NCBI GenBank assembly: GCA_025603075.1
Contig: MU626306.1
Coordinates: 1-64,000, forward strand
Length of the DNA: 64,000 bases
Reading direction: 5' to 3'
DNA from: Neoconidiobolus thromboides FSU 785
Taxonomy: Eukaryota > Fungi > Entomophthoromycota
Notes under the pieces: generated by a model
The model's input: the letters and a program-made list of their open reading frames with translations, nothing else
What the model was told of the DNA's origin: nothing
Database searches by the model: none
Program-made: the position numbers and the translations under genes
Part shown: positions 1 to 64,000 of the stretch, one piece after another
How the letters are laid out: every line of letters starts with the position of its first letter
Numbering within the stretch: the first letter of the stretch is position 1

Positions 1-43
1 AATAGCTGTTCTTGACTCCAAACCCTGAGTACCAGATTTCACA
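1..43 (-). mobile_element. Edge of a second copy of the TGT-terminated element at 31861 (truncated by the window start)
   Basis: The reverse complement of 1-43 (TGTGAAATCTGGTACTCAgggtTTGGAGTCAAgaacAGCTAtt) aligns with 31861-31903 (TGTGAAATCTGGTACTCAatgaTTGGAGTCAAagatAGCTAct). Similarity stops exactly at the TGT terminus. Confidence 0.55.
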
Positions 44-1202
44 GAGTATTAAATACTGTAAATTATAAATTTTATTATATTTTAAATACAAAATATTAAG
101 CAAACTTAATGTAGCTTTATAATTTTTACTAAATTAATAATTAACTTGACTACAAAACCTAGATTATTGCTTCAATTGATAAATAAAGTTGAAAATTTCT
201 AATTATAGAAATATACAATTAAAACATTACAAATTAGAGTTAAATATCTAATTACCAAAAGCTATTTTATACTTCTAAATCAGAAATAATCGCATTTAAG
301 TACACAGCAACTATTCTAAGTAATATCTATTTTAATAGGAAAAAAAAAAAGCCTGTTTTTTATATTATACGGGATATTCTCATTTATTTATTTGGCAAAT
401 AAATAAATGGATAGATGTATTATTACATAATAACAATTTAATTGTAAGTGCTATAGTATTTTAACGTCTATTCTATATTAGAAAACTTACATCTTTAGTA
501 GAATAGAACCATAGTAAATGGTTCGCTTTTACTTTACATACAAAGGGAATTTACAAGTTTCTTTAATAATTTTGAATGGTTACAAGTGATCAATAGTAAT
601 ATTGTGTTGTCACTATTTCGTTTATTATTTAATGTAGTTAACGTTAGCTAAACCTAACATTTTGATTACTTTTATATCTTTTATTAATATAAAGCAAGCT
701 TACCTTATTAATATAATATATCTAAATACTACAACTAAGTAATAATGTTCTAAACTTCAAAGCACTACCAATAATTTTATTTTATTAATAAACTTTGTGG
801 TTCAACTAAACTAATAGCGATTATTTACAAATTTAGCTTGAATGTTAGATAAAAATTCTATTAAAGCGAATAATAATTGATGTTTAACAAGTTTCAACTT
901 GAATGTTAATAGAAATAAAAGTCACCACAAGGTTATGTTATTAATGGAAGTTCTTTGATAAAAGCCAACAACAGAAATTGTATTAGCAAAAGTATCCATT
1001 TTTTATAACTGGAATAAGATTCTAGTTGGGGAGTATGAGTTTTAAAAAAGTAAGGCTATTAATTATATAATAATGAATCTTTGCTTTTTGGATTAGTTAT
1101 TTTATATTTTTATATTGAGGATAAGTTAGTATGATAATGAATAGTCCAATCTGCTTACTAATTAGAAGAAAAAAATAAAATCAAAATGATGATTTTATTA
1201 AT

Positions 1203-1301
1203 AGGGATGTTTTTTTTGGTTTCATCGCTTTTTCCATTTTTAAAGCGCCATTTAAGCGGAAAAGTTGCTAGTAAAATTCTCAAACAAAAAAGTACATCCT
1301 C
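1203..1301 (-). mobile_element. ~99-bp GGGG...CCCC MITE, copy 1
   Basis: Full-length match to the family consensus; right flank ATAT, left flank TAAT. Confidence 0.85.
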
Positions 1302-1723
1302 ATATTTTTTTTCGAAATTCCAGCATGCTGTTTTTTTTTAGTAATTTTCATTAAACTTATTTAAAATTTGGTTACATAAAAAGTGCACAAAATATCATAA
1401 CAAAAAACATTGCAAGATCAATTGATTTGTTTTTTGGTTAGTATTACCCTACATTGTATATAAGAAACTTTCCCCCCAAGTAACTAATTCTATTCAAAAA
1501 GATAGTTTGAAATAAGATGAAAATTTAAGTCTAATGAAGAGGGTAGTTGGTTTGTTATAATATTTATAAATGATTAATAATATTGATCTATTTTTAAAGG
1601 TAGAAATTGGAAAGTTATTAAAAGACAGCTTTTATAAGCGTGTTATGCTTTTATTAATTTGTATTATAAACAAGGGATTATACATAAATAGAGGACATAA
1701 GAAAGGCTCAAACGAGCGGTGAA

Positions 1724-2107
1724 TTAAAAAGAAAGCATTTTACAAGTATTCATAGTGGAAGCCCAATAGTGAGAGAAAACGGACTTGGCGTTTGGATTTT
1801 CACAGTGAAACTTAATATCTAATTCATTAGAACCAGAGGATGGAGAAGATCTTGAAGAATCTTGATTTATAAGATCAATAACAAAGTCAGCTTCTTTTTC
1901 CTTTGAACTCTGTGGTAGATCTAATTTGCCATCCTTTGCCCTTCGATTTTGAAACCAAACTTGAAGTTTACGTTGCTCTACGCCAATTCGGTTGGCTAAT
2001 TCTTTTCGCAATTTTAAACTGGGTCGGGAGGTTTCTTGATAGATTGTTTCTAATAAGTTTAGTTCACTTTTGGCTAACCGGAAACGTAACTCTTTTTTTG
2101 AAGTCAT
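1724..2107 (-). CDS. Compact homeodomain protein, paralog 1 (127 aa)
   Basis: Helix 3 WFQNRRAK; intronless; C-terminal SHYWASTMNTCKMLSF is shared with the two neighbouring paralogs. Confidence 0.92.
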   Translation of the reverse strand: MTSKKELRFRLAKSELNLLETIYQETSRPSLKLRKELANRIGVEQRKLQVWFQNRRAKDGKLDLPQSSKEKEADFVIDLINQDSSRSSPSSGSNELDIKFHCENPNAKSVFSHYWASTMNTCKMLSF

Positions 2108-2165
2108 TTAGTTAATTTATAATTGTAATTAAAAACAAATTCCATCCAAATGTAAAATCGAATCG

Positions 2166-2178
2166 ATTTATATACCCT
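2166..2178 (-). promoter_or_regulatory. TATA-like core promoter motif AGGGTATATAAAT upstream of homeobox paralog 1
   Basis: About 60 nt upstream of the ATG; the identical 13-mer lies upstream of paralog 3 (7907-7919). Confidence 0.5.
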
Positions 2179-3181
2179 TATTGAATCATAACTTAATTAA
2201 TAAAATATATATATGAATTGAGTTATGATCATATTTTAAATGCTTATCAACTCAAATGGAATATTAACTTTTTAAAAATATATGTCTCGGTACTTTCTAA
2301 TTTAAGATCGAATAATATCATCAATAAAATATTTTATATAGAATGGCTTGAAGTTAATATAAAGCTACCAATCAATTGATAGGAAACAAAACTAGGTTAA
2401 TTCAAACAATCAATGTTCTGTTCCACTGGATTCCTAATTTCTATTTCTACTTTATAAATCTATTAGCTTGGCTTAAAGTTTTGATTTTTTGATTGATGAA
2501 TAAGTTATTTAGAAAATAGCAGATTGTTTAGTATTTAAAATAAAATTAGAAGTTAGAATTAAGGCATAAGGTAGTCAGATAGTATATTAAATTTCATAAA
2601 TCGTATGAGATGAATAGCTTACTCATTATGTTTTAAAGACATTACGAGTTCAAAAGCCTTCTTAAAATACACTGAAATACAATGGTTCTTTATTTCGTTG
2701 TATTATTAAATTTTTTAATTTTATAAGAAAATTCAAACCTTTGGTCTAGAACTTTACCATTAACGGGAAATGGATTCCTTATAAGGACATATTTTTGATT
2801 TTGTGGCATACACTTCTCATATAAAGTTAATATACTATTTGAGATAATAGCTTATCCATTAAGATAATGCTTTAAAGCTACCGCTCTAACCGGAACTATT
2901 CTTAACCAACAAATTTTTATTGAAAATACAACTATCATATAAAATTTGACTTAAAACTCAATTTAATTAATTAGGTGTAGTTTGGTAAACTAAGGTTGAT
3001 GTGATACATAATACGCAATTTTCATCCTTAAAGAACTTGTTTAACAATGACTTATCTTTAATTCTGGTGACATTGTCTTTATATCAAGTAACATATAGAA
3101 TATAGGCTGAGGTCATAAATCTGATTTTGCTGGTTTGTATAATAGCTAACGATATACTCAATTGGTTTACATGATATATAT

Positions 3182-3280
3182 GAGGGTGTTTTTTTGACTT
3201 CATTACTTTTTCCATCTTTTAAGCGCTACTTTAGAAGAAAAATTGTTAATAAAATTGTTAAATATAAAAATACATTCCCC
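3182..3280 (-). mobile_element. MITE copy 2
   Basis: Consensus match, GAGG...CCCC termini, left flank ATAT. Confidence 0.8.
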
Positions 3281-3370
3281 TATATTATTTTATTATTAGT
3301 TAATAATTTGTCCTAATTTCAAGTTGAGAAAAGGGAAAAAGAGTAAAGTGAAGAAAAAACATATCCATAT

Positions 3371-3465
3371 GGGGATGTGTTTTTTTGTTTAAGAATTTTA
3401 CTACAATCTTTCCACTCAAATAGCGCTTAAAATGGAAAAATAATGAAACTAAAAAAAACAGTCCC
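3371..3465 (+). mobile_element. MITE copy 3
   Basis: Consensus match; ATAT/ATAT TSD. Confidence 0.9.
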
Positions 3466-4312
3466 ATATAATGCTTTATTTGGGCTATAAAAGCCCACAA
3501 CTGATTTATTAGACCTAAAGAGCCATAAAGTACTATCTAATTGTATTTATTAAGGATATGATCTATATGTACCTTTTAGCCATTTCTATTCAGGAAAAAT
3601 AAGATACTCTATTATAAGGCTATTTAACTCGTTACTTATAATGAAGCTATTATGCTAAAATTCAAGGGATAGTAAAAAACTATTCATAATATTGTTTATT
3701 GCCATCAAATGAGAGTAACTATTTTTGATGACTATAAATAACGTAAATGAGAATAACAAGGTCATAAATAACTATGGTATAATAAATTGAAGAGTGAAAA
3801 TATACTTAAAATGAAAGAATATAAAATGGTTCACTAATAATTAGGTAATCATAAGTTTGTATATTTAAAATTTATTACGGTGTAATAAAAAAGGACTAAT
3901 TAATTATGTTCAAAAAAAGGATTATTTTAACTATATTTGTAAGTTTAATGTACAAATATAGAATTTAATCATTTTTATGATATAGTTTATTTAAAATAGC
4001 TATTTAAAATTAATATAAAGATAAAAAGTCTAGACTTTTATTGAGTCTAACTTTATTACTCCAGTTTTATTTTAAAGTCCACAAAAGAACACTTGATAAT
4101 TTGAAATACAATTAAATAAGGGAGGTAAGTAAAATAATATTTCAATAATAATAGCTTTAATGAGTTTAAAAGTATTTATAAAATTTAAGTCAGACACTTA
4201 CTTTAAAACACGAAACGTTATTTATTTGATTTAAAATGATTACAAAAGGATAATAAAATACGAAGAGGATAAATATAAAGAAAGAGGGTAATTGTTAAAT
4301 TAGGAAGATAAA

Positions 4313-4705
4313 TCAAAACTTAAATATTCTACAACTATTCATTGTTGAGGCCCAATAATGGGAAAATACTCTTTTTACATTTGGATCATCACTTTGAATT
4401 ATTATTATATTGTCATCCATGGATTCTTCTTCTGAATTGGTTGTGCTAATGTCAGGACTATCCAAAGGATTTGTAGCTTTATTATTTACATAAGCTAACT
4501 CATTGGAAATTAACCGCTTTTCTCTATTATCCTTAGCCCGACGATTTTGAAACCAAATTTGGATCTTACGTTGCTCTATTCCCATCCTTGAAGCTAACTC
4601 TTTCCTTGTTTTTAAACTAGGTCGTGGGTTATTGTTATATAAGGCTTCTAACATATTTACGTGACTATCGAGTAGTCGAAAACGAAATTGATTGGGTTCA
4701 TGCAT
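4313..4705 (-). CDS. Compact homeodomain protein, paralog 2 (130 aa)
   Basis: WFQNRRAK; C-terminal SHYWASTMNSCRIFKF. Confidence 0.92.
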   Translation of the reverse strand: MHEPNQFRFRLLDSHVNMLEALYNNNPRPSLKTRKELASRMGIEQRKIQIWFQNRRAKDNREKRLISNELAYVNNKATNPLDSPDISTTNSEEESMDDNIIIIQSDDPNVKRVFSHYWASTMNSCRIFKF

Positions 4706-5032
4706 CTTTTAATTTCAATATTAAAAAAATATAAAACGACATGGTTCTCATTGTTGGTATTTATACTTCTTTTTGATCATTTTTTTTAATTTATTACTTT
4801 TTATTATTGGCACCCTTACAATTATTTTACATAATTTAATACTTATTAAATGTAGTTTTGATTAAGTTTTTTAAAAATCTAGACAAACAACTCAAGAATT
4901 TCAAAGTAGTAAAATAAATTAGGCTAAATATATAAATATAGAATATCATCTCATTACAATAGTTTAACTATTTTCAACTAATTATGAAATGTAATAGCCA
5001 GTATTACATTATTTTGCAACTATTTAATATAT

Positions 5033-5131
5033 GGGGATGTATTTTTGTGTTTAAGAATTTTATTAATAGCTTTCCCACTCAAATAGCGCTTAAAAAATGG
5101 AAAAAGTAATGAAGTCAAAAAAAACATCCCC
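5033..5131 (+). mobile_element. MITE copy 4 (close to consensus)
   Basis: GGGGATGT...ACATCCCC; ATAT/ATAT TSD. Confidence 0.92.
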
Positions 5132-7109
5132 ATATCTTCTATTACTGAATTAAGTGAAGGGATTTTGTTTTATCAGCTAAATAAATTTAGCAATGGTTAG
5201 AGGTTTAGTGACATTTTTGTTTACACTTTAAGAACCTTTTTAGTGTTGTTTTCAATAATAATAAGTGAAGATATTTTAAACAAGACATAAGAGTCATACT
5301 TGCTATAGTCTGGATTTAATGAAGTATTAACTGTTGTTACATTAATAAAGTTTAAAGATCATTAAGGCAAAATCATGAAATATTTCATTAATAGAATCTA
5401 CGCGTTAAATAAATTTTATTGTAAATAAATTTATTATATAATTCGCCTTTTAGCGTATATTGCTAAATATATTTTAAATTACAAAGATTAATAAAACTAC
5501 TCATCGATTTTTTATAGTTCACTCATTGATATAAATATATATGAAATAGAATAACTATTGCTTAATTTAAATTTTTATAATAAAGACTATTTAGCAACAA
5601 TCAAAGTTAACAACTAAAAATCTTTTATTAATATTAATTTAGCCTAATTATAAATATAGATAATTTTTAATTCCGCTTTTAAACTTGATGTATTTACTTT
5701 GATTCTTTCTAGTCATTCAGAGTTCTTAGTTTTGACTTTATAGATGAAACTAACATCAAAGTTTGCATAGCTATATGCATCACTGAAATAAGTCAGTGCT
5801 ATGATTATTTTTTTACGATTTATTTTAAAGCAGAAGTAAAAGGTAGGTATTTAAAACATTAACAATTTGTTAACATCTATTTAGACAGAACATCTAGTTC
5901 AACCATTTTTTATCAATTCTATTATATTATAAATTTAAGCCTTAAAATACAGAATTTTAAATCATCTTATATATCAACTTTAACTTAATTTTGGTTGAAC
6001 CATATATCATGATAATAAGCTATCATATTTTTTTGTTTTTAATAAACGCGATAGAATAGTAAGCTTGATGCTTCGTAAAAGTATAAATATGGTTTATTTC
6101 CACTTATTGGTAAGCAATAATTAAGTATTTAAGTCATATTTCGGTAAAATAAATTTTGAGCGTAAATTTACATAATTGAAAGTGTAATATCTAATTTTGG
6201 GTTTTTAGTTTACAAAAAAAGTTTAACTGAATGCCTTAATCATAACCAAAGCTCCGTAATCAAGTTATTATCAAGTAGTGATAATGTAAATTTACAATTT
6301 TAGACTAATTACCCTTATATCTACTAGCATTTAGATATGGGGTCATATTATTTTATGAAAAATTGTTTCATTTGTAATTGTATACTGCTTAGCTAATGTA
6401 TTTGGTTATAAAGCGTTAGAATTCAAACAGATTGAATAGAATGTCTCTAACTTTCAGATAAATTAAGACAAAATTTGCCTCCTGTTTTGTATTCTAACTA
6501 CTATCAACTTATTGGTCTTAAAGAAAATTTTCCCCTTGGTGTGTATCTTTCATATTTGGTAGAGGCTGTCTGTTTCTTTACCTTTGAAGAATTAGATTTT
6601 AGTGATATGTGTAGGCTTATATGAAAACTCAAGCTTATATCATTGATTTGTAATAATATTTCATTACCTGTTCTAATGTTATGTGACACATGTTATGGGT
6701 AAATCAATAAAACTTTCCAGTTTGGTTTAGATTAAATCTATAAAATCTATAAGCATCATTTTTTATGTGTATAAAATTATAGAAGATTCATGAGCAAAAT
6801 AATCAAATAAAAACATTATAATATAAGTTTGTTTTAAAATTAAGCCTCAGGTTTCGACTCGTATTCAGTTTTAGACTTGGAATTTCATAGGATTATAAAA
6901 TAGCCTAAAAGTACTAAACTATCTAAATAGTAGTTTGATATACTGGAATGGTTCTTATAGATTATCAATAATTTATAATTCAAGTAATACTACCTATTTA
7001 ATTGTTTTATTAACGTTACGTATAAAAGTCAATATTTAAAACTTTAACATTAGGAACTTTCTATAATTGTAAATTTGAAATAAACTTATATTAAGCGAAA
7101 GTAAACAAG

Positions 7110-7143
7110 AAATTTAATAAATTTAATAAATTTAATAAATTTT
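7110..7143. repeat. Short tandem repeat (AAATTTAAT)x~3.7
   Basis: Directly visible tandem 9-mer. Confidence 0.7.
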
Positions 7144-7480
7144 AAGGCTAAATAGAATAAATGCGACGTTTTAGCAAATACTTTTTATATTTGTTTATAG
7201 TATTTACTTCTATTAAATATCAGTAGATAGAGGTACTTGTAGTGTTTTTTTGTAGTAAATTTGTATGCTAAAGAAAAAGTGCTTGAAGGAATTTAATGCT
7301 AAGAGTAAATATTAAGTTTGATCCATCCACAATAATTTGATATCGTAAGTTATATTAAATATCAAAATTGATTTCCTTTTTAAACTTATTTTAAATTCAT
7401 ATTATGTTGTATTAAAATAATTTTATTGAATGGTAATAAAAAAGATAAATAAAAATTAAACAGAGAAATTGGCAAAAAGG

Positions 7481-7867
7481 TTAGAATTGAAGCATTTTAC
7501 AACTATTCATAGTTGAAGCCCAGTAATGCGATAAAATTCTCGTGGTGGTATGCTCTTTGAAGTTGTTTGTTTGAGTGTCCATTGGAGATAGCCCTTCTGA
7601 GTTGACCGAGCTGCAATCAGGGCTACCATGATTCGTAGCTTCGCTATTTAAATGGTTTAAGCTAGCTGTAGTTGATTGCGCTTCCCTGACCTCTTTAGCT
7701 CTACGATTTTGAAACCAGATCTGTACCTTACGCTGTTCAATACCCATTCTTAAAGCTAACTGTTTCCTTATTTTTAAACCAGGTCTGGGGTTTTCATTGT
7801 ATAGGGTTTCTAGTAGGTTTATATGACTTTTAAGTAATCTTGGACGAATATCTAAATTTTTTGCCAT
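7481..7867 (-). CDS. Compact homeodomain protein, paralog 3 (128 aa)
   Basis: WFQNRRAK; C-terminal SHYWASTMNSCKMLQF. Confidence 0.92.
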   Translation of the reverse strand: MAKNLDIRPRLLKSHINLLETLYNENPRPGLKIRKQLALRMGIEQRKVQIWFQNRRAKEVREAQSTTASLNHLNSEATNHGSPDCSSVNSEGLSPMDTQTNNFKEHTTTRILSHYWASTMNSCKMLQF

Positions 7868-7906
7868 TATACAGTAAATTCAAGTTTATATCAATGATTT
7901 TTTATT

Positions 7907-7919
7907 ATTTATATACCCT
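7907..7919 (-). promoter_or_regulatory. TATA-like core promoter motif AGGGTATATAAAT upstream of homeobox paralog 3
   Basis: About 40-50 nt upstream of the ATG; identical to 2166-2178. Confidence 0.5.
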
Positions 7920-8459
7920 ATGTTTTATATTTTTACATTAAAACTCCCATTTCACCAACACAAAAAATTGTATTAATCCGAGTTGTGATTAACATTACAA
8001 GCATATTCCTATAAATGCTTATATTAATAACCTCGACCATTTCTTTATTTGTCTTCCAAGAGTTAAAATAGAAACTATAACTATGAATCTGGCTGTGTAA
8101 TAACCTGTTTTATTGATTTTAGCGATAATATGACCTTAAAATCTAATATTGTTACTAAGTAGTATTTAGCTGTTTTTTTATTAAATCCTCTTCTATACTT
8201 TTTAGGGAATTTTCATTTAATTTTTATCACATAAATTGTATTAGAAATAAAAAGGCTTTAAGTTATAACAACATCGCCTTATCTCCCTTCATTACTTTCC
8301 TTCCTTTTCTGAGTTTTTACAATTTTTTTACATTGCGCGATAATCATATAAATTAAATAGGTTAATTTTGCTTATTCATATTTAATACTGCTTTTATTAA
8401 TAAATTTAATATTGTATCACTTTAAAAATCGATTTTAGAAAACAATTAATTAAGCATAT

Positions 8460-8558
8460 GGGTATGTATTTTTGTATTTAAGAATTTTACTAGCAATTTT
8501 TTCACTCAAATAGGACTTGAAAAATGGAAAAAGTAATGAAATAAAAAAAAACACCCCA
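8460..8558 (+). mobile_element. MITE copy 5
   Basis: Consensus match; ATAT/ATAT TSD. Confidence 0.88.
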
Positions 8559-9220
8559 ATATAGTTACCTATCTAATATGAAATAAAATACTTGGCGTTT
8601 TTGTTTTAAAGTCGAAAAATAAAAATATCAAATTAAATATAATATTTGGACTTTATTTTTCACTGTTATATGAACCTTTGATTATTATATTGTAATATTG
8701 TAATGCGATAAATACAATCCTATTTTTCCAACGATAGTTACTAAACTAAGCAATCTAATTCACTATTTGTCAACCTTAAAATAGTTAATGCTTCGAATCA
8801 TAAAGGTCAATAAGGAGGAAAAATAGATTATGCTTGGTAAGGATTTTTTACGTATTGAGCCAATATACTCATAGGCGCCTTAGACACTGTGATTTATCAA
8901 TATGAGTGTATGCTTGTGTCTGCCTTTCAAGCCAAAACTACATAAAAAAAACTGAGCATAATCATACATTTGCCCACTTCGGGAGATTTGCAGAATATTA
9001 TTTGTGAAATAATTTTTAAAAATTGATGTTTGGAGTTCTACAATTTTAAATTAGTTTATATTGATATTCGGAATTAAAGTAAAGCCCTTTTTTCAAACAG
9101 CGACCATATATTATCTTAACTTTATTTTGAAATGTAAGATTGTTTCTAAAGTAATTTCTCTTTTTGGGCAAATTCACTATCACAAGGATACAAAATTGCT
9201 ATGGTTAAGCTTTTTTATAT

Positions 9221-9314
9221 AGGGATGCATTTTTTGTTTAAGAATTTATAAATAATTTTTCCACTCAAGCAATGTTTAAGAAATGAAAAAAGTGATGAAA
9301 TAAAAAATACCCTC
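9221..9314 (+). mobile_element. MITE copy 6
   Basis: Consensus match; ATAT/ATAT TSD. Confidence 0.85.
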
Positions 9315-9762
9315 ATATGACTTTTCTTAAATATAAAAGCACCTATTATAATTAGCAGTCTTTTCATTATTTTTGCCCCAAAAAGGAGATTACTTTAGAA
9401 ATAATCTGGGGCCTCCTCTAGTGTAGCTGTAGCCATCCGCTATAAAAAATTTCTTTAAAACATAATGTCTTAAATTAATTTTTATTGCTTCTAAAATTTA
9501 GATCTTATTAAAAAATTAGTTTTAATAACAAACCAAGATCGGCCCCATCCAGAAAAAACAAAAGTAAGATGGTGGAGAAAAAAATATCAACACCAAAGTT
9601 TTGAACTAATTTACTGGGTTGCCTAAATTTTTAAAAAAAGGTGGAGATTAAAATTTAATTTAAGATTGTTTTGAATTGATATTTCTCAAAAACTACGCCA
9701 CAATATTTTGATTTAAAATAAATTTTCATTCATAATCTTTCTTCACAACGTTAACTTTTAAA

Positions 9763-10921
9763 ATGGATTTGAGTCATAACTATTTTTTAAAAGATAATTA
9801 TTTAGCCACCACTTTGGTGTTTACCGTGCTTTATCAATTATCCTTTTTTGCGGTTGCGTATGTTAATAAATTTGATAAAGTAACTGATTTTGCTGGGGGT
9901 TCAAATTTTGTACTTTTGGCGGGGTTAACTTTTTTTTTGAATCAAGTATATTTTGTATAAAGATATCTTAGATAGATTAATAATATTTTCCATGAAATTT
10001 AGAATCAAACTCCAAGAAGCCAATTAGCTACTATTGCAATTATATTATGGGGAATTAGAATCAGTGGTAATCATCTTTTCATTTGATCTTTATTATGTAA
10101 TATTTGACCTTAGGTTTTTTGTTATATCGAATCTTAAAAACTGAAGAAGACAAAAGATTTGACGAGTTACGCAACGATTTTTGGAAATTTTTAGGGTTTT
10201 GGATCTTTCAAATGGCTTGGGTTTGGACTGTTTCATTACCTGTAACTGTTGTTAATTTAGAAGCCAGTTATACTCCAGACCCTCCTTTAAATTTGACAAC
10301 AGATATCTTAGGAATTTTGATGTTTTTAGCTGGTCTCATTATCGAAACTAGTAAATTAATATTCTTATACTTTACAATTTTTACTAACAATATTTACCTA
10401 ATAGTATCAGATATTGAAAAAGTATTAACTAATAATTTCATTCATGTTTAAGTATATACTAATATTTATATTTTAGTTCATGCACCGTGAAAGTAAACCT
10501 AAGCCTACCCAAATATTAAACTCAGGATTATGGAAATATTCTAGACATCCTAACTATTTTGGAGAAATTTTATTATGGTAATTTTCAGACTTATAATCGA
10601 AATCAAAATTAAACAATACTTTGAAGGTGGGGAATTTACGTATTCAGCTTACCAATAACAAGCGAAACTGGAGTTTTAACCATCTCAAGTCCTCTTTTTA
10701 TCACTTTGTTGCTGCTTTTTGTCAGTGGAATACCTTTAAGCGAACCCAACATGGAAAAGAAATTCATTGATGCTGGAAAACAAAGCGAATATATTGAATA
10801 TATTGACAAAACCAGCCCGCTTATCCCTCTACCAAACATGGTTTATAAATCTTTACCAAGATGGACTAAGTTTGCTTTATTTGAATTTCCCATGTATCGT
10901 TATAAACAAAAGGCCGATTAA
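9763..10921 (+). CDS. DUF1295 family membrane protein (steroid 5-alpha-reductase-like), 6 exons
   Basis: Exons approx. 9763-9945, 10003-10066, 10114-10350, 10405-10421, 10477-~10578, 10627-10921 with GT-AG introns. Spliced product has TDFAGG, EDKRF and [14 protein letters not shown] motifs. Confidence 0.85.
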
Positions 10922-11359
10922 ACATGATATCATGTACTGATATAAGCTCAAATAGTGTATATTTATAGTATAATACTATGTTTCCAACTCTTCACCATTT
11001 ACTTTTTAAAAGGACATAATAAAATTGTAAATTATTACTTTGTTTTTTGTGTGAGTAGTTTATATTTCAAAATAAAAAGTGGATTTATAATGAAAATGTC
11101 TATGTGTAGTATGATTTGTATTAAAGGAACTTGACATTTTATAAAATTGAATATAAACAAAAGCATCAAAAATAGTTATAGTACTTTAAAAAATCTTTGG
11201 TGGATTTTAAAACCTTTCAAAGTCTCAAGTGTTTTAAAAATGAAAAAGAACCGAAGGAAATTAAGAGTCAAAGTAGATAAGGGCAGAAAGAGGAATTGAT
11301 AAAAAAATTGTGATTATTAGACATTACAACAATATATTTGTTTAAAAAATTTGAGAATT

Positions 11360-11570
11360 TTGAAGGGTTTATATATAAAGTATCGTAATAATATTTGAAA
11401 GTTTTAAAAATTATTTAGTGGATAATTTCAACTATGGCATCTTTAACAAGCTAGCTCTCTTTAATGTGGAACCTATCCTTTGGCCTTACTAAGGCCCAAA
11501 CCTCAAACCTCGGAACTTAAATCGGGACAGTCAAAATAAGAACTTAATAAAGGAATTATGGTTGTCTAAA
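11360..11570 (+). mobile_element. Possible decayed Tc1/mariner (IS630-like) transposase fragment
   Basis: Translation LVDN...ILWPY*GPNLKPRNL...KNLIKELW resembles the Tc1 DN...WPxxSPDLNPIENLW region. Heavily degraded, with stops. Confidence 0.3.
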
Positions 11571-11628
11571 AGTTCTTAAGTTAGGAGTTTTGTTTAAATA
11601 TTTGTTATTACTCTTTCGATTTAAAAAA

Positions 11629-11716
11629 GGAGAGTTTTTTTGGTTTCATTTTTCTGTTTTTTACTGTTGAATGGAAAAATTGCTAATAAAATTCTTAAAC
11701 AAAAAGGCACATTCGG
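11629..11716 (-). mobile_element. MITE copy 7 (degenerate)
   Basis: Internal consensus GGTTTCATT...TGGAAAAATTGCTAATAAAATTCTTAAAC is retained; ends are eroded. Confidence 0.65.
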
Positions 11717-12002
11717 TATGGATTCTGTCTAAATTGGAAAAGTAATGGATGGGTTAATTCTATCAGCGATGTTGTAATCTTTTCAATCAAATAAATATTA
11801 CAAGGCCTCTTATTCTAAAAAACTCATCAAAATATAAAAATTTCGGACTTACATAGAATATTCAAATCTAAAATAAAAAACTTAACCCCAACTTTTCCAA
11901 AGATATTATTAATCAGAATTATATTACGTGAAGAACTAATGCATGATGTTTTTATTAATAATAATGGGTATGGCGATATATAATATTTAAATAGGGCTAC
12001 TA

Positions 12003-13199
<1,197 letters not shown>

Positions 13200-13690
13200 T
13201 TAAGTCTTTTCATAAAATCTAAGGGTATCATATTAATAGTTGTGAGTTAATTTTTATCATTAGATCTTCTTAAATATAAAGCTCCTGTTTATTTAAATTT
13301 TTAGTTCTGTATATACAACTTTTTTATACATATACTAGAAAGTTATTAAAAGGACTTAAATAACACAAATTTACAAATATGTTATAGATACATTTAAAAT
13401 CCAAGTCTACAAAAAAACTAACTTATAGTTTGTTAATAAAATAGCCTGTTTTTGCTTCAATACAGAGTTTTGTAGAAGATATACAGTAGCTAATATCAAC
13501 CGTGTTGCATTTATTGGCTGATTATAGTTAAAAGGTTATGAACTGCTTTAAAACTCATAAGCGTGGGTTTGTTTAGAACATTGGGATTTTGTTAAAGGTA
13601 AAGGTAGAGATTTGAAAATTTACAACAACAGTGTTATCACAATACACAACTTAATATTGATTTAATGATTAAATTTCATTTTCAATATAT

Positions 13691-13791
13691 GAGGATATAT
13701 TTTTTTTATTTAAGGATTTTATTAACAATTATTCTACTTAAATAACGCTTAAAAAACCGAAAAAGTGATGAAGCCAAAAAAACACTCCCAG
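13691..13791 (+). mobile_element. MITE copy 9
   Basis: Consensus match; ATAT/ATAT flanks. Confidence 0.82.
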
Positions 13792-14348
13792 ATATAAACG
13801 CATGGATTTACAGATTTTAATAATCAAAAATATTCCATTTAAATATTGTATAGTTGAATTACTATATGACATTTTTATAATTTCTGATAAAAAATAAGAT
13901 TCCTTGGATTATCTATTGTTATTGTCATTAATCCCTACCTACATATCGTTTTCTTTCAAATGACCACACAATAAAATCAAACTGACGTTTTAGATTTAAT
14001 ATTTGATGACAGTCCAATAGATTATATTGCACAAATATTAAATACTAAGTATTTAAAGTGCTTAAAGCTAATTTTTCTTTATTAGATCTAGTATTAAGTA
14101 AAAGTTTGAATTTGTTAAATATATATAATGAAAGTCATCAAATTGCTCCTTATAGCTATATTCATAGGCGTTTATCTGGACTATCTACTTATACCTTTAA
14201 ATAACAAATGAGCACTCAAAGTTTAGTCTTTTACCTTTTGGAGCAAATTTTTTAAGCATTGTATATGGGAAGTCTGGAATTAGAAGAAAATCAGGCTACT
14301 ATTGATATTTTAAATATTTAGGTTATATCCAAGTTGGTATTAGTATAT

Positions 14349-14445
14349 GGGGGTGTTTTTTTGGTTTCATTATTTTTTCCATCTTTTAAGCGTTATTTGA
14401 GTGGAGGAATTCCTAGTAAAATTCTCAAACAATAAATACATCCCC
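14349..14445 (-). mobile_element. MITE copy 10
   Basis: GGGGGTGT...ACATCCCC; ATAT/ATAT TSD. Confidence 0.9.
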
Positions 14446-16184
14446 ATATATACTAATAATTGAAAAGTAAAGAATCCCAATCTGGATTTAACTTATAAAA
14501 TTTATGTTGACAGAGTTGAAAAAGCAGGCCTTAAAACTCATCTTTTATTACAAAGCAATATAACCTCATTAAAAAAGACACAAAGATTAGCAAAGGTATT
14601 AATTTGATAAAATCAAAAGACTTTGCCTTTGTAGCTTCAGAAAAATGTTTTAGAAGGGCCCCAGTTATGTTAATATTCCTGCTTAACAAAACGTTGCTAA
14701 TAAAAAAAAGAAGAAAATACTAAAAACCAGGAACTTTAGTACTTTTTGCGGTAAGTAGAAGCATTTCTGTTGAAATGGTTAGCGGAAAAACCATCCCACA
14801 GACATAAAATTCTGCTAATAAAGAAAGAAATACAGTAATTACTATAAGAACTTAGTCCCCTATTAGAAGAAAAGAAGATAAAATATTCAATTTAAAAGCT
14901 CAAGCCCTTATTAAGTAAGAGAAAAAATCAGTTACTTTAGAAAACGGAAATAATTTTGGTGTAGAATCAAGTTTTTCAGTAACCAACTTTGAAAATACTA
15001 CTGGACTAAAATGGTAATAAGGGCTCTCAGCTCATAAGAGGTGATATAAGAGTTTATCGCCCAGCCCATACTTCAGAAAGTTCGACCAAGAGTTGCCTGA
15101 AATAACAAAGAAATCTCTAATTATAACAGATTGTGCACTCTGAGTTCTCCAAGATGGGAAATTTGTAGGATCTTGATCTGAAGACAAAATTGAAACAGCT
15201 CTTTATATTTCAATTTATTATAACCAAGTTAAATAAACGATTATTTGTAGTTGGATTAGCAATATAATGAAAGATTTTAGTTAAACTAAATATTGATGTT
15301 AAGTCTTGTGTTACGATTTCAACATAATTCAATGCTAAACCTTGAGCTATTGCTTCAAAGTTTATAGTGATATATATATAACTTTAAATATGATAGTACT
15401 CCAGCCTAGTACTTTCGGATTTGTTTTTAGTAACCATCTACCAAAAGAATCGAAATCATAAATCTAATATTCTTTAAGCCGATAGCTTTTTCTAGCCCTT
15501 TGAGTATTGGACACCTTGAGAATTCTATTTGATTAGATCAGCTTTTTTTATGAAACTCAATCCTCAAAGGGTCAATAAGATATACTGAAAACAAGATTCA
15601 GGTTAAAAAGCTCAATTTCCCTTCTTTTTAAGCAACCAATTTGTAAGTTTCCAAGGCTAATTTAAAAATCAAATTCAACCCACATTCGAAATGCAACTAA
15701 AAATTCGACACTCCTTAAGGTTGGCACAATTTTTAATCAAATTTTAGACAAAAAGGCCAAAGTTTGATTAATTTAATTGATATATTAAATCCCTTTAGTT
15801 CTAGATTTAACCTGTTTATCACCATTAAGTGATGGTATTAATAATTAAGTTTAATAAATTGAAAATCTAACTTTAGTTTATCTGTTCGTATTGATTGATA
15901 TTGTATATTTTATTAAAAATTGATCTTTATTGTAATAATTTAATTCACAAACCTCTGTAAAGTATATTCTATTTTAAATAAAGTGGTTTTTGTTAGCGCA
16001 TAATTAAAAGAATAAGGAAAATACTCTTTATAATGATAAGAGAAACAAAAAATAAGAAACAAAAAATAAAAAATAACATTGTCGCATAATAACAAAAACA
16101 TTTAATAAGTGAATAGAGAAGAGGGATTACATTCAATGTAAAACAAAAAAGGGATTAATGAAATAAAACGGTATAAATTCGCTA

Positions 16185-16436
16185 TTAATTTGAGAAGCTT
16201 TTGAATCTGGATAATACTGTCTTATTTTTTGTTCCCTTCTTGTTGATGCCTTGATCATCTTTAGCATAAACTTTGTTTTTATTTAAATTCAAATAAGTCC
16301 CGTCTTTATAATTTTTTTCATAATATTGTGAACTACGAGAATTAAAATCTGATGCTCCAGTCCTCCTTTTAGTGTATTTACCTACATCGCTGTTTAAATA
16401 CATGTACTTGTCTTTTACCCATTCTACTAAACCCAT
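16185..16436 (-). CDS. Small basic protein (83 aa), probably a real fungal microprotein
   Basis: Clean ORF with coding-like GC in AT-rich DNA; AAAAAATG start context; TATATAAA about 90 nt upstream; KYTKRR...YY...YKDGTY pattern. Confidence 0.6.
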   Translation of the reverse strand: MGLVEWVKDKYMYLNSDVGKYTKRRTGASDFNSRSSQYYEKNYKDGTYLNLNKNKVYAKDDQGINKKGTKNKTVLSRFKSFSN

Positions 16437-18168
16437 TTTTTTTACTATTATTTTTTAAGGCTACTTTTGGTTGTTAAATGAAAATATTTAGCTAAAGTTA
16501 GTTCTCCTTAATTTTTCTCCTTCCTTTATATACTTTTTCTTTGATCGATTTTATAAGCAAACCATAAAAATAAAAACCGTATGTAATTGGCTTATTTTTC
16601 AAGCTGGATTGTTGAAATACCAGCTAAAATTAGCAATTCTAGCTGAATAGAATAACATTCTTTTTGATTAGCTATCAAAAATATTTTTATTGCTTTATTG
16701 GCTATTCATCCCCTGTTGGTGCTTCTTTTGGAGTACTTTTATTCCAGGATTTTATTGACCTTAGTTCTTGGATTGCTCAATTATTCTCTAATTAAGTAAG
16801 CTTCTTTTTATTTTTATCATAGATAACATTAATAAGTTATTAATAGTTTTATAAGATTTTGAATAAACTATTTAAAAATAATACTCGTTAAATTTTCTCT
16901 ACTACCGCTTTCTCTTTCACAGATTCTATTTTGTAAGGACTATATAAAATTTTACAGTGAATTTGTTGATTATAAATTTATTTTTAATTCTTATTAAGCA
17001 AAAAAATATAATTATGAACATCCAATAGTCAAGCATTTTGTAATATATTGCTTTTTGTACCGCAAAATAAAAAACTCAAGTGCTTTGCCTAATAAATAAA
17101 TTCCTTGTTTGAAATCAACATTGTGAAAATATATAAATATTTTTAGTAAATATTAATTTATATATGGGTACTTAGGTAGTGTCATAATAAAAGATCGAAT
17201 TGAACTATAATACTATATCTATATTTATATTTATTCGTTTCCTTTTATTAAATAACTTCAAGCCTAATAGAAATAATTAGTTTTACATTAGAAATAAAAT
17301 TTAGAAATTAGTGTGTTGACTATTCTATTATTAAGTAAAAAATATTAATCCTTATAATCACATTTATTTTAAAATTCTATAGAAATAGTATACTATTTTA
17401 AATTCATTGTATACAATATATCATTCTGTGTAATTTTTTTAAATAGTTTGCAATTGCAAAGCGGTAATAATTATTAAAGGACTTTTTAACGTGACTATTC
17501 TTTTAAGTTTTGTAATACAAAATATAATTTTTATTATTTTGGCTTAGGAAATATATCAAATGCCATTACTGTTTACTTCAAGAAATGTAGTCTCCTATTT
17601 CTGACTGCATTATTACACTATAGCAATTCCTTTCGTTAGAGCATTCGAAAACAAACCCTACAACTTGCTCTTTAACCACATACGCTGTATTATTTGTACA
17701 CTTTATATATTTTTATGTGTAAGTTCAACAGACCTTTATTCAAATATAACATTTATTTACTTTATATATTAAATGTTTATCCTAAAAGGCAAGCCTACGT
17801 GTAGAGACTGTATCAGTTAATTAATAGAAGCAATTGTCCTCTACTAAAATTCACCTTTGAGCACATGGGTCCATATGTAGTCCGTGCCTCATGTTAAAAT
17901 ATCTTAGCTTAACAATATATAAAAAGGAGAACGATATGACGTCACATATTTAGTCTTGAATTTAAAAGATAATAATTCGATTCAATTCATTTTATAAATT
18001 AACATCTTTGTTTTTATAAATAACTTGAGATAACAATTACAAGTGATCTAATAAAAATAATAAATGATCTCATCAATCAGAGGAATGAAAAATATTAAAA
18101 ACCAAGGTTATTAAAGCACATAATAGGATAAAAATTCAAAATATTTTTTTTACTTTTTGTCTTGAATA

Positions 18169-20789
18169 ATGATATTTTATTTCTATTTATTAGTCCATCT
18201 TTATTTATCAATTATAACTTGCTGTGGTGTTACAACACATATATTAGTAGGCGAAATAGCAAGAAGGGAGCTTGGTGATTACGTCAGAACTATAATTAAA
18301 AATAACCTTAATGCTTTTCAAGCTGGTTCTTTTTTTCCAGATTGGGGTTATATTTGCAATGGTTTTAGAGAAGAAGGAGAATCAGGTATGGATTTAATGT
18401 AAATAAAGTGGAAACTAATAACTATTTAGCACATTGGCCGCCCTTTTATTTTAACAGTATTGAACATATAAGACTAAACTATCCTAATGATGTCATGAAG
18501 TTTCAAAATAAACAAAAAACAAGCAAAGGATTTGAAGTCATATTTTCATTTTTAATGGGAGCTATTAACCATGGAGTTGATGATGTATTATGGCATGGTC
18601 TAGACAATCAAAGCAATAGTATGATTAATTCATTAGCGGAAATGAACTGGAAAGGCGATTCTTATAAAGCGCATAAGATTGCAGATTTAGGAGGCGATAT
18701 TGTTGCAGCTCATGCATTAAATTTGTATTTTTTAAAGGTAAGAAATTAAAGTGATTAAAATATAATTAAATATCTAAACCTTTAAGTCATCCTGGAATAT
18801 TCCATCAAAAGATATCATTCAAATTTATAAACGAATGGGCTATAATCGAGTTAACTGGTTCAATTTAAATCGTTGTTTAAGTATTGGATTAGCTGCAGGG
18901 CAAGCAACGAAGTATAGTGGAAGGAGATTATTAGGTAGGTTTGATACAAATAAGGTAATTTAAACCAATTCAATATTACTTAGCAATAATTTGTGTTATT
19001 AGTCTCCTTTTTTACTTAATAACTATTTTACACACTATCATGGGGGTAAGTACAAATTTAACTATTATGATTATAAATATTGAGAATATTTTTTATCATT
19101 TAATAGGCATATTAAATATGGCAAATCGAGTTGTTCATTGTTGGAATGACACTATTGGTCTATTAAATAATAATATTAGCCCATCTTCATTTTGTAGTCA
19201 AGTATTTAATCAAAATAATGCATTAAATAATAACAAACACAATAGTCGTCAAATTAAATTTAACAATAAGAGTAATAATAAGTTGAAAGGTATAGTAAAC
19301 ATTAATCATAGACATTATGATGTTATCCAATACAACAGTGATAATAGCGGTGAAGCAATACATAATAATACAACTAATAATAATGAAATGTTATATAACA
19401 GTAATCAGAAAATACAATGTAAGGTTAATAAGAAATACCAGCAAATAATATGGAATGACTTGAATTATAATGGGTTTGGGAAAAGTGTACAAGTTATAAA
19501 CAAAAAGAATAAGAAATATTTAATAGTAAGTAGCCCATATAACTATAATAATTTCAACAGTAGTGGAATGATTACTATTTATGATGTTAATTCAAATTTC
19601 AAAGTATTATTTAAAATTAATTCAGCTCATTTTGATACCAATTTTGCAAGTAATATGTTGGTTTTAGATTTTAATAACGATTCTATATTAGATTTAATCA
19701 TTGCTTCCCCTAAATTAAATCAATTACTAATTTATTATGGTAATAACAATAACAATACAATATTAGATAGCAAGCCAATTTTATGGAATGTTAATTTTGA
19801 TCTGAACTATCAAATTGGGGATGAATTAATTAAAGTAGTCATTAAAAATTCAAACCAGCAAACCCAAGAAAAAATGATGATAGCAAGCTTAATAAACAAG
19901 CAAAATAACAATGAAGTTATATTATATGGTAAAAATATAATTAACAATAAAGAATGGCACCTAAAGAGTAGCTATTTTGAACATTATATAAATAGCAAAA
20001 TAAATATCGAATACCTGTATTTAAAGGATCAACATTATTTTGTTTTATCTTATTCTAATGCCGAGTTTAAAGGAGCTTTGTTTTTAGTTCAACTAGACTC
20101 GGATTTCATCCCTATTAGTGATACACTCATTCCTTTAACTTTTGGTAGTGAAATGTTTGCTTCTTTTGGTTACGATTTTGTTATTTGGGAAACTAATTTT
20201 GATTCATTTACTTTAATTGTTTCTTCTACTACCAAGGTAATGCATTGATATATAGTATCAAATGAAAAAAGTACTAATATTTTATTTAAAGAGCAATGGT
20301 AAAGAGAATTCTATCCAAAGTGGAGAAATTGAAGCAATTAAATATTCAATAAATTCAAACAATCAAGTTGAACTACAATTTCAAAAAAGAATATTAAAAT
20401 TAAAAGAAAATTATAACAACCTTGGGAATCAACTAATCAAATTAGATGAGAATACACTTTTGATTTCAAATCCAAATTCATTAGGTGAAAAAGGCTCATT
20501 AATTGTATTAAATTTATCTACTTCTCTTAATTTATTCAATGTTAATTGTATTACTACCGATTTTGAATTGGGTCAGTTTTCAAGTAATGTGTTGCTTGTC
20601 AATCAATCTTTATATGTTGTAGCTTCTAATGCTTATAAAATTGCCAAAAAGGAGGATGTTGGGGATTATGAGTAAGATTTATTTTGTTTAATAATAACCG
20701 TCTTAATAATATTTTATAGTAATACACTTCCATCTGGTGCTGTCTTTTATTGGAAAAATTGGAAAGATTTATTGTGATGATTAAATAAA
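18169..20789 (+). CDS. GPLD1: Phosphatidylinositol-glycan-specific phospholipase D-like (GPI-PLD): Zn-dependent catalytic domain plus FG-GAP-like repeats, multi-exon
   Basis: Signal peptide, then CGVTTH, AGSFFPDWGY, HWPPF, DVLWH, H..AD.GGD and SPFLLNNYF..Y.GG; the C-terminal half has FG-GAP-like segments (FGKSV, DFNNDSILDLIIASP). GT-AG introns. Confidence 0.85.
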
Positions 20790-23070
20790 CTTTGTTTATA
20801 TGTTTAAATAATTGTATTGCCCTTTTATTTGAATATTTTTAATATGATTTTTCATGCTATCTTTAATTCCACTTTTAATTTTATAATTTTATATTTGGCT
20901 AATTATTATTTCTATAAAATAATTAGCCAATTTTTAAACCAGCGCACTCTCTTTAATTAAATATTTTACTAGATTAGTGAATCTTCAAAGTTAATATAGC
21001 CTATTTCGATTAACTTTAAATGTATAAAAGAATATTTAAAAGAGATAGCCAAAGGGTATAATGAATAGTAAATTTAGAGAAAGTACTAAAACAAAAGCAG
21101 GATAAGGCTTTTATTGAACAAAATATATAACTAGATCTAAAATCTAAAGAGATAGATGATTTTTATAAAAAATAAAAATAAAATGAAAATTATCAGTAAT
21201 GTAAACTATGGGATTTTATTGAAGAAGTTTATAGCTCGGGTTGTAGAGACTTTATTCAACTTGTAAATATAATAATTGACAGGTGAAAGGATCAAGCTGC
21301 ATACAGCAGATATTAAACTATGTTTTAGATAGGACAACTTTTTCCTATAATGAGTGATCATTTATTCTCAAAGGAGAGTAAAATTCAATACAAAAATAGC
21401 TAGTGCCTTACAAAAAAGTGTGAATTTTGCATAAAGTTGGTCGGCTATTAACACAACATCGAGCAAGTGTTTGTGTGTAAAATAAAAAAGTGGAGTGCAA
21501 ATTTATGCATGAATAAAATTAGGTGAATTTTTTTTAAAAAGTTGTATTAATTTTTAACTAACTTTTAATTTTAATATTGATTCAATATTAAATACTTTTT
21601 TAAAGACATCTTTAATTATAAAATATTAATATTTTTAAATCTCTTTTGATAAGTTTCATAAAATAGTGAAAAGGTCCCTTAACAATTTTGTTATTTTAAA
21701 ATCAAGTTTATACAAAAAGTTTATAATGGTTCCTTTAGACTAAACACACTAGTTTAAACTTTGCAGCTTAAAGTTTAATAAAATAAGTTTGCATTAAGTT
21801 AGCCAATAGCCTAGGTTAAAAATTGAGTTCAAATAAATAGTGTCTTTAGGGATAATTTACAACTAGTCTTTTTTGATCAAAAATGAGGGGTATTTTTATA
21901 TTAAAAAAGGTACTCCTATTTGAAACTAGACTTTCAGGGAAATAATCACTGTTTTGAAAATGGTAATAATCTAAAAAATAATAATATTTAATTAAAACAT
22001 CTATTTAAACTATATCTTTATTCTGAACAATAAGATGATAAATCGTAATATTTATTAATTTGTCTTATTTTCTCCATCCTTTTTTTTGAAAAAAACAATT
22101 TACCACCCAATTTACTTGATTGCGTTAAATTATCTATGGTGTTTGATGGAGAAATTAATTCTATGAAATTTCTCATCTTATTCATCTATTATTTGAAAAT
22201 TGAGTGAGAATTATTTGGCTGGTAAAATTCGCAATAGATCTATGGGCATAAAATTAAAAATTAATTCAGATCAAATTTATCTTATAATACAATTTGGCCC
22301 GAATACTATAAGAAATAAATTCAACTTTAGATGTCATTTTAATAAAATGAAATACTAATAAATCCAACATAATATTACGTACGTAAATTTATTATTACGT
22401 TTGTTATTTAATATCATTGATGTCTATTTAGTTAGAAGTTTTATTATGACGATTAATAATAAGGTAAACATAAATTACAATAATTAAAATAGGAAAAGAA
22501 GAATATGGGAGTTTAATTAAAAGCTATGCTAAAAATAAAATAGTAAACAATAATGAGATAATCATTAAAATGAATAAGCCACATAAAAATAAAAGTAAAT
22601 AGTAAATAATTTAAGAAGAGATAGAATATACCCCATGAATCTAACTGTTATTAAAGATTAGATATTGTTAACAGAAATTTTCTAATTATAGTTAAATTCC
22701 CTTTACTTTATTGTTTTTTCAATATTCCATGTTTAATAACACATGTTTTTGATGCATTCAATTTTTTACAGTTGGATTTCTTATGCTTTGTACCAATCAA
22801 GTTAGTTTCCTAAATTAAGTAATCGGTATTGTTTATAAAAGATTGTAGCCATGTGATTTAATCAAATAATATCTAATAAACTATTTACTGTTTAAACCAA
22901 CGTAATAGAGTATATAAGACAAACCAAAAACTTCAGTTACCAATCACCAACTTACTTTAGACTTTATTTTATACTTTTTACTAATAGACCTTTTTTGTAT
23001 TTATTTATTTCGTCTTATATCCTGGTTAGATTCCTTTATTAAAATATTAAAATATTAAAATATCAACAAA

Positions 23071-24309
23071 ATGAATTACTATCCTTATATCCCTTTCTCC
23101 GCTAACCCTTTCACTAATAACTTCCAATCTCAGTTGCAGTTACAACAATCTAATTTCCCTTTATCTCAGGCAATGTTAGATCAAATGCAACAAAATGAAG
23201 AAGTAGGGAAACCATGGAGTGAATGGGATGATCAAAGATTAAAAGCCGCTGCTGAAAAATATAACAATAAAGGTTGGCGCAAAATATGCTTAAGTGCTTT
23301 TCCAGATGGTTCAAGGACCAAAGAGGAATGCCTTAAACGCTGGCGCCAATTGACAAAATCAGTTTCTGTTAAAGGACTTTGGACAGCTGAAGAAGATTCT
23401 AAACTAATTTCTTTAGTTAAAGAAATGGGTGCTGAAAAATGGGTAGCTATTGCTAACCGCTTAGAAACAAGAACTGGTAAACAATGCAGAGAAAGATGGC
23501 ATAATCATTTAGATCCTAGAATCAATAAAGCACCTTTTACAGCTGAAGAAGAGCAATTAATTTTTAAGTTACACGCTAAAATTGGAAGCAAATGGGCTGA
23601 AATGTCAAAACATCTTCCAGGCAGGTCCGATAACTCCATTAAGAATTTTTTCAATACAGCTATGCAACGTAAACGTAAAGTGCAACAAGCTAATAGTGGT
23701 AAAATTGAAATGAAACGTCATAAGGAAGCACCATTCAACTGGTCCCCTCAAGATGCCAAATCATTTTTATCCCAATACTCTACACCTAATCTAAGCTCTG
23801 ATTTACATGCTTCATTCAGTCAATTAAATATGAGAGTAATGACTCCACCAGATACTCCTCAACCTGGAATTGGTTTAAATCAAGGCTTTGATCTTTACAA
23901 TCCATGGGCTAATTTCCAACCAAAATCTGCTTTTTTAGCCCCCACCCTCCATCATAATAAATTAGGCATGTTAAATTTAACACCAATTACTAACTCATCA
24001 CCAGCGTTACCACAAGGTACATTTGAAAGAGCAGTATTCGATCAAACTAGAGGAATAGCATCAAACCCAGTCACGCCTAATAACTTTAACAACGGATTTT
24101 TCAATCCTAATGTGTTTCACCAAAACCATCACAATAATTTACACGAAACTGAAATAAAGCAAGAAAATGATAAAGCAAACGATAATTTAGAAGAAAACAA
24201 TAACATGACTTCAGCACCACCCAGTGGTTACCATCTTGGATTAATCGGTGTTGATTATAATGGATTAACTGATAATGAGGTCCAAGATTATCTGTTTATG
24301 GGGCATTAA
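23071..24309 (+). CDS. Three-repeat MYB (R1R2R3, c-Myb-like) transcription factor, 412 aa
   Basis: Three tandem W-spaced repeats, including RTGKQCRERWHNHLDP and LPGRSDNSIKN; low-complexity C-terminus; intronless. Confidence 0.9.
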   Translation: MNYYPYIPFSANPFTNNFQSQLQLQQSNFPLSQAMLDQMQQNEEVGKPWSEWDDQRLKAAAEKYNNKGWRKICLSAFPDGSRTKEECLKRWRQLTKSVSVKGLWTAEEDSKLISLVKEMGAEKWVAIANRLETRTGKQCRERWHNHLDPRINKAPFTAEEEQLIFKLHAKIGSKWAEMSKHLPGRSDNSIKNFFNTAMQRKRKVQQANSGKIEMKRHKEAPFNWSPQDAKSFLSQYSTPNLSSDLHASFSQLNMRVMTPPDTPQPGIGLNQGFDLYNPWANFQPKSAFLAPTLHHNKLGMLNLTPITNSSPALPQGTFERAVFDQTRGIASNPVTPNNFNNGFFNPNVFHQNHHNNLHETEIKQENDKANDNLEENNNMTSAPPSGYHLGLIGVDYNGLTDNEVQDYLFMGH

Positions 24310-24679
24310 ATTGATTTTTGATTTGCTTCGTTTTGAGTTGAAATTTCGTTCTATTTTGCATCTTGTTGTACTGTTATCCCTTTTCTCATTTTATCTGTTT
24401 AAATAAATGGTTTTAAATTTTATCATTATCCTACCATTATTATTATAAAATTGTTAGAATTAAAGTACTACAACTACACCAAACTCAAGTTTAAAATCCC
24501 CATATTAATATAGAATGGAGAAATAATAGTATTAAAATGAATTAACTTAAAAAGTAACTTTGTCTCATTATTATTATTTTAACTGTACTCCTAAATAAAG
24601 TTAGTGTTGCATTATATTGTTGATGAAAATTAAAAAATACAGACAAGTATGATAAAAGTAGAAAACTTAATTTATAAAC

Positions 24680-25040
24680 AATTTTTAATTTAAGTGCTAT
24701 TAATAAGTTTTTTTACAAAGTTCAAGAGCTTTAGCAACATTAACAATACCATAACCATATTCATTATTAGGTAAGGTTTTTTCTTTTGTCATTTGAAATG
24801 CTATCATACGACTCAATTTTTAGAATTTTCTGTCACATTTTTAGTCATTGTTTTCTCAGTTCCTGAAACCGAAATTTTTATGCTAAAATTTCAAGTATTG
24901 CTATGTCTTAATTTATTTAATGCAATCAATCACATGATGGATTTCATTCAGCTTTTTTTATTATTTCCTCTAGCTAAAATAATAAAAGCGAATATCATTA
25001 ACAATCTCTATTTTGCTAAAAATTTGAATACTATCTGAAT
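24680..25040 (-). pseudogene. Deleted remnant of a paralogous subtilase locus (last ~27 codons fused to upstream promoter sequence)
   Basis: 24704-24783 is identical to 26864-26943 (subtilase 3' end). From ~24795 it matches 28990 onward (subtilase upstream region), first at high and then at declining identity. Confidence 0.85.
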
Positions 25041-25264
25041 AAATTCTAGTACTTATTATTTATTTCAAACTATAAGTTGTGAACAGGTTTATTATGAATC
25101 TGTTGAATAACCATACATATAATAAAAATAAATTCTTTATTAAAAAGCAGAAGTACCTGATAGTTAAATTATTTTGCTATAATACATGTATAAGTTGGCA
25201 GAATTTTTACTACTTTAGTAAGATTCTCAGATTAGCAAGACTTTTACCAATATAACATATATAT

Positions 25265-25361
25265 GGGGATGTATTTTTGTATTTAAGGATTTTACTAACA
25301 ATTTTTCCGCTTAAATAGCGCTCAAAAAATGGAAAAAATAATGAAGTCAAAAAACATTCCC
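25265..25361 (+). mobile_element. MITE copy 11
   Basis: Consensus match; ATAT/ATAT TSD. Confidence 0.92.
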
Positions 25362-25387
25362 ATATTGTTATTGATCAACATTATAGT

Positions 25388-25528
25388 ATGTAAATAAATA
25401 CATATTCCTATAAAACTTTATTGAGAAATGTTTATCATCAACTGCTTTATAGCCAACATTACGGATTTACTATGAAATAAACAAATGTTTCTCAATAAAG
25501 TTTTATAGGAATATGTATTTATTTACAT
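25388..25528. repeat. 141-bp foldback with 41-bp perfect inverted arms (second MITE-like family or hairpin)
   Basis: ATGTAAATAAATACATATTCCTATAAAACTTTATTGAGAAA (25388-25428) is the exact reverse complement of 25488-25528. No clear TSD. Confidence 0.85.
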
Positions 25529-26054
25529 TATTAATATACTAATAAGATGATAGATAACTGGATGGGAGGGAGTGGTTAGCCCCAAAGCTATAGTTACCTA
25601 CTCCTTATAGTACAAGCAATATAATAATAGTTTTTACTTATAATAACTACTTGCTCTTTGATTATTTATTAACTTAACTAATAATAACTTAACTAATATT
25701 AATTTTTATTGTTTAATAAGCTATTCACTTGTTCAGTAAATGCTAAAACTTTTAAATTTCCTATTATTTTTATAAGATAAGCCAAAATTAAAGTTTAATT
25801 TTTTTAATTTTTTTAAACTTTACGACTTTAATTGGAATTGTGTTAGGTTTTTTTAATCTATCAGATATTGGATAACAATGTAGTTTATTATTATAGTTAA
25901 TGAAATGTAAATACTTTTTAATACTTTTTAATACTTTGTATTTTTATCACTATTTTTATATTCTTTAAAAATCATATCCATTTTATTACTATTAACAGTT
26001 AAGTTATTGATTTTCTTATGTTTATAAATATTAAGCTAATTGAACTGTTTTTTA

Positions 26055-26149
26055 CGTGTGTTTTTTTAATTTCATTACTTTTTCTATCTTTTAAGCACTA
26101 TTTGAGTGGAAAGATTGTTAGTAAAATTCAAACAAAAAAATACATCCCC
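26055..26149 (-). mobile_element. MITE copy 12
   Basis: Consensus match; one terminus is degenerate. Confidence 0.8.
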
Positions 26150-26859
26150 ACATACTGAATTATAATTTAATATTTCAAATAATTAAAATGAACTTTATCT
26201 ATTATTTCATTATTTCATGATTTTATTTAAAGTTTAATTAACTAAAATATTTTTTTAATTTTTTCTTTTCTATTAGTTGATACTTTTATCTGAAAAGCTT
26301 CTTTTGTATGGTAAAAAAATTTCTGATTTTTTTAGTGCCTTTATAGCTCTCTCAAAAACGCCCATTAAAACCTTGCTTACACTGTAGTATTTCTGGTATT
26401 CATAAACTTAGCTCTGTATTAGATTTTTACTTATATGACTTTTATATAATGTCACTTAGTCTTATTTACTCGATTTTCGTATTAATTACCACTGCTCATA
26501 TAAGTGAGAACTCCAACCCTAATTCTTTGATCCTAATCTCACTACATAGACTATAAACAGTTTCTTTAAAAAAACTACAAGGTCTCCTACTTAATTGATC
26601 TCAGTATTAAAATACTGACACCTGATTTTGCCACAATTTTTGATGTAACTACCTTACCATGTTTCCCTTATGATAGTATCTTCATAAAACTTGTGCACTT
26701 TTTAAATTCCTAACTCTAATATCATTTTTTAGTTAAATTTTGATCACCTAATAAAATACCTTGGGTTTATTCTAGAGTTTTAAAATACTTTTTATATAAA
26801 TATGTTAAATCAAAGTGAAACCCCCTTATAATTTATTAAATAGTTTTATTTAAATGTTA

Positions 26860-28870
26860 TTAGTAAGTTTTTTTACAAAGTTCAAGAGCTTTAGCAACAT
26901 TAACAATACCATAACCATATTCATTATTAGGTAAGGTTTTTTCAGTATCTCCACCACAACCAAGTTTTGAGTATAATGGTGTAGCTGAGTTATGGATTAC
27001 TTTGGCAATAAGGTCGACTCTACGACTAAGGTGAGGACAGGCAGCAATAACTAAGAGTGCAACTCCAGAAATATGAGGAGAAGCCATTGAAGTACCAGCT
27101 TTGATGCCAAATTTACCACCTGGAATAGATGAAGTAATGTTAACTCCAGGAGCAGTAATATCGATAGCATTTAAAGTACGCTCTGGCACAGGTCCTAAGG
27201 ATGAGAAAGCAGCCCTGTCATTGGTTAAGTAACCAGAAGCAGCTACATTGAATGAGTTAGGATCAACAGCAGGTGGGGAGTTTACAGTAGAACATCCACC
27301 ACCTCCATCATTACCAGCAGAAACAGACATAAAGATACCAGCAGATTTCAAAGCCCTTAAAGCATATTTGAATGTAGATCTACTGCAACCTTCTACACCT
27401 GGACATCCATAAGAGTTACCAACTACATGAGGACGAAGATGAGGCTTTGGTTTAATACCATAAAGATTGGTTGGAGCTAAAAAGAATTGTAAACAACCTA
27501 AGTAAGTTTCTGGAGAACCAAAACCTTGATCCATATTTTTACAAGCCATCCATTTTGTAGTTGGGGAAACACCCAAATTTAAACCACCTAAAGTAGTTCC
27601 CATACAATGAGTTCCATGACCACGATCATCACATGGTTTTTGAGAATCAATACCGCAGATTAAGTTTGGTTTAGTAGCATTAGCTAAATTCTTGTTTGCA
27701 TCCCACCAACAATAGTCATGGCTAAATTTACCATTTTTATAACCCAAATAATTCTTTACTAAAACTGGATGTTCAAAATCAACACCAGTATCAGCGTTAG
27801 CATATCTTAACTTAGAAGCAGCAGTATAGACTCTCTTTGGTAAATTAGTAGCATTGATATATTTTAAACTCCAATGTGGCTCTTTTCCTTCCCATGGAAT
27901 ATCAGCAGCAGTGGAAGCCTCTTGATCACTGATGTCTTTAATCATTGAGGCTACTTTTTTATTGGAGCTGATTTCTTCAACTTCAGATAATTTGGAAATT
28001 TTTTCGATAAGTTCTTTAGGAGCCTCAACAGCAAAAGTGTTAGAGATATAATAGTGACGATAATCTCTGATAGTTCCTTTCTTTTTAGCTTCTTCTAAAA
28101 GTGCTTTAACTGAGCCTTGACTTTCTTCAGAGTGCTTAGTTAATGTAGCAACTACTTGTTCANNNNNNNNNNNNNNNNNNNNNNNNNNNNNNNNNNNNNN
28201 NNNNNNNNNNNNNNNNNNNNNNNNNNNNNNNNNNNNNNNNNNNNNNNNNNNNNNNNNNNNNNNNNNNNNNNNNNNNNNNNNNNNNNNNNNNNNNNNNNNN
28301 NNNNNNNNNNNNNNNNNNNNNNNNNNNNNNNNNNNNNNNNNNNNNNNNNNNNNNNNNNNNNNNNNNNNNTTTTAAACTCCAATGTGGCTCTTTTCCTTCC
28401 CATGGAATATCAGCAGCAGTGGAAGCCTCTTGATCACTGATGTCTTTAATCATTGAGGCTACTTTTTTATTGGAGCTGATTTCTTCAACTTCAGATAATT
28501 TGGAAATTTTTTCGATAAGTTCTTTAGGAGCTTCAACAGCAAAAGTGTTAGAGATATAATAGTGACGATAATCTTTGATAGTTCCTTTCTTTTTAGCTTC
28601 TTCTAAAAGTGCTTTAACTGAGCCTTGACTTTCTTCAGAGTGCTTAGTTAATGTAGCAACTACTTGTTCAGCATGGAAATCCAAATCATCTTCAGTAGCC
28701 ATACGTGAATTAGAAGAGAGGACAGGAGGTTCAACTTGATTAAGTTGAATGAGAATTGGGGTCAAACTATTTTTTGCTAAATCTTGGGTAACTTGGTTTG
28801 TTACTAAAGCTTTTCCAGCAACGCTAGAAATAACAGCTAATGTAATCCAATTTGAAAATGCAAGCTTCAT
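26860..28870 (-). CDS. Secreted S8 subtilase, bacillopeptidase-F-like (signal peptide, propeptide, catalytic domain); ~500 aa once the gap overlap is merged
   Basis: Catalytic motifs ADTGV, HGTHCMGT and GTSMASPH, plus LQFFLAPT..G..P...P.VVGNSYGC. The gene is interrupted by an N-gap flanked by a 301-bp duplicate. Confidence 0.88.
28163..28369. other. Assembly gap (207 N) flanked by a near-identical 301-bp duplication
   Basis: 27862-28162 matches 28370-28670 with two substitutions seen. Confidence 0.95.
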
Positions 28871-29954
28871 ACTTTTAATTTAAGTTAACAAAGTTAAAGA
28901 TATTGTGATGAAAGTACAAACTATTTATATCTATTAGCTTAAGCCTCTTTATCGCTACGCCTCAACTTATTCCTTTACTTTCTCATTGAAAATGCCATCA
29001 TACGACTCAATTTTTAGAATTTTCTGTCACATTTTTAGTCATTGTCTTCTCAGTTCCTGAAATCGAAATTTTACATTGAAGTTTAATTTAAATTATTGCT
29101 ATGCCTCGATTTGTTAAATATAGTTAATCACGTGTATGAATTCTTTATTCTAACCTTTTCATTACTACTTCTGGTTAAAAAATCAAGACAATAATATTAA
29201 ATATTCTTGTTTGCTAAAATATGAGTATTTGAAAGGATTTTAAAATCACCATTTGCCTTGAGCTAGCTGGATTTTAGTGATGCAAAATACAGCTTTATTT
29301 TAAAAGGGATTTTAAGTGTCAAAATATTGAACTTAAGGCTGTAAATCAAATGTAACCATGACCTATGTATATTTAAAAGCATAAATCATTAAATGAAGAT
29401 ACTTGTTGTTATTATTGAGCTTAACACTATTAATGTTCCCACCTCATTATACTAATTAACAACATTATCGAATTGTTGGTCTTATTTTTATCTAAGCTTT
29501 AAGTTGGTATTAATTTTAATGAGGATGTAGTATCCTTTGGGCATTTTAATAAGATACTGTAGTAAATGGTGATATTCAGTCCATCTTATATCATTAAAAG
29601 TAGAATTTTAAAGCTAAAGAATTTCAAATACTTAAGTCAATGCAGTTAAACTAAATGTTTTTTATCAATGGTTTTATATTAAAATATTAGCTTCTACATC
29701 ACAACTTTAAAAATATTGAATTTTCAAAGTAGGATTTTGGATATTCACGGAGTTCTACAAAGTACATTTATTCTCCATCTTTGTCCTATTATAATTCCTT
29801 ACTCTTCACCACTATTAGTTTACATAAAATAAACACAAAGCCCTAACAGCCTTTGAACTTTTCTAAAAAAGTGGCTTTTTGAAAGGTGAGTTTTACTTTA
29901 ACCTTACAAAGTAAACCCTAATGAGTTGGAGAATAAAGCATATTCAAATTATGT

Positions 29955-30052
29955 GGGGATGTATTTTTATGTTTAAGAATTTTACCAACAATTTTTCTGC
30001 TCAAATAGCGCTTAAAAAATGGAAAAATAATGAAATCAAAAAAAATATCTGC
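29955..30052 (+). mobile_element. MITE copy 13
   Basis: ATGT/ATGT TSD; being non-ATAT, it confirms the 4-bp duplication. Confidence 0.9.
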
Positions 30053-30389
30053 ATGTACTACTTTCAATTAATAGCAACTTTGTAAAACATTAAAACTTTG
30101 GGAATGTCTTTTTTATTTCAATTTTTAACTAGTGGTCTTTTTAAATTGTACTATATAAAATGCAAATAAAACGCTAAAATGAAAAAAGACTTTATCGCTT
30201 GCTTTTGATAGTAATTTTGGAATATCTGTTTAATAGAATCTAAAGCAAAAAGGTTTTATAATTAGCTATGCACAATTTGGTAATTTTAAATTGTATTTTT
30301 TAAATTAATTGAGTTATAAAACTAGCATTAAAAAGTTACTTGACTATAAAGTTTAACCATACTATTAATTTAACCACGAATAGCTACCA

Positions 30390-31455
30390 GTTTAACATGA
30401 CTAGAATGAGATGGATGGTAGTGATCTCTATCACTTCTTCTTTTAAATTAAGATCCTCAAAGCCTCCTTTTTTTCATTAGTATCCCCAAGATTCATTCCT
30501 TGACCATCTAATTCCTCAGTAAGAGGTCCTTCAACTTCTGAGATAGCTACTTTACTTTCTTCATTAAAAGAAGTATTGGGTTCTGGAATAGCTAATTTAC
30601 TCTTCCTCAATAGGTACTTAGCTTTCTAGAATAGTAGCGCTGCTTTCTTCCCTACCAATGAGCTTTTTAATTTCTGAAGTGCTAGTACTATTTCCTTCCT
30701 TAGAAATGGCTTTATTTCCTGAATTTGATACTCCACTTCCTGTTTTAGAACTTTATTCTCCTTAGGTAGATCCAATTCAATAAGCGGGACTTTTTTAGTC
30801 CATTCATCAGAAGTTATAAACTCAAACCCTTTTCCTTTAAATAAACCAACAGTTTCTCTAATTTTAGAAATTTCAAAGGGGGTTGTATTATGTTACAATG
30901 TAATAAAATATACAATTATAATCCCCTCTTTTCCTGATGCATCAATGTAATTTTTTGTAATGTTATTTGGATCGTTCTTCCTCTCCTCATAACCCTTAGT
31001 ATCTAAATTAAACCCAACCTGAACATAATGCAAATCTTTAAGATAGTTTCTACTGCATCACTAGTAGCTAATTCAGTGTTTTTCATGTATCTTACTTGTT
31101 TTCCTGTGATCTTCTCAAGAATAGTTTCACTTTTTTTGATTTCAACTTTAATACCATTTGGGGATAAGCCATATAAACATTTATGATCATATCTATGAGA
31201 TGCAGTTTGATGACCTTCATCGTAAGCGCGCTTAGCAAACTCAGAATGCTGCTTACCATTAGATTCAATAAAGAAAAGATAGCCTTAACTCATTTTTGGC
31301 TCAACATTCAACATTTTTGGAGTATACTCTATTGATCTATCATCAAAAGTTAAAGCTATAATGTCAAATTGAGTACACTGTGTGGCCATTTGAAGTGACA
31401 TAATTTGTAAATAAGAGCCAAAAATAATACCAGTGGATAATCCAAGGAACCTCAT
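30390..31455 (-). pseudogene. Pseudogene of a secreted chitin/polysaccharide deacetylase (CE4, NodB homology)
   Basis: Signal-like N-terminus, then TQC..IIALTFDD, VKAIF (shifted frame), KRAYDEGHQTASHRYDH, EKITGKQVRYM, NLDTKGY, ITL*HNT and KGFEFITSDE. Frameshifts and stops; motifs DDGP and RPPY are degraded. Confidence 0.8.
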
Positions 31456-31860
31456 TTTGTATTAGTAATTTTCAGGATAATATAATAGTATCGAGCATAT
31501 CAACTAGTCAATAACTAATGAACTTATAGTTAAAAGTTGATTGTAATTTAACTATACAATAATTAAAATGGAATGTTTGTAATTTTTAAACCTTAGGAAT
31601 GGATATATTTTTATATTAAAAAAAAGGTTTTTGGAATAAACAGTCAATATATTACAATCCTTAAAACAGTGATAGTTGTTCAAAACAATAGTTTTTGCCA
31701 ATCTCATGTAATGCTTCAATAACACATTGAACAATCTAGTAACAGAACCTAATTATAGCAATATCCTAATTAGTTTTTATACAATTTAAAAAAGTAATAC
31801 AATTCTAAAATTATGTCTTTTTTTCAAGCCATATAAAAACTAGTTAATTGTCATTATATA

Positions 31861-32426
31861 TGTGAAATCTGGTACTCAATGATTGGAGTCAAAGATAGCT
31901 ACTACCTGGTTGATTACACTATAAGTCGAAAGGTCTTAGTTTGTGTGACTAAGATAGACTTGAATTATGAAGAATAGCTCGTAATAGGCTATAGACTATG
32001 TAGGGCAAATAGCATAGACAATACTAATGTAAAATCTACGTAAAATACTATTGAGTAAACTTAGTGGCTTTATTAAATGTTCGAGATATCAGGGGATAAT
32101 TCAGTTAATGAAGTAAAAAAACATTCCGGTATAGTAGTTCGAGACTTTTTATTTTTTCCATTTTTTAAGCACTATTTAAGTGGAAAATTTGTTAGTAAAA
32201 TTCTTAAACACAAAAACACATCCCCATACTCTAAAATCTCTTTTATACTCCGACAAGTATAAACATCAAAATGAGAAGATAAATATTCTTTGGGATGAAA
32301 CTAGAAATCCTTATAGCAAATCAAATTAAGGGCGTGGGATTGATTGTCTCTAAACTTGAGAACACAGTAGCTTAAGCAATTATTATGCTATAATTAACCA
32401 TGGGGCTGACAAAGCGATATTTTACA
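31861..32426 (+). mobile_element. Candidate solo LTR (or TGT...ACA non-autonomous element) containing nested MITE pieces
   Basis: Starts TGTGAAATCT and ends ATATTTTACA (imperfect terminal inverted repeat); TATA on both flanks; the 5' end is repeated at window positions 1-43. Confidence 0.45.
32106..32225 (-). mobile_element. MITE copy 14 (rearranged: opposite-orientation end fragment plus partial copy)
   Basis: TAATGAAGTAAAAAAACATTCC fragment followed by a partial copy ending CACATCCCC. Confidence 0.8.
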
Positions 32427-32430
32427 TATA

Positions 32431-32527
32431 GAGATGTATTTTTTTTTGATTAAAAATTTTACTACCAATTTTCCCACTCAACAATATTCAAAAACAAAAA
32501 AAGTAATGAAATCAAAAAAACACTCCC
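32431..32527 (+). mobile_element. MITE copy 15
   Basis: Degenerate full-length match. Confidence 0.78.
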
Positions 32528-32672
32528 ATTAGCTGTTTTAGCTAATAGTATTTGAAATACTGTTTATTTTGAGAATTTTGAATACAAATTTTATCATTGT
32601 TCTTATCTGAAATATCTTAAATTATTAATATAATAATATTTTTTTAATATAATAACATTAGGTAGTTTACAT

Positions 32673-32746
32673 AAAGGTGTTTTTTTTAAATGCTATTTGA
32701 ATGGAAAGATTATTGATGAAATTCTTAAACAAAAAAATATATCCCC
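32673..32746 (-). mobile_element. MITE copy 16 (internally deleted)
   Basis: Both ends are present; ~25 bp of internal sequence is missing. Confidence 0.75.
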
Positions 32747-33748
32747 ATATATTAAGTTGATATAATTTTTAATATATATTTAACTGTTTTTTTTTGTTTT
32801 TATTATTTCATTTTTTTTAACATTATTAAATAAAAAAATATTTTGATTTTTACCAAGTTTTGTATTTTTTTGAATCTCATTAGGATTTTAAAAATATTTA
32901 TATTTATTTAAGAACTAAAAAAATTAAAATGTTTAAGTTAATCAACTTTTGAAAACTCTACCTGATTAGAATTTTAAATAATTAAACAATTGCAAGTATT
33001 TTATAAAAATACATAAAGCTTTTCATTACTTATGATAGTTGTTGAATCTATCCTTTCATTGTTTTTTATATACATTAAATCTGTTTGAGTTTTCGGAGGC
33101 TTTTAATAAACCAGTTTTAATACAACTTTTAAAGTAACATTTGTACTGTTCTGTATTTGAACATTTGTAATATTGTAGAATAAGAAAACAAAATTATAAT
33201 ATTTCCAATTTTTTGATTTAAACAAATTTCAGTTCAAAGATTAACGAACGCTTATTATTGCCCAAAAAACTCATAATTTAGCCTAAAATGAAAATCAAGA
33301 GCATCGTAATAAAAATACCAATATAAAATTGGTCATCTAAGCTATGATGAGAATAATTTCATAAATGAAAAATTTAAAAATATAATAGTAACAAATCTGT
33401 CCTATTGTTATCAATGAAGAACAATGCGTTTTACTACATGGTCGGTTTTACCTAATCAACTTGAAACGTTCTATAGGATGGAGTTCGCCTCAAGTTCCAT
33501 ATTACAAATCTTATAAATCACTTCTCATATGATTGATGACGATTTTCAATTTAACTTACAAATTCTACCCAGACTGGTTTCAATTTACAGCATACCATAT
33601 TCAAGAATAAATTTATCTAATTGGATGATACTTGCATTACGTAGAATGATGAAACATACGGACTATTAAATTATATGCTCAAAATAAACTATAAATAGCT
33701 AACAAATCCATTCAATAATCTGATTTATTAGTAATATTAAAATAAATA

Positions 33749-35773
33749 ATGATACCAACTAATAACGAAGTCGAGGATTTATGCAAGGCATATCCGCCTA
33801 TTGACAATTATGGTATAATAGGGAATATGCATACAGTAGCTCTAAGCGGAAGCAATGGTAGTATCGATTTTATGTGCTATCCGATCTTTGATTCTCCAAG
33901 TATCTTTGCAAGGCTTTTAGATCACAAAAAGGGAGGTCACTTTTCTATTAGCCCATCAAACGGTAAAAGTATCTCTATCAAACAACAATATTTACCAGAA
34001 ACCAATATCTTATCTACTCGTTTCTTGGATACTTCTTATTCTTTACAGTTGAATGATTATATGCATTTGCCTAGTTCCAAGATATCTGGAAGTGAACAAA
34101 TCTACCCTTGGTTAATTCGTTCCGTGGCTTCTACCCGTGGAAAAGTAAGTTTTAAAATGGAATTATATCCTTCATTTAATTATGCCCAAGACACCCATAC
34201 TACTAAATTAGTTAAAGTTGAGAACCCAGCTTCAAGTCAAAATGGGCAATCAGGCGAACATAAAATAGTATTTGAATCTGAAAAGCTTACCATGGATTTA
34301 AGATATGTATTTAAATGTAATAATGAGACCCCTAAATGCAAGCAAGTTCCTGAAATGAATTGGAATATAAGTGAGGTCGTTGAGGGAGGTAATTTGGGTC
34401 CTGGTGTTGAGTTAGAAATGACTTTAGAAGAAGGTCAAGAGATAGTGTTTTTCTTTAGAGAAGTACCTTCAACTTGCAAAGTCAGTGAAAATTGCGATTA
34501 CAAACTATCTTTACACGATCCTGAATTATCAGTTGAATTATCTAATCAGTTATTTGAGGATACTTATAGATTCTGGCAATCTTGGATCCGTGGTTGTACC
34601 TATAAAGGTAGATGGCGAGAAGCGGTGCATCGTTCCGCATTAACTCTCAAATTATTGACTTATAAACCAACTGGGGCTATTGTTGCATCACCAACTTTTT
34701 CATTACCTGAATTTATTGGTGGTACACGTAACTGGGATTATCGATTTTCATGGATAAGAGATGCTTCATTTACCATCTATGCTTTTATTCGATTGGGATT
34801 CATTGAAGAAGCACATGACTATATGAAATATATTGAAAATCGATTGAACAATCTTAATAAAGATGGATCATTGAGTATTATGTATAGTATTCATGGCTCA
34901 ACAGAATTGGAAGAGATTGAACTGAATCATTTGGATGGCTATCGTGGATCTAAACCTGTACGTATTGGTAATGGAGCTGCAGATCATATACAATTAGATA
35001 TCTATGGTGAATTGTTAGATGCTATCTACTTATTTAATAAGTTTGGAGTCCCTATTTCTTATGATATGTGGGTAAAGGTAAGGAATATTGCAGATTATGT
35101 TGTGGAAAATTGGGATAAAAAAGATATGTCTATTTGGGAAGTAAGAAATCAACAGCAAAACTTTTTATATTCTAAAATCTTATGTTGGGTTGCTCTTGAC
35201 CGTAGTATTCGCTTATCTGAAAAGAGAAATCTACCTTGTTTACAAAAAGACAAATGGTTAAAGACAAGAGATACCATTTATGAAGAGATTATGACCAAGG
35301 GCTGGAATGATGAATTGAAAATGTTTAAACAGTCTTTTGAAGCCGATACTTCGTTAGATTCTTCTGTTTTAATTATGCCTTTGGTGTTTTTTATCTCCCC
35401 AAGTGATCCAAGATTACTTTCTACTATTGATCGTATCCTATTACCATTAGAAAAAGGTGGTCTAGTTTCAAACGGCTTAGTCTATAGATATAATCATCTT
35501 ACCTCTGAGGATGGTGTAGGTGGTGAGGAAGGCTCTTTCTCTATGTGCACCTTTTGGCTAATTGAGGCATTGACTAGAGCAGGTAAATACAACCCAAGAT
35601 ATTTACATATTGCTACTAATATGTTTGAGCAAATGTTGGGGTATTCTAATCATCTCTGTTTATATTCTGAAGAAATTGCTACCTCTGGGGAAGCATTGGG
35701 TAATTTCCCTCAAGCCTTCACACATATTGCTCTTATCTCCGCTGCCTTTAACTTGGATAGAGTTTTAAAGTAG
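33749..35773 (+). CDS. Glycoside hydrolase family 15 (bacterial-type trehalase/glucoamylase-like architecture), 674 aa
   Basis: N-terminal IDNYGIIGN..T.AL...GSIDF.C.P.FDSPSIF; RNWDYRFSWIRD, QLDIYGEL, IWEVR and GNFPQAFTH motifs; intronless. Confidence 0.92.
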   Translation: MIPTNNEVEDLCKAYPPIDNYGIIGNMHTVALSGSNGSIDFMCYPIFDSPSIFARLLDHKKGGHFSISPSNGKSISIKQQYLPETNILSTRFLDTSYSLQLNDYMHLPSSKISGSEQIYPWLIRSVASTRGKVSFKMELYPSFNYAQDTHTTKLVKVENPASSQNGQSGEHKIVFESEKLTMDLRYVFKCNNETPKCKQVPEMNWNISEVVEGGNLGPGVELEMTLEEGQEIVFFFREVPSTCKVSENCDYKLSLHDPELSVELSNQLFEDTYRFWQSWIRGCTYKGRWREAVHRSALTLKLLTYKPTGAIVASPTFSLPEFIGGTRNWDYRFSWIRDASFTIYAFIRLGFIEEAHDYMKYIENRLNNLNKDGSLSIMYSIHGSTELEEIELNHLDGYRGSKPVRIGNGAADHIQLDIYGELLDAIYLFNKFGVPISYDMWVKVRNIADYVVENWDKKDMSIWEVRNQQQNFLYSKILCWVALDRSIRLSEKRNLPCLQKDKWLKTRDTIYEEIMTKGWNDELKMFKQSFEADTSLDSSVLIMPLVFFISPSDPRLLSTIDRILLPLEKGGLVSNGLVYRYNHLTSEDGVGGEEGSFSMCTFWLIEALTRAGKYNPRYLHIATNMFEQMLGYSNHLCLYSEEIATSGEALGNFPQAFTHIALISAAFNLDRVLK

Positions 35774-36194
35774 ATGTAGTGAAATTATTGTTGTTTTAAT
35801 ATCCTACTATCAAATTAACTATTTTAACATTATAACATGTTTAATGTCAAAAATAAATTATCTTTAATACATTATTATCATTTTTAAAATTTCAAAAAAA
35901 TAATATAACTAAAAAACCTTTAGTTTTTATAACCAAGACGAAATCTTCATAATCATCCTTTCAATAATTTATTAATTTTATAAATATTATAGACTTCAAA
36001 TATGATTATTATGTTTTATAATATAGAAATAGCTCAATGCTAGTCAAAAATGTTATCATAAAGCAAAAGGTTTAAGCTCACATAGTGATATAGGAGTCTT
36101 AAAAGCAATCATAAAAGTTATAAAATATATATCATTTTTTATAATTATTACAATTATTCATTTTTATTAGTTTAGAAGCTTAAAGTCAACATTT

Positions 36195-36295
36195 GGGACT
36201 GTGTTTTTGTTTAAGAATTTTACTACCAATCTTTCCACTCAAATAGTACTTACTTAAAAGATAGAAAAAGTGATGAAATCAAAAAAAACACTCCC
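36195..36295 (+). mobile_element. MITE copy 17
   Basis: ATTT/ATTT TSD. Confidence 0.88.
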
Positions 36296-37261
36296 ATTTA
36301 ATAAATTTTCAATTTTTATAAATTCACTTTGGATTTTAGATAAGTAGTTATAAACCATTGCAAAAAAAGTTATTTTATGCAAATAAAAAAATTTACTTTG
36401 CAAAATCATAATTTGAAGTTAGAGTCATTTTTTCAAAGATCTGAAAAGTTTATAAAAAGTATCTTTTTTGTGATATAAAATACATTCATTGTATTTCAAA
36501 CTTGTAAAGCTTAGAAAGAGTTTGAAGGATGTAAGAAAAATAGAAGCTATCATTAGTTTATAGCCTCCGACTTTGCCCTCATGCTTTTTATGAACCAATG
36601 AGTGGATATTTTAAAAATCATAAGTAAGAGCTAGTTATATTCCTTTTAGGATTTTTAACTCTTCTCCCCCCAGAGTTCCCTCACTAGTGGCTAAGTTCCA
36701 TAAGTTGCTAGTAGAGTACTTATTCTTCTAGTTACTAATAAAACATTTAAGATTAACTCCCTTTAAGAAATAAAATCAATAACTCATAGGTCATTATTAT
36801 ATTATTATAAATTATAAAATCCTACATTTTTCAATGAGTCATCGGCTAAATAAGATTTACACTTATAAAAGTGTATTAAATAATATTGTAATGATTTGGA
36901 GATAAATCACACACTATAGGGTCTTTTGTTTAAAGTAGTGTTTAAGTTTGTAAACTTAAACACTACTTCATCTTTCATGTTATAATAATATCAAACGTAA
37001 GGTTAAATAGCCACTATAGTGTTTACTCAACAAAGGGAATGATAAGTTTATTAATTAAATCTTCCTTTTGCCTCATTATATAAATATAATGAGACAATTT
37101 TTTTAGGTAAAAAGAAAAGGAAGGAAAAGAAAAACCAATCAACACCAACTTGAAAGTAAGACTCTATTTAGAAAAATTCTACTAAAGTTAATTCTATAAG
37201 TGTTAATATGAAATAATCGTAAGGAAGTCGAAACTCCTTTATATTAAAATAAAGCCCATTT

Positions 37262-38935
37262 TTAAATTAATAAACCAGCTACACATGCTGATACAAAGGT
37301 ACAGATAGTACCTGTCAACATAGCAGAGAAGGCAACATTAGCAAGGTCATGTTTACGTGATGGTGCCATAGCTCCTAAACAACCAACTTGGATACCAATG
37401 GAAGCTAAATTAGCAAAACCACAAAGGGAATAGATAGCAAGTACATTGGCACGTACTGAAAGAACGTTAGCGGCTTCAAGTTTAGTTAATTCAGCAAAGG
37501 CAGCAAATTCATTAACAAACATTTTAATAGCCATAAGTTTACCAACTTCATAACATTCACTTGGTGGTACACCAACAAAGAAAGCAAATGGTACAAAGAC
37601 ATAACCCATAATAAGCTCAAGGGTTAACTTTTCAATGTTAACAAAGGAACCTAACCAAGTAAGTAAAGAATTGACTAAAGCAAGTAAAGAAATAACAGCT
37701 AAAAGAGTACCACCAATAAGTAAAACTAAAGTAACACCTTGAGCAGCACCATTAGCGGCAGCATGTAAAATATTGACTTCTTTTTCTTCAGATTTTGGTA
37801 CAGTTACTGTACCCTTGGTCTTACTTTCTTCAAGTTCTGGATAACGCATTTTAGAAAGAGCAAGTGAACATGGGATGGACATAACACAAGAGGTGATTAA
37901 AGATTGAGGATCAATTTTCATGTTAATGAAAGCAATTAAAACGGAACCTGCAATGGTAGCAAAACCAGATGTCATAACTTGATGAAGTTCAGCAATAGTC
38001 ATTTCAGCTAAGAAAGGTTTGACTAATAAAGCGGATTCACCTTGTCCAACAAACGGAGAAGCAGCAGCTACTACAGATTCAGAGCCAGAAGTATCCATTA
38101 AACTTTTAAAGAACCAAGCAAACTTAACTACAAGCCATTGCATAGCACCAGTGTAGTAAACAATTTGAATAAATGAAGCAAAGAATAATACACCTGGTAA
38201 TACAGTGAATACAAAGATCATTTCATTAGCGAAATCACCAGCTACAAATTTAGCACCTTCTTTGGCGAAACCAAGTAAAGCAGCACATTGAAGAGATAAC
38301 CAATGGAATAAGGAGTAACCAGCATAGGTCTTAATGACAAAGATACCAAGTAAAAATTGTAAAATGATCCCAACAACAACGGTTTGCCAGTTGATATTCT
38401 TTGGACTCCTTGAAGTAGCGAACATAAGGAAAGTAAATACAAATAAACCTAATAAAGATTGACCTCTTTGTAATAAAGTTCCGTTGGCAGTTTCTGGGGT
38501 ACCAAAAGCGACAGCAATAAGTAAAGTAAGAGCGAGAGTAATACCAATTCCATACTTATAAAGTGTCTTTGTACTTCTAAATAAACGACCAATTGGTTTC
38601 CAAGCAATAGAAATAGGACGAGTAACAATAGTAGTTGGTACAAATTCGAAGAAAATTTTAAGAGAAATAAAAGCATAAAGTAAACAACGAACAAGAGGAT
38701 CTTCTGGATGAAGGACTAAAGTGGCAATGAAATAAGCGGTCATTAATACCCAAAATACAGCTAAAATAATTTTGGTAAGATATCTTCTCCAAAATGGTTT
38801 TGGAGTATCACTTGAAGCCTCTTCTGAACCATAAGAATCTAAATGAGGTCTTGGACCCGATTTCTCATTATCGTAATTATCGACCGGAATTTCAACGTTA
38901 TCCGGTCTTGTCTTTTCATCAATTTGAGTGGACAT
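37262..38935 (-). CDS. Concentrative nucleoside transporter (CNT/SLC28 family), 557 aa
   Basis: FVGQGESAL, MTSGFATIAGS, KMFVNEFAAF and LCGFAN motifs; many transmembrane segments. Confidence 0.95.
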   Translation of the reverse strand: MSTQIDEKTRPDNVEIPVDNYDNEKSGPRPHLDSYGSEEASSDTPKPFWRRYLTKIILAVFWVLMTAYFIATLVLHPEDPLVRCLLYAFISLKIFFEFVPTTIVTRPISIAWKPIGRLFRSTKTLYKYGIGITLALTLLIAVAFGTPETANGTLLQRGQSLLGLFVFTFLMFATSRSPKNINWQTVVVGIILQFLLGIFVIKTYAGYSLFHWLSLQCAALLGFAKEGAKFVAGDFANEMIFVFTVLPGVLFFASFIQIVYYTGAMQWLVVKFAWFFKSLMDTSGSESVVAAASPFVGQGESALLVKPFLAEMTIAELHQVMTSGFATIAGSVLIAFINMKIDPQSLITSCVMSIPCSLALSKMRYPELEESKTKGTVTVPKSEEKEVNILHAAANGAAQGVTLVLLIGGTLLAVISLLALVNSLLTWLGSFVNIEKLTLELIMGYVFVPFAFFVGVPPSECYEVGKLMAIKMFVNEFAAFAELTKLEAANVLSVRANVLAIYSLCGFANLASIGIQVGCLGAMAPSRKHDLANVAFSAMLTGTICTFVSACVAGLLI

Positions 38936-39149
38936 GATTTTTTTAAAGTATTAATTATAAAAGTTTTGTTATAAAAAACAAACTTTTAAAAAGTTAAAAG
39001 TATAGAATTAAAATTAAATTATTGTTTAAAAAAATTTTAATTCAACTATTTATACTATTTGTTGATTATCTAGCTCTTAACAAAAAATTTATTAGATGAA
39101 TTAAAACTTATTGATATATGACCTCATGTTACTTAAAGATTACTTAATA

Positions 39150-40100
39150 AAGTGATTTCACTCTTTAAAATTGCTAAGATCGTATTTATTTAGATAAGTT
39201 TCGAAATTTATTAAATATCTTCTTAAGTATATTTCAACCAATCAACTTTCATTTGAAAGCTTTAAATACTACTTTTAGAAACTGTAAATCGAAATAGTCA
39301 TTGAATATTTATTCAAGTAATGGGAACTACCATCACAAGATAGTCGACTTTAAATTGTGGGGTAAAATGGTTACTAGTTGATGTGTATTTTTGTATAATT
39401 TGAGTTCATTTTTTATAGCATTTTCAATAATTAGATTTACCATGCTATTTAAAGTAAGACACTTGCTCCATCCAAAGTCAAGCTTTGTATTGCTGTTACT
39501 ATTCAACTATTCGAACCTTTTATTTTTATTTTTATTTATTTTTATTTATTTCATCGGTTCATTTATTTAGTATTGTTCTTTAGTTGACACTTGGAATGAA
39601 ATTTAACCAATTATTATGTTTCAACTATTATTCCTTTAATAACTCTCTCCTTGTTGAAGATTAGTATTAGAAATTTGAACGTAATTAATTACCTTCTATT
39701 TTTAATAGTGTTTTTATGGTTTTATAATTCAAGATTGAATATAAGGTACTAAAGACAGAGCTCTTATTCTTATTCATTTATTTTTCACGTTATTTTGAAC
39801 TTTTTAATTGCTTTAGTAATTTTAAATGTTACATCGACAATCAAATACTTCACCTTATTTATAATAATAAGTTGTTAACTTACCATTTTATTTTAAATAT
39901 TTAAATTTATTTAGACTTATTCGAATATAATAATATTTAAAAGAAAGAATAAACTTAGAATTAGCTATAAATATCTTACCAATCGCTTAATAAATTTAAA
40001 TTTTTTTAAGGATTTTATTTGATTATCTTTAGAATCTAAGAATTAATAATTTGAAAAATCTATATTGAAAATTATTTCAATACCCTTAATACCAGAATAG
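39150..40100 (-). pseudogene. Possible heavily decayed intron-containing gene
   Basis: Several minus-strand GTAAGA/GTAAGT/GTAATT...AG intron-like units separate stop-riddled frames. No family recognised. Confidence 0.25.
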
Positions 40101-40102
40101 GG

Positions 40103-40220
40103 TATTGTATTATATTATCTTATATTATATTATATTATATTATATTAAATTATATTATATTATATTACATTATATTATATTATATTATATTATATTATAT
40201 TATATTATATTATATTATAT
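40103..40220. repeat. (TATAT)n / (ATATT)n pentanucleotide microsatellite, ~23 units
   Basis: Directly visible, with few interruptions. Confidence 0.95.
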
Positions 40221-41609
40221 TATATTATATTATATTATATCACTGTTTTATTTTATTTTATTTTTATTTTAAATATGATTTTTTTTATTTTAGTCCTATT
40301 AAGTAATAATATAATATAGTCATCTAATTTAATTTTTATTAAGTTTATTCCATGTTAAATTGAATTTCAGAATTAAGTTTCTAGATTATTAAATTTGAAA
40401 TACAAAATCTTTAATAAAATGATTAATGAATTAAAAGAATTTAAACTATATTTATTATATTTTTTTAATATCGCTAATAATACAAGTGTAAATAATACAA
40501 ATATGTATTTCCCGATACGGGGAAGTATTAATTACAATTGCTGTGATTTCAATATAAAATTCAATCTAGATTTTGTACACTTATTAGCATGCCATTAATT
40601 TATTTTTGTAACCTTGTTTTTATTATTATTTCCATAAATCCGCTAGCTTAGGTAATAACTCATTTGGAGATAAATAGTTTCTAAATATTATTACACAATA
40701 CAATTAAGTACAAAAGTAGATGAAGAGTTTTTTGTACATAATAAATAAATAAATAATTTTATTTAATTGTTTTTAACATAAAATTCAAAAAATTTATTAC
40801 ATGATGGAACGAATTTTTATCTCCCTTTTTTATTAATTCAACTTTTTTTATCCTTTTATTAAAGATAAGGGATAATTTTATAAGTATTAGAGTCAATGTG
40901 CTTAAAATAAAAGCTTATAAAATAAAAACTTATAATATATATATAAATAGATTCTACTTTTATATATTTATAATAATATCTCTTTATAATTTATAATAAC
41001 CTGCTATAATACACAATTAATTAAATATTATTATTAATAAAAATAAAACCACCATCAATTCCTTTATTAGATCATCAATAAATAATAAAACCCTTAATTA
41101 AAGTATATTTGTTTTTTTATTAAAAAGATCAGATTTATCATTTTATGCACTTTAATTAAAAGAATCCTTTAGGAATATTAAAATAGTTGAAATGAACTTA
41201 GTTGATTTGTTTAAATTATTGTTTGAAATAAGATTATTATTGTTACTTTGTTGTTATTGTTTTTTATAATAATATAATATTAATAGATTCTAACTTTTAT
41301 TTGTTTATTGTTTATCAAAATTTAAGTGTAAATATTTTATTTTTATCTATTTGTAAACTATAATAAACTTTGACAAAAAAATTGTAAGTGATTAAATCAT
41401 TTGATTTATTGTATAAATGATACATAGTAAATAATAAAAATAATAAAAATAAAAATAAAAATAAAAATAAAACTTTTACAAAAATAAAAATAAAACTCTT
41501 ATAAAAATATAAACTTCATTTAAAACATTTATATTGTCAAACAAATTGAAAGTATCGTTTATTTACTATAATCATTATCTTTTTCAAAGCCTTAAAATAA
41601 CTGTAGCTT

Positions 41610-41644
41610 GGAGGTGTTTTTTTTAAACACAAAAATACATCCCT
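41610..41644 (-). mobile_element. MITE copy 18 (35-bp ends-only deletion derivative)
   Basis: GGAGGTGTTTTTTTT joined directly to AAACACAAAAATACATCCCT. Confidence 0.6.
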
Positions 41645-41825
41645 ACCCTCATTTCTTATTTCAGATAACAAAATAGAAAGTTTAAATAGAAGTAGAAAAT
41701 AAAGTTAAGTATTAGTAGATAAGATGTAAACAAGATGAATAAAATTCTTAATAGTAATTATAAAGTTAGAAATGTTATGAAATTTATTAGCTTCTATTTG
41801 ATATCCAAATTAACATATAACATAT

Positions 41826-41924
41826 GGGGATGTATTTTTTGGTTTCATAACTTTTTCCATTTTTTAAACGCTATTTGAGCAGAGAGATTGTTAGTAAAAT
41901 TATTAAGCAAAAAAATACATCCCT
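41826..41924 (-). mobile_element. MITE copy 19
   Basis: ATAT/ATAT TSD. Confidence 0.9.
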
Positions 41925-42242
41925 ATATAAAATACTCTTTAAGATCCTTAAAATTTTAACTTTTTACAACTTTCAAATCTGGTAAGGTTCTTCTTTGAGC
42001 ATACATTTTGGTTTACGCAGTCTTTTACTTAATAGCAAGTGAGGGGTATCTTTCAACAAGGGTAAAATTCATTTTTGGTTATTTTACCCATGTTAAAAAT
42101 TAATCTTAGTAATTTCCATCAATAAAACTTTACTGCGTAAATTGGGTTGAATTTTCAATAAGAAATTTAAATTCAAAAAATATTTTTTAAAAAAGTACCT
42201 AATTTTTCAAGCTTATTGTACTTTTAAAAGAAAAACTAGTAA

Positions 42243-44685
<2,443 letters not shown>

Positions 44686-44849
44686 AGTATAGATAAAGAA
44701 TAATAAATAGAAGTTTCTATAAAGAATATTCGATATTAAATAAATATATAAATATAGTTATAAGTCTATACTTAATTTTATTATTATTTATTTTATTATA
44801 TAAGTGTTAAATAAATAAAATATTGAATTTAATTTTAACTCCTTTTACT

Positions 44850-47062
44850 TTATTGTTTTGCTAAAAACCCAGCTAAATCTTCAATTGCCTTTTGAATATT
44901 TTTACGAAAACCAAGATGATCTGTAGAATTTGATTGATTCCATTTTGAGATAGATAATTTAATATCTTGTTTATCGATTGCATAATTAACACCATAACCA
45001 TCTTTAACTACAGGTGCAAAACCACCATAAAAATATTTACCTGGTGACATATTGGAAGTAGATAATTTGAAACTCATAGATTCAATATAAGATGGATGTT
45101 GAAATAATTGAGGTGTTTTTTCTTCTTCTTGAATCATACATCTAAGTCCCAAAAGATGACGATCAATACCTTGTCCACGGGATGCTTTTTTCATATATGA
45201 TAAATGAGCAGTAAATGCATTTTTAATAGCTTCTAACTTTTTGTTATGAGAGATATCTTTATCATCAAACAATTGAACAAATTGTTTACTTTCAATCGAA
45301 CAACTCCTAACTGTTTCTGTTCTACCATGTAAAAAAGCTCTAGTAGAGGCTGTTTCATAAGTAGGTCCAACTTCTCCTTGTTGTCGATAATAAGCTAACT
45401 GTAAGGCCATTTGTAAAAAGGTATCAGGACTGACTTTAAGACTCTTGAGTAAGGCGGAACCAATACCTGAATGATGTAATAGTACACTTTCAATGTTAGA
45501 GATGAATTTTGGTACTCGTTCATGGGCTTCATTAATTAAAGTATTGACTTCATTATTTACTTCCCATCGTAATAATTTAGGTTCTTCTAAAGTTATATCA
45601 TTAGCTACATTAATAGGGTCACTATGAGGTTCACTATATTTATTATAATTATAATTATAACTATTTAGTATTTATTATTAATACATAATATATATTTACT
45701 TTGCTAAAATTTCGTTAATAATTCTGCCAGGTATAACAGCATCAGCAGGGGTATGCTATTTAGTAAATCGATGTTAATATTTGTTATCATGTTGATATCT
45801 ATTATCATATTATTAATATTCTTTACCTCTCCATTAATACCAGCTCTACCATTATTAGTTAAAATTAATTGAATAGCTTTATCAAACCAACGATTTTGGC
45901 CTGTATGACCATGAAATATAACTTGATGAGATTCATCAATATTAGTTGAAGGAGAATAATCTTCTAAACATAAAACAAATAAACTTGTATCAATGTAATT
46001 TAAAGTTTGTTGATTTAATTGATTAGTTTCTAATAATTCTCTTGCTTTTGCCCAAATATCTCGATGTTCACCAGTTAATATACCTACATTTGGTTGATAT
46101 TGAGATTGATCTAAATTATCAATTGAATTAATAGCTAATCTCAATTGATTTATTATTGTTTTTATAGATACTCTTTCACTATTTTTTCCGTATACAGGTA
46201 CTTCAACTAATTGATTTTTGTAACTTAATATTATATGATGAGCTAAACATGGATAAGAAGATTCAATTTTATCTCTTTTCATTTTTGGTATTCTAGTTGT
46301 TCCTAGTTGTTGATGATATTGATTCATACATAATGGGGTTTCTTTTATATACTCTGGTTCGATTTCTTCTCTGTTTTAAATATATGAATATATAAGTACT
46401 ATGCACTATGTAATTACTATATAATTATTACCTATTTAAAGCATCATTAAAATTTAATATACCCGTAATTAAACCAGCAGCTCTTTCAATTTGTAAATCT
46501 GTAGTTTTGCCTTTAATTGGATTATTTACTAAACCATTTGGATGATCTTTAAATTCACACCACCAATTTACATTTAATAATGTGGGTTCACGATATTCTA
46601 AATATCCTTTATTTAACCAAATATCTTCAAGCCAAGAATTCTATTTATTAAATAAACATAAATATATAAAATAATAATGCTAAATCAATATTTCTTTACC
46701 TTTTGTTTTAAATCATACTCAATTAATCTTTGTTGTAACTTATTACCTTCTTCACCATAAAATGGAGCAATTGCCTTTAAAGCATCTTTATATTGAATTT
46801 CATCATACAGTGGTAATAAAGATTTTTCATACATTTTCAAAGTATGTTCAAGTGGTGGAATAGGTAATCTTGGTAAGCTAGTTTGGTTATCAAAGGTTTT
46901 TAATTTACTCTTTTCAATTCCAGAGTCTGTTTTAACAGAGTACTGCTGTAAACTTAAGAGCTGACGAAACTGAAGAGGTTTACTTCTAGTATGTTTATTA
47001 ATTACCTTTATTATTAGTGTTGTTTTAAAAGATACTTACTTTAAACGTCGAATTAACTGCAT
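44850..47062 (-). CDS. Carnitine O-acetyltransferase (choline/carnitine acyltransferase family), multi-exon, with a mitochondrial presequence-like N-terminus
   Basis: TFDNQTSLPRLPIPPLE, NRWFDK, EH...D, TYETASTR.F.HGRTET and G.GIDRHL motifs. Confidence 0.9.
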
Positions 47063-47353
47063 AACTATATAAAAATAAGATAAAGAAAAGTGATAATAAA
47101 AGATTTTGTATTGTGACGTTTATTTGGGATGGATTCAACAATCACATGTTGTTATCAATGGATAAGTAAAATACGAATTCAAATAATAGAATCCACCAAT
47201 TAAAAGTCAAATTCAATTCACCCTAACACATCATCTTATCATTGAAAAAGTATACAACGTAAATGCTTAAAGAATCATTTTTATTTTATTTTATCTTATT
47301 TTATTTTATCTTATTTTATTATTAATTTATCAATTTACTGCTCACTAAGAACA

Positions 47354-48010
47354 ATGTCCCTATCCAGCAAGCTTCATGTTTATTATTGTTTTGAAACTTT
47401 ATCAAATTATTTAAATCATTACGGTAATAAATCTTATTACAGTGACTCAGATTTAATCAAAAATTTACCTCTTGATTACAGTATTAAATCCGAATTCCCA
47501 AATGACAGTTACCCGTTGTTTGTAACTTGGAATCTCATCGATCCCCACTCCTCAGAAGAAGAAGAACTCCGTGGCTGTATAGGTAATTTCTCACCCTTAT
47601 CCTTACATGATGGCTTAAAGGAATATGCTTTAATTTCTGCCTTACAAGATACTCGATTTGATCCTATAGATACAGAAGAATTGGACCAGCTCTCATGTTG
47701 TGTTTCTTTATTAGTGAAATTTGAATTAGCAGAACATTATTTAGATTGGGAAATTGGCGTTCATGGGATTCGATTAAAATTAAATATTAATGATCGAATT
47801 TATGGAGCTACTTATTTACCAGAAGTGGCTGCTGAACAAGGGTGGACCAAAGAAGAGACAATTAAAAGTTTATTAAGAAAAGGAGGGTATAAAGGGAAAA
47901 CAGATAAGGAAGTGTTGGATAAAATTAAGATAACTAGATATCAATCACATAAAAGTAAAGCTAGCTTTAAAGAGTATTTGGATTATGTTAATAAGTTAAC
48001 TAAGAATTAG
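47354..48010 (+). CDS. AMMECR1: AMMECR1-domain protein, 218 aa
   Basis: LRGCIGNF, ISALQDTRF.PI, WEIGVHGI and ATYLPEVA.EQGW motifs. Confidence 0.93.
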   Translation: MSLSSKLHVYYCFETLSNYLNHYGNKSYYSDSDLIKNLPLDYSIKSEFPNDSYPLFVTWNLIDPHSSEEEELRGCIGNFSPLSLHDGLKEYALISALQDTRFDPIDTEELDQLSCCVSLLVKFELAEHYLDWEIGVHGIRLKLNINDRIYGATYLPEVAAEQGWTKEETIKSLLRKGGYKGKTDKEVLDKIKITRYQSHKSKASFKEYLDYVNKLTKN

Positions 48011-48174
48011 ATAGAAGCTTTAATTAAGTTAGTTATTAAGTGATTTATAAGTAGTTGTAGTTTTTTCATGAGAAGTAAATATAGTATAGTATTAATAATT
48101 TTATTGTTAGTCATTAATTTAAAGTTCCTAATTTATTTTAATTTTTTGTTGATTAATGTCACTATTTACTATTT

Positions 48175-48271
48175 GTGGATGTTTTTTGGCTTCATCACTT
48201 TTTCCATCTTTTAAGCGCTATTTGAACGGAAAATTTATTAGTAAAACCCTTAAACACAAAAATACATCCCC
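48175..48271 (-). mobile_element. MITE copy 20
   Basis: ATTT/ATTT TSD. Confidence 0.9.
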
Positions 48272-48643
48272 ATTTGTTAAAATAACAATCAGTTAATGAT
48301 ACTTAAAAAATAATGTTTTTTTACTATAATCTTGGCTTACAAAACAATACAGGCACCATAGTATACATTTATTTTTATTTGGATAGTTTATTATAAACTT
48401 ATTTTTAAATATTGATTCAACTCTATGTTTAAATATAACATTAATGATTTAACAAATGATTATATATTTTTTAAATAATATATAATCTTAATAGAAATCC
48501 CAGCTTGGATTTTATATTACTTTGATTGCAACTGGGTGGTCGATTTTATTGTCCAAGAAATTTGTTTGATTGTGTAATCAAATATAAAAAGCAAGACATT
48601 TTAATAAAAAAGGATTTCTATCATATTCAGGATTACAAATTCT

Positions 48644-48802
48644 GTATAAGGTAGGGATGCTTGGGTGATTAGGCTTTAATTTAGCATTTATATGGGTCAA
48701 GGTGCACCTCAGCAGAATTGATTAGGCATCCGCTTATACAATGCGTTTCTGAAGCGGATAGTCTCATGTTTGTTATATTTGTTAACTTATAGAAATACAA
48801 GA
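48644..48802 (+). ncRNA. Candidate H/ACA box snoRNA (hairpin-ANANNA-hairpin-ACA)
   Basis: GC-richer island. GGATGC/GCATCC stem, H-box-like ATACAA (48736-48741), second hairpin TTTCTG/TAGAAA, ACA at 48797-48799, TATAAAAAG at 48583. The pocket TGGGTG is complementary to LSU rRNA CACCCA. Confidence 0.35.
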
Positions 48803-48827
48803 TGATGTTTTTTTGTCTTCATTACTT

Positions 48828-48922
48828 AGGAGTGTTTTTTTACTTTATTTTTTCCATTTTTTAACTACTATTTAAAGCGGAAAATTTGTTAATAAAATTC
48901 TTAAACACAAAAATACATCCCC
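48828..48922 (-). mobile_element. MITE copy 21 (preceded by an extra end fragment at 48801-48827)
   Basis: Consensus match ending ACATCCCC-ATAT. Confidence 0.88.
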
Positions 48923-49185
48923 ATATTGTAATCCATTTTAAGCGTTATTTTTTAGTTGCATTAATGTGTTAACTATTAAATCGATATTGATAAAGAAAGT
49001 ACCCACAGCTATACTAGACCTTATAAATAAGTGTAGATGCAGTGATAAGCCTTTTATATTACAAACATGTTATTAAAATGTACTCATTTTAATGTATAAT
49101 CTTTTTATAGTTTGAATAATACTCACAATATAATGTGATATCAAATTAATTTAATGATTAATTACATTCATTTAAAGACTTTTAA

Positions 49186-49280
49186 CGAGCATCTTTTTTA
49201 TTTTCATTTTTTTTCCCTTTTTTAAATGATATTCTATTGTGTGGAAAAAATGTTAGTAAATTCCAAAAAAATACATCCCC
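49186..49280 (-). mobile_element. MITE copy 22 (degenerate)
   Basis: Right terminus ATACATCCCC-ATAT is intact; the interior is eroded. Confidence 0.7.
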
Positions 49281-49627
49281 ATATAGATAAGTATTTAAAA
49301 AAATATCTAATAAGCATTATTTCATTGTAATAATGTTTTTAAAAATTAATAAGAATCCTACTTTATACTATTTCTCTAACATATCTGTACTATAATATAT
49401 TTATGTTTTTTTACAAACAAAGTGCAATTTGTACTATTTTAATAAACTTTGATTTTACTCATTTACATAATGAAATTAGATTACTTTATTATAATTTTAG
49501 CTTTTAAAATGCCTTACATTTAATTCTATAACATAAGTGAAATCCCAATGCTTTAACTTTTAATTGTTTACGCTATATATTAATTAATATACATAATATT
49601 TTTTAGTTGTCAGTGTAGATAATAAAT

Positions 49628-49729
49628 GGGGGGATGTATTTTTGTGTTTAAGAATTTTATTAACAAATTTTCCGCTTTAAATAGTAGTTAAAAAATGGAA
49701 AAAATAATGAAGTAAAAAAAAACACTTAC
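49628..49729 (+). mobile_element. MITE copy 23
   Basis: AAAT/AAAT flanks; shares private variants with copy 21. Confidence 0.88.
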
Positions 49730-50151
49730 AAATGTTGATTAAAGTTGTAATAAGTCAATAAATAAAACTTACATAACTATTTATCTTTTTATGAAGTATT
49801 TTTACCAAGTTTAAAAGGGTAAAGATTTAAAATGATAAGTGGACTGAAATGAAAGTTAAGCTTTGAATTACCATATATTAAAATAATGTTTTAAGTACAA
49901 AAATTAAGTCATTATTATAATTGTAATTATATCTCTACATCATATCTATCATACCACCAAACTATTAAAAAACCCCTTTTCATTTACACAGCAAAATCAA
50001 TTTCGTTCTCTAGCCAATAACAAACGTTTAAAATTCCACTCTCAGCTTTCTTCAATATTATTAATCGCAGCAAAAACCTCCACATTATAGCTTTAAATTT
50101 TAATAAATTTAACTAAACAATTTCATTTATTTTATTTAATCCTTCTAAAAA

Positions 50152-50661
50152 ATGCCGCAATCCCCCGAAACTCATGTTCAAACTTCAGAGCCAAAAAATC
50201 AAGGCTCTAATACAATAACTATAACTGAAAGTGCAACTCCTGTGGACTCAGCTCAAGATATTGTACGTTTGACAGTGGAAGGAGAAGCTAGAGAAAGTAG
50301 AGGTCCAAGAGTAAGATGGGATAGCGAAGTAATTGATAATGAAGGGATGAATAAAAAGAAGTCAAAGGGTAAGTTTTGTGTTTCATTTATTCATTCTATC
50401 AGAATATAAGTTTTATGCAACAATTTCTAACATTCTATTTTTATAGTATGTTGTATCTTTAAAAAAGAACGGGCAGTAGGAGAAAGTTCCTCAGAAGATG
50501 AGAGTTCCTCAGGAGAGGAATATGAGTATCAGGGGAATAGAATAGGCTCGCCAAATAATTATGAAAGGGTTGGGAAAAGAAAAGGTAAGGCTGTTTAGCT
50601 AGATTCAATTTATAGCCCTAATGTTTACTTAGGACACTCGCATAATTGTAAAAAGAGATAA
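50152..50661 (+). CDS. YPI1: Protein phosphatase 1 inhibitor-3 (Ypi1/PPP1R11), 3 exons
   Basis: RVRW (RVxW) then VIDNEGMNKKKSK|VCCIF across intron 50369-50446; second intron 50585-50632. Confidence 0.9.
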
Positions 50662-50934
50662 AGAAAAGATTGGATTTTAAAACATATCTCAAAGTTTATC
50701 TGTGGCTTATAATTGAACACCCCAAAAAAGCATCAAAGTTTGATCAAGAGGCAGCCATGATTATTAAATAGAAATGTATCACCAACTTAAATCTACTTTG
50801 TTTTTAATAAAATAGCTCGCATTGAATTTTATACTATTAAATTTGTAAAAACGTATTAACTTTGACATGAATCTTAAAGAAATGTAAAATTTTATTTCAA
50901 TAAATTTATAGATTAAGTTAAAAAGCAATTTAAA

Positions 50935-52423
50935 TTAAGCAAATGTAAACTCTTCAAAAAGATGACCGCTCTTTTTTGATACGGGTAAAAGTTCCAACCT
51001 TTGAAAAGGTTTTGACGTAGGATCATGATAGTAGCCTAGAATGTGTTTAATATGATTATCAATATATAAATTATTAGAACCTACCTTCAATAAACCCATC
51101 TGATCTACGTATACATATATAATAAAATCCAGCAATAGTTAGTCCAGATTCTTGAGCAAGTATATTTACAAAGCATTTTTCTATTCTATCATTAATATTG
51201 TTAAACGATAAACAACTTAAAGCCTTACCTTTCCATCTCATAAATATATATTTATCCAATATTTTAGAACATGTTTCTTTATCCTTACTAAATAAAAAAA
51301 ATTAAATTATAAACAATAAAAATAGTTTATAGTAACTTACAAAGCTTGTCTTAACTCTTTAAATGCATATAACTTCTTCCAATGCTTAATATCTGTTTCT
51401 TTATCTGCTCCCCATTTACGTGTCCAAAAATCATAATTTACAAAGTCAATCACCTAAGAATTATTACTATTCAAAGCTAAAAAAATGTGTATTTTATTTT
51501 ACCTCTCCTTCCCAATAAGTGACTACTGTTGATGACGTAACTGGTGTATTTAATGCTTCCATTAGTCCAACCACGGCTCCTGTATTATGATCTACTGAAT
51601 TTATAGCCTTATCAATAAAAATATTAATAATTTTATACTTATTAAACTTATTTATTACCACTTTGACTTCCCAATGTTCCTTATCACCAAAATCCCTTCG
51701 ATTTGAATAATGATTCTGGGTACCTTCAAAGCACTGTCCAGCACTTAAAAAAGATAATGGGTCACACTTCCAGTTATTCAGACTTAATGGTATACTATTT
51801 AATATCATCTCTGTTGTACTCTCCCTTAACTTAGAGCTGATTGATTTTTCATATGTCCTACTTGGATTAGATTGAACTGGATCTTCACGACTATTTCGAA
51901 AAAATGAGGTTAAAGTTTCTCTTAATATCTCTTGTTCATGGCCATTAAGCTGTCCAAGCTCCCAACTTTGGTTTGATAAATCTTCAGATAAATCATCTTC
52001 TTCACTGTTATCTGTTGATTCTTCCTCCCCTTCTTCCTCTTCTTCTTCACTGCAAGTTTCTTCTTCTTCTTCAACTCTTATAGCGTCCTCATCGCTGGTT
52101 ACTATATCCCCTATCTCTTCGTCTTCTTCTTCATTGTCCATCTCATCCTCTTGTGCTAAATTGGATCTTGGTACATATCGTACCGAATCTCCTAAACCTT
52201 GACCCAAACTTTGAAACACTACTCGGTCGCCTATTCTTATCCCAGCAACATCTCGGTTCTCAAATCTAAATACAATTGCATTGGAACGTTGTAAATTATT
52301 ATTTAGAATTTCGGGTTGTGAAGATCTATCAACCGAGGATTCCCTTCTTCTAGAACTTGTTCTTGAGGTTGTTATTTGAGTCAGATGATCGGACGCAGAT
52401 GTTGGATAGTCTTGGGGACGCAT
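50935..52423 (-). CDS. GID4: GID4/Vid24-family substrate receptor of the GID/CTLH E3 ligase with an acidic N-terminal extension, multi-exon
   Basis: FL..GQ.FEGTQ, W.VKV, V.TYWEGE|.IDF, D..HWKKL, .MRWKE-like, TIAGFYYIC..RSDG.IEG and YYHDP...PFQRLEL motifs. Confidence 0.88.
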
Positions 52424-53305
52424 ATTTAGGCTTTAATAAATACTATACAGGAAAGAATAAAATTGAATAAAAAAAGAATTAATAAAAGTTCTAAACTTTA
52501 CTTGTTTCAATCAAAGGTTCAGGGCTGTGCGAATTGAATCATGGTGCTTAATCTGTTCAATTTTTTAACTGTATTTGGTTGGTTATTGGAGCTTATTAAC
52601 AAAAATGACCTCATATTTTTCCTAGTGTTAAAGCCTTTTTCACTTGAATGCTTTTTATTTTAGAATTCTGCTTTTTTTCAGCCTAATTATTGCTTTAAAT
52701 TATTTTTCGTTTAGTTACTTAGATTAACCATAATTTTAAATATCCAGTTTATTGACTTTTAAATTTAAATTTCAGTGTTTTTAATTTATTACTAGTGTTT
52801 TGATGTAATTTTATTTTTACAAAAATTTACAAATTAACAGTCACTTTGGATCTTTATTTAAAAATTATTATTATAGATTGTTCTTTTATTTATTGTTTTT
52901 CTATATTTAATAATCTTCCTTAATTAAATTTGATTAAACAAGCAGAAATAGAAAATGCAAAAAAAAATACATCAGATAAGTTTAATATAAAGATAAAAAT
53001 TTATTTATAAAATCATAATTATTAATATACAATTAAATTGAATAAAAACTTCTTATTTTAAAAATAATTAAATGACTTTATTAAAATGGCGTCAACATTT
53101 TCCTAGAAATAAGATTAACCAATAGGGAGATTAACAGCTAGAACAACAACACTGGTAATTGGTTAGCACTTTAGTAGGAATTTCACCTTATGACCCAATT
53201 TCTAATCTCAAAAATTCAAAATATCAATTTGTTACGAGTGAGAAAAAAAATCATATAAAGAACTTCTCTATCCCCACTTCTAAAAAAAGTTTTATTCATT
53301 TAATA

Positions 53306-54078
53306 ATGTTACACAACAAACTAATCCTCCTAATAATAATAACAATCTCAATCATACATTGCACTTCGAATAACAGTGCTACAACCATTATCAATAGGCA
53401 CTTAAATAACACTAACAATAGTCTATTAAATCGAAGAAGGTTCCAAAGTGAACTTAAAAATAAGCTAAAGATCCCAAACAAGCCCAATGATTCTTTACCT
53501 AAGGCAGTAGATGGTGTTGAATTAACTGACCCGACACCACAAATACAAAGTACTTTTACCACTTGGGACATCAATGGCCATCCAATTGTAACGACAAAAG
53601 CTGTGGTTCCGTCCGAGTCAGCTCTTATCACTTGGGACCAACTTGGAAGACCAGTAACTATTACTAAAGATAAAGCTGCAGTTACTCATACCAGTACTAT
53701 TGATAATACTTTAGATCCAACATTAACCTCTACTTCAAAGAAAGCAGATAAAGGTAAGCTTCATTATTGCGTTGTTTCAGTATTGAAATCAACTTAAATA
53801 TAAATTTAGGTCTAATGACCTCCAGTACTCCAAAGACAACCATTCCCTTAGGTAGCCCAATGGGTTCAGAGTGGTCCCAAACGAGAAGTAAGTTTAGTAG
53901 AAAGTTACCAATTCCATCAGACACAAGGGGGTCGCTATATACCATTTCTAACCAAGCTAAAGAAGCATCCACCGATGATGGTTCTGCAACAGATTCTAGC
54001 TCCGCTATTGCCTTGAGTGTGTCTAACACGGCTATTTTTGCCATTTACTTTATCATGAGATGGATGGTGTTAGATTAA
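53306..54078 (+). CDS. Secreted Ser/Thr-rich, probably GPI-anchored cell-surface protein, 2 exons
   Basis: Signal peptide, RRR site, two TWD..G.P repeats, intron 53754-53809, small-residue stretch plus hydrophobic C-terminal tail. Confidence 0.7.
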
Positions 54079-55150
54079 GAAGAATTGATGAAGGAGTATG
54101 TGGGAGGTAATGTATACTAGAGTATTCTAATTAATAAATGTAATCGATTTTTAATATCAACTTTGAGATACTGAGATTATAATTATTGTTATAATCTAAT
54201 AGAAATTATTTATCAATTTTTTTGCAAAATTTTGAAGGAAAAACTCACAAATGTTTTATTGTTGGTAAAAATTTAAATTTTATGACTAATTGGCAGATAA
54301 AGGGAAATAAGTGAGAGGGAATAGGTAAGTAGGGATATGGGACTAAGAAGAAGGTGGAAAAGCAACTAGCTCAGATTGGTCTAAGCTATATTAATTTGAT
54401 TTTAAAACTTAAAATATTTTAAAACAGTTTCAAGAATAATTGCAATAAATTAAAGGATTTGAAACAATATTTAAAGCTTAATCTTATAAAATGAAATCAA
54501 TTTAAATGACTTTTAGCAAATGCTTGTTAATACTTTATAGTAACATTAATAAATATTTTAAAATAACATAGCCACCGAAAATCAACGAAGTTCTTGACAC
54601 TAACAAAAGCTATATTCAATTGCATTAAAAAGGCACTAGCATATAGCCAGAAGCTCCCCTATTCAGGTTGGTGTTTCAAATTCATTTTTTTGTTTATCAA
54701 ATTTATGCATAGTCGCGAAAAAATAGCATAAAAAAGTAGGATGTTTCTAATGGATTTTATTCACCTGGTGAAATTAGTTAAAAAGAATAAAACAACTCTT
54801 AATTTTTTTGCATAATTTCAATGCAAGTATTTTGAAATAGTTAAGGCTTTACAAAACAATAACTGTAAACTAGGAATTGGGTAATGGAAGTGAGATTTAG
54901 CTACTAAGAAACTGTATTAAGTAATTGCTAACCTGGTATGACGAATGAGAAATTTGATTTTATAATTTTTTTGGTTTTTTAATGAATAAAAAATTTCAGA
55001 GGATAAATAAAATAAAGCACAGGTATTTTAAAAAGTATAAACTTTAATACAAATAAAGAATAAAATGAATAGTATATAAATGAGACAGAAAGTAGAAAAA
55101 GAAATAAAAGCAAGAAATAATATAACTATAATAACAATACTATTAAAAAA

Positions 55151-56281
55151 ATGTTGAATTTTGCCATAGTTTTGGTTCAATTACTTTATGTAGCTGGTAA
55201 CAATGAATGCTTCTCTCACAATGATAAGGTATATTCAATCAACAAGGATGGTATTGACAGTTATGAGATAAATAGTAACGGCCCATGGAACCAAGTCAAA
55301 TCAATCGATAACATTCAATCTTTTGCTTTAAATAATAATAATAATCAGTTGTTATTTATCACTGATAAATTAAATAGTATGGACCTTAGTAATTATGATG
55401 TTAAGGAACTTTCGAGTGTTCCTACTAATAATTTGATGTTGAGTATGGATGAAGCTGATTCTATTTTATATGCTAAGAGTAGCAGTAACAGCACTCTATA
55501 CGATTATAAATTGAAAACCAAAGAGTTTAATGTATTAAATGAAAATAAAGATACTTCAACTGGAGGATTTCAGTATTATAATAATCAACTAGTTATGTTG
55601 GGTGGAATTGAACAAACGCTAAACGAAATTCAAATATACGATATTACAAGTAAACAGTGGAAAAATCAAAAAATTCAAGGGGATTTACCATCATCACGTA
55701 AAAATTATGATCTTCAAGTAATTGATGACAAATTGTATTTAATTGGTGGAAGGAATTCTAATAACCAAATGATTACTAACAAACTATGGGTATTAGACTT
55801 GAAAGAGTATACCTGGTCTTCAATTTCTTTGAATTCTATTAATCAACTGTTTAATAATAATGAAATTAAATGTCAACTAATTGTTAATAATGAATTTTAT
55901 ACTATCTCTAACAATAACCAAGCTATTAAATTAAACTTACAACAAAACAGTAATCGAAGTTATATAACAAACGACAGTATCATTATATTAAGCAATAATA
56001 CTAACAATGGTAAACCAGAGACTGATAAGACCAATTATTATACAAATAAGATTTTGATTGCTCTAGCTATTGCTTTAGGTATGAATTGTTGTACAGTTGT
56101 TACTTTCTTTTTATATATTGAATTAACAAAGAAATTGGAAAAAATGTTACTTTCTTTTAAAAATAAAAACAGTAATGTTGATAATGCTTCTACCATTGAA
56201 TCCATACGCTCAAGTTCCAAACCTTCATTTGAGTGGAAGGAATCTAAAAATAGCAATACCTTTAAATTGGCTATGAATTAG
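55151..56281 (+). CDS. Kelch-repeat (beta-propeller) single-pass membrane protein, 376 aa
   Basis: Signal peptide; kelch units (LVMLGG...IQIYDI....W; LYLIGGR...LWVLDL..Y.W); C-terminal transmembrane helix. Confidence 0.75.
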   Translation: MLNFAIVLVQLLYVAGNNECFSHNDKVYSINKDGIDSYEINSNGPWNQVKSIDNIQSFALNNNNNQLLFITDKLNSMDLSNYDVKELSSVPTNNLMLSMDEADSILYAKSSSNSTLYDYKLKTKEFNVLNENKDTSTGGFQYYNNQLVMLGGIEQTLNEIQIYDITSKQWKNQKIQGDLPSSRKNYDLQVIDDKLYLIGGRNSNNQMITNKLWVLDLKEYTWSSISLNSINQLFNNNEIKCQLIVNNEFYTISNNNQAIKLNLQQNSNRSYITNDSIIILSNNTNNGKPETDKTNYYTNKILIALAIALGMNCCTVVTFFLYIELTKKLEKMLLSFKNKNSNVDNASTIESIRSSSKPSFEWKESKNSNTFKLAMN

Positions 56282-56371
56282 TTATCATATCTATCTTCTA
56301 TTATTTATATCATTTTTAATAAAAAATAAACAAATTCTTATTTTAATCGAGTTTATAGTTATTCACTATTT

Positions 56372-56461
56372 GAGAATGTATTTTTTTTAAGAACCTTACT
56401 AACAATCTTTCTGCTCAAATAGCGCTCAAAAAACGAAGTAATGAAACCAAAAAACATCCCC
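56372..56461 (+). mobile_element. MITE copy 24
   Basis: ATTT/ATTT TSD. Confidence 0.87.
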
Positions 56462-57220
56462 ATTTATTGTACTATGAGTTTAAATTTAATATTCAAAGAT
56501 ACAATTAGAGTATCTGTTACAAATGAAACGTATAAGTTTATTGCCCTATCCTTATTATTATTTATAAGATACTTCAAAGAGTATAAACATCTAAAAAAAA
56601 TGGTACATAAAACACAAGCACTTCGATTTAGATAATATTTGTAAATAAACTTTAGCTTTATTTATAAAATTAGTATATTCAGTCAAGTATAGTTTACTTG
56701 CTCAGAATGAATCTGAAATCATAAAGCGCCTTCCTCAAATATAGGTTTGAATCTCTTAACAAGTTAAATCTCATGATTTACTAAGTTAATCCTTTTCAAG
56801 ATAGTTAAGTATGATTGGACTAAATGTTAAATTTTAAAAAGGAGCCTGTATATTAACCAATTGTACCAGCCATGGAGTGCTTTGTCAGGATAGGTTTGAA
56901 TATTTACCTAAAAATTTTCAAATTTTTTGAGTCATAAAATGGCAACTATCAAAAGTAAGGAGATAAATAAAAATAAAGATATGATTATAGAAGAAGGTTA
57001 TTTGAAATCAAATAAAAAAAGCTGTTTCTAAATGAAAGGTTAGCCAGTTTCAATAAGATTTAAAATTTCATTTGAAATTCTATTCGAAGAAAGTAATCGC
57101 ACTGAATTTGACACCTCAGCAAAAAAACTTAGTCCAACAAAAAAATTGGTGGCTTCAAAAATTTCAAACTTTAATTCCAAGAAACCCATTTTTTTCACCT
57201 TTAATCAATATCCAAATAAA

Positions 57221-58749
57221 ATGGACTTTTCATCCAGTACAGCTACCGAGTCGCCCGCATGTCCATTATGTCAAAAATCATTCAACCTATTTCGTTCAAA
57301 AAATCATTGCAATTTATGCAATCAAGACTTTTGTTCTTCTTGCCGACATAAGACGAATTTTTTAATAAGTCAATTAAATTCAAAATCTGCTTGTAAAGTT
57401 TGTGCTATCGTTTGTTTGGGTAAGATATTAACTTTTAATGTATAATTTATGTCTAAACAATAGCCGACATTTTCCTTCTTTAGTACCTCAATTAGATTCT
57501 ACTCAAATCACCAAATTACCTATTAAATTAAGCATGGGGATTCTAAAAGCATACGACTTACCAAAGAATCAATTTTTAGAACGAAAAGACATAGTATTAG
57601 CAATTATAAACAAAACAAAATTTACACAAGATACTATAAGATTATATAGAAATAACTGGAATGTTATTGAAAAGGAAATTATTGTTTGGAAAAATTTATT
57701 ACCTCAGATAAGCAATGCATTGGAAAGTGGGTTTAAAGAGAGTGAGAGTAGAAATGGGAATGTGAGAATAGAAAGGAATAGCAGCGGGAATGGTAATATT
57801 GGGAATACGAGTACGAGTGGAAGTAGTAATCAGCAAAATTCATCAGCCGAGATACCTTCCTTTGGCTTGGATGGTTTGTCTGAAATATTTAATGGTTTAC
57901 CATTTGGTAATAATAATAACAATAGTACAAATCAAACACAACACAACAATAATTATAACTATAGCACAAATAATAACCCAGTGAATTTTAATCCCATTCA
58001 AGAATTTTTTCATGGTTTAAATACGACTTTTAATGGTAATGATACTAATCAACAACAACAAGCTCAATATACTTCTAGTACTACTCAAACAAATGCTAAT
58101 TATAATAATCGTCCAAATATGAGTAATAATACACAATCAGCAACTGGAAATGGTTTAAATCAGCAACAAAATAATACTCAACCAAGGCCACAACCAAGTG
58201 GTACCAATATTAATATAAATCATCAAATGAACCATCCATCATCACAAAATAAAGAAACAGCAAATACAAGTAAGTGATGTTTTATTATCTATAATAATTT
58301 AAAACTAATATAATAATACATTAGAGCAAATATTAGAAAATTTAATTAAATCAGAAGATTATGAAGATAAAGTGAAAAAATTGCCTGTTAAACAATTAAA
58401 ACAAATACTAAAAGAGAATTTAATTAATTTTGAGATGATATTAGAAAAGAAGGAATTAATTAATAAAGTAAATTACTTAATCCACTCCACAAAACAACAA
58501 TCTACTCAAAGCGTCACCAACAATGAAATTAGTAACCCTAAATTAGAAGAACATGGATTAGAAGATAACTTTTTGTCAGATGAAAATTTATGCAAAATAT
58601 GTTATGAAAATTCCATTAATTGTGTATTGTTAGATTGTGGTCATTCAATTGCATGTGTTGAATGTGGTAAAGAATTATTAAAAAACTTATTACCTTGTCC
58701 AATTTGTAGAGCGGATATATCAAAAGTTATTCGAATTTATAAATCTTAA
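57221..58749 (+). CDS. FYVE-like zinc finger plus C-terminal C3HC4 RING E3 ligase (RNF34/RFFL-like architecture), 3 exons
   Basis: N-terminal C..C..SF..FRSKNHC..C...FC..C...C..C; SAP-like LPVKQLKQIL....EK.EL; RING CKICY...CVLLDCGH..ACVEC...CPICR. Introns 57420-57483 and 58270-58324. Confidence 0.85.
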
Positions 58750-58878
58750 AATTAATATGAAGTTATTATTAATCAAGATCATTGAAATGACTGAATTTAG
58801 ATTGATTAATATTAGTGATAATAATTAGGAAGATAATAATAATATGATAGTTTAATGATTTTTTATTTTTTATTTTCA

Positions 58879-60381
58879 TTATACCATTTTTTCAGCTAAT
58901 TTAGATTCGTCGATTTGACCTTTAATTACATAATTTAAATTGGAATTCGCTACAGGTGGGGAACTAGAATATGTTTTTCTTCTAATTAAATAAAAAATAT
59001 CAATATCAATGAATTATATCTTACTGTTTTACTTAATAATATTAATACTCGACTTACTTTTCCATTGAACCTCTTGATGGCCAAGTTGGAAACATACTTG
59101 GATCCTTTGGCGTTGGAGCTTCTCTATTATTGTTTTATAATTAAAAATTATTGTTAATATACATATTATCATCAAATTTACTTAAAATAAGGGTGGTTTA
59201 AAGCTTCCTCAGCAGTGATGCGTTGTTCTGGATCATAGCATAATAAACAATTTAATAAATCCATCCCATTTTTAGTTAAGTATTGGAATTTGCTACGTAA
59301 TTGATTGTAACTAAATAAAATAAACATGTCAATAAAAATAAATACGAGTATATCATATGTAAATGCTATGTAGTAATATTTAATAATTCTAACTTACGGA
59401 TATTTTTTAAATTGAAATTTCTGAGCATATGGTAAATTCATATAATTGGGCCAATTATCTCGAGTTGGTGAGCCTAATAGTTTAAAAATCTATGATGTTT
59501 ATATTAATAATTGCCTCAATAAAATAATAATAACAAATTATACTATGTTAAATAATATTGGATAATTACTTACTCTACCAATTTGATCAATTTCTCCTTC
59601 ACCTGGAAATAAAGGTTCATTTAATATTAATTCACCAAAAATACAGCCGATAGACCACATATCGATAGCTTTTGTATATTTTGTTTCTCCCAATAATAAC
59701 TCTGGAGCTCTAATAATAATTAAGGAAAAATCATCAATATCAACTATAGTATAATATATAAAAACAAACTAGACTTACCTATACCATAATGTTACTACTA
59801 ATTGTGTCATTTGATTAATAGGTTCTCCATATTTTCTAGCGAGACCAAAATCCGCAACTTTGATTTCTCCACGGTTTGATAGTAACAAGTTACTAGTTTT
59901 TAAATCTCGATGCAATAACCAATTATCATGTAATAATTTAATAGCTGACAATAATTGTAACATAATAGTTTTAACTTCGGATTGTAAAAAGGGGTTAGGC
60001 ATATCTTTCATCAATGCTTTTAAATCATGTTCAATGAAATCCATAACAATGTAGATACTATTTAATTGGAATTATGTCAATTATAAAATTACTATTTTAA
60101 ATATATAACAGAGCTTACTCATCCAACCTTTTACCAACGACGATTTCTCGAACATTAACGATATTTGGATGCTTTGCAATTAACAGCGCTTGTATTTCCC
60201 TTAACGAAGTTATTGGAAACCCTTGTTTTTCATTTTCTAATTTTAACCTTTTTAAAGCTACTATATCCCCACTAGCTAGTTCTCTGGCTCTATATACAAC
60301 TCCATAAGTTCCTTCATCAATTCGATTTAATTTTTCATAATTATTGATACTTCGACAGCCACTAATAATTGGGGCATCCAT
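58879..60381 (-). CDS. CDK11/CDK10-like (PITSLRE) cyclin-dependent kinase, multi-exon
   Basis: GCRS...[41 protein letters not shown] and VVTLWYR motifs. Confidence 0.93.
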
Positions 60382-60653
60382 TCTGTTAAGGTATATTGGC
60401 GTTTAAATAAATAAAAATTTTTAGTATTTGGAGAGTTAAAATACAATCTATAAATGGTAATAAATTATCAAATTATCAAACTTTAAAATTAGTTAATTGT
60501 TGGCGCCAATAAAATTCTTGAAATTATTCATAAAAGCGTGATTTTAATAGATTTTAAGAGAACAATAAGTGGGTTAATAAAACTCATTGAATTCAATTTA
60601 ATCTTTTTTTGATCTTTTTTATTCATTTTAATCCTATAACCCTTAATAATTCA

Positions 60654-62468
60654 ATGGTGAAACTTAAAAGAGCGGAGGAAATAGGGGAATTAGAAATCTG
60701 TGCACGAACGGCACGAAATTTATCTCAAAAAGTATTAGTAGGTAAACAAAGTCCATTTGTACAATTTAATTTAGATTCCGTTATCAAACAAACGGTAAGT
60801 GATAAGAGAGGAGGAAGAAATCCCCAATGGTCGGACACCATAATATTTCCCATATTAAAAGATCAAGATAAGATATTAGTCACTATTTATAACAGGAAAT
60901 CCAAAGTACAGTCGGATTATATTGGTGAAGTAAGTATTGATTTATTACCAATATTAAAAGAAGGTGAAAAAGATGCCTGGTTTCCGTTAAAAGATCGAGA
61001 TGATTATGCAGGGGATGTTTATATTGAATTTACTTATTATAAAAAAGGAGAACCAAGGGATAGAAATAAAGTTAATGTTACTAGTATTAATGAAATTGAA
61101 GAAGGTTTATCAATATTACAACTAAAAAACATACGTCAAGATCCAAAATTAAATAGTATGGAGTTACCTAAAGATAGATCAATTAACAAAAATACAATGT
61201 TAAACGTGCCTAATAACAATCAAGTATTACGAAAAAATACTAATTCAAGTCAGCTTAGTTTTAATAGTGAAAATAATGATACCACTCCTACTTTAGCCAA
61301 TGAAAACGATTTGGTAGATATATTAGATGAAATACGTTCCTTAGTAGATTATCCCTATCAACTACCTGCCCAAGAAGCACCTTTAGGGCCTGGAGCTTTA
61401 CCACCCATGCGACGTAAACCATTACCCAAACCACCTAATTCCAATCGTAGTTCTAATAGTCAATTATTAACACCCAATAGTAATAATCTTAGTCAAAATG
61501 ATTTATTATTAAATAACAATACACAATCTCCGACTATCATAGAACATCAGTTACAACAGGAAATGGAATTTAATAACAATCATATTCCTATCTTAAATAC
61601 TAATAATAATCAATATAGTGTAGCTCATTTTTATCAACAAAATAATAGTAACTCAAATTTAACCCGTACCCCATCTCCAGCTCCCTCTTCACAAATATCC
61701 GAATTGGTATTAGGTGATGCAATGAATTATCAACGGTATCTTTCATTAACTGGAAGTAATTCAACTGCCTCTTTAACCCGACGTGGTTCTTTAGATAGTA
61801 TAAAAACTGGAACTACAATGGAAGACTATTTAGATCATGATCCCACTGTAGAAATTAAATTTAATAATAGTAAAATACCATCCATAAAAAGAAGGCCTTT
61901 AGAAGCACCTTCAATATTACAATCTCAAAATTTTTATAATCAACGTGTACCTTATCCAGAAGATGTACGTGGTAGACCTTTAATGTATTATCAACAACAT
62001 CAGCAACAGCAACATCAGCAACAATTACTTTCACTACAACAGATGAATATGGTTCCTGTTCCTGTTCCTTTAGTTAATAATGATAATACTCAGTTAACTA
62101 AACCCTTACCTCAATTAAGACCAATACCTTATCCTCCACCATCTCAACACCATACAATGATACCTCCACCATCAGCACATCCATCACATCCACATCATCA
62201 CTTATCTCCTTACACTACAAATTTACATTATCCACAAAGACCAATGTATCATCCACCAACTATGATGGAATATCCACCATCTAGATTTATACAACAACCT
62301 ATTACTAATGGAGTAGGAGAATATTCTCCTGCTCCTAGACCTATGTTTTATTCTCCAAGAGCATTACCACCGCCTATTGTTTCACCTTTAATTAGACCAC
62401 ACGTAACACAAAGACAATTACCTAATCCTTATACTAATCAACCTAGGAGAGGTTCATTGGTAGATTAA
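60654..62468 (+). CDS. Inn1/Fic1-like cytokinesis protein (N-terminal C2 domain plus proline-rich tail)
   Basis: C2 with ARNL, DKRGG.NPQW, LKEGE.D.WF.L and YAGDVYIEFTY, typical of fungal Inn1-like C2; PxxP-rich C-terminus. Confidence 0.8.
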   Translation: MVKLKRAEEIGELEICARTARNLSQKVLVGKQSPFVQFNLDSVIKQTVSDKRGGRNPQWSDTIIFPILKDQDKILVTIYNRKSKVQSDYIGEVSIDLLPILKEGEKDAWFPLKDRDDYAGDVYIEFTYYKKGEPRDRNKVNVTSINEIEEGLSILQLKNIRQDPKLNSMELPKDRSINKNTMLNVPNNNQVLRKNTNSSQLSFNSENNDTTPTLANENDLVDILDEIRSLVDYPYQLPAQEAPLGPGALPPMRRKPLPKPPNSNRSSNSQLLTPNSNNLSQNDLLLNNNTQSPTIIEHQLQQEMEFNNNHIPILNTNNNQYSVAHFYQQNNSNSNLTRTPSPAPSSQISELVLGDAMNYQRYLSLTGSNSTASLTRRGSLDSIKTGTTMEDYLDHDPTVEIKFNNSKIPSIKRRPLEAPSILQSQNFYNQRVPYPEDVRGRPLMYYQQHQQQQHQQQLLSLQQMNMVPVPVPLVNNDNTQLTKPLPQLRPIPYPPPSQHHTMIPPPSAHPSHPHHHLSPYTTNLHYPQRPMYHPPTMMEYPPSRFIQQPITNGVGEYSPAPRPMFYSPRALPPPIVSPLIRPHVTQRQLPNPYTNQPRRGSLVD

Positions 62469-62666
62469 TTAAGTTTAAGTTTTTGAATTCTTTTGAACAT
62501 TAAAGTCGTTAATGTGTTTGTTTTTATAAAATTTAAAATATTTTTTACAAGTTAATTTTTTAAATAATAACAATAAAATAATTTAATAATCCGTTTTAAA
62601 ATAAAATCTCTTAAATTTTAATAACCTTTCAAAAAAAATATTTCTCTTTCGTTTAACTCTTTTTTT

Positions 62667-64000
<1,334 letters not shown>

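Follow-up and report, generated by a model that had tools for sequence, protein, structure and literature searches.

Three mini-homeodomain genes

The window (i.e. the whole 64-kb stretch that was analysed of DNA from Neoconidiobolus thromboides, a fungus pathogenic to insects) carries three adjacent genes for mini-homeodomain proteins, all on the minus strand. Gene A is located at 1724..2107 (127 aa), gene B at 4313..4705 (130 aa), and gene C at 7481..7867 (128 aa), with the stop codon counted in each interval. Every one of them is defined by an open reading frame (ORF), a single-exon gene model in GCA_025603075.1 and a match to the Pfam family Homeodomain, PF00046 (53.9, 58.6 and 55.6 bits in A, B and C, respectively, versus a cut-off of 22.9), complemented in gene B by an AF2 model. 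The ORF listing yields exactly three such frames, with start codons 2598 bases apart between A and B and 3162 bases apart between B and C. The public scaffold annotation has the same three single-exon genes, of 127, 130 and 128 residues. A sequence-only reading of this DNA had described a trio of co-oriented, intronless homeobox genes encoding 127–130 aa, and both the ORF listing and the public gene models bear this out. Six-frame motif scans and tblastn disclosed no further copy or relic of the genes or of their C-terminal tail within the window.

All three genes are intact and each has one TATA box, also on the minus strand. The motif AGGGTATATAAAT is found at gene A (2166..2178) and at gene C (7907..7919), beginning 71 nt and 52 nt upstream of the ATG, respectively. 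The motif of gene B, AGTATAAATAC (4757..4767), begins 62 nt upstream of the ATG, and the same word recurs upstream of a fourth copy, paralog D, described below. Elements common to the non-coding flanks of A, B and C are limited to these TATA boxes and a dispersed repeat of about 105 nt. The scaffold ends at a distance of 1.7 kb from gene A. Genes surrounding the trio are ordinary, and encode a DUF1295 protein, a Myb protein, a subtilase, a GH15 enzyme and a nucleoside transporter. Gene B, at minimum, appears to be represented in RNA-type libraries: 0.66 of the words sampled from the gene and 63–65 nt on either side of it were present in RNA-type run X1, versus 0.22 for a 6-kb stretch, the shares being taken from assembled contigs of runs labelled merely "RNA?".

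Homeodomain

The homeodomain occupies residues 4–63 in each protein (1919..2098 in A, 4517..4696 in B, and 7679..7858 in C, minus strand), and no other Pfam family exceeded its cut-off in A, B or C. The string WFQNRRAK is invariant, giving Q50 and N51; W48, F49 and R53 are present as well, so that residues 48–53 of the domain in gene A read W48-F49-Q50-N51-R52-R53. Pfam and the alignment thus agree with the earlier description of an N-terminal Q50 homeodomain in each gene. Three helices were predicted by AF2, with pLDDT values of 92–95 for the homeodomain in two models, and Foldseek against PDB aligned them to solved homeodomains with TMt of 0.85–0.92.

Assignment to the TALE class (HD1, MATalpha2, PBC) was rejected. 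Scores for Homeobox_KN were 14.7–22.7 bits, below the cut-off of 24, and the alignment lacks the three-residue insertion between helices 1 and 2. For the DNA-binding domain, the best matches in both sequence and fold are paired-like Q50 homeodomains (HESX1, the second homeodomain of DUX4, ALX4, and CRX; PDB profile E values from 1e-12 to 1e-23), which have the Q50, N51 and R53 recognition helix in common with A, B and C. Because of this helix, TAAT-type sites are the expected targets of the three proteins. The paired-like matches, however, come from animals, where the homeodomain is accompanied by different modules (OAR, eh1, or a second homeodomain), and none of these matches reaches the tail. 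Judging by the sequences compared, the likeness comes down to the generic homeodomain alone and is uninformative on orthology.

C-terminal tail and its conservation

Behind a variable linker, each protein ends in a tail of 17 residues: FSHYWASTMNTCKMLSF in A (1727..1777), FSHYWASTMNSCRIFKF in B (4316..4366), and LSHYWASTMNSCKMLQF in C (7484..7534), all on the minus strand. Alignment shows SHYWASTMN to be identical in the three, continuing as [ST]-C-[KR]-x-x-x-F up to the stop codon, in accordance with the near-invariant terminal tail noted previously. Searched with a degenerate DNA pattern that covers the tail and its stop codon, the window gives three matches, versus 0.00 expected from 100 shuffles. 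When the four N. thromboides copies are compared, the homeodomain is 73% identical, the tail 78%, and the linker 30%.

Differences among the copies were counted per segment, synonymous and replacement separately, according to Nei-Gojobori. In the tail, synonymous differences are saturated (pS 0.62–0.83) and replacement differences amount to 0–15%; in its core of 11 residues, pS is 0.67–0.83 and pN 0–0.04. The linker has pN of 0.38–0.67. Strong purifying selection on the tail peptide is the simplest reading of these values, which support the proposal that a second module is under selection despite divergence of the linker. With synonymous sites saturated, the copies themselves are old.

Identity of the tails could also have arisen without any selection on the peptide, as an artefact, if the tandem copies had recently been duplicated or homogenised by gene conversion, and blastn does reveal higher DNA identity between copies in the tail (83–87%) than in the homeobox (69–77%). 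This excess is explained by the single-codon residues Trp and Met together with the conserved amino acids. Synonymous sites in the tail have diverged to the same degree as in the rest of the genes, and recent gene conversion is therefore excluded; synonymous identity in the tail, the observation that would have pointed to it, is not what the pS values show. Persistence of the motif in other genera refutes it as well, and we consider this explanation practically untenable.

Family members and distribution

The tail is shared by proteins outside the window. Paralog D and a more distant fifth member, P0154, are on another scaffold of the same N. thromboides genome. The searches thus found five N. 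thromboides proteins with the tail, giving a genome total of at least five on two scaffolds. In Entomophthora muscae there are at least four members, linked together on a single contig of 548 kb; two proteins with the tail motif were found in Massospora cicadina, and one more on Logan contig ERR10900205_420, which comes from an AT-rich organism. The concern that the motif might be absent from orthologs does not hold, since it is present in a diverged form in E. muscae, M. cicadina and the Logan protein.

The alignment was built from 12 proteins: A, B, C and nine others, which come from the three named genera except for one, the Logan protein. Across the family, the tail reads hydrophobic-S-[EH]-[YF]-W-[AM]-[ST]-T-M-x-x-x-[KR]-hydrophobic-hydrophobic-x-[YFH]-COOH. 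It is a module of fixed length, without indels, and 12 of 12 proteins have the invariant residues Ser(-3), Trp(0) and Met(+4). In all members scanned, the distance from the Trp to the C-terminus is exactly 13 residues, while linker length ranges from 22 to 66 residues. Conservation is strongest 9–16 residues from the end and weakest in the last four positions; a basic residue precedes the invariant Ser by 2–3 positions in 11 of 12 members. Cys, which the sequence-only reading had included in the conserved tail, is not kept across the family, and the invariant core is S-x-[YF]-W-[AM]-[ST]-T-M at a constant distance from the C-terminus. We propose a family signature, shared by all 12 proteins, that combines a single N-terminal homeodomain, a length of 103–139 aa, Ser(-3)/Trp(0)/Met(+4), and Trp 13 residues from the C-terminus. 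In the tree, which included the tail columns, monophyly of the family is weak (67/80).

Scans of metagenomes with a DNA pattern combining homeobox and tail gave no matches for gaps of 168–198 nt, and a single chance match, to an animal-type paired-like exon, for gaps of 120–150 nt. In the sequences compared, this family of homeodomain factors of 103–139 aa has so far been seen only in Entomophthoromycotina, and the tail probably marks a small fungus-specific family. The earlier suggestion of a lineage-specific homeobox cluster is therefore retained in part: a tail family does exist in Entomophthoromycotina, but the trio is not the whole of it, as two scaffolds of the genome together carry at least five members.

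Clustering of homeobox genes raises the question of a mating or self-recognition locus based on homeodomain proteins, as they occur in Dikarya and Glomeromycotina. Members are linked in E. muscae as well, and MAT loci are uncharacterised in Entomophthoromycotina. Nevertheless, the cluster has neither a TALE-class (HD1) partner gene nor divergent pairing, all its copies being of the same class and co-oriented, and the neighbours are the ordinary genes listed above. We regard it as very unlikely that the cluster belongs to such a locus.

Comparison with known motifs

No match to the tail, OAR included, was obtained in Pfam searches with whole proteins and isolated tails (E up to 10). Matches in a PDB sequence profile search and in Foldseek against PDB stop at the homeodomain, with none covering the tail, and an ESM Atlas search with residues 100–130 returned generic homeobox clusters alone, with scores near 0.6. 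Literature searches on homeobox or homeodomain genes in Conidiobolus, Entomophthora muscae, Entomophthoromycotina and Zoopagomycota turned up no description of the family. The impression that the tail belongs to no named family is upheld by Pfam, the PDB profile and Foldseek.

Several short motifs were compared with the tail directly. The Groucho/TLE-binding eh1 motif (FxIxxIL, or F-x-[IVM]-x-x-[ILM]-[ILMV]) and the corepressor-recruiting C-terminal W-R-P-W are, like the tail, short and aromatic or hydrophobic, and are found in homeodomain or HES-type repressors; eh1 forms a short helix when bound, and WRPW shares with the tail its position at the C-terminus. The column profile of the tail, however, has A or M at position +1 and S, N or D at position +5, so that in [YF]-W-[AM]-x-x-M-[SN] a polar residue stands where eh1 has its last hydrophobic one. 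WRPW does not fit either: the proteins terminate in hydrophobic-x-[FYH], and their Trp is 13 residues away from the terminus. The Hox hexapeptide (YPWM; [YF]-P-W-M-[KR]) is likewise a short motif built around a Trp in homeodomain proteins, where it contacts a partner homeodomain. It lies N-terminal to the homeodomain and binds TALE proteins of the PBC class, whereas the motif studied here is C-terminal, longer, and has other flanking residues; just three residues precede the homeodomain in gene A. A CaaX prenylation box was rejected too, since it requires Cys fourth from the C-terminus and the Cys of the tail is sixth or seventh from the end and missing in some members.

Predicted structure and possible role of the tail

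AF2 models were obtained for two proteins, gene B with a long linker and a member with a short one. In both, the tail has pLDDT of 51–60 and a helix of six residues, HYWAST or EFWATT, that spans the Trp (residues 116–121 in gene B). As far as models can indicate, a confident homeodomain combined with a low-confidence tail carrying a short helix is typical of a segment that folds on binding, although low confidence in the tail would fit other roles equally well. A picture of the same kind is known from yeast MATalpha2, in which a homeodomain is also followed by a short C-terminal segment. On its own that segment is disordered; in the a1/alpha2-DNA structure it is a short amphipathic helix bound to the partner homeodomain. 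MATalpha2 nevertheless has no sequence similarity to the tail and is of the TALE class, to which A, B and C do not belong.

In the whole explanation that we find best, and hold to be somewhat on the probable side, the proteins would be TAAT-type homeodomain regulators with the tail acting as a fold-on-binding interaction peptide. Each would consist of a Q50 homeodomain of 60 residues, a freely evolving disordered linker, and the C-terminal module of 17 residues. The tail, disordered when free, would form, over a short stretch around the invariant Trp, an amphipathic helix upon binding a partner that is itself conserved. Two partner types seem most likely, and we leave them unranked: another homeodomain protein, giving cooperative DNA binding in the manner of the MATalpha2 tail on a1, or a corepressor of the WD40 type (e.g. 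Tup1), comparable to those recruited by eh1 and WRPW motifs. As a speculation, the invariant Ser with its upstream basic residue might render binding phosphorylation-dependent.

The tail could instead act intramolecularly, folding onto its own homeodomain or adding contacts to DNA or its backbone, and so tune or auto-inhibit DNA binding. A fixed-length module joined via a flexible linker of variable length is compatible with this, and the basic residue at +8 and the aromatics could conceivably touch DNA. Still, linker length varies threefold, and AF2 gives no confident docking of the tail on the homeodomain in long- and short-linker members alike, making such a role rather unlikely. We find it improbable, too, that the tail serves as a degron or stability signal at the C-terminus, perhaps gated by phosphorylation, and so keeps the regulators short-lived. 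Strict anchoring at the C-terminus, an aromatic residue or His at the end of all members, and the basic residue before the invariant Ser are features that a degron would account for, but C-degrons known to us use only the last 2–6 residues, and conservation of this tail is concentrated further inside, its final four positions being the most variable.

Significance of the tail family

Specificity of homeodomain proteins comes mostly from short peptide motifs that recruit partners and, to our knowledge, only very few have been described from organisms other than animals, plants and yeasts. The tail provides a clean, small and conserved example in a little-studied fungal lineage, which includes insect pathogens that alter host behaviour (Entomophthora, Massospora). 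Nothing is overturned by it, as lineage-specific short motifs are expected in homeodomain factors. The finding corrects at least one gene model and gives a family signature that annotation pipelines miss. Furthermore, the proteins are tiny, intronless and composed of two modules only, and the function of the tail is therefore straightforward to test.

Taking the preferred fold-on-binding reading further, we tentatively suggest, as a possibility that we consider doubtful, that the tail is a novel cofactor-interaction motif of homeodomain proteins, equivalent in Entomophthoromycotina to the Hox hexapeptide or the MATalpha2 tail, through which an expanding set of clustered mini-homeodomain proteins could pair with one another or recruit a shared partner. 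If true, it would represent a combinatorial regulatory code for development, e.g. conidiation or host-stage switching, in insect-pathogenic fungi.

A trio of small homeobox genes with a common C-terminal tail

Three genes, A (1724-2107, 127 residues), B (4313-4705, 130 residues) and C (7481-7867, 128 residues), all on the minus strand, were recovered as ORFs and correspond to single-exon genes in the public annotation, in agreement with the sequence-only reading of three co-oriented intronless genes of 127-130 aa. Their products score 54-59 bits against the Pfam Homeodomain profile (cut-off 22.9), and they do not belong to the TALE class because the Homeobox_KN score stays below its cut-off. 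In the alignment, the homeodomain begins at residue 4 and contains WFQNRRAK. All three proteins end in [FL]-SHYWASTMN-[ST]-C-[KR]-x-x-x-F immediately before the stop codon, and a degenerate DNA pattern of this tail with its stop has 3 matches in the window and 0 in 100 shuffles. The proposed arrangement of an N-terminal homeodomain and a near-invariant tail reaching the stop codon is therefore confirmed in each gene. No further copies or relics of these genes were found across the 64-kb window.

A TATA box is located 52-71 nt upstream of the ATG in each gene, so A, B and C represent separate transcription units. The TATA 13-mer AGGGTATATAAAT is common to A and C, and the word AGTATAAATAC to B and a fourth paralog, D, on scaffold MU626376.1. 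In an RNA-type run, X1 (labelled 'RNA?'), 22% of sampled words of window positions 1600-7599 were present; for gene B and its flanks of 63-65 nt the share was 66%. Two runs from a different study gave 28-30%. These shares, with the gene measurement made on gene B alone, fit, and do not prove, transcripts that cover the genes and not the spacers.

Selection on the tail

The sequence-only reading had proposed purifying selection on the tail as a second module and had named recent gene conversion as the finding that would speak against it. Nei-Gojobori counts per segment, obtained from the codon alignment, gave pS 0.63-0.79 and pN 0.20-0.28 for the homeodomain, pS 0.58-0.70 and pN 0.38-0.67 for the linker, pS 0.62-0.74 and pN 0.11-0.15 for the 17-residue tail, and pS 0.67-0.83 and pN 0-0.04 for its 11-residue core. 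The tail is thus the most constrained segment of the protein; purifying selection on it is strong, and its register relative to the C-terminus is fixed. Homogenisation of the tail by gene conversion might be read from its DNA identity of 83-87% between copies (blastn), but this value follows from single-codon Trp and Met together with conservation of the amino acids. Within the identical SHYWAST stretch, Ser, His, Tyr, Ala, Ser and Thr use differing codons between copies. Synonymous sites are saturated in all segments, indicating old copies without ongoing homogenisation, and gene conversion is refuted as the source of tail identity. The genes are intact and old, each with its own promoter.

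Relatives of the trio

Further full-length relatives with the tail came from three profile searches, one covering 1.84 billion representatives and two word-indexed. Paralog D (130 aa, C-terminus VLSHYWASTMNSCKILQF) is an intact ORF at 9998-10390 (+) of L003, a stretch of scaffold MU626376.1 in the same genome; its public gene model appears truncated, being only a 57-residue fragment (P0022). About 47 kb from D on the same scaffold lies the gene of P0154 (139 aa, C-terminus ISEYWMTTMSCSKVIPY). Entomophthora muscae contributes P0155, P0156, P0157 and P0269, of which three end in ISEFWATTMSCIKYYR[YH] and P0155 in LSEYWMTTMSHVRYLHY; P0338 appears to be a longer model of P0157 whose N-terminus was extended too far. 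The four loci lie on one 548-kb contig (QTSX02005003.1, at about 13.5, 146, 262 and 520 kb), so the family is linked also in this transposon-inflated genome. Identical copies of three of them on contigs QTSX02005790.1 and QTSX02002877.1 are presumably haplotigs. Another E. muscae protein, P0159 (127 aa, named 'LIM/homeobox protein Lhx1'), is identical to P0156 over about 86 residues, after which it runs into a Pro-rich end that is unrelated and lacks the tail; it has the look of a frameshifted allele or a misassembly, and its name is unjustified since it has no LIM domain.

Massospora cicadina carries P0158 and P0162, and P0028 (139 aa, C-terminus SFFWATCMDRYKVYQF) is encoded on a 9-kb, 19% G+C contig of run ERR10900205. 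The six kb upstream of its gene (1-6000 of Logan contig ERR10900205_420) have 12-18% G+C and no ORF; its source organism is extremely AT-rich. The motif is therefore present, in diverged form, in E. muscae, M. cicadina and the P0028 contig, and conservation of the family extends across genera. The maximum-likelihood tree, with tail columns included, resolves type 1 (A, B, C, D and P0028; support 88/89) and type 2 (P0154 with the Entomophthora and Massospora proteins; 91/89), while their union is weakly supported (67/80).

No published description of a tail-bearing mini-homeodomain family was found in the literature searched. In Conidiobolus obscurus, homeobox genes are enriched among its unique genes, and one is strongly induced at conidiation (PMC9026835). 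Two mini-homeodomain proteins from Logan contigs, P0160 and P0163 (98-101 aa), end in another conserved tail, of acidic-aromatic character, SYE[ED]YFD[VI]F[IV]DENY-stop; a homeodomain followed by a short C-terminal motif is thus a design that recurs with different motifs.

Genomic surroundings

With about 27% G+C, the window is rich in AT; it starts at base 1 of scaffold MU626306.1 in assembly GCA_025603075.1. Gene A lies 1.7 kb from this scaffold end, so the array could extend past the assembled sequence. Scaffold bases 1-43 are 100% identical, in reverse strand, to positions 5902-5944 of L003, and may be a repeat behind an assembly break beside gene A. Spacers between the homeobox genes contain a roughly 105-nt dispersed repeat, with 77-89% identity between copies (blastn; 1201-1308, 3177-3290, 3366-3470, 5017-5135, 8443-8563 and 9216-9318), including an inverted pair at 3177-3470. 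It is abundant on another scaffold, with many copies in L003 and in a further stretch, L006, and is probably a MITE family.

Genes around the trio are ordinary: they encode a DUF1295/steroid-reductase-like membrane protein, an alcohol-dehydrogenase-like protein, a Myb protein, a subtilase, a GH15 enzyme, a nucleoside transporter, a DEAH helicase, a Kelch protein and a C2 protein. An HMG gene, a TALE homeobox gene and a divergent pair are all absent from this neighbourhood. Nothing therefore indicates a mating-type locus, and a mating-type role of the trio is highly improbable.

Anatomy and possible role of the tail

Among 12 aligned proteins, the linker from homeodomain to Trp ranges from 22 to 66 residues, and despite this Trp is exactly 13 residues from the C-terminus in every protein. 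Numbered from Trp(0), Ser(-3), Trp(0) and Met(+4) are invariant (12/12), accompanied by I/L/F/Y at -4, F/Y at -1, A/M at +1, T/S at +2, T (C once) at +3, K/R at +8 and Y/F/H at +12. The motif first drawn from the trio consequently holds family-wide in its Ser, Trp and Met, but not in its Cys. A basic residue stands 2-3 positions ahead of the invariant Ser in 11 of the 12. Types 1 and 2 share 49% identity across the homeodomain and 36% across the tail, compared with about 21%, a background level, across the linker.

For DNA binding, the proteins have an unremarkable Q50 homeodomain outside the TALE class; among solved structures, animal paired-like domains come closest to it, a likeness limited to the generic homeodomain. 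Foldseek against PDB aligned only 50-63 homeodomain columns, the PDB sequence profile match ended by about position 84 of 121, and isolated tails had no Pfam match at E up to 10; no annotated domain accounts for the tail in these searches. The defining features of OAR, eh1, WRPW, Hox hexapeptide and CaaX motifs were not seen in it.

AlphaFold2, run for gene B and the short-linker member P0269 on a family alignment of 11 or 12 rows, gave pLDDT 92-95 for the homeodomain, <50 for the linker and 51-60 for the tail, where a single 6-residue helix spans HYWAST or EFWATT. The prediction is thus of a mostly disordered tail that forms a short helix at Trp. Neither model suggested confident docking of the tail onto its own homeodomain, which argues against an intramolecular regulator, an unlikely role; a C-terminal degron or phospho-switch is also unlikely.

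Recognition of TAAT-type sites is established for Q50 homeodomains, and by analogy these proteins would bind such sites. The anatomy of the tail leads us to favour, with modest confidence, an interaction peptide that folds on binding. Its partner might, about equally, be another homeodomain, with the tail acting as the MATalpha2 tail does on a1, or a WD40 corepressor, which it would engage in the manner of eh1 or WRPW.
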